Origin: Cetorhinus maximus
Taxonomy: Eukaryota
Direction of reading: 5' to 3'
Assembly: GCF_964194155.1 (NCBI RefSeq)
Contig: NC_135899.1
Span: 3,224,001-3,288,000 of the forward strand
DNA length: 64,000 nt
Shown here: piece after piece, positions 1 through 64,000 of the stretch
Numbering within the stretch: the stretch's first letter is position 1
How the letters are laid out: every line of letters begins with the position of its first letter
Notes under the pieces: generated by a model
Seen by the model: only the letters and a program-made list of their open reading frames with translations
Database searches by the model: none
What the model was told of the DNA's origin: nothing
Position numbers and translations under genes: made by a program

Positions 1-399
1 CGGGATGGTGTGAGAGATGGCTTGAGAGAGAGAGAAAGAGAGAGAGAGTGAACGTGAGACAGTGTGTGTGAGAGAGAGAGACAGTGAGAGAGTCAGAGTG
101 AGAGGAGTGACAGAGAATCACCCAACTGCTGATTCTTCATGCATCGGCTCCAACAGTGAAAGTTGGTTGACCAGGGAAGGCATCACATCCCGGCGCACTC
201 AACAGCAATCCACTCGTGTGTTCTAGTAAACTGTCACACGGTCAGGATCAGGAGAGGAAATTCTGATTATTGATTTCCAAGAAGCTGGTTTAGATTCCAA
301 TTTGGGAATTCTGTTAATTTTATAGTTTAAATATTACTTCCTTCCCTGAAGTGTTGACTCAGTCCCTGACTAAGGATCCACGTGCACTGCCATCCTGAG

Positions 400-780
400 T
401 AGCGTAGTGGTAATGTCATTAGATTAGAATTCCAGAGGCCCAGGTTAATGCTCTGGGGACATAAGTTCAAATCCCAACATGGAATTTGAAATCAAATTAA
501 TAAAAATCTGGAATTGAAAGCTAGTCCAGTAATAGTGACTATGAAACCGTTGTCGATTGTTGTATAGACACATCTGGTTCACTAATGCCCCTTTTGGGAA
601 GGAAATCTGCCGTCCTTACCCGGTCTGGCCTACATGTAACTCCAGGCCCCACACCAATGTGGTTGCCCCTTAACTACTCTCTGAATTGGAGAGTAGCAAG
701 CCACTCAGTTCAAGGGCAATTGTGGATGGGCAATAAATGCTGGCCTTGCCAACAATGCCCACATCCCAAGAAGGAATGAA
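400..780 (+). mobile_element. tRNA-derived SINE family A; other copies at about 5890-6250, 9843-10200, 11745-12130, 27700-28075, 31880-32262, 40226-40470, 41730-43440 (split) and 60320-60590
   Basis: Repeated ~370-bp unit with B-box-like GGTTCAAATCC, core GGTTCACTAATGCCCTTTAGGGAAGGAAATCTGCC and tail GGGATGGGCAATAAATGCTGGCC...CCCACATCCC. Confidence 0.85.
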
Positions 781-2059
781 GCTTTCAATATGTAGGAACC
801 GGCCACAGAAAATTATAAGACCCTATGGGAGGGCTCCAAGAGGAACAGGGAGCTCTCCGACTTGTGTCCAACTTATTACCCTCGAGAAACAGCAACCAAA
901 AGGAAACAGTCTTTGTGACACCAGAGCTGTGCATAAACTGGTTGTCGCGTTTGCCTGCAAAAAACAAGTTATTACTCTTCAAAAGTAGTTCATTGGCTGT
1001 AAAGCCTTTGGGGATGTCCATAAATGCAAGCTCTTCCCATTTTCCCCTGTACTCCCAGTACCCATTCTACCTCAATGCAGCAGCCCCAAAGCACTTTGTA
1101 GTCAGTGAGGTATTTTTTGAAATAAAAGGACACAGCAATGAAATATTAACTCTGCTTCTCTCTCCCCAGATGCTGCCTGATCTGCTGAGTTTTTCCAGCA
1201 TTTTCTGTTATTCTCTCTCCCACCACCCCCACAATGGTAACACCTCGGCCACAGTCAACCTGCCAACCAATAAAAGAAGCAAAAGTGATACGAGAGAAAA
1301 AGCTTTTCTCGCAGGGTCTGGAATGCCTAAAAGTGTGCTGGAGGCAGATTCCAATGAAACAGTCAAAAGGGAATGAGACTGTTATCTGAAAAGGAAGAAT
1401 GTGCAGGGTTGAGAGGAGAAGGTGGGAGAACGGTACTGGGGGAATTGCTCATTCGGAGAGCGGGTGGCAACACCATTGGCCAAATGGCCTCTTTCCGCGC
1501 TGTAACAATTCTGAGGTTCTGATTCAGTCAGCACCCTTTTCTCCTGCGGTATAAATTGTTGTGATTGTTTGAAATTTGGTATTCTTGCATTTGTCCTGAT
1601 GAGTGCAAGTTGAAAAGGTTGGGCAACCTGTCTCTCTTAGCAATATTTTCTGTTTTCTATATTTCAGCACTCACAGTATTCTGCTTTTGTGTCAAGGTAC
1701 TTCTTGATGTGTAGTCACTCTTGCAATCTTGGAAAACACAGCAGCCAAGTTACACACAGCAAAGTGCCACAGACAGAAATGAGATAAATAGGCAGTTAAT
1801 TTGTTTTGGTGACATTGAGGTATAAATATTGACTAGGACACCAGGGAGAATTCCCCTGATCCTCTCCACGGGAGCTTTCACCTCCACCTGACAAGGCCGA
1901 GGCTTACTATCTCATTCCAAAAGATGACACTTCAAAAGATGCAGCACAGCACTCACCCCTCTGGCAGGGCAACGTTCCCTCGGTAATGGACTGGAATATC
2001 AACTGCAGGGATTAGACATGCACAACAACTAGAAAAGAAAAATCTCAGAAAGCACTGAC

Positions 2060-2152
2060 CGTCTGGTGCGTAATCCCCCGCTGTCTCATCCTGGGTGTCT
2101 GAAACTGCCAGTATGAAGCACTGAGTTGGCTGCAGAGCATATGATTCAGTAT
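2060..2152 (-). CDS. MDC1: MDC1 coding exon 5 with TQxF motif; gene continues left of the window
   Basis: tgcag acceptor, G|GTCAGT donor, 93 nt, phase 1-1; DTESYALQPTQCFILAVSDTQ contains TQCF (RNF8-FHA docking type). Confidence 0.8.
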
Positions 2153-3248
2153 CTGCATTCAGATATAAAGCATCACTCTCGTTAAGTCAATCAATCACTG
2201 AGATCCAACGTTGACAGATGAATCACTTGCATAGAATTTACAGAACAGATCAGACCTTTCGGCCCATCGATTCACACTCCACACGAGTCTCCTTCCACCC
2301 TATCCATCTCACCCCATCAGCATATTCTCTACCCTTTTCTCCCTCGTGTGAGTATCTAGCTTCCTCTTAAATGCATCTGTGCTACTGGCTTCAAGCACTC
2401 CATTTAAAACAAGTTCCACATTCTCACCATTTTCTGGGTAAAGGAGTTTTTCCTGAATTCCTTACTGGATTTATTCGTGATAGGGTTTAAAATACGCAGC
2501 AGCTTAAAATGGCTTGGACATAATTCACTCATATGCAAGCTTGGAGTAGCAAGACCCTGGCCCATGACTGAAATTCTCCGCACAGCCCATTCTCAACCTC
2601 AGTCGGGATGGTGTGGCACATTTGGGGATGGAAGGGGAAGGTCAGTTCTAATGTCCCATCTCTTTACTGGCAGTTACAGCAGTTCTGCAAGCAGATTACT
2701 CATGTTGCATTCATGAACCATGATTCAAGTTAGCTAAGAAACCTCCTCTCCCTCCCTCTGTGGAGGGGCAGGAGGGCACCGAGGTTATTTTAGTTTCTGC
2801 CTTGCTCCTGTTTTCAATGTCGCAATGCTTCTTTTCTGCCCTGCAGTGAAAAAAAAATCAGCTGATGTCAGTTTAGTGAGCGTTGGATCCCACTGATCAG
2901 TACTCGTGGTGGTGGTGGTTGGTGCAAGGGAGGTGGTGGGGGGTGCTGTGGGAGGAAGGAGGGCCTGGCCTGAGTTTAGATTATCTGTTCCTCATCCCTA
3001 CTCTCGACTGACACTCAATTTTGCACGCCGAGTTTACTGGACAACAATCAGGACCAGGAATCCAGGCCAACTTGCCACCTCTCAAACTTCAGAAAGTTTG
3101 TTGGGCTCAATCTAAACTGGAGCAACAAAGTCAGCTCAAAGGATCAAACCAGGGACCTCTGGACCTCATTCCATAGAGTGCCCATTCAGCGAAGCACTGG
3201 GTGCTTTGTAAAGCCCCCAGTGGTAATAAGAACCCTTAATAAACTCAC

Positions 3249-3892
3249 CATCATCAATGTCTGTGTCACTGTTCATCTCCAGAAGCTCCGTCTCATTAAC
3301 GTTGCCTGCTGTCTCTCTGGTTTCTCCTTCCAATGCTGCATTGCTGTCTGCGCCATCATCAGCTTTACTGCTTTCTTCCTCCTTGCCTGGACGGATTAAG
3401 CTCCTGGCGCGAGCCTCGGTGTCAGCCTCTTGGACATCAGCACCTTTGGCGAGACCAGAATCCGTTTCGGTGCACACTGTGAGACCGCCGCTATTTAACC
3501 CCGAGTCTTGCTCCTCCAGCTCCACTTCACTGTCACTGTCCCGACTGAAATGGGGCAGGAGGTCAGCAGCAGCAGGTGGTGGGACACCAGGCTCCTGGGA
3601 GGAGATCCTTCCTGGGTCACAGTCGAGTGCCTCCCCTGGACTGACTGTTTCTTTAGCGGTGTTTGAATGGTTGGCGGTTGCGCCACCAGTCGCCAGCAGC
3701 GAGTTACAACCTTGATGCTCTTCAGCAGCTCCTGTTTCGGAATTCACACAGTTGTCATCGACTGGGCGCTTGGGATTGAGTTCTGCCCATTTTTCACCAG
3801 GCTGCTGATCTTCTTCCAAGTCAGTGTCACTGTCATTATGCAGCTGCACCGATTGAGCATTGGAACGAGATGTTTCATCCCCTTCATCATCA
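3249..3892 (-). CDS. MDC1: MDC1 coding exon 4, acidic SDT region
   Basis: tcttctag acceptor, G|GTGAG donor, 644 nt open frame; contains DSDTDLEE, SDSEVELEE and NSDTDIDD (CK2/NBS1-type SDTD motifs). Confidence 0.88.
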
Positions 3893-4374
3893 CTAGAAGA
3901 AGGAAGTTGTTAGAAAATGTTTCCAACCACCCTAGATTATGGAATCTTACAGCACAGAACGCCATTCAGCCCATCCTGCCCATGCCAGCTCTTTGAAAGA
4001 GTATGTAATTAATTGCACACTCCTCCTCATCTTTCCCCACATCCTGCCACCTTTTTCCTCTTTCAAGTCGATATCTAATCCCCACATGAAAGTGAGACTT
4101 GAATCTTCTTCCACCACCCTTTCAGGCAATTTACATAAAAAAATTCTCATCTCCCCTTTTGGTTCTTGTGCCAATTACCTTAGATCTCTGTCCTCTGGAT
4201 ACTGACCCACCTGCCACTGGGAAAAGTTTCTCATTATTTGCTTTATCAAATTTTAAACACTGCTATTAAATAGCCACTTAACTTCCTCTGCTCTAAGGAG
4301 AAGAAATAGTTTGTCCAGTCTCTCCACAAAACTAAAGTCCTCATCGCTAGTACCAGTCTAGCAAATCCCCCCAT

Positions 4375-4830
4375 ATGAACATACGAATTAGGGGCAGGAG
4401 TAGGCACTCGGCCCCTCAAGCCTGCTCCGCCATTCAGTAAGGTCATGGCTGATCTGCTTGTAACTCCAACTCCGCATTCCTGCCTACCCCTGATAACCTT
4501 TAACCCCCCACCCCTTGTCAATCAAGACTCTATCTAGCTCTGCCTTAAAAATATTCAGACTGTGCTTCCACTGCCTTTTGAGGAAGAGAGTTCCAAAGAC
4601 TCACGGCCCTCTGGGAGGAAACATTTTTCCTCATCTCTGTCTTAAATGTGCGAACCCTTATTTCTAAACAATGACCCCTAGTTCTAGATTCTCCCACAAA
4701 AGGAAACATCCTCTCCGCATCCACCCTGTCAGGACCCCTCAGGATCATAAAGGTTTCAATCAAGTCGCCTCTTACCCATCTAAACTCCAGTGGATACAAG
4801 CCTATCCTGTCCAACCTTTCCTCATGAGAA
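4375..4830 (-). mobile_element. CR1-type LINE 3' fragment
   Basis: Translation LGLYPLEFRWVRGDLIETF...RTRGH...WNSLP is the typical CR1 ORF2 C-terminus, followed by the CR1 tail. Confidence 0.85.
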
Positions 4831-6740
4831 AACCGGCCAGTAACTTCTTCAAGGCCTTGTCATTCCCCCCCACTGAAATATGGCATCCAGGATTGATTAC
4901 AATTCTACAACTGAGGTTTAAACAGTGTTTTGTAAAAGATTAGCATAACCGATGGCGGAGCAAATTCACACATCCACCATCCACATTTTAGGGCCCAAGT
5001 CGCAGACACAAACTCAACTCAGTTCCTTCTCAATGCAACCCCAGCCTGCTCACCTGCTGCCGCTAACGGCAAGATTCCTGGTTGCTGCATACTGTGGGTC
5101 GGATGGGCATTCCCGCTCACCATGCTCAGTAGCTGCAATCACCTCAGGTCGCAGCAGGAGTGGCTTTTGAGTGGATTGAAAGGGAGGAAGCAGCCAAAGG
5201 GCAGTTCTTTAGAAGGGAACATGAGAGAAGCTGAGAGCTTGTGCCCAGGGGTGGGAAGTAACAGTCCAGTTAGACTGTCAAAAATCCCAATGCTGCTTCA
5301 GTACCATTTCATTAAGATTTAAAATCCACCAATTGTGAAGTATCAATGTGTTACAAGTAACCAGAATATGCCAGTTCGCTGCTTTACAAATGTAACAACA
5401 TATGAGTTTTCCCCCTTCAGGTTTTTCATATACTTATGGACTCTGATGTAGCCTCCCACTGCCCTGTAATATTCCATTTCAACAAAACTGTAGTATTCCA
5501 GTAATGCAGTTGGGAACCATACTGTATCGTACCTGTCACAATATAGTGGATCTGTTGTAACCATTACTCCTGGACAGCAGTGTCATTTCTGCCACTTTAG
5601 CAGTGCCATGGCCAGTTACAGTACAAAAATAATCAACTTAATGTGACACTATTTAAAAATCACACACTTAATCCAAACATTGCAAACAGACTATGGTTAC
5701 AATAGCATTCAGGAAATGTCTAGTGTTTACTCCCATGATTAAGAGTCTTGAAACACACTTCAGCTCAAAGTTACTCAGCTTGAACCAGGGTGTAGAAATA
5801 ATTACACGGAATTATGTAACATTTACTGCACAAAATCAGGCCATTCAGTCCAACAGGTCTGTGCTAGTGTTTATGCCAGCGGGATGTTTGGGGAGGCAGT
5901 GGTATAGTGGTAATGACTCTGGACTAGTGATCCAGAGGCCCAGGATAATACTCTGTGGATGCAGGTTCAAATCTCACCATGACAGCTGGATTCAAATTCA
6001 ATGAATAGAATCTGGTGACCATGAAACTATCATCGATCGTTGGAAAAAAAACCCTTCTGGTTCACCAATGTCCTTTAGGGAAGGAAATCAGCTGTCCTTA
6101 CCTGGTCTGGCCTACATGTGACTCCAGACCCACAGCAATGTGGTTGACTCTTAACTGCCTTCTGAAATGGCCTAGCAAGCCACTCAGTTTAAGCGCAATT
6201 AGGGATGGGCAACAAATGCTGGCCTTGGCCTTGCCATGGATGAAGAAAGAGAAAGAAATTGCCCCACACTAGCTTCATCACACTCTACTTACTTCACCTC
6301 ACCCCATTAACATATCTTTTTATACCTCTCTCCTGTCTTTCAAGTGGATGCGAGAGATGCCAAGGCACTGTTCAAAGAACAGGTGAGTTCTCCAAGTGGC
6401 CTGGTCAATATTTATTCCTTAACCAATATAGTATTACTAAAAAAAAATCTGATCACTTATCCCACCACTGTTTGTGGGAACTTGCTGTGCATAAACTGGC
6501 TGCTGAGTTTCCTACATTACAACAGTGACAACACTTCAAAAAGTACTTCATTGGCTGTAAAGCACTTTGAGACAACCTGGCATCATGAAGGACGCTACAT
6601 AAATACAGGCTGCCCCTTTCTTTATTTATTAAGTTTCCAATTAAATGCCCCTACAACTCCTCTTTCCAATCCAAACCCCATTCCCACACAAAACAACCAC
6701 AGAATGTTATATATCCGTCCTGGACATTGAGGAATCTTAC

Positions 6741-6819
6741 CTTTCGGGGACAACATGAGCTGAGGGAGTTTGGCGTATCGAAGCGTTCAGGTGTCGGCCG
6801 TGTCGGGAAACAAAGGGTC
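6741..6819 (-). CDS. MDC1: MDC1 coding exon 3 (GPFVSRHGRHLNASIRQTPSAHVVPES)
   Basis: ttgtatttccag acceptor and AG|GTAAG donor; 79 nt bridges phase 1 to phase 2; joins the next exon to give VVPESDDE, like human IVPESDEE. Confidence 0.82.
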
Positions 6820-8399
6820 CTGGAAATACAAAATGGAAGGCAACTGCTCATGACCACGTTTCAGCCATCTCATCATAAATGTCCAAGGGCTGAAGATTTA
6901 CTGTGCTCAGGGCATAACAAAACTAAGCAGGTGATCTCTATATTTACTTTTATGGTGGTGCTCAAGAAACAGGAAACCAAGTTCCTTTCGGTGCCTGCCA
7001 AGAAAGAAAAGCAAGTGTATCGCTGTAGCAATGAGAGGAATGGCCAGAAAATTTGTTTTCAAGTCATGTTGAACGAGGGGTAAATATTAACCAGGAGAGG
7101 GGAGAACTCCTCTGCTCATCTTTGAAAACACAGTGGCGGTGCGATCTCTTACGTCCACCCAGGGTGACAGAGGCAGCCTCTGTTTAGGGTCTGAAATGAC
7201 GGCACCTCCGACAGGTGGTGTAGCTCTCCCTCAGGACTGCACTGGGAGCGTAAGCCTGCACTTTGTACTCAAGACTCTGGAGTGAGACTTTGCCCCACCA
7301 CCTTTCTGACTCAGAGGCGAGAGAGTGCCACCCACTGGGTCACTCCTGACAAAAACATTGTGATCTGCAGTGCTCAGACATGCATCATCTGTAAGCCCAC
7401 CAATAGGTAGTGCTGAGAGGCTGAGTAAATTGGCCTACACTCTCTGGAGTTTAGAAGAATGAGAGGTGATCTCAAGATGAGCATAGAAGGTTCAGAAGGT
7501 ATTTGACAGGGTCAGTACTGAGAAGCTGTTTCCACTGGCTGGAGAGTCTAAAATTGGGGTCACTGTCTCAGAATAAGAGTTGCTCATTTAGGACTAAGAT
7601 GAGGAGAAATTTCTTCCCTCAGATGGTTGAGAGTCTTTGGAATACTCTACCCCAGAGCGTGCCTAAGATCATAAAAATAAATAGGAGCAGGAATAGGTAA
7701 TTCGGTCCATCGAGCCTGCTCCATCATTCAATAAGATCAGGGCTGCTCTGATTATGTCCTTAACTCCACTTTCTTGCCTGTCCACCATAACCCTTGACTC
7801 CCTTATCAATCAATCAAAAATCTGTTTAACTCAGCTTTGAATTTTGGATGCTCCATTAATGAGTACATTCAAGGTTGGGATAGACAGATTCTTGGTCCCT
7901 CAGGGAATCAAGAAACATTGGGGTAAGGTGGGAGAGCAGAAGATCAGCCAAGTTCACACCGATTGGGGGGACAGACTCGATGGGCCGTATGGTCAACTCC
8001 TTCTCCTATTTCTTATATTCTTATTTTGTTGCAGCCGACTCTTAACCGGCCAAGCAAGTCAATCAGTTCAAGGGCAATTAGGGATGGGCAACAAATGTTG
8101 CCTTTGCCAGCGACGCCCACGTCCCATGAAAAAACAGGGAACAAAAACGTTAGGAGCTGGGGAGTTCTTTCTGGTGTCCTGAGCCAACAGTTATCTCTCA
8201 ACAAACATCACTAAAAAAAAAAACTTTATCCAGTCACATCTCAGTTGCTATGTACCAAATTAGCTGTCATCTGTACTACATTATAGCAGCAGCTACACTT
8301 CACTGTTGACTGTAAAGTGCTTTGGGACATCCTGAGGTGGTGAAAGGCACTATATAAATGCAAATTTTCCTTTCTTATTATGAGAAAGGCAAAAGATAT

Positions 8400-9701
8400 T
8401 GTTATGGACCCCAGAAGAAGAAAAATTTACCTTTAAAAATGGAATTCAGGCCTCAGAGACTGGGAACTACAAGTCCCAGCAGGCCTCAGCAGCCTCTGCG
8501 CAGGCACCACCCCTGGAAAAAACGCAAACGTGCAGATGGTTCCTTTTTGCAATCTTCGGCCGGAGAACGGGCACAATGCGCAGTTGGGGCACCTTCTTGT
8601 CTTCAGGTCACAAACCAACCCTGCACACGTTTGTTTTTGCTTTTGTTAGATTTAAAGGGAGCCCTGCGCCTGCACAGAAGGGCAAAAGTGAACCCCAAAA
8701 GTGAAACAGCGCAAAAAGGGAGTCAGATGACTCAGAAGAAAAATGCCATTACACAGAGAGGCACAGGAGAAGCTGGACACGAGAGTGGGAGCTGCAGAGA
8801 GCAGATTTCTCAGAAGAAAAGCGGAAAGTCCCAGAAACTAGGGAGAGAGAGAGAGACAGAAGGAAGTCCCAGGGAGACAGCAAAGTCAAAGGAAAAGAAC
8901 AGGAATCTGAAGTGGTCCTGTTCAGTGGAATTGAAAGTAAGAAGCAGAGGAAAAGGCTCCGAATTAAAGAGAGAACGCTGCAGGGAGCAAAGTGTGCTTG
9001 CGAGAAGCCAGAGGATTTGAGGAGACAGCCAAAGGTCGGTGGCTCCTTACTACGTGAGGCAGTGGTGTTCTGTTGGCATGGCTGCATATCTGAGAGAGAG
9101 TGCATGGAAGGTGAAGCTTGAATGCACATGGTGATCCAGGGGAGAGGAACATCGGAAGGAGAGATCAAAACTCTGGAGGTGGACCCTTGTGGAAGGCATC
9201 CGAGAGAGGGTGTCGTTTGGGAGAAAATTCCAAAGTGAGTTCTTTGAGAGTGGAGATTGGAAACTTCTGTGTGAAAGATGGAGTTCAGTGAGACCAGTTG
9301 GCTCATAGTGCAACAAGCGTCTGGGGGGAGTTGATCAGAGACCCTTTGCATGTTTGGGGTGGCGTTTCTCACTTGGTTTCAGAGTATGGTGTGCTGACCA
9401 CAGGTTTATATGAACTGTGCGCTTACTGTGAATATTAGAATAAGATAACTTTTATAACTTGTGTTATCCTTACGAATCTGTGTATATCTGTAAAGGTGTA
9501 GTTGTGGGTGAAGGAGCATCGTAATATAGTTAATCTTTTCTTGTTTAATAACTGTTTTATTCTTTTGTTAAAAGTTCGTCAGCTGATTCCTGTAGCCACC
9601 CGCCACGTTTCTGAACAAAAAGTAAAAGTTAGGGTCTATCAAGCCGGGTTCCACCCTGGGATCTGACTTGTCCAGCAGTAACATCAGCTGAGATCATAAC
9701 A
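8400..9701. mobile_element. Solo LTR, Gypsy-like, in an MDC1 intron
   Basis: Ends TGTTATG...CATAACA (7-bp inverted termini) flanked by a 4-bp target-site duplication ATAT (8396-8399 and 9702-9705); no internal coding region. Confidence 0.8.
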
Positions 9702-10214
9702 ATATGTTGCCTCAACATCGTCAGGAGATGCAATAAAAATAAAGGTGACATCAAATAAGAGGAAAAGTGGTTATTAAAAAAATCTATTATATTTAAAGAG
9801 TGAGAAGAGAATGCAGGAAACTTAAATAGATTGCCATCTCAGGGGGAGATGGTGGCAATGTGGTAATGTCACTGGACTAGTAATTCAGAGTCCCAAGTTC
9901 AAATCCCATCATGGCAACTCATTTAATTAATTATTCAATTAATAAATCTGGAATTGGGGGCTAGTCTCAGTAATGGTGGCCATGAAACTATAATCGATTG
10001 TTGTAAAAACCCACCTGGTTCACTAATGCCCTTTAGGGAAGGAAATCTGCCATCCTTACCCAGTCTGGCCTACATGTGACTCTAGACCCACAGCAATGTG
10101 GCTGACACTTAACTGCCCTCAGTTCAAGGGCAATTAGGGATGGGCAACAAATGCTGACTTTGCCAGCAGCTCCCACATCTCATGAAAGCATAAAGGAAAT
10201 AAAAGTCTGCCTAC

Positions 10215-10745
10215 CAGTGCCCTTCCATGGTGTGTCGTCATCCTCAGACTCTTTCACGTAGGTGTCAGACTGAAAGGGCATCGACGATTTGGTTTGGTAC
10301 GGTTGGGTGGGCGACAGCACAAGCGAATCCTCCGGCGATTCCAAATCGCCACTGGTTGCCTTGGAGATTAGATCTTCACTGGCGACACCGCCACTGTCCG
10401 GCCGCTCACCCCCCGTGCCCAGCCTTGACTGGGGAAACATGGACTCTGAGCCAGTTTCTGAACCAGAGTCATCGTCTTTGGCTGGCGCTGGTGGCAGCAG
10501 TCTATACTGGCAGGCGACATCTGCGAAAATAAAGAGGTCGCCGTCGTTGATGGCGTATCGGACATTGGGCTTGAGGATGGTGTTCTTCCGCCGGGTCTTG
10601 TTCAGGCTGTTGCAGTCATGGATCAGGTGGGAATCCCCCTCGATTTCAATCACCGCATGCTTCTTGGACACAGACTGCACCGGAATGTGAATGTGGCAAC
10701 TCTCGTGTCTGCCGATGACATTTTCACCTGTGTACACCAAAAAAC
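10215..10745 (-). CDS. MDC1: MDC1 coding exon 2, FHA domain
   Basis: ttgcag|G acceptor, G|GTAGG donor, 531 nt, phase 1-1; translation GENVIGRHESC...SVSKKHAVIEI...DCNSLNKT...FADVACQY carries the FHA GR, SxxH and N motifs as in MDC1. Confidence 0.93.
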
Positions 10746-10929
10746 CTGCAATAGCAAAGGAAACAAATGAAACAGTGATTTTTTTTTTAAAAAATTGGGA
10801 ATCCACATACACGCTTAAGCGCCCTCCCTGATTCACTATTATTTCTCTACCCTGGACACACTGGGGTATGGTTCCACAAGCCACAGCAGCCCTCCAGTTA
10901 CTCACCCACCCAGTCAATCCTTGTACATG

Positions 10930-11660
10930 CTATGGCCCAGTGGGTAACACTCTCGCATCAGAGTCAGAAGGTCATGACTTCAAGTCCTGCATCAGAAAGT
11001 TGAGCACAAAATCCAGCCTGACACTCCCAATACACAACTGAGGGAGTACTACCCTGCCAGGGATGCCAAATTCCAGATAAGACAATAAGCCAATAAGCCA
11101 AGGGCCGATCTGTTTCCTCAATTAGACAGAAAAGATCTCATGGCACTATTTCGAAGGAGAGCAGGGGAGTGATCCCCAGTGTCCTGGCCAATATTTATCT
11201 CTCAATCTACATCACAAAAACAGATTAGCTGGTCATTGTCACAGTGCTGTTTGTGGGAGCTTGCTGTGTACAAACTGACTGCCACATCTCCTACATGACA
11301 GCAGTGACTACACCTCAAAAGTACTTCATTGGCTGCAAAGTGCTCTGAGACATTTTGAGGAATGATTGTTCTTCTGAAACCAACTGCCTTGAGAGGTGAG
11401 CAACAGGGCAGTGACTGTTCCTGATTCTTTTCCCTCCTTTTTGGGAAGAATTGGCTTTCATCTCCCTGTAGCAGGCACAATGAGATTGGCAAGTAGCTAC
11501 CAGTACCCCAGGATTAAAACTGGTTACAGCTTGTATCTCACATTCCTATTTACCATTTCTGGATGAAAAGCCTGGATATGGAGTGAGGACAGTTTTTTTA
11601 AAAAATTCTTTCGTGGGATGTGGGCGTTGTGAAAGATGCTGTTTAAATGCAAGTCTATCT
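10930..11660 (+). mobile_element. Deu-domain SINE (SacSINE1/AmnSINE1-like), interrupted at 11360-11625; other copies at about 900-1030, 1690-1990(-), 6360-6610, 7030-7350(-), 44300-44530(-), 52140-52520(-), 63530-63920
   Basis: tRNA-like head plus recurring core GATCCCATGGCACTATTTCGAAG...GTCCTGGCCAATATTTATC and tail CATTGGCTGTAAAG...ATAAATGCAAG; family name recalled, not searched. Confidence 0.65.
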
Positions 11661-12368
11661 TTCTTTCTAAACAAGCCTCCGCATTCCTCAAAAAAAAAGC
11701 TTTTTATATATTATGACCATGGGAACATAGCTCAATCTAAGGTAGATAGTGGCATAGTGATAATGTCACTGGACTAGTAATCCAGAGGCCCAGGTTAATG
11801 CTCTGGGGACAGGGGTTCAAATCCCACACACCAGCTGGTGGAATTTAAATTCAATTAATAAAATCTGAAATTGAAAGCTAGTCTCAGTAACAGTGACCAT
11901 GAAACTATCATCGATAGTCGTAAAAACCCATCTGGTTCACTAATGCCCTTTAGGGAAGGAAATCTACCCTCCCTACCCGGTCTGGCCTACATGTGCTTCC
12001 AGATCCACAGCAACATGGTTGATTCTTAACTATCCTCTGAAATTGCCTAGCAAGCCACTCAGTTCAAGGGCAATTATGGATGGGCAACAACTGCTGGCCT
12101 TGTCAGAGATGCCCACATCCCATGAAAGAATGTCTTTAAAATTCTATCCTCGCTCCATATCCAGGCTTTTCATCCAGAAATGGTAAATAAGGATGTGAAG
12201 TACAAGCTGTAACCAGTTTTAATCCTGGGGTTCTGTAGCTACTTGCCAATCTCACTGTGCCTGCTACAGGGAGATGAAAGTCAAATCCTCCCAAAAAGGA
12301 GGAAAAATAATTAGCAACAGTTGCCCCTCTGTCACCTCTCAAAGCATTTGGTTTTAGTACAATCATTC
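11360..12368. repeat. Inverted duplication, arms 11360-11625 and 12111-12368
   Basis: Long reverse-complement matches, e.g. GGATGAAAAGCCTGGATATGGAG versus CTCCATATCCAGGCTTTTCATCC. Confidence 0.9.
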
Positions 12369-13289
12369 TCCTATCTGCCCCAGAAACTGGCTGGAGGCAA
12401 GGACACAAATTTCATCCCAGCTCAATTGAATTTCACACAAACCCTGGATCCCGCCACACCAAAGACGCAGCGTGCCAACATAGGACACTACAGGCCCACT
12501 GGTACACATAAACAGCATTTCAAACAGCTTGAGCATTTGTATTGTCAGGAGAATATAGGTCCTTCCTCATTGGTGACTAATTCAATGTTCCAAATGCAAT
12601 AACTTAACACATTCTTCATCCTCTCACTTGTTGCCATTTGTTTATCTTTTGGCCCGTTGAAATACTGAATTATTCCCAACACACCTTCAACTCAATCTGG
12701 TGCCTATACTGCATGCAGCCGGGATCACTCCAGCAGTGGTACCCCACCTGTTTTCTCTTCCCAAATGCAAGGGAATTAGGGCTTTACTTGACTGAAGCAC
12801 AGGTGACAGAAGTCTGGGATATATTCTCTAAATTCCCTCCCTAAACCACACACCCCGTCTCCTTTAAGATGCTCCTTAAAATCTACCTCTTTAACCAAGC
12901 TTTTTGTCACTTGTCCCAATGTCTCCTTCCTGGGCTCAGTGACAATTTGTGTCTGCTTACACTCCCATGAGGCACATTGCAATGTTTTGCTAGTTTAAAC
13001 ATGCCACATAAATGCAAGCTATTGTGATTGTCATCCACGATGGCTGAGTGGCTCACAGCCTCACCTCTGAGTCTGAAGGCCAGGGAGTTCAAGTCCTCAC
13101 CCACAAAGCCCGAGTACAAAATCTAGGGCCTGATAATCCCAGTGCTAAGGAAGTGCCACACTGTCGGAGATGGTATTTCTCAGGCAAAACGTCAAAGTAA
13201 CCCACTACATCAACTCTGCCCCTCTCTCTTCACTGATGCTGTCAGACCTGCAGAGTATTTCCAGCATTTTCTGTTTGTAGTTCAACAAC

Positions 13290-14290
13290 AACTTATATTT
13301 ATATGGCACCACTCAAGTACTAAAACATACCAGGATGCTTCACAGGAGCATTAGTAAACAAAGTATGACCCCGAGTCGCATAAAGAGCTACTACATCAGA
13401 TGACCGAAAGCTTGTTCAAGGACGTAGGTTTTCAGGAGTGTATTAACGGAGGAAAGCGAGGTTGAGAGGTGTGGAGGTTTAGGGATGGTATTCTAGAGCT
13501 TGCAGCTTAGACAACTGAAGGCTTGACCGCCAATGGTGCAGCAATTATAATTGGGGATGCACAAGAGGCCAGAATTAGAGGAGCAGATACCTCAGAGGGT
13601 TAAGGGGCTGGACATTACAGAGATAGGGAGGGGAGGGGTCTTGAAGAGGTTTGAAAACAAGGATGTGAATTTGTTGCCTGACTCGGAGTCAACATAAGTC
13701 AGCGAGCACTGCGGTAATGGGTGAACAGGACTTGCTGCGTGTTGAGACATGGGCAGCAGAGTTTTGGGTGACCTCATGTTTACGAAGGGTAGAATATTGG
13801 AGAGGACTGTGTTAGAATGGTCTAGAGGTAACAATTGCATAAACAAGGGTTTCAACAGCAGATGAGCCAAGGGGCAAAAGCAGGTGATGTAATGGAGGTA
13901 GAAACAGGCGCTCTTAGTGATGGCAGGAATGCAAGGTCAGAAGCTCATCTCAGGGCCAAACCTGACACCAAGGTTGCGAACAGACTGGCTCAATCTCAGA
14001 CAAGGGAGAGGGATGGAGTCGGTAACTAGGGAACCGAGTTTGGAGCCGGGGTGGGAAACAATGGCTTCAGTCTTCCCAATGTTTAAGTGGAGGAAATTGC
14101 TGCTCATCCAGTACAGAACGTCAGATAAGATGTCTGATAATTTAGCAAAGGTAGAGGAATTGAAAGAGAGAGGTGGTGGCAGCAAAATAGAGCTGGGTGC
14201 CGTCAACGCACACGTGAAAACTAACACCGTGATGTCACCGAGGGGCAGCGTGTAAATGAGAAGTGGGGGGCAGGCGATGGCTGTTCCTTC
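13290..14290 (-). mobile_element. L2-type LINE 3' fragment
   Basis: LSDILSDVLYWMSSNFLHLNIGKTEAIV...VRNLGVRF resembles the L2 RT C-terminal region; degenerate. Confidence 0.75.
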
Positions 14291-14486
14291 GGGGGAAGGG
14301 GGGCATGAGAGATAACGGTGCAGGGGCAGGGAACAAAAGCCCTTGTGAGCAATACTCAGGCTACAATTCCAGACTTCCAGCATTGTTACTTTTGTACTGG
14401 GGGTGAATACGTTTCCTGTGCAGAGTCTGCACCCCCAATGCAATGGATGGATGGTTGGCTGCCTTCCCCCCCCCACTCCTCCTCAC

Positions 14487-14616
14487 CAGTCTCAGGTTCC
14501 TGGCTGCCTGCAAACACCCTGAGGCGGCCCCTGGGCTCACGATCAGTGTCTCTCAGCTCTTCCTCTCCTTGCTGCTCCTCCTCAGGTTCCCAGCTCAGCA
14601 GCTGCGTCTGGTCCAT
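14487..14616 (-). CDS. MDC1: MDC1 first coding exon (MDQTQLLSWE...GRLRVFAGSQEPET)
   Basis: Kozak gccATGG at 14616; resembles human MDC1 N-terminus MEDTQAIDWD...GRLHIFSG, including T4-Q5; donor G|GTGAG at 14487/14486 (phase 1); likely acceptor ttccccag at 14698 upstream of the ATG. Confidence 0.9.
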
Positions 14617-14799
14617 GGCCTCTCCAGGTCAGACATTCACACACTCGCAGATCGCCCACTGAAGTAGATGTTTCATTACAAGCTCACTCTCTGGCACCTG
14701 GGGAAGGACAGGGACTTCTTCAAAACTTCATCACTTCTTTTTCTGCCCCTCCCCCAACTGTTGTCCCCTTTCACCCCCCACCCCCCACTGTTCTCCCCT

Positions 14800-15360
14800 T
14801 CTGCTCATGCGCAAACAGCCCCTTTCCCTCCGCCTGGTCCACTCCCGCGCATGCGCTAACATCGAAACTTCCGATTGGTCCACATCCCCGTCGGTCTAAA
14901 GCCAACCCTCCAAGCTGATTGGCTTTTCGAAAGCGTCCCGCCCCCCCACCTTGCTCCTCTCAGGCCGCGTTCCTCCGCACGAACGGCCGTCCTCCCACCT
15001 ACTCCCGCCCACCCGGCATCAAAGCCGCCCTACAGGATTGGTCGACAGCGCCAACCGTCAAAGCGAAGCGCCAATCGTAGCAGGGAACGTGAGGCGTGCA
15101 ACGAGTTCAGGAGGTCGAGCGTAATGCCTTCCTGGATTGGTCAATTCAAACGGCGAACTAACTTTATCCGTCTCCCGCCAACCGAGCGACACTTCTGTGT
15201 ACTTTTTAATTTACTTTCCTTCATATTTGTTACTCTTTATAAGGAGGGGCTGGGGACGGGTAGTTTGTTTATTTCACGCCTTTCCTCTCTGAATCTTTTC
15301 CCCGACCTCCGCCACCAACGGTCAGATTTTCGCTGCCCGCGCATGCGCGAAGCGCCAGCT
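14800..15360 (-). promoter_or_regulatory. MDC1 CpG-rich promoter region
   Basis: CpG-rich; NRF1-type GCGCATGCGC at 14847-14856 and 15339-15348; CCAAT/ATTGG boxes near 14874, 14918, 15037, 15071 and 15136; CHR-like TTTGAA on the minus strand at 15145-15150. Confidence 0.7.
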
Positions 15361-15549
15361 CTGTTTTTTTGTGTGTGTGTGTGTGTGTGTTGGGGGGCAG
15401 GGGGGAGGGAGGTCCAGAGGAAATCATGTCAGCAATTTTACAAACAGTTCAAGCAAGTTTCTCAAATGCAAGGCGAGCAAAGACCTTCCCCACAATACTT
15501 AACAAGGAGATGCCTTGGCAATTGTTGTATTCACTGTGATCCCCCCTTT

Positions 15550-16740
15550 CTTTTGCACACTGACTATTTTTGCATCATGCATGTCTTGAGACTCAAATCT
15601 TTCCTTCCAGCAGAGACACAAACATTCACAGAAAGGCTGCAGCAGGGCTGCTTTTCCACTTTAGACGATTTCAAGTGCCGTCGTTTTCCTGGGGCTTTAC
15701 CACTGGCAAGACAGTCAACGGGCATGTTGAGCTCTACTGTGGTGGGCTCGCTGTCCACCTCCTCCATGGCAGAAAAGTCTGGACTGGTGCTTCAGTGACA
15801 ACGTTCTCCGTTGCGTAGAGTTCATGAAAGTGCTCCACCCGTCTTTCCATCTGCTTGCTAGGCTCTGAAGAGTCATATGGACTCGAAACGTTAACTCTGT
15901 CTCTCCACAAATGCTGCCAGACCTGCTGAGTTTTTCCAGCATTTCCTGTTTTCAGATTTCCAGCAACCACCATATTTTGCTTTTATATTGTGAATATGGT
16001 GCTTTTTTTTACTGCAAAAGCCACTCCATACTCACGTGTTGGCTCTCTTGAGTTTTCCCCTGCATGAGGAATGTGTAGTGTATCTTTCTTAAGGGATCCA
16101 CTTTGAGTGAGCCTAGTTTCTTGCAGCGCAGCAATGTCTACATGGAGCCTTGTAGGTCCTTTATTGGTAAGGCCAGGACACATTGTCCTTACGTTCCAGC
16201 TTGTGATTCCAAAATATGATATCTTCTTTGTTGGTAAAAGCAAAATACTGCGGATGCTGGAAATCTGAAACAAGAACAGAAAATGCTGGAAAAACTCAGC
16301 AGATCCAGCAGCATCTGTGGAGAGAAACAGAATTAGTGTTTTGAGTCCGTACGACCCTTCTTCAGAGCTTCATTGTTGTGTTTGTCTTGTCTGGTGCATA
16401 GGTTAGCGACCCACCTGTCGAGAGATGACTCTCTATGACCTAAGCACCCGCTGATTTCTGTCCAGGTATACTCCCTTAGCCGCCTTCTCTCCCGAGACAC
16501 CCAAAAGGCAGTGAGGCTATTTACCCATAGCTGGGGATCTGGTTCATGGGTCCCAGGGTGTAACACATGCTGGTGGCCTGTATGCCTGTATGGTGTCTTG
16601 AGGGGCCAGGCCTCTTCCGAGTCCCCTGTGGTAGCCTGGGTCCGTGAGGTACTCAGTTTAAGTATATCACCATGTAGTGGCACAACGTCGGGCTCGCTGA
16701 TGAAGAGGCTATATACTGTCAGGAGAGACATACACACCAG
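15550..16740 (-). mobile_element. RTE-type LINE 5' remnant, interrupted by two Penelope-like repeats
   Basis: SWNVRTMCPGL...VDIAALQETRL...REYGVAFAV (APE endonuclease N-terminus) and KQMERRVEHF...LASGKAPG (EN-RT linker). Confidence 0.75.
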
Positions 16741-16894
16741 GTCCTCTTTTCACAATAGTTATACTGCTAACCAGCTGTGGGAGCTGAAAGCAAGAGATGA
16801 CAAGCAGACTGACCACTACAGACCACCCACTGTATTAACACGCTTATCAGCCGGAGACACATGAACAGTCTCCCATGCAAGACAGTTGCATTCC

Positions 16895-18045
16895 CTTCTT
16901 AAATAAAGGAGACCAAAACTACACAGCACTCTCGGGGTGGTCTCACCCATACCCTGTATAGTTGCAGCAAGACTGCCCTACTTTTATCCCCCACCCACCT
17001 TGCAATAAAGGCCAACATTCCATTTGTCTTTCTAATTTCTTGCTGTACCTGCATGCTAACATTTTGTGATTCATGTACAAGGCCCAGATCCCTCTGTAGC
17101 ACAGCAGTCTGTAGTCTTATTCCATTTAAATGTTTTGTTCTATACTTTTCCTACCAAAATGAACAACCACATATTTTCCCACAGTACATACCACTGCCAA
17201 TTTTTTGCCCACTCACTTAACATATCTATATCCCTTAGCAGACTCCTTAAGTCCTCCTCACAACTTGCTTTCTTATCTATCTTTCTGCTATCAGCAAATT
17301 TGGCTACAATACACTTGATCCCTTCATCCAAATCATTATTATAAATAATTGAGGCCCCAGCATTGATCGCTGTGATGTGACACCCCACAGCTGGTCAACG
17401 TGAAAATAACCCATTTATCCTGACTCTGTTTCCCGTTAGTTAGCCATTTCGCTCCATTCTAATATATCATTCCCAACACCATAAGCTCTTGTGCAGTAAG
17501 CTTTTATGTGGCACCTAATCAAAAGCTTTTTGAAAATCCAGTACACATCTCCTGGTTCACCTTTATTCACCCTGCTGGTTACATCCTCCAAAAGCTCTAA
17601 TTAGTCAAACTCTACTTGACTGTATTTTGATTTTCTAAATGTCCTACTAGTATTTTGTTAATGGATTCCAGCATTTTCACAATGACAGGTGTTAGGCTGA
17701 CTGACCTATAGTTTCTTGCTTTGTGCCTCTCACCTTTCTTGAATGGGGGCATTACATTACAATTTTCCAATCCTCTAGATTAATTCTAGAATCTAAGGAA
17801 TTTTGGAAGATTACAACCAATGCATCCACCATCTCCGCAGCTACTTCTTTTCAAACCCTAGGATGCAGACTGTCGGGTCCAGGAGGCCTGTCAGCCTTTA
17901 GTCCCATTAGTTTGCTTAATATTTTTTCACCAGTGATAATGATTGTTCGAGGTTCCTCCCTCTCTTTTTCCCCGCGATTTTCTATTATTGGGATGCTTTT
18001 AGTGCCTCCTACCATGGAGACAGAAACAAAATATTTGTTCAAAGA
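16895..18045 (-). mobile_element. CR1-type LINE ORF2 fragment (RT region), decayed
   Basis: KLMGLKADRPPGPDSLHPRV, NDLDEGIKCIVAKFADS, LQRDLG motifs with frameshifts. Confidence 0.8.
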
Positions 18046-19244
18046 TTAGATGAGCAAGGATGGGAAGAGGCTCAAGTGTAGCATGACTGGTTGAGCTCAA
18101 CAGCCTGTTTCTGTGCCGCATGTTCTATGGAATCCTATGCAATAATGGATGGGTCTCCCTATAGTTACAGATTTACCCTAAAAAAAGGTATGTATTCCCT
18201 TTGTAATTCAGAATCCTTGGTTGTGATTTCATGCTAGCAGGTGCAAGAAGCAGATGGCCAGGTGGTGGACAAGGGAAACCAAGGGCAGGAAATGGAGACG
18301 GAGAAATGACTTGCAGAGGCCAGAACCAGAGGCTGGAGGAGATTCAATTCAACCAATAACTAATCTCATTTAAGTTGTACTGATGACTAATAGTAAGACC
18401 AGTATCAAATCCTATATCCTTCCAAGGAAAAACCCAAAACTAGGTTGTCCTTTCTTATTATTGCAAAAAAAAACAAGGGAGGAATCTCCACATCACCTGG
18501 AGCCCTCCACAGCAAGGGAGGGGCAACAGCTTCAATCTGGGAAAAGTTACTGAATTCCCAGAAAACAGAATTCTTGTGCTGTTTTACATTAAAGGTCAAA
18601 CATTCTAGAATATTTTAGTGTAGAAGAGGGAGTTAAATTGTTTTAGGAAACACATCCTTGTCGTGCTTATTCTGTCTATGGTTCGATGTTTTTAAATTAA
18701 CATAACCTTTTATTTATTCGTGGGGTATGAGTGTTGCTGGCAAGGCATGCAAATGGTTGCCCATCCCTAGTTGCGAAGGTGGTGGTGAGTGCCTTCTTGA
18801 TCTGCTGCAGTCCTTAGTGGTGTAGATACACCCACAGTGCTGTTAGGGAGTTCCAGGAATTTGACCCAGCAATTTTGCACTAACCCACTACATAAAGTAC
18901 GAGTTCCAGTCTCTTAAAATAACATTTATTTGGTTGTCTACCTGTCCCTGTACTTCAGGTGGGTATTGAAAAATATCTGAATTAAGATCACTGTGCTGGA
19001 TAACAATCCACTCCTAATTTACCTGGTCATTGTCTCAACTTGTGGGATCTTGCTGTGTGCAAAATGGCTGTTTACCTACAATCAGTGCACTTCAAAGCAA
19101 TTATTGCATGCACAGGTCTTTGAGATGTTTGAGAGACAATAAGGTGGTAAGTGACAAAGGTAAATAACAGCAAATATTTTAAACAGGTACTGGCTTATGC
19201 ATGTTCTTATAAGAAAACGATTGTTGAAGCTTTCAACAGAGTCT

Positions 19245-19625
19245 GGGCCTGTATTCTCTGGAGTTTAGAAGAATAAGGTGATCTCATTGAAGCATAGAAA
19301 ATTCTGACAGGGCTCAAAAGGATAGATGCAGAAAGAATATTTCTCCTGGCTGTGGGATCTAGAAGCAGAGGGGTAGACCATTTAGGACTGAAATGAGGAG
19401 GAATTCCTTCAGTCAGAAGGTGATGAATCTTTGGAATTCTCTACCCCAGAAGGCTGTGGACTCTCAATCATTGAGCATATTCAAGACAGAAATTGATACG
19501 TTTCTAGATATCAAAGGATATGGGGATAGTGCGGGAAAATATTGAAATAGATCAGCCATGATCTTATTGAATAGCAGAGCAGGTTAGAGGGGCTGAAAGG
19601 CCTACTCCTGCTCCTATTTCCTATG
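19245..19625 (+). mobile_element. CR1-type LINE 3' fragment
   Basis: CTCTGGAGTTTAGAAGAAT...GGCCTACTCCTGCTCCTATTTCCTATG tail shared with other CR1 copies in the window. Confidence 0.75.
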
Positions 19626-19810
19626 TTGGTGGGTCCTGAGTGTGTAAATTAGTTGCTGCTTCTCCCTGTATTACAACAGTGTACGAAGTTCATGATCAAA
19701 GCAATATGGGACTAAATCAATGCAAGTTCCTTAACAATACTATATGTTCGATGTTTGACTATTTGCTTTTTTTGAAGAAAGGACAATAATAAGTTTAACC
19801 AGGAAATACT

Positions 19811-19816
19811 TTTATT
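19811..19816 (-). terminator. Likely polyadenylation signal of the FAM111-like gene (3' UTR about 2.9 kb)
   Basis: AATAAA on the minus strand at the end of an AT-rich, LINE-poor, UTR-like stretch 19820-22737. Confidence 0.5.
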
Positions 19817-22737
19817 GTGACCAAACTGTGTATACATGAGAGCAGAGTTATAGAATATCCATGAATCCTTGTTACAAATTCAAATACTAGCGCTAAAAAA
19901 AAATCCCAGTTCAACAAAAACACAAGTACCATTCAAGCCATGAACCAGATGTTTATCAAGTGTTTGTGGGTTTTTTTTCTGCTTTTACATAAAGAAAATA
20001 TGGAACTTTTGCCATTTCATACATATAATCTTTGATATTTATCTGCATTTTTTCTCCCCATGTCAGCCACTTGGCCCAGAAATAAAGGCCTTATTCTCTG
20101 AGCCAGAGACTTGGTTCCACCAGCTGTGTGGAGTTATTGCAACAATGATGGGAGTGCTACAACTGGTCACAGTGCCCCTAGGAAGGAAAAATAAATTTAA
20201 ACCAACCAATGGCCAACATACAGCAGCCCATTGCCCCCTGAAAACAGGCTTGATTAGAAGCCGCACGAGGGCAGGTTAGGGCTCGCTGTGATGCCCACAG
20301 TCAGATAGCCTGTCTGCAGTGATAAAAGCATACACATGAATAACATCCACTCATGAAAGTTGGCCTGGAGATTCAGTACATACTCTAGCACTCTGTGTTA
20401 GTATTGCATCAGTGCGTGCTAACTCAACGTGTTTTGATATGCAGAAACAAGCAGCTTTTTTTTTTTGATTTTTGCTTGTTATATGCAGAAGCACTCCAAA
20501 AATAAAACAATGCGTTATTGATAAACATACCAACCAATGTGGTACAGGTCAGAAAAGGCCCAGACAGTGACTGCTTACACATGCTCATGTAGTCGAGCCC
20601 AGCAAAGACCTGCAGTGGAGTTGCCACATCGCCTGTAGCTGAGGTGGTGGTTGGGGTGGGGAGAAGAGGGGGAGTGGTTTCACACTCCTAATTGCTTTCC
20701 ATCAATAGCTGTGAGCAGGCGAATGCATGGGGGTGTTGGAAAACTCTTACCATCAAGCTGTGATACCCCTTCATGGTCATATAGCTCACTGACCTTCCAG
20801 TCCTGACTGACGCACGAACAATAGACAAGTTGAGAATGAGCAGTCGCCTTTTATTTAAACAAAACCAGTTCAGTTGCTTTAGGACTAATATATAAACTGG
20901 GTGGGATAAAGTTGTAGGCCATAAGCCGGCAATGAAATAGTTCTACTAGAGTTCAAATCTTTTTAAAAATGGTGTACGTTATTTCTTCCATTAACTTTTG
21001 ATAAATCATAAATGGAAAATCTTCCTCGCATATCTACGAGTAAATTATAGAGTGAAAGGGGGACCTCCACCCCATTGAAGAGTTTGGCAGCACATGGTGC
21101 AAATGCACAAGATGAAAGCAAAATACTGTGGGCTGTAATACAATGACATTATAATTTGGCACCTTTTTATATTTAAGTCCTCCTTTTTCTGCACAAGCCT
21201 AATTGAAAATGTTTTGTTGCAACAGATATAGTGGACACAAGACCTTATCAAAGGGGGAGGCATGTGAAAGGAAATAAAAAGGGGCCTGTGACCATTTTCA
21301 AAGCTACGTTAGAACTCGGGTTTGCAAACTGGGATTTTTTTTTTAAAAAAGAGGTCCCCAAAGGAAAATTAGGTGATGCGTAAGAAAATGCGTTTACCTA
21401 ATATGGTCATGTTTTTTTTCCCCTGTATTTGCTGAATTACTAGCCAAGCTGTTTCTGTATATGCTAATCTGCCACAGCAGCACTGATTTCCTTGCCACAG
21501 TTAACACTGTCTTTTGGAAGTCTGGGTGGGGTAGGGGACCCCCGAGAATGCAAATGATATTTCCAACGAGCTGTTGGAACAGAAAGTTTTAAAACTACTG
21601 CTGATCTGATACTATTGTCCTTTCAATGCACCATGAAAGAATCCTTAAAAGGGCATTGTCATCAGGTGGAGAGAATACAAAATCTTCTTTAAATTTGACA
21701 ATGAAAAGAGTTTTGAAATAACGCGCAAACCAGTCAGTTTGGGCTTTTGAAATTGGACGCAATGGCATATACGAAGAAATCTTCCAATCAAAAATCTGAA
21801 AATGCAACACAAACAAAATCTCGCACTTGGTCCAGAACTGGCCAAACGCCATTTAAACTGAAGTCATTTTTCTTTATTTTATTGGGGCAAAAAAAAAAAT
21901 CTCAGTTCTCCAAGAGACAACAGCTTAACATGTTACATGGACCAAAGGTTGCAGCTCGAACCCCTCGGTCTCTGACCTGAGTAGAAGCATCGGGCTAAAA
22001 TCAGCCTAAGCACCAGAGCTGGGGAGGGAGTAAATGAAGCCAGGATCCTCGTTCCCGATTGCCAGTGTCAGAAAACTCACAAGGAAAAGAATGGGGCTTG
22101 GCTGTGATCACTGGTGCCCTCAAATACATTTACCATCTGGACTCACACAAGTGCTACTTGACTGAGGATGGAAGGGTGGGGAATGTTGTTACAGAAACAA
22201 GGATTACAGATTTGTAGAGACTGCTCCACACTGATTTCGGGTAAAATAAGAAAGATGTCGTTAGACTAGTCAAAAGACATCCTCCTCGATGATTCCCTGT
22301 TGAATGTTTCCCTAATTCCAACCTAATATTTGAAATAGTGAGGCTCCCACACTTGGAGCAAAGCCTTACAAAAAAACAAAAATAAATCACCCTTTATACA
22401 TTCCCCCTAACATGGAACTCTGCACCGTTTCCAGTCTCTAGCCTCGGGTAAATTTACGCTGTCACCTCACTGAACGAGTTGCTGTATATTTCTCCATTGC
22501 CAGACAACAGCACCCCTAAAAAATACATGCAAGTTAGTGGCTGCTGGCCAAATCTCTGCATTCGAGCAAACTGTGTGGTCAATGGGTTAATTCTTCAGGT
22601 GGGCCCCTTCAAAAGCGAGATTCAATTGTACCTTTTCCATTCATCTGACAGCTTTCTTGGCCAGTATACAGCCCTTCCCACTTTCTTTCCTGAATCTTAG
22701 CTTCGTCTCCCTGATCTGTTCTCTGGCCGTGTACGTT

Positions 22738-24564
22738 TCACTTCAAAGAGTTTTGTAGCGCGACGATGATTTGCTTTGTCTTTTCCGTCGTGGTACCGTC
22801 GTTCTTGCTAATTATATCGTGGAGAATAAGCAGAATGGGTCTTCCAAGTTCAATGTAAAACTTTTCCGGGTCTTTATTTTTCTTGTATGTCTCACCGCCA
22901 CAGTGCAACGCAACTAGGGATCCCTCAGAGTTAAATATCGGCGATCCAGCAGCACCGTAGTGGAATTCTGTTTTGTATGTGATTACATTGGAGTATTTGA
23001 GTCTATTGAAAGCTTGACTCGCAATCAAGACCGTATCATGCGTATAATCTTCAGTATCTTCTCTGGTGATCTCAGATCTTAAGATTTCCACAGGCTGCGG
23101 TGCATAGCCAGCTGCCCTCTGATCACAGGTCACGACCGAGCAAGGGCAGATTTTCTTCTTGTCTCCTTCGGGGTGGCCGGTGATGTAGAGGATGCCGGTT
23201 TTCGGGGGGGTGGCATAGCACTCCATCAGCCCCGGGGCTCCTGGGGAGCTCTCCAGCTCCAGGACAGCATAGTCGAGCATTTGGTCGTAAATCTCCAGCC
23301 AGGCCACCAGCTTCAACGGCTCGCCTCTCTGGCCCTCCTGCTCGTAGCCAAAGAAGACCTCTGCGCAGTCGCGGATTAGAGTGGGCCAGCCGCCGAACCC
23401 GACGGCATTCTCCGTCATCATCTCCACCACGTGGTAGCAGGTGACCACGTACCTGTCCTTCAGGACGAAGCAGGTGCCGCTGCCCTGTGTGGTGGAAGAT
23501 TTCCAGGCGATGCAGCCCACGCTGGAGAGGTGGTCAGAGATGCAGCGGAAAGCCCTGGCCGGCACGGACGACAGGGCCTCTTGGTGGAGCCGGTTCAGGT
23601 ACTGCCTTTCTGACACTTTAGCCAGGTCGGCGTTCCTGGAAACTGACTGCTTGAATTTCAACAGGGAGGCACGGCGGCTCTCCAGGTGCCACTTTGGAAG
23701 CAGATTGCGGCCAGCCTCATACAACTTCCCGTCCAGCTCCTTCTTGGTCATCTGCGCTGCTGACTCCGCAGATTTACTTGCTCTCGGCTTTGGGCTCCTG
23801 CCGTCGTCAATGGCCTTCTTCCTGGGGCCAGTCATCTCGATTTGAAAGCTGCGGTCGTGCAGCGTGTCCACTGTGTTGTTGAACTGGATCTTCCGCGGTG
23901 GGTCCACCTTCTCCAGCAGTTTGTGGGTGTCGTCCTCGATCTTGGAGTCGAAGCGGCCATCGTTGACCAATGTTTCCCGAATGGTCTCGCCCTCGAAGCC
24001 CAGGATGCACAGCTTGGTCTGCCCCTGGGCTATCCGGTCCGCCAGGACGATCCTCTGGGTGGTGTTGCCTGCCATCCTGCCGCTTGGCTCAACGTAGAAG
24101 AGAACGTGGCTCTTGTTACGTGGGTACTCCGGAGGGTGTGGCCGCTCGCCACCGTCGCGATTCTGGCTCCGCAGGAACAGCAGCCGAAAGTGGGAGTGCT
24201 GGGGTAAGTAGCAGCAGAGGATATCGAGGTTCACTAATCCTTTCAGCGGGCCCTCTCCATAGGCAAGGATTGTGTTGTCACTTTTCACCTTCTCTTCAAA
24301 GTCACAGGACGTATTCAACGCGAAGAGCAAGGTGTCACTCGGATCTGCAGCAAACGCATACTGGATATTATCTGGGTCCCCACACACACTGAAAGTGAAC
24401 TCTTTTCTCTGGAAGTTTTGTATCCCACACTTCTTGTTTGCATATTTGTTCCTGAGAATTTTCCCATTCTTCGGACTAAACTCGTTGCTATAGCTGCCCG
24501 GTTGCAGTTTGCTTTCTCCCCATGGGTTACAGTCACCCATCTTCTTGCTTCGAGTGTTCATCAT
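22738..24564 (-). CDS. FAM111A: FAM111-family (FAM111A-like) protein, large terminal coding exon: two ubiquitin-like domains plus trypsin-like domain with catalytic Ser replaced by Ala
   Basis: 608-codon open frame starting right after a ctgcag acceptor; KLCILGFEGETIRETLVNDGRF, GTCF, TCYHVV (His), LDYAVLEL (Asp), ITGHPEGDKK, GAAGSPIFNSEGSLVALH all align by eye with FAM111A/B motifs. FAM111A versus FAM111B orthology is unresolved. Confidence 0.9.
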   Translation of the reverse strand: MMNTRSKKMGDCNPWGESKLQPGSYSNEFSPKNGKILRNKYANKKCGIQNFQRKEFTFSVCGDPDNIQYAFAADPSDTLLFALNTSCDFEEKVKSDNTILAYGEGPLKGLVNLDILCCYLPQHSHFRLLFLRSQNRDGGERPHPPEYPRNKSHVLFYVEPSGRMAGNTTQRIVLADRIAQGQTKLCILGFEGETIRETLVNDGRFDSKIEDDTHKLLEKVDPPRKIQFNNTVDTLHDRSFQIEMTGPRKKAIDDGRSPKPRASKSAESAAQMTKKELDGKLYEAGRNLLPKWHLESRRASLLKFKQSVSRNADLAKVSERQYLNRLHQEALSSVPARAFRCISDHLSSVGCIAWKSSTTQGSGTCFVLKDRYVVTCYHVVEMMTENAVGFGGWPTLIRDCAEVFFGYEQEGQRGEPLKLVAWLEIYDQMLDYAVLELESSPGAPGLMECYATPPKTGILYITGHPEGDKKKICPCSVVTCDQRAAGYAPQPVEILRSEITREDTEDYTHDTVLIASQAFNRLKYSNVITYKTEFHYGAAGSPIFNSEGSLVALHCGGETYKKNKDPEKFYIELGRPILLILHDIISKNDGTTTEKTKQIIVALQNSLK

Positions 24565-25874
24565 CTGCAGAGACAGAAATTTATCAATATTTTACACTTT
24601 TTCCTTTCATGAACATGCCAAGCTATGATTCATCAAGCGCTTACTGGCCAAGCAACCATTCTTAATGTGCAAGCCTAGATCTTAGTGGGCAGGGGTTGGT
24701 GAGGCATTACGAACCTTAGGGTGAGGCAGTGTTGGGTTGTAATTTTTTCCCCTGTCCTTTTATGGGATGCAGGCTTCGCTGGATAGGCCAGCATTTATTG
24801 CCTTTCCCTTGAGAAGGTGGTGGTGAGCTGCCTTCTTGAACCGCTGCAGTCCATGTGGTGTAGGTACACCCACTGTGCTGTTAGGGAGGGAGTGCCAGGA
24901 TTTTGTCCCAGCGACAGTGAAGGAACGGCAATTTGGTTCCAAGTCAGGATGGTGCGTGGCTTGGTGGTGTTCCCATGTGTCTGCTACCACCAAGAAGGTC
25001 AAGGGTAATAATGCTGAGCGAGCCAGCGACCCCACACCCCAAAGAATTTTTTTAAAAAATTACAACCCAAAGCTATTCTCTTCACCCACATGGCACTTGA
25101 TTTCCATTAGATAGCAATCAGCATCAAGAATTTCAGCTGGCTCTTCCCTCTCTTGTCCGATGACAGGGACCAGTCATGATCTCTGCATCAAGACTGGCGC
25201 AGTCACAGATAAATGACCAAACTTATGACCGTCTCTGTTCTGGAGTATGCGACTTCGCAATGGCCAACGTACTGACTAACAGCCATCAGGAGAGACACTC
25301 CCATCCCAACATTCTCTCTCTATCTTTTTCTGATGAGTGCCAGAATCGAGGGTAATGGGTAGGTGTCTGCAAGCCGCAACTGGCACAGCCTTTGAAAGCC
25401 CAAGTGAGTTAGCTTGGCACGGCTTTGCCTCCCAGATTTCCCCCAAGCCCTATGGCGATATTACTGCAATCTCTGCTCTGCTCAAAACAGCATCTCCTCT
25501 AAATCTACATCCCTGTCCCCTCCCAGCGAGTTACAAATCAATGAGCAGTAGATCATCAGAGTATCAACTGCACAGGGCAGAAACCCACAACTCATTGAAA
25601 AGGTGTCTGAATATGCAGCTCAATTGCCGTAACCTACAAGGTTACGGACCAAGTGCTGGAAAGTGGGATTAGACTGGGTGGCTTGTTTCTCGGCCAGCAC
25701 AGACACGATGGGCCAAGTGGTCTCTTTCTGTGCCATAAACTTTCGTGATTCTATGCGCAAATCTGCAGCAAATTCTGCTGCCAGTGGCAGTGCTCTAGTC
25801 CAATGTGCCACCGATTTATGCTGGTATTAACACGGCAGAAAGCTTTCGATTCAGTTATATTAAGTTCTTCAGTT

Positions 25875-26835
25875 CCGGAGTTCCTCAGGATAGTGTCCTC
25901 AGCACAACCATCTTCAGCTGCTTCATCAATGACCTTCCTTCCATCATAAGGCCAGAAGTGGGTATGTTCACTGATGATTGTACAATGTTCAACACCATTC
26001 GCGACTCTTCAGATACTGAAGCAGTCCATGTCCAAATGCAGCAAGACCTGGACAATATCCAAGCTTGGGCTGACAAGTGGCAAGTAACATTCACGACACA
26101 TAAGTGTCAGTACCAACAAGAGAGAATCTAACCATCGCCCCTTGACATTCAATGGGCATTCCCATCACTGAATCCCCATTATCAACATCCTGGGGGTTAC
26201 CATTGACCAGAAACTGAACTGGACTAGCCATATAAATACTGTGGTTACAAGAGCAGGTCAGAGGCTGGGAATCCTGCAGCGAGTAACTCACCTCCTGACT
26301 CCCCAAAGCCTGTCCATCATCTACAAGGCACAAGTCAGGAGTGTGATGGAATACTCCCCACTTGCCTGGATGAGTGCAGCTCCCACAATACTTGAGAAGC
26401 TTGACACCATCCAGGACGAAGCAGCCACCTTGATTGGCACCATATCCACAAACATTCATTCATTCCACTACCAATGCACAGTAGCAGCAGATGCACTGAA
26501 GGAATTCACTAAGGCTCCTTCGACAGCACCTTCCAAACCCACGAACACAAACATCTAGAAGGACAAGGGCAGCAGACACATGGGAACACCACCACCTGGA
26601 AATTCCCCTCCAAGTCACTCGCCATCCTGACTTGGAAATATAACGCTGTTTCTTCACTGTCACTGGGTCAAAATCCTGGAACTCCCTTCCTAACAGCACT
26701 GTTGGTGTACCTACACCACATGGACTGCAACGGTTCAAGAAGGCAGCTCACCACCACCTTCTCAAGGGCAGTTAGGGATGGGCAATAAATGCTGGAACAG
26801 CCAGCGAAGCCCACATCCCACGAATGAATTAAAAA
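25875..26835 (+). mobile_element. 5'-truncated LINE (CR1/L2 clade) with RT C-terminus and intact 3' tail
   Basis: GVPQDSVL...FINDLP...MFTDDC, YKAQVRSVMEYSPLAW; tail matches SINE family A. Tail-only copies at about 18715-18870, 24760-24990, 29720-30020, 39750-39947 and 54370-54590. Confidence 0.85.
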
Positions 26836-26890
26836 AAAGTGCAGGGAAGAACAAAGCCGCTGCCGTGAAGTAGGATTTAAAATATTCTAC

Positions 26891-26952
26891 CTGACACTCC
26901 TGGTAATGATTCTCAGCACCTGACACCGCAAATCGAACTAGGCAGTCAGATT
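26891..26952 (-). CDS. Probable small upstream exon of the FAM111-like gene (ESDCLVRFAVSGAENHYQECQ)
   Basis: Strong acceptor ctttctttcag and donor CAG|GTAGA; 62 nt, open in the phase 1 to 0 frame needed to join the large exon. Confidence 0.55.
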
Positions 26953-29354
26953 CTGAAAGAAAGGAAAGGTTAAATTATTTTAAACTAAAAAGAAGAAAAA
27001 CTGCACATGCTGGAAATGAAAGATGAATAGAAAGGACTAGAAGTACACAGCTGGTCTGTGGGAGATGGGTCAACATTCCAGGTTGATATCCTTTTATCAA
27101 TTCTTACAAAGTTTCATGCCGAAATGTTTGCCTGCCATTTCTCATTACAAGGAACAACCGGCCTGCTAACTCTAGCATATCCTCTGCTCCTGAATACATT
27201 GACCCTCCGCTAGACGGTTAGCAAAAATTAGCATTCAAGTACCACAAGTGCTGACTGCCCTCCGAAATCATACCGAAATGGTCATCGTGCCCCAAGAGTC
27301 TTAAAGTGGGCGCTGACCCACTATTCAGCAGCCCAATCAAATCTGGTCCTTATTTTACGTCCCTGTGTGTACTTCCTGCAGGGCCACCAGTTATTGCTCA
27401 AGAGTGGGAATCCGGAACAGTATTCCCTTCCTCATGGTTGCATAATGAACATCCGAATTAGAAGCAGTAAATCACTCAACCCCCGCAAAGCTTGCTCCGC
27501 CATTCAATAAGGTCATGGCTCATCTGATTTTAACCTCAACCCCCACATTCCCATCTACCCCCAGTAACCTTTCACCCCCTTACTTATCAAGAATTTACCC
27601 CTGCCTTAAAAATATTCAAAGGCTCTGCTTCCAACACCTTGTGAGGAAGAGAGTTCCGAACCCTCACAAAAGAAATTTCTCCTAATTTCTGTCTTAAATG
27701 GGCACAGTGGTAACTTCATTGTCCCCAGAGTCTCTGGATTATTAGTTCACAGGTTCAAATCCCACCACGGCAGCTGGAGGAGTTTAAACTCAACTAATAA
27801 ATCTGGAATTGAAAGCTAGTCTCAATAATGGTGACCGTGAAACTATCATCAATTGTCGCAAAAACCCATCTGGTTCACTAATGTCCTTTAGGGAAGGAAA
27901 TCTGCCCTCCTTACCCGGTCTGGCCTATGAGACTCCAGGTCCACAGCAATGTGGTTGACTCTTGACTGCCCTCTGAAAAGGCCTAGAAAACCACTCAGTT
28001 TCAAGGGAAATTAGGGAATGGGCTACAAATGCCAGCCTTGCCAACGATGCCAACATCCCATGAAAGAGTAAAGGAAAAAAATAACCTAGGAGCACTGAAA
28101 CAACAGTGCCCTTCCAAGAGCCCCAATGTAATAGCAGAAAAGGTGACTGTTACAAAATCCTCTGTGTAAGTGACACCCTTGCGCAAACTTGAGATGTAGA
28201 AACCTGGAGCTGTTATCAGCTGTATCTCAGCTGATTGAAAACTCACTACTCAAGAGTTATATGAGTTCCATTTCCACTCGAGACTGGGGTGTAAAACCCC
28301 ACTTCAATACAATGCTTAGGCAGTCAGAGGTGCCACTTTCAAGACAAGAATTGAAAAGTACGTCATGGGCTGTTGAGTGCTTTTGGAATGTCCTCGGGAC
28401 ATGAGAGGTGCTGCTGGCTGTTTCTTAGTTTTGTTGGCTCCTCAACTCATCCACAAGTCTAATTCCATCTAGACTGGCAGATCCATCGCTCACCCAAAGT
28501 CCTCTTCTGAACGCACAAGTCTGGTTAACTGTGTGCAAAGTGATTCAACTATTGAGAAAGCATCACCAATCGAACACGACCTTGTGCTCACTCAACATGT
28601 CACGCCTGCCCTTGTCCAACGTGGTGATGAGGCTTTCTTTTCCCCCTCTCCTCACTAACACAAGGATGCTTCGTCCAATTATAGGATTTAGCTAATGTCA
28701 TCTGTCTGATAATCAAACTCAGCACAAACTAGTGATTAAATTTGGAACCTTCCCTGTCTCCCATTCTAGGGACCACACCAGGCTGTATATTCATCCACTG
28801 AACCGTAATGGGAGCTTAAGCATAACTTTTTTTTTCTCCATTTAAATTGTCATTAAGTTTTTCAATGAATCATTTGCAAATCAGAACTCAAGCTAAGGTA
28901 GCACAACATGTTCTGCCAAGTTCTGAACCTGGCAGAAGGGACATCGCTAAGAACATGGGATCAGCAGAAATCTAAACGAAACGAAGGGGAAAAAAACAAA
29001 CCTATTTCCAAAAAAATGTATAACTTTATCAATGCCTTTGTAATATGCACTGTGGAAAGGACATAGCTATTAAAATAACAATATAAACTAAGGAATTTTA
29101 AAGCAAAGTGCATTTCATTTGATAAATTGTGCCTTCAAAATGAGGGCTGTTGGAAAATGCATGTGTGAAAGATGCATTTTACAAAACTAACACCCCCCTA
29201 GTTTAGCACTGAAACTTTACCTCTCACCATGCACCAGATTCTAAAGTGGCGAGACAACCTGACTACTGTCAATGCTGTCAGGAAGTGTTTAACTCGCTCC
29301 TGATTACCCCACTGCCCCCTTCCACCACCCCAGCTAGTCACTCTCATCTCATAC

Positions 29355-29436
29355 CTTGCTTTATGTTCCTTTGTAGAGGGTTGCCATCCTTCCTGGGGCC
29401 ACTTGCATCTTGTGGCTGTGTAAGACAAGGATTCAT
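29355..29436 (-). CDS. Candidate first coding exon of the FAM111-like gene (MNPCLTQPQDASGPRKDGNPLQRNIKQ)
   Basis: acaATG with A at -3; donor AAG|GTATGA; 82 nt ends in phase 1, matching the 62-nt exon; the three exons would give 656 aa. Confidence 0.45.
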
Positions 29437-32400
29437 TGTTACTCAACAGGAATCTTCCCCCTGCCGTCTGGTCCAACAATCTTGTCCACAGACGTGAGCG
29501 CCTGGGCTATAAATTTCGCTGCAACAGTACAGGTCTTGGGGCTTTTATTCATTGACCTATGTCAGTATGTGAGACCCTTCCAAGGAAACATAAATCAAGT
29601 TTGCAAATATTTAAAAATTGTGAAGTATAATTCAGGAAGGGGGTTTGAAGGTGACATTAGATTCAACCAGTAACATTTCAGCCAAGGTTCCACCCTTACA
29701 ATCCTGTTTCTTTTTATTCATTCATGGGATGTGAGCTGCCTTCTTGAACCACTGCAGTTCATGTGGCGTAGGTACACCCACAGTGTTGTTAGGGAGGGAG
29801 TTCCAGGGTTTTGACCCAGCAACAGTGAAAGAACAGCGATATATTTCCAAGTCAGGATGGCGAATAGCTTGAAGGGGAACTTCCAGGCGGTGGTGTTCCC
29901 ACGTGTCTGCTGCCCTCATCCTAGATGGTAGCGGTCATGGGTTTGGAAGGTGCTGTCTAAGGAGCCTTGGTGAGTTGCTGCAGTGCATCTTCTAGATGGT
30001 AGATACTGCTGTCACTGTTACCACCCCACCTCCAACACCCAAGCTTCTTCTGCAAGTCCTGACTCTTGGAGGAGTATGGCTCTGTGAGCCCAGCAGTCCT
30101 TCACTACCTCGCCTAAGGAGTAATTCTACAGGATATCGAGAACGAGAAGTGTTAGCCTACTTAATAGGAAGCAAATGCCAGTGCACTGCACTCTAAAACA
30201 AGTTTCAACTGATACTCCATTTTACAATGCGAACACCAATAGCATGCCCAATTAAAATATTACAGCCGATATGCCACTGACTTTAATTGCAACATTTAAG
30301 AAATTTTAAAACAGTCCCAGATGTCAAAAACACCAGGCACAATCAGGTCTGAAATTTTAGCTGAAAGCCAGGCTGGTTTCTGGAATGGTTTGCATTGCAC
30401 AATTCCAGTTTTTTAATGCTACATTTGTTTTAAGAATGCACACATGCAACTAACAAGCTTGGGACTGACCCAAAGAATGGCAGGGTTCGGGTCATCAGTC
30501 TCCAGGAGGTATGGCTCACAGCCCAATTACAACTGGCCAGAATGCCTCACAGAAGGGAATAAACCAGGGCTTCAGGCAAGATTGCTATTCTGGTATTAAA
30601 TAGTAATTCCTATGGACATGTGGGAGTTGGACAATAAACACACAGGACTGCGGGATCACCGAATTTTCCCCAAGAGGGTACCTCAATCAACTGAAGGACA
30701 AGTTGAAGCTACACTGCTATAGACATTATCACAGGCCTGCACTTCCATCAAGTGACACTGCTCCTCTGGCAACTCAATTTTTCACTTATAAAGAATTTCA
30801 ACTGAGACCAAGAGGAGGGCCAACCCTGCAGCATCAATCAGCACCTTTGGTGATAGAGAAGAACCCTTTATTGAGCTTTGCTTTGACAAGACAATGCATT
30901 ATATTACCACCACTAGACTGGATTGCTCCACGGGGAGCAAGCATGGAATCAACGGGCCGAACAGTGACTGGAGGAAGATGATGTAGTCAAAGTGATAAAT
31001 GACTTTTAAAATAAAAAGCAGCTTTGTTACTCTTATAAGGTTGTCGGAAAGGGTTTAGCTTCTCCAGTTAGAAAACAATAAGCTGCAGGACTGGCATTAA
31101 CAAATAAAATCACACACGTGACAACTCATTCTAGCATCACAAGCAAGTGACGTGGAGCCCCAAATATCATTAACCCCTTGTAGACACATTCCTTCACAAG
31201 CTACGTGGAATCAATTAGAAAAGCCTTGAAACGTTTCAGTGGGCTCTCAAAAGGTATACACTAAAAATTAAATAGGATATCACAGCATGAAAGGGAACCA
31301 TCCAGCCCAATATCACCTGCAACACTTTACTAGAACAATCCAATATTAAATCTAGCATCTCCATATTCCTGCATTTCCCCACCTTCTCTTCAAATGCTTG
31401 GCTCGCCTATTCCCAGGAAAGCTGCCATGCTCTCTGCCTCCGCTGCTCCATCTTAACAAGAGCAAAGGGAGGCCATTCAGCCCCTGAAGCCTCTGAGTGC
31501 TGTTCAATTAAAACCACGGCTGATCTGCAGTTTAATTCTATCTGGCCAACTTGATTCTGGAATCCTTAGTAAGATTAACTAACAAAAGAAAATCTATCAA
31601 TCTCAGTCTTGAAAAATTCTGTCCACTCCCAGCCTCAACAACTTTGAAGGCAGAGGGCTCCACTGTCCTTTGTGTGAAGAAGTGCCTCCAGACTTCACCC
31701 TTGAACAGCTTAGCTCTAAGTTTAAGATTAATCCCCCTCCCTTTTTGCTCTTGGCCTTTATCTGTTTTCTGCATAAAGGAAAAGATACAGTGAAAAGACT
31801 ACATTGAGGGGGCTCCAAAAAGACCGGCCAGAATGGCAAAACAAAGATAGAAGATAGAACTAGTGGAAGATATTTGCATAATGGTGCTGTCACTGGGCTA
31901 GTAATCCAGAGGTCCAGGCTAATGCTCTGAGGACATGGGTTCAAATCCCATCATGGCAGCTGGTGGAATTTAAATTCAGTTAATAAATCTGGAATTGAAA
32001 ACCAGTTTCCGTCACGGTGACCATGACAACCATCACTGATTGTTGTAAAAACCCATCTGGTTCCTTAATGTCCCTTTAGGGAAGGAAATCTGCCATCCTC
32101 ACCCAGTCTGGCCTACATGTGACTCCAGACCCACAGCAATGCGGTAGACTCTTAGTTGCCCTCAAATGGTGGAGCAAGCCATTCATTTCAAGGGCAAATA
32201 GGGGTGGGCAACAAATGCGGGTCTTGTCAGCAGCACCCACATCCCACGAAAGAATTAAAAAAAAGCTAGTGAAAATAAATTGAAAAGTTGTTTTTTTTAA
32301 AAAAAGTACAAATGGAATTATCTCCCAGATATGAAAGCAGAGTCAGAGACAAGTTAGGAAGTGGATGTTGGGGCTGGGTGATTGGTAGGACAAGTGCCAA

Positions 32401-33880
32401 CTGGGCTGGTTCTGCAGCCCTCCGATGTTCATGACTCACAACCGCCATGGTTACAATATCTCCAGTGCCCCCACTGAGTGAGGTTGACAGCTTTGCGGCC
32501 AAGTTGCCTGATCTAGCGCAGGATTCAACTCAAGGGTTGGCAACCTGATTTTGGTGGGGGGTGGTGGTGAGAAGAGATCAGGGTGAGTGACCTGCAAGAG
32601 GTACAAAGCTGCCACAAAGGAGTCAGCAGGAAGGTGAAGTCCAGCGGAGGGCCACTCAATGAAGCCAGGGACCGCAGTGGGATGTGTGTTTCTGGAGCTG
32701 GCCCGGGAAGGGCCAGAAAGCGCATTGATAAAGAGAACGAGAGAAGTACCGTAGGTGTCCGGCTGCCTTCATCACTCGAGGAACTCATCCTGTGGTTTTA
32801 TCACGCAGCACTGAAATAAAAACAGAAAAGTTTATGAGAGAGTATATCAACTGGGCCTTTTCAGAGAGGCAGGATCGCCATTAGGGCCCCTCGACGCCTC
32901 CCAACAGAAATATGGGATTCTGTCCCACAAAACCATCTGGAAACGGGGCAAGTGGGGCCACTTTGAAAGAACACATCACCATGGGCACTGCTTTTCAAGA
33001 AGGTTCCAGTGTATGGTGTGAAGCATAGACTGCATGACTAAGATCAGCAAACAAGATGAAGCTGGATTGAAGTGGCGATCTGTGCAGAGTTCCACCACTG
33101 CAACCACTGCAACATTCGCTCCCAGCACTAATGGATGAGCAAGTGCAAAAAGAGTCCCCACACCAGATCACTGCCCAATGGTCACCGTAGCAGAAAAGGC
33201 ACTGGGCAAGGACAAGGTGATGCTTTTCAGTGGTGCCCTCCATGATCGAATAGACTGTTGATGTTCACTGTCTCAGATCACATGTGAAGTATGACACCAT
33301 TGGAGGGAGGCTAACATACTGTAGTGCTGTCTACATCCGAATAATCCTGTACCCAGATGATTTGAGCCTTTAACAACAGTTCCCTTAGCATAATAAAACA
33401 TCCCGAGGAGCTTCACAATATCATTATCAAACAAAATATGACACTGAGCCACATCAGGAGATATTAGGTAGCTTCGTTGAACAAGTGGGTTTTAAGGGAG
33501 GTAGAGAGGACTGGCAGGGAATTCCAGAGCTTGGGATTCCAGGCAACTGATGGCACAGCTACCAATGGTGTCACAATTATTACTGGGGATGGCCAAGAGG
33601 CCAGAGGTTAGATGCCAGAATTAGGAACTGAAGTCGGCCATTCGACCCCAAGAGCCTGTTCCAATATTCATTGCATCACGGCTGATCTGAACATAGCCCC
33701 AACTTCACATTCCTCCTACCCACAATAACCGCTAATATGAACATGAATGAGCGCAGCAGATATCCCGGGGGAGATTGGCTTACGGAATCTGGTGTGGGGT
33801 GGGGGGAGCCTGTTTAATGGAGTAGAAAAGGAGGAAATAGAAGTGGGCGACAGAAGATAGGGAAGGGTGGACGGCGGACG

Positions 33881-35275
33881 TGGAGGGGGGGAGAGAGGGC
33901 GAGAGCGGAGGGGGGGAGAGAGGGCGAGAGCGGAGGGGGGGAGAGAGGGCGAGAGCGGAGGGGGGGAGAGAGGGCGAGAGCGGAGGGGGGGAGAGAGGGC
34001 GAGAGCGGAGGGGGGGAAAGAGGGCGAGAGCGGAGGGGGGGAGAGAGGGCGAGAGCGGAGGGGGGGAAAGAGGGCGAGAGCGGAGGGGGGGAAAGAGGGC
34101 GAGAGCGGAGGGGGGGAAAGAGGGCGAGAGCGGAGGGGGGGAAAGAGGGCGAGAGCGGAGGGGGGGAAAGAGGGCGAGAGCGGAGGGGGGGAAAGAGGGC
34201 GAGAGCGGAGGGGGGGAAAGAGGGCGAGAGCGGAGGGGGGGAAAGAGGGCGAGAGCGGAGGGGGGGAAAGAGGGCGAGAGCGGAGGGGGGGAAAGAGGGC
34301 GAGAGCGGAGGGGGGGAAAGAGGGCGAGAGCGGAGGGGGGGAAAGAGGGCGAGAGCGGAGGGGGGGAAAGAGGGCGAGAGCGGAGGGGGGGAAAGAGGGC
34401 GAGAGCGGAGGGGGGGAAAGAGGGCGAGAGCGGAGGGGGGGAAAGAGGGCGAGAGCGGAGGGGGGGAAAGAGGGCGAGAGCGGAGGGGGGGAAAGAGGGC
34501 GAGAGCGGAGGGGGGGAAAGAGGGCGAGAGCGGAGGGGGGGAAAGAGGGCGAGAGCGGAGGGGGGGAAAGAGGGCGAGAGCGGAGGGGGGGAAGAGGGCG
34601 AGAGCGGAGGGGGGGAAAGAGGGCGAGAGCGGAGGGGGGGAAAGAGGGCGAGAGCGGAGGGGGGGAAAGAGGGCGAGAGCGGAGGGGGGGAAAGAGGGCG
34701 AGAGCGGAGGGGGGGAAAGAGGGCGAGAGCGGAGGGGGGGAAAGAGGACGAGAGCGGAGGGGGGGGAAAGAGGGCGAGAGCGGAGGGGGGGAACGAGGGC
34801 GAGAGCGGAGGGGGGGAACGAGGGCGAGAGCGGAGGGGGGGAACGAGGGCGAGAGCGGAGGGGGGGAACGAGGGCGAGAGCGGAGGGGGGGAACGAGGGC
34901 GAGAGCGGAGGGGGGGAACGAGGGCGAGAGCGGAGGGGGGGAACGAGGGCGAGAGCGGAGGGGGGGAAAGAGGGCGAGAGCGGAGGGGGGGAAAGAGGGC
35001 GAGAGCGGAGGGGGGGAACGAGGGCGAGAGCGGAGGGGGGGATCGAGGGCGAGAGCGGAGGGGGGGAACGAGGGCGAGAGCGGAGGGGGGGAACGAGGGC
35101 GAGAGCGGAGGGGGGGAAAGAGGGCGAGAGCGGAGGGGGGGAAAGAGGGCGAGAGCGGAGGGGGGGAAAGAGGGCGAGAGCGGAGGGGGGGAAGTGGGCG
35201 AGAGCGGAGGGGGGGGGAAAAGAGGGCGAGAGCGGAGGGGGGGAAAGAGGGCGAGAGCGGAGGGGGGAAAGAGGC
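33881..35275. repeat. G-rich 25-bp minisatellite, about 55 copies
   Basis: Unit CGGAGGGGGGGAAAGAGGGCGAGAG with clustered variants GAGA, GAAA, GAAC. Confidence 0.97.
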
Positions 35276-35469
35276 CGAGGGAGGTGGGTATGCAAGGCGA
35301 GGGAGGAGGGTGTCCGTAGGGGTGGGGGGCACGTTCTGGGGCCACGAGGCGAGGGCGTATCCTGGGGGGGCAGGGCGAGGTGGGTAACCTGGGGGTAATA
35401 GCCGGGGGGGTATGGGTCCGGGCAGGGACAGGGGGTATACGGGGGGGGGTATGCGGGGGGGCGGGGGGG

Positions 35470-35800
35470 CCTCCTGGGCGAAGGGGCCGGGGGGGCCTCC
35501 TGGGCGAAGGGGATGGGGGGCATCCTGGGCGAAGGGGATGGGGGGCATCCTGGGCGAAGGGGGGCATCCTGGGCGAAGGGGATGGGGGGCATCCTGGGCG
35601 AAGGGGATGGGGGGCATCCTGGGCGAAGGGGATGGGGGGCATCCTGGGCGAAGGGGATGGGGGGCATCCTGGGCGAAGGGGATGGGGGGCATCCTGGGCG
35701 AAGGGGATGGGGGGCATCCTGGGCGAAGGGGATGGGGGGCATCCTGGGCGAAGGGGATGGGGGGCATCCTGGGCGAAGGGGATGGGAGCATCCTGGGGGG
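35470..35800. repeat. Second G-rich 25-bp minisatellite
   Basis: Unit ATCCTGGGCGAAGGGGATGGGGGGC, about 13 copies. Confidence 0.93.
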
Positions 35801-36390
35801 CATCTTGGGGGAAAGGGGCAGGGGGCATCCTGGGGGGCAGGGGGTATCCTGGAGGGGGCATCCTGGAGGGGGCTGGGGGCGGGGATATCCTTGGGGGGGG
35901 GGGGGGGGGGGGGCTGGGGGGGGGTACCCTGGGGGTGGGGGTATCCTGGGAGGGGCTGTGGGTGGGGATATCCCGGGGAGGCGGCGCGGGAGTTTCCTGG
36001 GAGGGCGGGGTGTGGGTGTATCCTGGGTGGGCAGGGGAATCCTGGGGGCGGGGGGGTATCCTTGGGGGGTGGGGGTATCCTGGGGTGGCGGGGGTATCCT
36101 GGGGGGGGCGGTGCAGAGGGGCGGGGGTATCCTGGGGGGGCGGTGCGGGGTCTGGGGGTATCCTGGGGGGACGATGCGGGAGGCGGGGGTATCCTGGGGG
36201 GGCGGGGGTATCCTGTGGGGGGGGCGGTGCGGGGTTATCCTGGGGGGGCGGGGTTATCCTGGGGGGGGGGGGGGGCGGTGCGGGGGGCGGGGGTATCCTG
36301 GGGGGCGGGGTTATCCTGGGGGGGGGGCGGTGAGGAGGTATGGGGGGGGGGGCGGGGCGTGGGGTATTTGCGGGAGGGAGGGTATCAGGG
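35800..36390. repeat. Degenerate GGGGTATCCTGGGGGG repeat
   Basis: Recurrent TATCCT cores separated by G-runs. Confidence 0.8.
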
Positions 36391-36399
36391 ACGCGGTGT

Positions 36400-36870
36400 G
36401 AGAGAGCGACCGCTCCGGGCCGGTGTCTAATCCCCATCAATAACACGGACCCGTGAACGAGGCCTCAACGCCGCCCATTCCCCGTCCGGCCGGAGCAGCT
36501 GCAATCCTCGGGCGCCCCCCCGCCCCATCCCCTCTCTCGCAGGCTCGGGGAGCCCCGAAATCACCCCCGCTTCTCTCTCCCCCCCCCCCCAGCCCGGGCC
36601 CGCCAGAGTCTCAGCATCTGCCGGGGAGAAGGTGAGAGGAGCGGTTCAGAGAGGCTCCATCCTCCCTCCCTCCATTTCTCACCGATCCAACGGACGGCCG
36701 GCCCCCCCCTCACTGTGTCCGGAAAGTGGGTGAAGCCTGAAGCAGCAGGCCCGGGTTGGGTAACGTCAGCGTCGGCCGTCCCCGCTCCTCATTGGCTGCC
36801 GCGGTCATGTGACCGTGCAGCGGGAGGGGGCGGGGCATGTTCAGTTCCTGACGTCACAACGGGGCCGGGG
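36400..36870 (-). promoter_or_regulatory. CpG-island promoter and probable non-coding exon 1 of the FAM111-like gene
   Basis: Dense CpG; ATTGG at 36791, GC box GGGGCGGGG near 36827, full CRE TGACGTCA at 36849-36856, ETS-like CCGGAA near 36719; minus-strand donor CG|GTGAGA at 36683/36682. Confidence 0.65.
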
Positions 36871-37179
36871 TGAAAGGTCAGAGGGGCTGTATCCTTGAGG
36901 GAGGCAGAGTTACAGTTAGATCATGTCTCTCCTCACTTCAATCACTCATCAAAACATAAACAACCCTTGAAGAGCAATCTCCAGGTCATAGCTCTCTGCG
37001 ATCCTGGTGAATAATCATAGGCACGTTAAAAAAAAAATTGTTTATCCTTTGTCATTTTTTTTGACATTTCTCTATAGTAGATACAATAATATTGAAAATG
37101 GGGGAAGGTAAAGGCTAAAATAGAAGCAAAAAACTGCGGATGCTGGAAATCCAAAACAAAAATAAAAATACCTGGAAAA

Positions 37180-39290
37180 ATTATCCATGCTAATATACTA
37201 CCCCCAACACCATGGGCTCTTATGTTATTGAGTAGCCTTATGTGCAGTACCTTATCAAACATCTTTTGGAAATCCAAATATATTACATCTACTGGTTCCC
37301 CTTTATCTATCCTGCTTGTTACCTCCTCAAAGAATTCTAATAAATTTGTCAGGCACGATTTTCCCTTCATGAAGCCATGCTGACTCTGCTTGATTAGATT
37401 ATGTCGTTCTAAATGCTCTGCTATTACATCCTTTATAATAGATTCTTAACATTTTCCCAATGATGGATGTTAAGCTAACTGACCTGTTATTTGTCTCCCA
37501 TTTTGAATAAGGATGTTACATTGGCAGTTTTCCAATCTTCTGGGACTTTTCCACGATCTAAGGATTCTTGGAAAATGACTACCAGTGCATCCAATATTTG
37601 GCAGCCACTTCTTTTAATATCCTAGGATGCAACCTATCAGGTCCAGGAGACGTATTGGACTTTAGCCCCATTAGTTTCCCTAGTAATTTTTCTCTTGTGA
37701 TAGTTATTGTATTTGCTTCCTCCCCCTCTTTTGCCCCTTAATTCTTCAGTATTTTTGGAATGCTATTAGTGTCTTCTACCATGAAGACTGATGCAAAGTA
37801 TTTATTCAACTCCTCTGTCATTTCCTGGTTCCCCATAATTATTTCACCAGCCTCATTTTCTAAGGGGCCTATGTTCACTTTTGCCTCTTTCTTCCTTTTT
37901 ATATATTTAAAGAAGCTTTTACTATCCATTTTTATATTACTTGCTAGTTTACCCTCAAACTTTATTTTCTCCCTCATTTTTTGGTCATCTTTTGTTGGTT
38001 TTTAAAACTTTCCCAATCCTCTTGCTTATCACTAATCTTTGCCACATTGTATGTTTTTTCTTTCAATTTGATACTGTGCTTAACTTCCTTAACTTAACCA
38101 TGGTTGGTTTTCCCCTTCCTGGAATCCTTCGTTTTCACTGAGATATATCTTTGTTGTGGGTCATGAACTATTTTCTTAAATGTCTGCCATTGTTCATCAT
38201 CTGTCTTTTCTGCTAAACTCCTTTTCCAGTCCACTCCAGCCAACTTTGCCCTCATTACTTTGTAATTACCCTTATGTAAGTTTAGCACAATTGTTTCCGA
38301 CCCAGGTTTCTCGCTCTCAAACTGACTGCTAAATTCTGCCATGTTATGGTCACTGTTTCCTATGGGGTCTTTTATTCAGAGATTATTTATTAAACCTGTG
38401 TCATTACTCATTACCAGATCCAAAATAGCCTGGACCCTGGTTGGATCCACAGCATATTGTTCCAGGAAACTGTCCCAAATACGCTCTATAAATTCTTGCT
38501 TGTGGCTGCCTCTGACAATTTGATTTTCCCAATCTACATGAAGATTTAAGTAACCCATGGTTAACATACTGCCTTTTTACATGCCCTCATTATCTCCTGA
38601 TTTATCCTCTGTCCTACAGTATAGCCACTGTTAGGGGGCCTATAGTCTACTTCCACCAGTGTCTTCTTCCCCTTGTTATTTCTAACCTCCACCCACACAG
38701 ATTCTACATCTTCCAATCCAAGATCATTTCTTGCTATCACACTTATTCCATCTCATACTAACAAAGCTACCCCACCACCTTTTTCTTTCTGCCTGTCCTT
38801 GCGAAAAGTCACATACCCCTGAATACTTAGTTCACAGCTTTGATCTCCTTGCAACTACTTCTCCATAATGGCTATAAGATCATGCCCATTAAACTCTATT
38901 TGTGCCGTTAATTCATTTATTTTGTTCTGAGTACTACGTGCGTTTAAGTAGACAGCCATGAATTTTGCCTTTTTACCATTTTTTCCCCTTTGACCCTATT
39001 TACTACTGCTTTTTATGTTTGTACACTCTGTCCCTTCCTGTCACACTCTGAGTATCAATCCCTAAACAGCTGCCCTGCAATGCTGCCATGTCCTTTTTGC
39101 TTTGTTAGCCTACGTCTCCTCTCTCCAGAACCCTCCCCCCACACCACTATTGAGTTTAAAGCCCTCTCTAAAGCCCTAGTTATTCGATTCAATGGGACAC
39201 TGGTCCCAGAACGGTTCAAGTGAAGCCCCTCCCACCAGAATAGCTCCCTTCTACCCCAGCACTGGTGCCAGTGCCCCATGAACTGAAACC
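37180..39290 (-). mobile_element. CR1 LINE internal fragment: end of ORF1 esterase, ORF2 endonuclease and start of RT
   Basis: WHQCWGRRELFWWEGLHLNRSGT (SGNH-esterase DGLH-type motif), PTRVQAILDLVMSN, KGKSCLTNLLEFFEEVT...YLDFQK. Confidence 0.85.
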
Positions 39291-39294
39291 CATT

Positions 39295-39655
39295 CCTGCT
39301 GACATGATGGAAGGAAGGTCATTGATGAAGCAGCTGAAGAAGTTTGGGCTTAGGAACCCTGAGGAACTCCTGCAGTGATGTCCTGGAACTGAGATAATTG
39401 ACCTGCAAGAACTACAACCATCTTCCTTTATGCTAGGTATGACTCCAACCAGTGGAGAGCTTTCCCCCTGACTCTCATTGACGCCAGTTTTGCCAGGGCT
39501 CCTTGATACCACACTTGGCCAAAGGCCTTGATGTCAAGGGCAGTCACTCTCACCTCACCTCGGGAGTTCAGCTCTTTGGTCCATGTTTGAACCAAGGCAG
39601 TAATGAGGTCAGGAGCCGAGTGGCCCTGGCGGAACCCAAATTGAGTGTCAGTGAG
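39295..39655 (-). mobile_element. LINE RT fragment of the same family as 25875-26835
   Basis: LLTDTQFGFRQGHSAPDL...VTALDIKAF RT motifs. Confidence 0.75.
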
Positions 39656-39947
39656 CAACATCATCCAAAAGCACGGCGTCGGTTTACATATGTTCGCTAG
39701 CGGCACCCAGCTGTGCCTCATCAACACCTCTCTCGACTTTTTAAAAATTCTTTTATGGGATGTGGACATCTGTCGCTGGCAAGGTCAGCATTTTGTTACT
39801 CATCCCTAATTGCCCTTGAGAAGGTGGTGGGCAGTTGCCCACAGTCCATGTGGTGTAGGTACACCCACAGTGCTCTTGTGGAGGGAGTTCCAGGATTTTG
39901 ACCCAGTGACAGTGAAGGAACAGCGATATAGTTCCAAATCAGTATAG

Positions 39948-41265
39948 TGCTACGACTAGGATGGGAGGAGTGTGCGGTTAATCTAGCCGACTACTCCACA
40001 GGTCACAACATTAGTTTCAATGTTCAGTTCACTCAGGCCAGTTATTTACCTTCACTACTGTTACCCAGAATAAAAGAGACTTCAACCAGGCTTCTTTCAA
40101 TAAAGAACAAGCTTATTGGTTTATTATAAAAGCAGTCTTGTCGAATAGAAAGGCAAAGCTTATTAAGATACAGTACGGAATATGAACTTACACTAATTAC
40201 ACACACACACACACACACACACACATGAATTCAATAAAAATCTGGAATTAAAAGTCTGATGATGACCATGAAACCATTACTGATTGTCATGAAAATCCAT
40301 CTGGTTCACTGATGTCCTTTAGGGAAGGAAATCTGCCATCCTTACCTGGTCTGGCCTACATGTGACTCCAGACCCACAGCAATGTGGTTGACCCCTGAAC
40401 AAGGGCAACTGTGGGTGGGCAATAAATGCTGGCCGAGCCAGCGATGCCCACATCCCATGAACAAAAAAAACACACACACATACACACACTTTCACACAGA
40501 CACACTCTCACACACACACGCTCGCACACACGCGCTCTCACACACGCGTTCTCGCACACACGCGCTCTCACACACGCGCTCTCACTCACACACACTCTCA
40601 CACACGCACTCTCACACACACGCTCTCACACACGCGCTCGCACACGCGCTCTCACACATGCGCTCTCACTCACACACACTCACTCACACGCACACTCACT
40701 CACACACACTAAAATGAAAGTGGAGGAATTCTGCCAAAGGTTAAAAGTCAATGGTTCAAAGGCAAAGGGTTGATGGTGGAGTCTTTGAAATGGCGTCCGG
40801 GTTGTACGGTTGGTGCCTCAGCACTGATCCGCAAAACAATCGATAACTCTGGCACTGCTTTTCATGGATCAGTTGCAGGTACTCAATCTCAGGAGTAGTT
40901 TATATTCATTGCTGGCTGGGGACTGCAAAAAGGCTGATGTCATCTTTGGTCCTTCACCTCTCAAAAGCACAAGCCAAAACCAATTTTAAAACATTTTTTC
41001 AGGCATGGTTTTTTTTATCCACCCAGAGCCATAAACCACCATGTGACCCCCCCTTTGTACACAGTTCACCAGGGTCAAGAGATTTCCAGTGTCTTTAACA
41101 CTGCTTCATTAATTTTTCTCGTAAAAGGATGTTTTTTCCCAGGAACAGCAAGCAGAGTCCCGGATTAACCCTTTACGGGACAGTGTCTTTTAAAACACAA
41201 ATTCTTCCAGAATGTTCTTAGTCCTGGAAGATGAACCATTTTCTGTGATTAAAGTGTTCATGACC
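39948..41265. mobile_element. Degenerate solo LTR containing a SINE and CA-rich repeats
   Basis: Interrupts a LINE-tail remnant that resumes at 41266; ends TGCTACGA...TCATGACC; imperfect 4-bp duplication ATAG/ATGG. Confidence 0.5.
40470..40710. repeat. Compound CA/CG/CT microsatellite
   Basis: Seen directly; smaller simple repeats at 1-115, 15370-15390, 40198-40225 and 44899-44941. Confidence 0.9.
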
Positions 41266-41936
41266 ATGGTGTGTGGCATGGTGGGGAACGTGGAGCTGTC
41301 GATAAATTGTCGGACCACTTCTCCAACTGGATAAGCAGGAATTTCCCCCACTAAGTATTGAGAAGACTGAAGTCACTGTTTTCAGTCCCTGCTCCAAACA
41401 CTGTTACTGTTGGCTACCGACTCCATTCTCCTCCCTGGCAACAGCTCAAGATTAAACCACTCTGTTCACAACTGGGTGTCAAATTTAACCTTGAGATGAG
41501 CTTCGCACCATCCTCAAGTCCGCCTGAGTCCACTTCCATAACATCACCCTGGCTTTGCCTGTCTCAGCTCATCTAATCCCGAATATAGTCATTCATGTCC
41601 TTGTTAACTATTCCAACACACTCCGGGCTGCTCTCCCACATTCTACCTTCCATAAAACTTGAGGTCATCCAAAACTCTGCTCCCTGTGTCTGAACTCACA
41701 TCAATTATTGTTCACTTATAAAGCGGCGATGATGGTATAGTGATGGCATGGTGGTACCATCACTAGACTAGTAATCCAGAGCCCAGGCTAATGTTCAAGG
41801 CTATAGGGTTCAACTCCAAACCATGACAGTTGGTGGAATTTGAATTCAATTAATAAACCTGGAATTGAAAGCTAATCTCAGTACTGGTGACCATGGAACT
41901 ATCGTCAATTGTTGTAAAAACTCATCTGGTTCACTA

Positions 41937-43221
41937 CATACAAAATTGGAGCAAGAATAGGCCATTTGGCCCCTTGAGCCTGCTCCACCATTCAATAAGA
42001 TCATAGTTGATCTGTTTGTGTTATGTATTCCACATTTCCATCTACCCCCAATAACCTTTGATTCCCTTGCCTAACAAGAATTATCTATCTCTGCCTTAAA
42101 AATATTCAATGGCCCCCCCTCCACCACCTTCTGAAGCAGAGAGTTCCAAAGTCACACAAGCATCTGGAATAAAAAAAATTATCCTCATCTCTGTCCTAAA
42201 AGGGCAACTCTAATTTTAAAACCCTAGTTCTGGACTCACACCCCACCCCCACCCTCCCCCCCACAAGAGGAAACATCCTTTCAACATCCATCTTGTCAAG
42301 ACCATTCAGGATCTTATATACTTCAATCAAGTCTTGAGCACAGGAGCAAGGATCTCTTACTGCACCTGTACAGGGCCTTGGTGAGACCACACCTGGACTA
42401 TTGTGTGCAATTTTGGTCTCCTTACCTAAGAAAGGATATACTTGCCCTAGAGGGAGAGCAGCGAAGATTCACCAGACAGATTCCTGGGATGACAGGACCT
42501 TCGTGTGAGGAGAGATTGGGCCAACTAGACCTGTATTCACTGGATTTTCAAAGAATGAGAGGAGATCTCATTGAAAAGTATAGAATTCTGACAGGGATGG
42601 ACAGACTGGATGCAGAGATTATATTTCCTCTGGCTGGGGGGGTCTTGAACAAGGGGTCACAGTCTCAGGATATGGGGTAGGCCATTTAGGACTGAGATGA
42701 GGAGAAACTTCTTCACTCAGAGGGTTGTGAATTCTCTATCACAGGAGGCCAAGTCACTGACAATATTTAAGAAGGAAATAGGTAGATTTCTAGACTCTAA
42801 AGGTGTCAAGGGGTATGGGGAGAGAGCGGGAGTATGGCATTGAGATAGAGGATCAGCCATGATCATATTGAATTGTGGAGCAGACTCAAAGGGCTGAATG
42901 GCCTACTCCTGCTCCTATTTTCTATACTTCTGTCTTTCTAAGTCCCCCTCAGTCTTCTAAACTCCAGTGGAAACAAGCACAGTCTGTCTAACTATCCTCA
43001 CAAGACAACACGCTCATTCCAGGTATCAATCTAGTAAACCTCCTCTGAACCGCCTCCCATGCATTTATATCCTTCCTTAAATAAGGAGACCAAAACTGCA
43101 CACAGTATTCGAGATTTGGTCTCACCAATGCCCAGTATAACTAAAGCATAACATCCATACTTTTATGTTCAATTCCTCTTGAAAGAAAGGATAGCATTCC
43201 ATTTGCCTTCTTAATTATTTG
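41937..43221 (-). mobile_element. CR1 3' fragment inside a SINE, itself interrupted by a plus-strand CR1 at 42334-42939
   Basis: Host sequences resume exactly on each side; short duplications CTA (outer) and AAGTC (inner). Confidence 0.8.
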
Positions 43222-45724
43222 CTAATGCCCTTTAGGGAAGGAAATCTGCCATCCTTACCCGGTCTGGCCTACATGTGACTCCAAATCCACAACAATGTGG
43301 TTGACTCTTAACTTCCCTCTGAAATGACCTAGCAAGCCATTCAGTCGTACTTAAGAAACTGGCTCACCACCACTTTCTCAAGTGCAGTTATGGATGGGCA
43401 ATAAATATTGGCCTAGCCAGTGATGCCCACATCCTATTAATTAAGAAAACCGCCCACTTATTCCTCTATTCCCATCTCCCTCGTGTGTGTGCGTCCAGCC
43501 TGCGCATCAATGCTTTTTGCTCCAACCACCCCCTGTAGCAGCCGGGTTCCACAGTCTCCACTCACTGGAGCACAAAGCTCTAGTCTGTCACTCCAGCGCA
43601 TTACTGAGGGAGTGCTGCACTGTCAGAGGTGTTGTCTCTCAGATGAGACGTTCGTGCTTAGAGCAGAGAAGGCTGATGGGAGATTTGATAGAGATGCTCA
43701 AAAGCATGGAGGGTTTTGATTGACTGAATAAGGAGAAATTGTCCCCAGTGGTAGAAAGCTCGAGACCTAGAAGACGCCAATTTAGGATATTTGGCAAAAG
43801 GACCAGAGGGGGCATGAGTTGTAAAAAAATGGCACTGAGTTGTTGTGATGGAATGCATTGCCTGAAAGGGCAGTGAAGCAGATTCAATAATAACCTTCAA
43901 AAAGAAATTGGATAAATACTTGAAAAGGACAATTATTCGGGGTTATATTATTCAGGGGTCTGGGTCTAATTGGATATTCTTTCAAAGTCATGATGGGCCG
44001 AATGACCACCTTCTGTATCATTCTATGATTCTATGTGACCCTGTTTAAAGGGTTATCAGCCTTGTCAATTATCTATTAGGGAGAAGAGTGTTAAAGGGGC
44101 AGAAACAACGAGTTCCAAATGGCAATAAAGTCGCATTTAAAGAAATAAATCTTTCAAATTCTAATGTTATTTCCTGTATTCTCCAGTTCCAGAAGTGCCC
44201 AGTGGTTGCGGAAAGCCTCACCCATACCAGTGGACCCAATGTGCTCCCTCTCCAGAGGAGGCCAGCCATGAACAAAGCTGTGGAAAAGAGAAAGGGAAGA
44301 CTTTGCATTGACAGTCCACTTTTCATGACCTTAAGACATCCCAAAATGCTTTACAGACAACAAAACACTGTTTCAAGTGTAGTCACTGTTACAGCATAGG
44401 AAGCGCGGTAGCTAATTTGTACACAGCACGCTCCCACAAGCAGAAATGTGATGATGACCAGATAACTTGTCTTAGCGATGTCGATTGAGGGATAAACACT
44501 GGACCAAGGCACTGGAGGAATCTGCTACTTTTCTTCGTGGCTTGGGATAGTCTGGAAGTCAGAACAAAGTGGAGGGTGTACCGTGCAGGAGCGAAACCAT
44601 CGTTATTTAAGTTGTTAAGTTTAATTTTTGTAATGATCGGTGGAGATATCCTTGTTGTCACCTCTAAACAGTAGACACTTTTGTTAGACCTTTTGTCTAT
44701 GACACTGGGCAGCCAGCATCCTCAATTAAAAGATACATCAATCTGGTCATAGTGAGGGGAATTCAGGTCACCTGAATTGTAAAAGGATATGAATTATAAA
44801 TTAACCTGCAATATAAAACTATCTGATCTGTATATTTGCCGCATTTTACATATCTGAATAATAAAAGCTGAATTATTAAACTTGACCCCCACCCCCCAAC
44901 ACACACACACACACAGACACACACAGACACAGACACAGACAGCTAATGATGTCAGTACATCCTGGCAGTTTTATAAAGTCAGTTTTCATTAGAAATGTGG
45001 ACGTAGGAATTTTTAATACACCTGTTTCATTTACATTTTATCTGTAGTAATAATGTGGAAACTCACCTGGTTCCATTCTTATCTTATCCAGTCCCAGCCA
45101 GAGATTCACTTGCAATGGCTTCCCTTCCTGCTCCTTCAACATTACCTCTGACGTCTTCCATGAATCTATCCTTGGCTCCCTCCTGCTTCGCATCCCTGCA
45201 GTGTCACCTTCTAAAACAGCAGCATCATTTTCCATATGCATGCTGATGATACCTTGCCTCCACCCTCCCTACAGCAGAGTATTTATATCTAGCCCCCAGG
45301 CTAACCATAACTATCAACTGACCAACAGGAAGCTTAACATTTGCCCAAAAACAATGAACCTCTTTAACTATCACAGTAAATCTTTCGGTTTTCAAATAAT
45401 TGTAATTAATTTTTGCTCCCTCACAATTTTTGACCAAAGGAGTTTGTTTTCACGATGAGCTTCTCTGTCTAAACAAAAGTATTCAAATCAGGAACTGAAA
45501 AGTACTTTGGGCTGGATTTTATGCCCCCTCCCTCCCTCCCCCCATGCTCACCGACCTCCCTCCCCTCCCCACACTGGCATATTTGAATGGGGGAGGCTCA
45601 TAAATCACAGTGAGCGGCCTTTCCACCACCTGTCTCTCCCATTTGAAGGTGGGCGAGGGAGGCTTCAGGCAGCCTGCTCAGCTTTGAGCCTACTGAGGCC
45701 CTTAAGTGGCCAATTAATGGCTAG

Positions 45725-46487
45725 ACCATAAGACATAGGAGCAGATATTAGGCCATTTGGCCCATCGAGTCTGCTCCGCCATTCAATCATGGCTGATAAG
45801 TTTCTCAACCCCATTCTCCCACCTTCTCCCCATAACCTTTGATCCCCTTACCAATCAAGAACCGATCTATCTCGGTCTTAAATACACTCAATGACCTGGC
45901 CTCCACAGCCTTCTGTGGCAATGAATTCCATAGATTCACCACTCTCTGGCTAAAGAGGTTTCTCCTCATCTCTGTTCTAAAAGGTCTTCCCTTTACTCTG
46001 AGGCTGTGCCCTCGGGTCCTGGTCTCTCCTACTAATGGAAACATCTTCCCCACGTCCACTCCATCCAGGCCTTTCAGTATTCTGTAAGTTTCAATCAGAT
46101 CCCCCCTCATCCTTCTAAACACCATCGAGTATAGACCCAGAGTCCGCAAACGTTCCTCATATGTTAAGCCTTTCATTCCTGGGATTGTTCTCGTGAACCT
46201 CCTCTGGACCCTCTCCAGGGCCAGAACATCCTTCCTGAGATATGGGGCCCAAAATTGCTCACAATATTCTAAATATGGTCTGACCAGAGCCTTATAAAGC
46301 CTCAGCAGCACATCCCTGCTTTTATATTCTAGTCCTCTCGAAATAAATGCCAACATTGCATTTGCCTTCCTAACTACCAACTCAACTTGCAAGTTAACCT
46401 TTAGAGAATCCTGGACTAGGACTCCCAAGTCCCTTTGCACTCCAGATTTCTGAATTCTCTCCCCATTTAGAAAATAGTCTATGCCAC
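45725..46487 (-). mobile_element. Young 5'-truncated CR1 LINE
   Basis: More than 220 uninterrupted ORF2 C-terminal codons (QRDLGVLV...LVRPYLEYC...RGDLIETY...WNSLP) plus 3' tail. Confidence 0.9.
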
Positions 46488-46647
46488 ATCTTTTAGATAA
46501 TATCACCACCGTCAACACCCCTTTGTGCTCTTGTCTATGACATCTTTGGCAATCTCTTCTTGGCCTCCACCTATCACTGGCCCCCTATCGAGTTCTCCTG
46601 TCCCACCCCTTCTACTAGCTTATATTTCATCTCATTTCTTAGTCTTA

Positions 46648-46684
46648 GTTCTGATGAAGGGTCTTGCGGACTTGAAATGTCAAC
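46648..46684 (+). ncRNA. Minimal type I hammerhead ribozyme-like motif in a Penelope-like repeat
   Basis: GTT-CTGATGA-A-GGGTC-TTGCG-GACTT-GAAA-TGTC-AAC: stem I GTT/AAC, core, stem II, GAAA, GUC cleavage triplet. Confidence 0.55.
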
Positions 46685-48725
46685 AGCATCCCTCTCCGCA
46701 GACGCTGTCAGACCTGCTGAGTTTTTCCAGGTATTTTTGTTTTTGTCCCATAGCCACTATGTTGGAGATTGGTAGGGGGAAGTTTGTCCCAATGTCCTAG
46801 CCAATGGTACCCTGCTCCCACTGGAAGTGTCACAAAGCTGGGAGAGTGACATTTATGCCATGACAATTTTATAAATCCAGCTTTCATTGGGAATATAAAA
46901 ATAAGGACAGAATGGATAAATTTAAAATGGGGACTGAATTACCTGTCAGTCCATAGGACTCAGCTACACTCAACATCCCATCAGCTGTTACAGGGTTGGG
47001 GTGAATCTTAAGAATATGCAAGGGTAGAATGTTTGAAAGGGTGAGTTCAGATCCTTTTGAAGGATGCTGGAAATCTGTTCGCAAATGCAAAATTTATTTC
47101 CCAAACGCACCTACAGGCATTCGCCACTCCTGCCCCAAACAAAGAAGCTTTGATCTTTTTTTGACAAGTGCATTTTCCAGGATTTAAGTGCGCTGTAGAT
47201 ATTCCGCTTGCCTTGTTTCCCTCAGTTTTTGCATTGGTATATACTGCAAGCCGACAGCCCAACTTAGAAAAGATCTGTGCTTTTGAAACACAAGCCCCCG
47301 AGATGCAGTGCAATTTGGGCGGGTTTGTCTGTCTGCACCAGATGTGGCAAGGCATTGGGGGAGGAAAGACAGGCCCCCCCTGAGGAAGGTTGGTGCTCCC
47401 AAGGGTCAGCCCTGTACCCAGGAAACTCTGGCTCTCATGTATTTGCTATTCCTCAGTCTCCATTAAAGGAGTTCACAACCTCAGCAGCAATATATAGGAA
47501 GGTCATTCAGCCCCTCAAACATGTTCTGCCATCGGATTCGACCATGGGCTGCTGTGGTAAGCGTAGCTTCCAGGTCAGCAAGTGAACGCTTCTCCAGCTG
47601 TTGTCAGTCTGGGAATCTCAAGAGTCAACAGAAAATGGATTCTGCAGCCTGGTGGGCTAACACGTGACATCAATCCAGAAAAATGACCGTTGTCCTCTAC
47701 TGGAGTACTGTGGCCAGTTCTGGGCTTTAGGAAGGATATGAGAATGGTCCCACTTCAGCAATATAGATAAGATTGGAAAAAGCTTGGGATGTTCTCCCTT
47801 GAGAAGGCAGAGATTTGATAAAAGGTGTTCAAAAGGGGGTCTGGGCAGAGTAGACAAACTCTTCCCCAATGACTTAAGGATCAAGAACCAGGGATAGCTA
47901 ATTTAACCTCAACAGCACTGCGGGTGTGCCGACACCACATGGACTGCAGCAGTTCAAGAAGGTGGCTCACCACCTTCTCAAGGGCAATAAATGCTGGCCC
48001 CGTCAACGAAGCCCACACCACACAAATATAAAAAAGGTAAAATTGGCCTAAGAGCTGGCGCTAGCTCAAAAGGCCAAACAGCCTCCTGCTGGGCTGCACC
48101 CATTTGGATTCCAACCTTCCAATCTGCTTTTACCCCATTTCAGGACATCAAGAATAGAAGCTGAGAGGGGCCCTGTTAGCCTGGCCCACGTGACGGTGCA
48201 GAAAACACTTCAACTGGAAGGCTTGAGTTCTACACTGGTTATTCAAAACAATTAATTCTTGGCATGTGGGCATTGCTGGCAAAACCAGCAGCGTTTATCA
48301 TCCATCCTTAGCTGCACTGAGTTGTCAAGACTTGAACCACTGGTAGCAGTTTGATATAATCAGCCTCTTGCTGCAGCCACTCAGAGGGCAGTTAAAGAGA
48401 GTCAGTGTGAGACTGGCCAGATTGAGCACGGAGAACAAGGCTTCCTTCATGTACAATTGAGCTTTTAAAAGGAAAAGAAAATCACCTGATAGTTTTGCAG
48501 TCACAATTCTCTCGTTCCCAGGTTTAAAAAAAAATTTAATTTAAATTCAACTAACGCCGGTGGGGATGTGAAGTGACGTTGACTGGGTGGTTGGCTCAGT
48601 AACAATCACTGCATCCCGCTGGTGCTTATTTTGAAAACAAGTCCAAATAAGAGCAAGTCTCACCCTGAAAAAAAACATTTACTACACAAAATCAAAAGAC
48701 AACATAAAATCGCAAAAAAAATCGT

Positions 48726-48731
48726 TTTATT
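48726..48731 (-). terminator. Likely distal TUBB polyadenylation signal
   Basis: AATAAA on the minus strand followed by a T/GT-rich downstream tract; a proximal AATAAA also occurs at 50389-50398. Confidence 0.5.
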
Positions 48732-50451
48732 TTGTCAGGTAAGATACAGGCTGGCTCTATACTTTTCAATATGAAAAAAACAAAAGAGGAAAAGGCATGA
48801 TTCAAACAAGTTACAGGACATCAAAAAGTAGTGAAATGAGAGATTAAAAAAAGTACAAGACCGAAAAGTGCTGAGCAAGCAGTGTGGAAACAAGTGAGTG
48901 ATTCCAGTTCAAAGTTCTGGGTCACAGTTCAACAAGGGTTCAGGCTTAACTGTAAAACACACAAGTTGTCCCCACAGCTTCACTCCACCCCATGGGGTTT
49001 GGCTCACAAAATGGCCGTCACCTAAAATGGCCACTAGCACCAGGAAGACAAATGCCCTTCCCATTGGCTTCACTAACTTGTCAAGCTAATTGAAAGCACA
49101 ATTTGAGAAGGACCCTGCTTTCCTCTTCCTGAGTTCTGTAGCTAGGAAGGGGCTGGCGGTGCCAAGTGCAACTTATCGCCCGTCATCCCGCAATGTCAGT
49201 CAGCAATTTTGCAAGCCTTTCCTGTAAATAAAATTGATTGCGGATGGGGAAAACGGGGGTGGCGAGTTTATACTGGGTCAACTCTGAAATTCAACCAGAT
49301 AGTTTAGGTTCCAAGTACAAAACTGAGAAACAGGAAACAGTTAAAAACTACAAGAGAAAATTTACATCGTCACAGGCTCAGCAATCTCACTAGCTCCCAG
49401 GCAAAGTTGGCAATGGAGAAACAGGATTTATTCCTCTCCACGGGGAAGCATAACTCCTCTGAGCAAAAAAGTGAACAAAAGTCAAACCTTGGGGGTTTTG
49501 AATTTGAAGGGGGTGTTTTTTATCCCCCAACACTCAAGCGGCCTGGAGGATTCTGGCTACTCACGATTGTGATTCACTTGTATGGAATTGGCTTCATTAG
49601 AAATATGTATATTCAGGGTTTGCCACCATCCCTATTGCATGTCCAGCACTAATAAAGAATTTGGCTAAACTGGCTTCATGACAGTACCAGATTTACCACA
49701 GGGAGAGACAGCTAAAATTATGGAAAGAAAATATGGCTCAGAAACAATTTTTTTTAAAAAACGTAAAAGAAATCTTATTTTAGCATTGCGTGGAATATTG
49801 CAGTATGGGGCTCGAGTTCAACATTGGACTGCTTGATAAAATGTGGCACTAGGGGTGGGAGGGGGAATGAAATCATGAGGCCAGTCAGAATTCAACAAAG
49901 TTTAGTGTATCCAAAACTAATCTACATAATTTAGCCCTTTGGGAGCTATCCAATTAATTAGTACCCCCCTATTCAGATGCAGACCACCCACACCGACAAT
50001 TCCTCTAACCCGACGTCGCTTTTCACAATCCATTTTTCTGGTTTGTCCCAAATTTCAGATTTCCAGAATTCAAATTCTCATTTCTCTAAAATTCCCCTCA
50101 CCCAGTTTCGATCAAGTCTGCTCACTAACTACTTACAAAAAGACGAAATAAAATCCAAAATTTTAAAAAAGCACATCACCACACTCGCACAACGAATGCA
50201 GCCCATTTCCATTTAAAACATGCAACTTGGGGGGGATGGTTCATTCAGATTTAGGGGTTGCGGTTCTAAACTTCGGGACTTCCTCACGATATATTGGGTG
50301 CCTTTATGACAGCTGACTTTGCCGCACAAGATCTTAAACTCGAGCCCTGTGGAACCTGTGAAAGCCCACGGACCTTGCCTGGTAACACTTTATTTATTTT
50401 TTTTTAAAAAAAGGATGTTATGTACACTTGGGAGGGCCCCATCGTTTTCAC

Positions 50452-51540
<1,089 letters not shown>

Positions 51541-52728
51541 TTAAATGAGATGGAGCAGAGGAGGCCGGGTGTTGCTGTACAATTTCCACAGCTCCACGCA
51601 GGCCCCCCCAGTATCGCACCCTGTGGTCAACCAGCAGAACGGCCGGGAATAGGAGCTCCGGCCAAGCCCCCAGCGCCCAACCCAGAGGGCCCCGAGGTGA
51701 AATATTACAGTACAGGCCAGGAATGAACTTGGGATTTTTGGGCCTATAATTAACAAAGCAAGTGGTGACCTTCTGATCCATCCAACTGCCTTTCTCAATT
51801 AATTAGTTGGACCGCAAAGCTATTGGTTTAGGAATTAATATTGACGTTAACAGATAAATACTCATTTTACTGTTAACTGAAGGCAAATGAGCAACAGCAA
51901 ACAGTCTGCACTAATGACCACCAATAATACCTCACCTCAGCCCCCGTGACAATCCTTTGTTTGAAGGACAGACCCAAGAGTATGGAAATCCTTTCCAATT
52001 TCCTACAAATTTGAAGTATATGCTCCCTAATTTTCATGAAATGCAACCTGGAATTTTAACGGGGCTCTCCCTATTTTGAGGATTAAATTTTCCCTCCAGG
52101 GTTAGCTTTCCCCGGTAGAGAAAGGAAAATCGGCTGCATTTATATTTCTGCCATTCACAGCCTCAAGTAGAAAAAATGGCAGCCAATCATCACACAGCAA
52201 GCTCCCAAACAATTGAAAATGACCAGCTAACCTGCTTTTCAGTGATGCTGATTTAACAGATAATTATTCACCCAGGACATCAGCGAGATCTACTCTGCTC
52301 TTTTTTTAAAAATTCATTCACGGGATATGGGCTTCGCTGGTTGGGCCAGCATTTATTGCCCAGCCTTACTTGCCCTTGAGAAGGTGGCAGTGCCATGGGA
52401 TTTTCCATGCCTACTGCAGTTCTGAAAGACAGCACCTTTGACAGTGCAGCACTCCTTCACTACCACACTGGAGCGTCAGCCTAGAGTTTTGTACTCAGGT
52501 TTCTGGAGTGGAACACAACCAGACACTCGGAAGAGGGGGAAGAGAAGGAGGAATGTTGTTCTCTATGCTGCAGTGGTACCCAACCCCCCCCGCCCCCTGC
52601 CACTGACATTCAGAGAGGTCCACCATCTCTCAAGAGCAACTTGCAGGTCCTAGGGACACCCAGATAGTGAAGAATGATCGCCCAAGGCTAAAAAGCAAAG
52701 CAAAAATCACCACAAAAGGATTAACCTA

Positions 52729-52935
<207 letters not shown>

Positions 52936-53821
52936 TCACTTTTTTAAACCAGAAGAATTGCTCATTGCTGAAATCCAATGTTAAGTTAAACTATTTAAAT
53001 CAACCATTAAAAAAAATCAACTACCTGTCACGCCATCCAAAACACACCCCACAATCCCACCAGCACAAAAGTCTTGTACGAGTCTTACAAAGTCCACAAT
53101 TATCTAGTCTTTTTTTTGTTTTCCACTTCACATACACAGTTCTGGAGACTGTGCATCACCAATTGGCATTACTTAGCCCAGGGGTTTATATTATGAGAAA
53201 GGGAGATCTCACTACAATCAAATCAGTGACTGATAAGTTGAATGCCATGATCCAGCGTTATAGCTTCACACTACCTTCCTGCCAACCTCATGCCCAAAGT
53301 GGCTATATTTTATGTGCAGGACTTAACATGCAAGTACAGCCAACTGTGGGTAGCTGTACTTCCCAATGTCATCCAGGGGCACCCCATGGGTGTCAACCCT
53401 CCAGGATTGGCGTGGCATCTCCAGGAACTAAACAGCAACCTCCAGGGCATTGCTCTGCGCAACCCTAGGCCACACAGATTCTTGCCACCCCCACCCCACC
53501 TCCCCCCACTCTTCCAAGTGACCGCCACATATGCATTCCAGCACGAGGAGAGTGAACAGCAGCCAGGGGCAGCAGCTTCTGGCCAGCCTCAGCCAGCTCT
53601 GCGCCAAACTGGGAACGCACTTGGCCCAGCACCAAAACTGGAGATGCAATTACCCAGAGGAGGAAGGTTCATCACGTCAGCCCCACACTCATGATGGTAG
53701 AATCTCCTGAGGGGAGGAAAAGACCCAGGACCAGGGAGGAAGAGTCACTGATACCAACCCCCACCGCGCCCCCAAACCTCCTAAAGGAAAACTCTCTCTG
53801 CACCAGAAGACGAGCCAGTAC

Positions 53822-53930
53822 CTGATGCCTCATTATAGTAGACGTTAATGCGGTCAAGCTGGAGGTCACTGTCTCCGTGGTAAGTACCAGTGGGGTCGAT
53901 GCCATGTTCATCACTGATTACTTCCCAGAA
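53822..53930 (-). CDS. TUBB: Beta-tubulin exon 2
   Basis: Canonical 109 nt; [36 protein letters not shown]; AG/GT boundaries. Confidence 0.97.
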
Positions 53931-56900
53931 CTGTGAAGGAAACCAGAGACTGGAGTTACAAACAGCCCAGGAGCAAAGCACAGAGCAATCACAGGACAGG
54001 ACACCCAGCAAGTTCTGAACTCCCAATTACAGCACCCTCCCCCAACTCGCATCAAGTCCATCTGTTGCAGTTACGTGAATGGGTAATTACTGAATGTTAT
54101 CACGTAAAGGTATAGCACAGAAGCCGGCCATTTGACCCAACTAATCTGTGCACCATTATGAACATCCATTCCTCCTATTCTATCTACCTCGTATCCCTCT
54201 CTCTCTCTCATGTACTCATACTTCCCTTGGAAAGCATGAAACCTATTTGCCTCAACCACTGTGGGGTAGACAAGTTCAACATTCTAACCACTCTGGGGAA
54301 GCATACCTCAACTCCCTGTTGGATTTATTCATGACCATCTAGTACTGATGATCCCTGGTTATTGGGTACTCATTCCCCACTCACCATCCTTACTTGGAAA
54401 TATGTCGCCGTTCCTTCACTGTCCCTGGGTCAAAATACTGGAATTCCCTCCCTAACAGCACTGTGGGTGTACCTACACCACATGGGCTGCAGCGGCTCAA
54501 GAAGGCAGCTCACCACCACCACAAGGGTACTTAGGGATGGGCAAGAACTGCTGGCCCAGCCAGCGACACCCACATCCCATGAATGAATTTTTTAAAAAAT
54601 CAGCTATTTATATTACAGAACATCCTGCAGTACATAAACTAGCAAATTGATGGCACAAGTAAGCCTTTAAAGGCAAGAAGCTCTACTTTAGAACTTAGAA
54701 GAAAACTTCATTTACAGGATGTGGGCATCGCTGGCTAGGCCAACATTTATTGCCCATCCCTAATTGCCCTCGAGAAGCTGCCTCGTCGAGCCACTGCCAG
54801 AGAGATCACCACAAATCTCAAAAACATAAAAAGGCGGCAGAGTCAATGAAAACATTCACACTGGCCACCACATCCCGATTTAATCAGGGGCTTAACCAGC
54901 AAGCGAGCAGATAATTCCCTGGTTGTGGTAAAGTAACCGGCACGCATACAACCACGGCTGCACTGGGATGGCTGGGAGGGTACAACACTGGGTATTCGGC
55001 TAGCTAGCAAACTAAGTTGGCGGGGGGGATAAGAGGCAAAATACGCTGACTGGCTCACAGGGGAATGAACATTCAAAAACTGCACTTCATTTAAATGGGC
55101 TGGTTTTAAGTGGCAACTGCACGTGCTCCCTGCCAGTACAAAGGCAGGAACACTCACAGCAGTGCTTATTAATAGTCCATTGTTCAAGTCATTCTGGAAG
55201 AACACAATGTTTCGGTGGGGTGGGGCACATTGCTGTAGAGACGAACATACACCAGGAATCACATACCCCCACAAATCACCTCCCACTTTGTACAGGCCAA
55301 CAGTACCACAAAGCAGAAAGCAAAAAATAAAAAGAGGATTTTTCATATGAGTTAACACAGACATAGCTTCCCTCACTCTCCTCCCCTCTCCCAGTCTAGA
55401 CACAGCCCTATGCATGGGTGGAGAGAAAGATCCTTTAAGAGGGATGCTACTGTCTGGAAGCACCACCCCTCCCCCCACAAATCATATTGGAAAACTGGGG
55501 AGAAGAAATCCAATCTGGAAGGTGGGCTCTCGATAACCAAGAGGAACATTACCCATCAAATTTATTTTAAAATGGAATCATTCTTCCAAAATGACACCTA
55601 CCCTGCCAGAGGTTAACTTTGCACGGCATTTTCTTTGGACACCATTCCACCCTATCCCCTCCCCCACCCCCGTCTAGACATCACCCTGTGAAATGTGCCT
55701 GCCTGAGCAATAACTCCACTCTGCCGCAGCACGGGTCAAAGCTAATATCAGCTTTTGGCAGCTAGTTGTAGAGAATGCTCAGAACACTGGTTAAAAATTC
55801 AGCAGCTCATTCAAGGAGATGTCCGAGCCAAAGGGGAGGGGGAGAAAAGCAGCTGGGAGGCGGGTACATTTGCAGCAAACTCCAGCCAAGGGGCTCCACC
55901 CAAACAGGAAACCTCCCGACAAGGGGCTGGAGAACAAAAGAACCGAGGCGATAAAATAAATCTACTCTGCCGGCTACTGGAGAGCTGCATTCCTGCACAA
56001 GAATACCTATCTGGAGGGGGAAAAAAACAGAAGATCAGAGAGGAAAACCAACGGAAAAAAAACAAAAATGAATGGTCTTCAAGACAAAAGGTTCCTTTTT
56101 GTTACAGTCTTATCCTCAAAGGGGTTGGTACCCTCATTAAAACCAGTTAGGGACCTTTCGATTAGCACTATGACTCAATCACATATTAGAACAAGGAATA
56201 ACTTAAAAAAATAAGACAGACAACTGGAGTAGCATTGTTTTGTTGGGCACAAAATTGCTGAATTTGAACAAAGAAAACCAAATGAGCCAAGCTGGCTTTG
56301 TTCCTCTCTGCCTCCCTCCCATCATTGTACTCTCAGCAGCTTAGACTCACACAGGCAGCCATCCAGCACTTTGTATCCTTTACACAGGCTTCAATTCTGA
56401 ATCTTTGCAGTCTCGAGTTGGAGATCACGTCCAGTCCCTACTCTCGACACCTCTTTCCACATCCCCCACATTAAGAAACGACAGCCTGCCCATCCTAGAA
56501 GTACATGTCCAGTTGCAGAGAGTGCTCTCTGCAGGGTACAGAGAACACCCAGTCAGTACTGAGCCAATCACTTGGGAAAGGGGCCAGAAAATTTTTTGGG
56601 ACTTATTTATCTCCACAAGTTTACCCCCCACTCATTTGCCCATGGCTGCAGTCCAGGGCTCTGAACTCGAAAGAGACCCTTCTGGCCATCCCGCTCCCCA
56701 CCATGTCAGCCTTATTCATCAGGCAAGGGGATTTAAGTTGTATGTATTGTTGACCTACAGAAGGTGCTTCCAGTTCCAGCTGACAGTTATTCTCCAGTAT
56801 CTTACCAAAATTAGGCACATGAAGGTCCACACCACTGGACTGGGGAAGTATGAAAGCCAAGTTTAAACCCAAACCTCACTGAGCACCACCCACCCCTATC

Positions 56901-58843
56901 ATGAGTCACAGGATTGCAAGCCAGACCCCTTACCTGGCATCCCAAATTCCAGAAGGACCCAAAAAAACAGGCCACATTCGATGCTGGTGCCCTGGGTAGC
57001 AAATCCGAATAAAAGACTTTTATTCTTTATCTTTCATACTTTCTTTCATGGATCATAAGTACATTAAGGCCTAGAGCCCAAAATCTGTAAAATCCCCAAA
57101 CCGGGCACATAGTCCAGCCAGTCCCAAGCTTCTTGGATATGGGGTCTGGTGCTTGAACATTACCCCTGAACGTTTTTACCCTCATTAGCTCAAGGGCATT
57201 AAGGTCAGTTGTAGTGTCATGCGTTGCCAGAGTCAAGACCAGCCAACTCAGCAGAGAATGGGCAGAAAGTTCAGGCCTTCCTATCGGGTAGGACTTAAAA
57301 GCCAAGCCCTTTGCTCGCCAAGCCAGCTGGAGCAGTGTTCCAACAGTAGGAAATATGACAACTCTGCTAAAGCCTTGCTCGAAGCCTTAAGCAGCGAGAA
57401 CCACAGAGCAGCCCCCAGCCCTTTACTAGCTCCAGCACAGCCAAGGAAGACAGGAAGAAAAGAAGACTACAAATTCAGGGAGAAACACTTTTTTTCAGCT
57501 GGTCCTTTAGAGATACAATGTGGTGGTGCAAACATAGCAATACTTGGGTTTGGTATCTTCACTGGCTTGGGGAAATCCACGCTGGGCAAAGTTTGCAAAG
57601 TCCAGAAGGCCATAACTAATTTACCCCTAAAACTATTTTAATTGCAGATAGTATCCAAAGTATTACTTATGGCAAAATAATATGCGGCTATAGGAATTCA
57701 GGACAAATTTGGAGTTAGATTAGGACCTACTCATCCTTGACCAAAAGGACAAGGCTTCAACTAGAGTGTCAGCAACTGATCCTGTTTACAAGCATGTAAT
57801 TGCCTCCGGCAGTGATGAAATTTAATATGGAAAGGCCTGGTACACTCTGTCACCATCTGGTTGCCAAGCAAGGATGAGATTCAGTTCAAAATAATCAAGT
57901 CTTCTGTGTGCAGCCCAAATGGCAATTGGCCAGCTCCACCACCACAGTTGACTTCACCCACAGCACAAATCACACAAACAGCCAGTTGGGATTCTTTCAG
58001 CCCAATAGTTGCCACAAACGATGGAATGAAGCCGTAGTTGGAAAACTGGTGAAATGCAAGAATTCATGCCCCCCCCCCACCCCCCTACACATAACCCTAA
58101 ACTGTCTAACATTCGAGCACATAACATCCAAAGATCTGCCCCTGCCTCACTGATCCTGTAGACCAAAATCTCAAATTCATAGTCAATGCACCAAGTTAGC
58201 TCATCTCAGCTGGCGCCAAATCAGTGGGATAAATCCACAGGCATCCAACCACTCAAACTCAGCAAACTTGATAATTATTCCTACATAAAAATATACAGTA
58301 GCAGTTTTCACCTTTTGGTCAAGGAACCCCACAATATATTCTGCTGAACCAGAATACCGCCCCCTCTCTCCTGCCACCATATATATTATTTTTGAAAATT
58401 ACTCACTCAGAACCCTTCAGGGATGTTTGCAGGTGTTTAGCTGAAATACACTGTTATGCAACAGGAGTTGATAGTTATTCAAACGTGGAAGGCATTAGTC
58501 ACAGGAGCTACTCTAGTCAAATGGGTAGGAATCAAGGCCAAGCCAATTGTATTCCAAACGCTAACCGCGGCAGCTCAATTTCTGCCTCAGCTGATGATCG
58601 ATCCTGTTCATCTCAACCTACATAATGGGTTTTTAATATTTTTCCTTGTGCTATGAATTTTAGGTACTTTATAAATGTTTGCATGGCTTTGGCAAACACA
58701 AAGTGTTAACTGCTTAAGAGCTGTTTGCACTGATTAGGTTAGGTGTAACTGAAGGATGTCACCCATCGATTAGGGATAGTGTATGAAACCAGACATTTAT
58801 GCAAATGAAAGAAGTTTGAACAATTCAGAATGATTAAATAGAT

Positions 58844-58979
58844 TCTGATGAAGAGTCATATGGACTCGAAACGTTAACTGTCTTTCTCTCCACAGATGCT
58901 GTCAGACCTGCTGAGTTTTTCCAGCAATTTTTGTTTTTGTTCCAGATTCCCAGCATCCACAGTATTTTGCTTTTATATT
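58844..58979 (+). mobile_element. Penelope-like terminal repeat with hammerhead core; other copies at about 1140-1210, 13225-13280, 15863-15985, 16238-16370(-), 46490-46745, 59530-59657(-), 61315-61490
   Basis: Shared core CTCTCCACAGATGCTG.CAGACCTGCTGAGTTTTTCCAGCA; this copy is flanked by a 13-bp direct repeat TGATTAAATAGAT (58831-58843 and 58980-58992). Confidence 0.7.
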
Positions 58980-61900
58980 TGATTAAATAGATGGTTGAGT
59001 CTGTGGAATGTGGTTTAATAAAGATAGGGATGATTTGAAAATTTGCAAATTTTCGATTGTACCTTCAAATCTTCGATTGTTACCAAAGAACAATTCAGAA
59101 TCCAAAACACCTGCAAGCCTTAGACCTTGTTAATTGTAGTTCAGGATGAAGCTATGATTCTGCGTCGATGGTCTATTGTTGCAACTGTGAATGGAGTATT
59201 GAACATATTGATTGTATTAGGGCTGGGTGCAACTCGTAAACTATTGCCTGGTTAAAAGTTGGCAGGCTGTAGTTTCAGTGTAACAGGGAAACTACTGCCT
59301 GCCAACTTTGTCTGGTTAAGAACCCAAATAAAGGTTCAAGCGATTTACAACACTTTCAATAATGAATATATCTTGTATTTCCAATAGCTTGGTGAGTAGA
59401 CATGCCATTACACATCACCAGCCATCTCCAGGATGATGATTAATCCATGCCCCAACATAAGCCTCGCCCACAATTGGACTGCAAAGGGGATTTGTGAATT
59501 TTAACAATGGGCATCATTCACTCGCTTAAATAAAAGCAATACTGCATATGCTGGAAATCTGAAATAATAACAAAAAAAGCTGAAAAAATCAGGTCTTGGC
59601 AGCTTCTGTGGAGAGAGAAACAACTAATATTTTGAGTTTGTATGACTTCTTCAGAGCTGGATTGATTTATTATTCACTTGCTCCCAGATGGCGTTAATGT
59701 TTACACCATACCTTAGATCACCCCTGAATAACACAACATACTAAAACTTACATTAAACTAATGTCCCTTGTACGTGAGGGATATATGCCCAACTGGGAGT
59801 TAGTACTGACCATCCAGACAATGTTTCACCTTCCTTGCTCCAAATCTATTCCACCAAGTTTGACTTTCCCCAACCCTTTTACTTTGTACAAACTGTCAGT
59901 TCATCAGCACGTTTTCACAATTCTGCATAGCGCTCGTGAGTTGGATTTAACCAGCTTCCTTAGCAGAGATCACAAAACTAAAAATGAGGCCAATTTGACC
60001 AAGGTTACCATCAGATCAGCCACAATCTTATTAAATGGCAGAGCAGGCTCGAGGGGCCGAATGGCCTACTCCTACTCCTTGTTTGTTAAAAAACACCATA
60101 ATTTGTTTATTCCTGATTTGGGGGAGGGGGGGGTCATTGCAGCCCAAGCTCTCAGGATGAACAAAAGAATCTCACAGCCAATGTGAATTACTCCTGAAGG
60201 ACATGCTGAGGACACACCCACCCTGCCATCCAAGTATAACTCCCTCCAGACTACTGAGGCAAATTACTGAAAGGCTGCCTCTAGGGAAATGGAGCACCAC
60301 TGTTAAGCCATACTCTGGGGAGGTGGTAGGACAGTGGTGTTATCATTGACTAGCAGGATTGAAGCCCACCAGGGCAGATGGTGAAATCTGAATTCAATAA
60401 AAATCTAGATGACCATGAAACCATTGCCGATTGATGTTGAAAAACTCATCCGGTTCACTGATGTCCTTTAGGGAAGGTCTGGCCCACATGTGACTCGAGA
60501 CCCACAGGAATGTGGTTGGCTCTTAAATGCCCTCTGAACAATGGCAACGAGGGATGGGCAATAAATGATCCTATGAATGAATAATAAAAAATTAAAATCT
60601 GACGACCAGGTGATCCTCCCAGGAGCCCTAGTGTGCAAACATCATCGGCAAAACACATTTTATTCCGAGTTTGGGGGCAATCATTTTGCTGCTCCATGGA
60701 ATATCCTCCCCTCCCAAGAATATACTATCGGTGTGCTCTGTCATTCACAAAGATTGTGTCGGGGGGGGGGAGAGAGAAGAGAGTACGGCAGCGTCAATGT
60801 GGAATTCTCACACTGAAAAGGGCCTATTTCACATATATTCTGCAGACTTCTCTAAACGTTGGATAATAAGTTGGATTTTCTTGATATTCCGGCTTAAAAA
60901 GAAAAGGACAGATGGCTTAGCAAAAATCAAATTAGTGGAGTCTCCTGAACCGTCCTTATAAAAAGGAGGTCGAGACGAGGATTGGTTTTAAAAAGAAAAA
61001 TCAATTGAGTTTGAGAGATCTGGGTCGCACTGTCTGAAACAGCGGTGGAAGCAGAATCAGTGCAAAACGGGATGGGGTTTTATACATTTTTGACTAGGTA
61101 AAAAAAGCAAGGGGGCTGAATGGGTCTCTTTCAAAGAGCCGAATCCCACGTTGTGAGAATTCCCAAGGCTCCCGATAGCCGGGGGGAGGAGGAATATTAA
61201 ATGCAAAGCCGAGCTGAGAAGTCAGGATGATCTGGAGCTCGCTAGCATTGGAATGAGGTCAGTGTTACAGCAGTGAGGATGGAAGCCTGGCACATGGATA
61301 GAAACACTCGGGGCACATTCTCTCCTTAAGGAAAGAATTCAGAGTTAACGTTCCGAGTCTTCCTCAGAGCTTTCCAGAGTAAAGATCACACGGACTCTTA
61401 TTCCTCCCTCCACGGACGCATCAGATCCGCTGAGTTTTTCTGTTTTTATTTCAAGATTTCCAGCATCCGTAGTATTTTGCTTTTATTTAACTAAAGAATT
61501 AGAACTGGACCTGTCTGGGGGTGGGGGGAAAAGAGGTCACCCTGCAGCTATCTGGTAGTGTGGAGTGTAGCAACATAGACATTGTTGCAATCCGCTTGCA
61601 GCAAAGTTACTTGTTGCAATTTCATACACACAAATAAATGAATGAACGCGTTATTAACCCTGTGGATCCACACTGCAGGGATTAAAATGCGTGCATTGTT
61701 CAGGTGCTGGATGGCACTTGGACCTCAAGTGTGATCCCGCCCCCATTCCACACCTGGTGGGAGTCAGAGAGGGCACAAGCGGGCAAAAAAAAAGATTTAA
61801 ATTCAAAAAGAAAAAGAACCGTTTGGCGCCACATCTTCCTGATCCCATTGGCCAATTGGCTTTTGGCGCCTCTGTAACGGACGTGTATTTCCCTCCAAGG

Positions 61901-62712
61901 CAAGGTGACCAATAGGAGGCTGGTTAGTATCAGTTACCGAGGGAGCTACACACCCCCTTCCCCCCGCTTTGAATTCAGGTTTGATGAAAGCCCATGGGTA
62001 CGTTAATGGGCGAAAGTAATGTCATTATTCGTCACCCCGTATAAAGGTCAGGAGAGGATCACCCCAACTCCCCTAAAAAAAAGGTTCAACAAAGCAAAAA
62101 GTGACTCTCAAATAAATCCCGTGGGATCAATTTCCCTGGAAATTAACACAAAGAAATTGCAACCTTACTGTCGATCAGACGCTCAAAATACCCCTGGCTC
62201 AGCCGCTTCGGCTGGCCCCTGGTGGTAATCAAATAGCTTTGTAGGTTAAAACAAACTATAATGAAATAGTCACTCCAAATATGCTAAGTGTTACTGATTT
62301 TTCAACGCTATGTTGCAAATTGCATTTTAAAAAAAATATCAACAACAAAAAATATATTTTCAATCGCTTTGCTGAAGCGGTTAACAGATTCGTGCTTAAT
62401 CCCTCCACAAACTACATATTCAGGGGGTCAGTGAGCGCAGAGAAGATTGTATTTCAGATCCCTGCGTCACTTACACCTCGCTGCCCACTCACCCACATGG
62501 GGCTCCAGCTAGACTTGAAATGTGTATTTTAATAACTTCAATAAAAATCAAATTAACCTTTAATAAGCTTACAGCTCATTATTAAAATGAACGACATCCT
62601 CTCCTTTATACCCATATTGGATCTAAGCACGAGTCCGCTATAAGGCAAATTTCTAGCGCTTAGTCCTTTAAGACTTAGAAATACAAATTGCAACAAAGTG
62701 AACCACGCTTAC

Positions 62713-62769
62713 CTTGGCCCCGATCTGATTACCACATTGACCAGCTTGCACATGCACGATCTCCCTCAT
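62713..62769 (-). CDS. TUBB: Beta-tubulin exon 1 (MREIVHVQAGQCGNQIGAK)
   Basis: Canonical 57-nt exon with MREI autoregulation motif; donor AAG|GTAAG. Confidence 0.97.
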
Positions 62770-62859
62770 TGTTAGCTTTGCAAAAGGGGGAAAGACGAAT
62801 TTACAAGAAAAAAAATTCGCTGGTTACAGTGTAACTGCGCCGCTCTCAGCTCCTGAAGG

Positions 62860-63015
62860 CTGCTCGCAACAAAGCTTTTAAAGGGGGTGGTGCCCCCACT
62901 ACGAGGTGCCCCTTCCTATTGGGTCTATGGTGACACGTGGACCAGCAGCCGGCCTGCCATTGGACCCAAAGTGTTGCAGTAATTAACCAGCTAACGTCAT
63001 GCCGGGGCCCAATGA
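62860..63015 (-). promoter_or_regulatory. TUBB proximal promoter
   Basis: TATA-like TTTAAAA near 62876-62882, CCAAT boxes on the minus strand at 62918 and 62959, E-box CACGTG at 62934-62939, about 100-200 nt upstream of the ATG. Confidence 0.6.
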
Positions 63016-64000
63016 AAGAGAGCCTGGGAGCTGGAGTCCATTCAGATTACATGTTTTCCCCTTGTGGGAGAGACTAGAACAAGTGGACACCGTTTAACAA
63101 GAAGGGGTTTCCTATTCAAGACAGAGGCGAGGGGCAATTTTTTCTCTCAGAGTGTCCTTGGCCTCTCCTCCTCAGAAAGGTGTGGAGGCAGGGTCATGGA
63201 ATATTTCTAAGGCTGAGCTGGATAGATTCTTGGTTGACAAGGGAGTCAAAGGTTATGGGGGGGTTGGGGAAAGTAGAGTTGAGGCCACAATCAGATCAGC
63301 CATATATCTCACCAAATGGTAGAGCAGGCTCAAGGGGCCGAATGGCCTCCTAATTCATATATGTTCTCACTCCAGGTCAATAGGTGCTACATTGGTGGTC
63401 AGCCTTACTGGGGTTTCCTATGAGACAAGAGCTCAAATTCAGTCCTTAGATTCTGGGCTCTCTGCCACTGGTTTGGGTGGGGGAATCAGATGTCCTTCTT
63501 TGATTAGCAAAGTGACTATTCCTTCTCAAACACAGAAATCAGGGCTGACACCTCCAGCACAGTACTAAGGCAGTGCTGCAGTGTCGGAGATGCTGTCTTT
63601 CAGATGAGACATTAAACCGAGGCCCCATCTGCCTGCTCGGGTGGATGCAACAGATCCCATGGCACTATTTTGAAGAGAAGCAGGGGATTAATCCCTGATG
63701 TCCTGGCCAATATTTATCCTTCAGTCAGCATCACAAAAGAAAAACTTGAATCAAAGATGATCTGGTCATTATCACATTGCTGTTTCTGGGAGCTTGCTGT
63801 GTATAAATTGGCTGCTGTGTTTCCTATAATGCAACAGTGATTACACTGCACAAGCAATTCATTGGCTGTAAAGGTCTTTGAGGCATCCATTCATCGTCAA
63901 AAAGTGCTACATAAATATACGTTTTTTTGTCTTTCCCAATCGGCCTGCAATCTTTGACATTGTTGACCACACCATCATCATCCAGCTGGGTAGGACTGCA

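Follow-up and report, generated by a model that had tools for sequence, protein, structure and literature searches.

The gene described here lies on the minus strand of a 64,000-nucleotide stretch of the Cetorhinus maximus genome (contig NC_135899.1, positions 3,224,001 to 3,288,000; hereafter the window) and encodes a FAM111-like protein in which alanine occupies the position of the catalytic serine, as it does in every galeomorph shark orthologue recovered. Based on the distribution of this alanine, the constraint on the surrounding protein and comparisons to human FAM111A, we propose that the galeomorph copy is very probably a pseudoprotease. As to its function, we lean towards a predicted homodimer which does not cut but keeps hold of a conserved host protein by means of the substrate cleft it has retained.

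The preliminary description of the locus started from a frame of 608 codons plus stop at 24564-22738 on the minus strand, which is indeed open throughout but represents only the last of four coding exons; the full gene encodes 662 amino acids, 644 of them being the same in the white shark record P0002. GT-AG boundaries are present at the coding exon joins, in line with the splice sites having been described as intact. The gene model, including putative control elements upstream and downstream, is as follows.

36683..36860, minus strand: putative promoter and non-coding first exon, GC-rich, read by eye
36856-36849, minus strand: CRE-like element TGACGTCA in the putative promoter, read by eye
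36795-36791, minus strand: CCAAT in the putative promoter, read by eye
36682, minus strand: candidate GT donor of the putative non-coding first exon, read by eye
32750..32788, minus strand: coding exon 1, with the ATG at 32788 and a GT donor; 13/13 residues as in P0002
29355..29415, minus strand: coding exon 2, with AG/GT sites; 20/20 residues as in P0002
26891..26952, minus strand: coding exon 3, with AG/GT sites; corresponds to P0002 residues 34-54
22738..24564, minus strand: coding exon 4, encoding UBL1, UBL2, the linker and the trypsin-like domain
20850..21883, minus strand: region with two AATAAA motifs, at 21883 and 20855, as candidate poly(A) signals

Orthologues are annotated with several isoforms, and databases name all of them 'serine protease FAM111A-like'. 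Residue numbers below refer to the 608-residue frame, so that Ala539 is residue 593 of the 662-residue protein. The parts of the protein discussed in the following are encoded at these positions.

24172..24402, minus strand: UBL1, residues 55-131, with bounds set by us from alignment to mammalian FAM111A
23833..24114, minus strand: UBL2, residues 151-244, from alignment to mammalian FAM111A and the structural model
23515..23574, minus strand: helix alpha1 region, residues 331-350, predicted homodimer interface, with Phe339 and Arg340
23431..23433, minus strand: His378 (human His385), CAC, in TCYHVV; invariant
23272..23274, minus strand: Asp431 (human Asp439), GAC, in LDYAVLEL; invariant
22948..22950, minus strand: Ala539, nucleophile position (human Ser541), GCT, in HYGAAGSP
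22944-22942, minus strand: Ser541, downstream of Ala539, TCG, in HYGAAGSP
22849..22899, minus strand: near-invariant basic hairpin, residues 556-572, adjoining the S1 pocket and found in this paralogue group only

His378 and Asp431 were read in frame as CAC and GAC, which agrees with the earlier observation that both are intact, and the alanine noted at the nucleophile position stands as well, with GCT at 22950-22948 in a gap-free alignment to human FAM111A. The triad consequently reads His-Asp-Ala instead of the His-Asp-Ser of active FAM111 serine proteases, and the shark GAAGSP is letter-for-letter the motif of the human S541A crystal construct 8S9K (8S9L has GASGSP). That the protein nevertheless is a normal active protease, with the downstream Ser541 or the nearby Cys555 as a new nucleophile, appears very improbable: the group does not vary at either residue, but the register is gap-free and the downstream Ser is likewise present in the inactive human S541A protein (PMC10920703), and Cys555 is not a compensation, because the Ser-bearing relatives have it too.

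Pfam detects Trypsin_2 (PF13365; residues 363-553, E 8e-16) as the sole domain. Two UBL domains, as in the FAM111 family, are supported by the alignment to mammalian proteins and by the model, in which two strand-helix domains are predicted with confidence, the strand-helix pattern of UBL1 having a pLDDT of about 76-92. Phe205 in UBL2, invariant in 113/113 rows, is the equivalent of Phe231, for which a role in human ssDNA binding is described (PMC7067828); the mapping was made via mammalian proteins of like numbering, and the role in sharks is predicted. The basic UBL2 loop (described in PMC10551639) has 4 K/R here compared to 5-9 in the paralogue and 6-9 in mammals. A PIP-like pattern is absent in 10/10 group members scanned, the PIP box being confined to mammals according to PMC9798293, and an autocleavage site equivalent to Phe334-Gly335 is absent in 20/20 group members shown. 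No signal peptide is evident in the shark copy, which is presumed to be nuclear.

From 7136 candidates, the first search yielded 24 proteins, including 12 chondrichthyan orthologues with 58-97% identity, and cluster look-ups supplied further orthologue species. The window protein is at zero distance from the Cetorhinus record P0026; the pair was counted once, and P0026 was left out of the rate tests. The nucleophile position is Ala in 11/11 named galeomorph species (Carcharodon, Cetorhinus, Heterodontus, Mustelus, Hemiscyllium, Rhincodon, Stegostoma, and two species each of Scyliorhinus and Chiloscyllium) and Ser in 2/2 squalomorphs (Heptranchias and Pristiophorus) and 8/8 named batoids, i.e. 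rays and skates, as well as in 8 Logan rows. The alignment of orthologues suggested at the outset thus separates the Galeomorphii from squalomorphs, rays and skates. Neither a chimaera nor a sawfish orthologue was seen in the protein searches and cluster look-ups, and there were no shorter relatives among 1242 candidates.

The gene tree unites the galeomorphs as a single clade with a support of 99 (96/86 in the 33-row tree) and thereby implies a single Ser-to-Ala change, fixed once on the galeomorph stem. Bullhead shark fossils are known from the Toarcian, 180 Ma (PMC7614348), and the fixation would therefore have a minimum age of about 180 Myr. Only six positions (113, 247, 300, 331, 341 and 539) have a residue that is fixed in galeomorphs and found in none of the others. 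Separate changes have affected the nucleophile motif elsewhere, namely Gly to Ala two residues ahead of the nucleophile Ser in skates and Pro to Ala within the motif in myliobatiform rays; the canonical motif is retained only in Heptranchias, Pristiophorus and Narcine among the Ser-bearing orthologues. Judged from the sequences compared, the Ala is neither chance nor base error, because every galeomorph orthologue has it. Although a single base separates GCT from TCT, the chance that this is a sequencing error or a pseudogene in decay is thus next to negligible, considering the same Ala in 11 species, intact splice sites and strong constraint, and the initial view that this is no ordinary pseudogene is upheld.

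Among the FAM111 sequences compared, the replacement is confined to this gene. Among 158 FAM111-like sequences, a count that excludes those of 300 residues or less, including the 46-residue P0028, 137 have His-Asp-Ser and 21 His-Asp-Ala, and all 21 are orthologues of the window gene. The best 150 of 431 cluster representatives comprise 147 with Ser, one with Ala, which belongs to the window group, and two that could not be read at this position; in the same 150, His is replaced in three others and Asp in two. A profile search of 50% representatives gave no close relative outside the group (best other 313 bits, compared to 1280). Sharks have at least three full-length FAM111 groups. Group 2, of about 608 residues and with an intact triad, joins tetrapod FAM111A/B (100/98), whereas the window group falls outside the clade of tetrapod and group 2 proteins, on a long stem and nearer to group 3 and coelacanth proteins, in a family tree of 33 selected rows, rooted at the midpoint and without teleosts. 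By this placement, the window gene is an elasmobranch paralogue and not an orthologue of human FAM111A. The replication-fork role of the human protein, which the preliminary description mentions, does not transfer directly: the shark protein is without a PIP box, and the tree places another shark gene as the orthologue of tetrapod FAM111A/B. A family review reports the triad as intact in all species analysed there (PMC9798293), which is explained by its shark sequence, S. torazame A0A401QCT3, belonging to group 2. In the full-text literature, with subscription papers outside the scope, we found no report of a serine-less FAM111.

The gene is under purifying selection, and constraint was not relaxed after the loss of the Ser, as judged by protein-level tests. 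The UBL domains are the slowest parts, with the protease domain evolving about twice as fast in all three clades (protease/UBL rates 0.885/0.422 in galeomorphs, 0.179/0.087 in squalomorphs and 0.917/0.483 in batoids), and since the ratio is alike in the three, the Ser loss has brought no relaxation. No nonsense change is seen on the galeomorph tree, where 23-29 would be expected under neutrality, in a test that is biased because protein databases favour intact frames. For the protease domain, the conservative-substitution test gave 0/100 neutral simulations in each of five galeomorph comparisons, and for the UBLs it was weak (59, 39, 10, 4 and 1 of 100 simulations). Changes are depleted at the S1/oxyanion residues (4 compared to 13.3 expected, P=0.010; S1 pocket and oxyanion loop defined by the human equivalents in PMC10920703), the predicted dimer interface (7 compared to 18.8, P=0.006) and the basic hairpin (4 compared to 13.2, P=0.009), with permutation P values that are generous because the nulls include variable loops of the domain.

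Compared to group 2 in the same species, the window group is slower in each region examined: divergence is 0.197 here against 1.086 there in the cleft, 0.445 against 1.373 in the UBL domains and 0.704 against 1.348 in the protease domain. The cleft p-distance ratio between the two groups is 0.33 (bootstrap CI 0.16-0.54), and the Ala-bearing cleft is 3-5 times better conserved than that of the triad-intact shark paralogue, although this conservation may in part be structural. Moreover, divergence is 0.077 in the cleft half and 0.218 in the N-terminal barrel here, as against 0.230 and 0.298 in the triad-intact paralogue. These values bear on whether the protease domain could be a mere dimerisation scaffold for the two UBL domains, with an empty cleft. 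The slow UBL domains and the conserved dimer interface are compatible with such an arrangement, but we regard it as unlikely, as conservation is much higher in the cleft half than in the barrel, unlike in the triad-intact paralogue, and the basic hairpin is nearly invariant despite being loop-like and of lower confidence in the model. Slow conservation focused on the cleft instead points to a conserved host partner, and not to viral antagonists.

Viral antagonists are central to another proposal, in which the protein serves as a decoy that soaks up viral FAM111 inhibitors and spares the active paralogue. The S1 pocket is retained, the SV40 LT-C binds S541A FAM111A (PMC13640560), and the gene is placed on an MHC-bearing contig. 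A decoy should, however, follow its fast-evolving target and the viruses, whereas the cleft is slow and the protein is only about 26-27% identical to group 2; human S541A cannot form a covalent complex with the poxvirus serpin SPI-1 (PMC11847056); and the interferon-type element GAAANNGAAA, the one simple pattern scanned, is absent near the putative promoter, its two matches in the window (4.4 expected) both being located away from it. We hence consider this role quite improbable, also given the distance of about 23 Mb to the class I genes.

The gene sits between the beta-tubulin gene TUBB (50452-51540) and an FHA-domain gene read as MDC1, and the same contig carries CCHCR1 at about 80 kb. We do not take this location to indicate an immune role, since the adjacent genes are framework genes and the MHC class I genes are far off. 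In the white shark, two same-strand genes with similar spacing precede mdc1 on the MHC chromosome 19 (PMC10751288 supplement), and we infer that the 16.8-kb gene before mdc1 is the orthologue of the window gene. The sawfish interval of 75 kb between tubb4b and mdc1 is without an annotated gene in the same supplement, and some lineages may thus do without the group.

In each of two AlphaFold2 models (mean pLDDT 68.3 and 72.2), a pair of small N-terminal domains is followed by a disordered linker and then by the protease domain. The loop preceding the oxyanion hole (521-535 in one model, 520-537 in the other) has a pLDDT under 50, and triad geometry was judged from the alignment alone, the models giving no distances. 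The top fold match (Foldseek, VIA) is 8S9K (Z 24.6, rmsd 3.6, 227 residues), followed by 8S9L, and the PDB sequence matches are to FAM111A only (2/2, best E 3e-42). For residues 318-608, homodimer prediction gave a score of 0.52 compared to 0.13 for the best control, with a contact agreement of at least 66% and a partner pLDDT of at least 68; the score mark is passed by 21/30 solved pairs and 0/23 single chains, and by 7/16 pairs from animals. The prediction hence supports an alpha1-mediated homodimer, although the pass may be memory of 8S9K. The predicted interface is formed by 330-346, 408-409 and 469-475, i.e. helix alpha1, Glu408 and the strand 469-475, and agrees with the human alpha1/Glu415/beta7 interface (PMC10920703). 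The human Lys348-Glu415 sensor maps to Arg340 and Glu408, both invariant in galeomorphs, a pair that is swapped to Glu/Lys in group 2.

This swap bears on the suggestion that the protein is a regulator of a triad-intact FAM111 by heterodimerisation, ordering the oxyanion hole of the partner or poisoning the dimer. Human FAM111A is active only as a dimer (PMC10920703) and FAM111B is its top interactor (PMC10551639), a full-length triad-intact paralogue was found in 9/11 named galeomorph species, and two of the six galeomorph-fixed changes (331 and 341) fall in the dimer segment. On the other hand, the Glu/Lys swap would juxtapose like charges, and group 2 shares only 4-6 of the 24 predicted interface residues (group 3, 7-9). 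The triad-intact paralogue also evolves faster while the interface of the window group stays still. The full-length paralogue was furthermore not found in the Cetorhinus maximus genome, in searches of limited sensitivity; the two with P0014 and P0073 as queries, which used a stricter first look, gave no close copy. The genome did yield three protease-domain frames, of which two have an intact triad and the third has lost all three residues. Pairing with an active FAM111 consequently seems unlikely to us.

For the human protein, the preliminary description had taken S541A as an inactivating mutant, and this is consistent with published data: S541A gives no detectable signal on Suc-AAPF-AMC, yet is folded and dimeric (PMC10920703), and it retains fork localisation without autocleavage (PMC7067828). 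It cannot, however, rescue fork protection (PMC7067828) or SV40 restriction (PMC13640560). As the human mutant is inactive yet folds, dimerises and binds LT-C, the shark protein should bind without cutting. By analogy to it, the change from Ser to Ala would remove detectable peptidase activity, while folding, dimerisation and the binding of active-site ligands would stay. Dimerisation through helix alpha1 would then order the S1 pocket, as in human FAM111A, and the pocket, together with the group-specific basic hairpin, may bind a segment that resembles a substrate, in a nuclear partner that evolves slowly. The complex could be brought to chromatin by the UBL domains, perhaps helped by weak ssDNA binding, and the shark protein would be an adaptor or protector rather than an enzyme. 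Action on chromatin is plausible, but the location is uncertain because the UBL2 basic loop is weaker and the PIP box is missing. A shift towards binding probably took place in the whole paralogue group prior to the Ser loss, as suggested by the group-wide absence of the autocleavage site, the group's own hairpin and the separate motif changes in skates and myliobatiform rays.

The invariant His and Asp represent the main caution, as they also fit residual catalysis. In a very slow hydrolase, the His-Asp pair would activate water, or the substrate would assist, with the intact pocket providing specific low-level cleavage under selection. None of the 21 Ala sequences departs from His378 or Asp431, galeomorphs all share the oxyanion Gly537, and the S195A forms of KLK4 and KLK7 retain about 1% activity, which depends on Asp102 and is gone in S195A/D102N (PMC5533777). 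Such residual activity is, however, at odds with the silent human S541A, both on the peptide substrate and in autocleavage, and the residues flanking the His are as invariant as the His itself, so that fold constraint may suffice; we judge it to be unlikely. Of the three roles offered in the preliminary description, a substrate trap or binder fits best, while the slow cleft speaks against the viral decoy and the divergent, charge-swapped interface against the dimer partner. Its underlying idea of an intact, catalytically dead type of paralogue is in keeping with a pseudoprotease-type sequence in which the Ala is fixed and constraint kept.

The natural counterpart of S541A has been kept for at least about 180 Myr, under tighter constraint than the triad-intact copy, which suggests that the FAM111 fold has a selected function that is free of the nucleophile. 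The galeomorph protein would represent a stable natural substrate trap, and the sawshark and sevengill orthologues (about 80% identity) offer a ready Ser/Ala comparison of the change from enzyme to pseudoenzyme. More speculatively, and with considerable doubt, an old non-catalytic task of FAM111, the gripping of a conserved nuclear partner by the cleft that dimerisation orders, may have been split onto a dedicated shark gene that then discarded catalysis, a loss that would be full in galeomorphs, whereas skates and stingrays would each have gone part of the way independently. If so, the partner would reveal the physiological ligand class of FAM111 proteases. It could also explain the dominant Kenny-Caffey syndrome caused by the inactive human S541Y and S541P; inactivating Ser541 alleles lead to dominant disease (PMC9798293).

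Compared to known systems, the shark copy has the same UBL-UBL-trypsin_2 layout as human FAM111A/FAM111B (8S9K, 8S9L), and the His, Asp, oxyanion Gly, S1 His and Glu as well as the equivalents of Lys348-Glu415, Tyr414 and Phe231 of human FAM111A are conserved. It differs from human FAM111A by its natural Ala, the lack of the PIP box and of the Phe334-Gly335 site, the weaker basic UBL2 loop and its own basic hairpin, and it is a deep paralogue at another locus. Shark group 2 (e.g. S. torazame A0A401QCT3) overlaps with the window group in domain layout and species, but has the Ser, an F/Y-G-K autocleavage-like site (10/10 rows), faster evolution and a charge-swapped dimer sensor. The Ser-bearing squalomorph, ray and skate orthologues belong to the same group, with 58-82% identity; their hairpin is the same and their interface similar, and they differ from the galeomorph copy in keeping the nucleophile. 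Chymotrypsin-fold pseudoproteases such as HGF, haptoglobin, azurocidin, protein Z and the bacterial MamO have retained the fold for binding while catalysis was lost; these are secreted or periplasmic and have usually lost two triad residues. The shark copy, in contrast, is presumably intracellular, has lost the nucleophile only, and has Ser-bearing orthologues in its sister lineages.

In the orthologue group of the window gene, the batoid members keep the nucleophile Ser, and the surrounding motif has changed in skates, where the oxyanion-hole Gly is Ala (P0011, P0049, P0050), and in myliobatiform rays, where the Pro following the motif is Ala (P0012, P0046-P0048). These are independent departures inside one orthologue group. 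Among the triad-intact shark paralogues that group with tetrapod FAM111A/B, five (P0065, P0066, P0073, P0128 and P0165) carry Glu-Lys where human FAM111A has its dimer-sensor pair Lys348-Glu415. This apparent reciprocal charge swap supports the salt bridge and suggests that dimerisation is specific to each paralogue.

FAM111-like protease domains also occur in open frames elsewhere in the Cetorhinus genome:
C16, near 90.31 Mb (L010:1432-2424), minus strand: 330-aa frame
C1526 (L007:6001-8721), plus strand: 906-aa frame, triad intact
C888 (L002:1318-2220), plus strand: 300-aa frame, triad intact

In the C16 frame, all three triad residues are apparently gone, as read by eye, making it a second candidate pseudoprotease of this genome, more eroded than the window gene. 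The C1526 domain is interrupted by a long in-frame array of a basic, Tyr-rich 11-residue repeat, and the C888 frame itself, taken without upstream exons, has no UBL match.

In the 608-codon last exon of the window gene, third-position GC is 0.72-0.93 over codons 121-480 (0.68 in one block) and drops to 0.40-0.56 over codons 481-608 (window 22738-23124). The drop coincides with the best-conserved stretch of the protein.

The gene lies among the following features of the window:
3166-10929, same strand as the FAM111 gene: MDC1-like gene (FHA domain)
33882-36357: G-rich tandem arrays, in the presumed first intron
50452-51540, same strand as the FAM111 gene: beta-tubulin gene

One array comprises 56 copies of a 25-bp unit (98% match), and there are further arrays; these G-rich arrays generate the long low-complexity ORFs found there. 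The FAM111 gene sits between the MDC1-like and beta-tubulin genes, all on one strand, and the MHC framework genes of white shark chromosome 19 are arranged likewise (PMC10751288).
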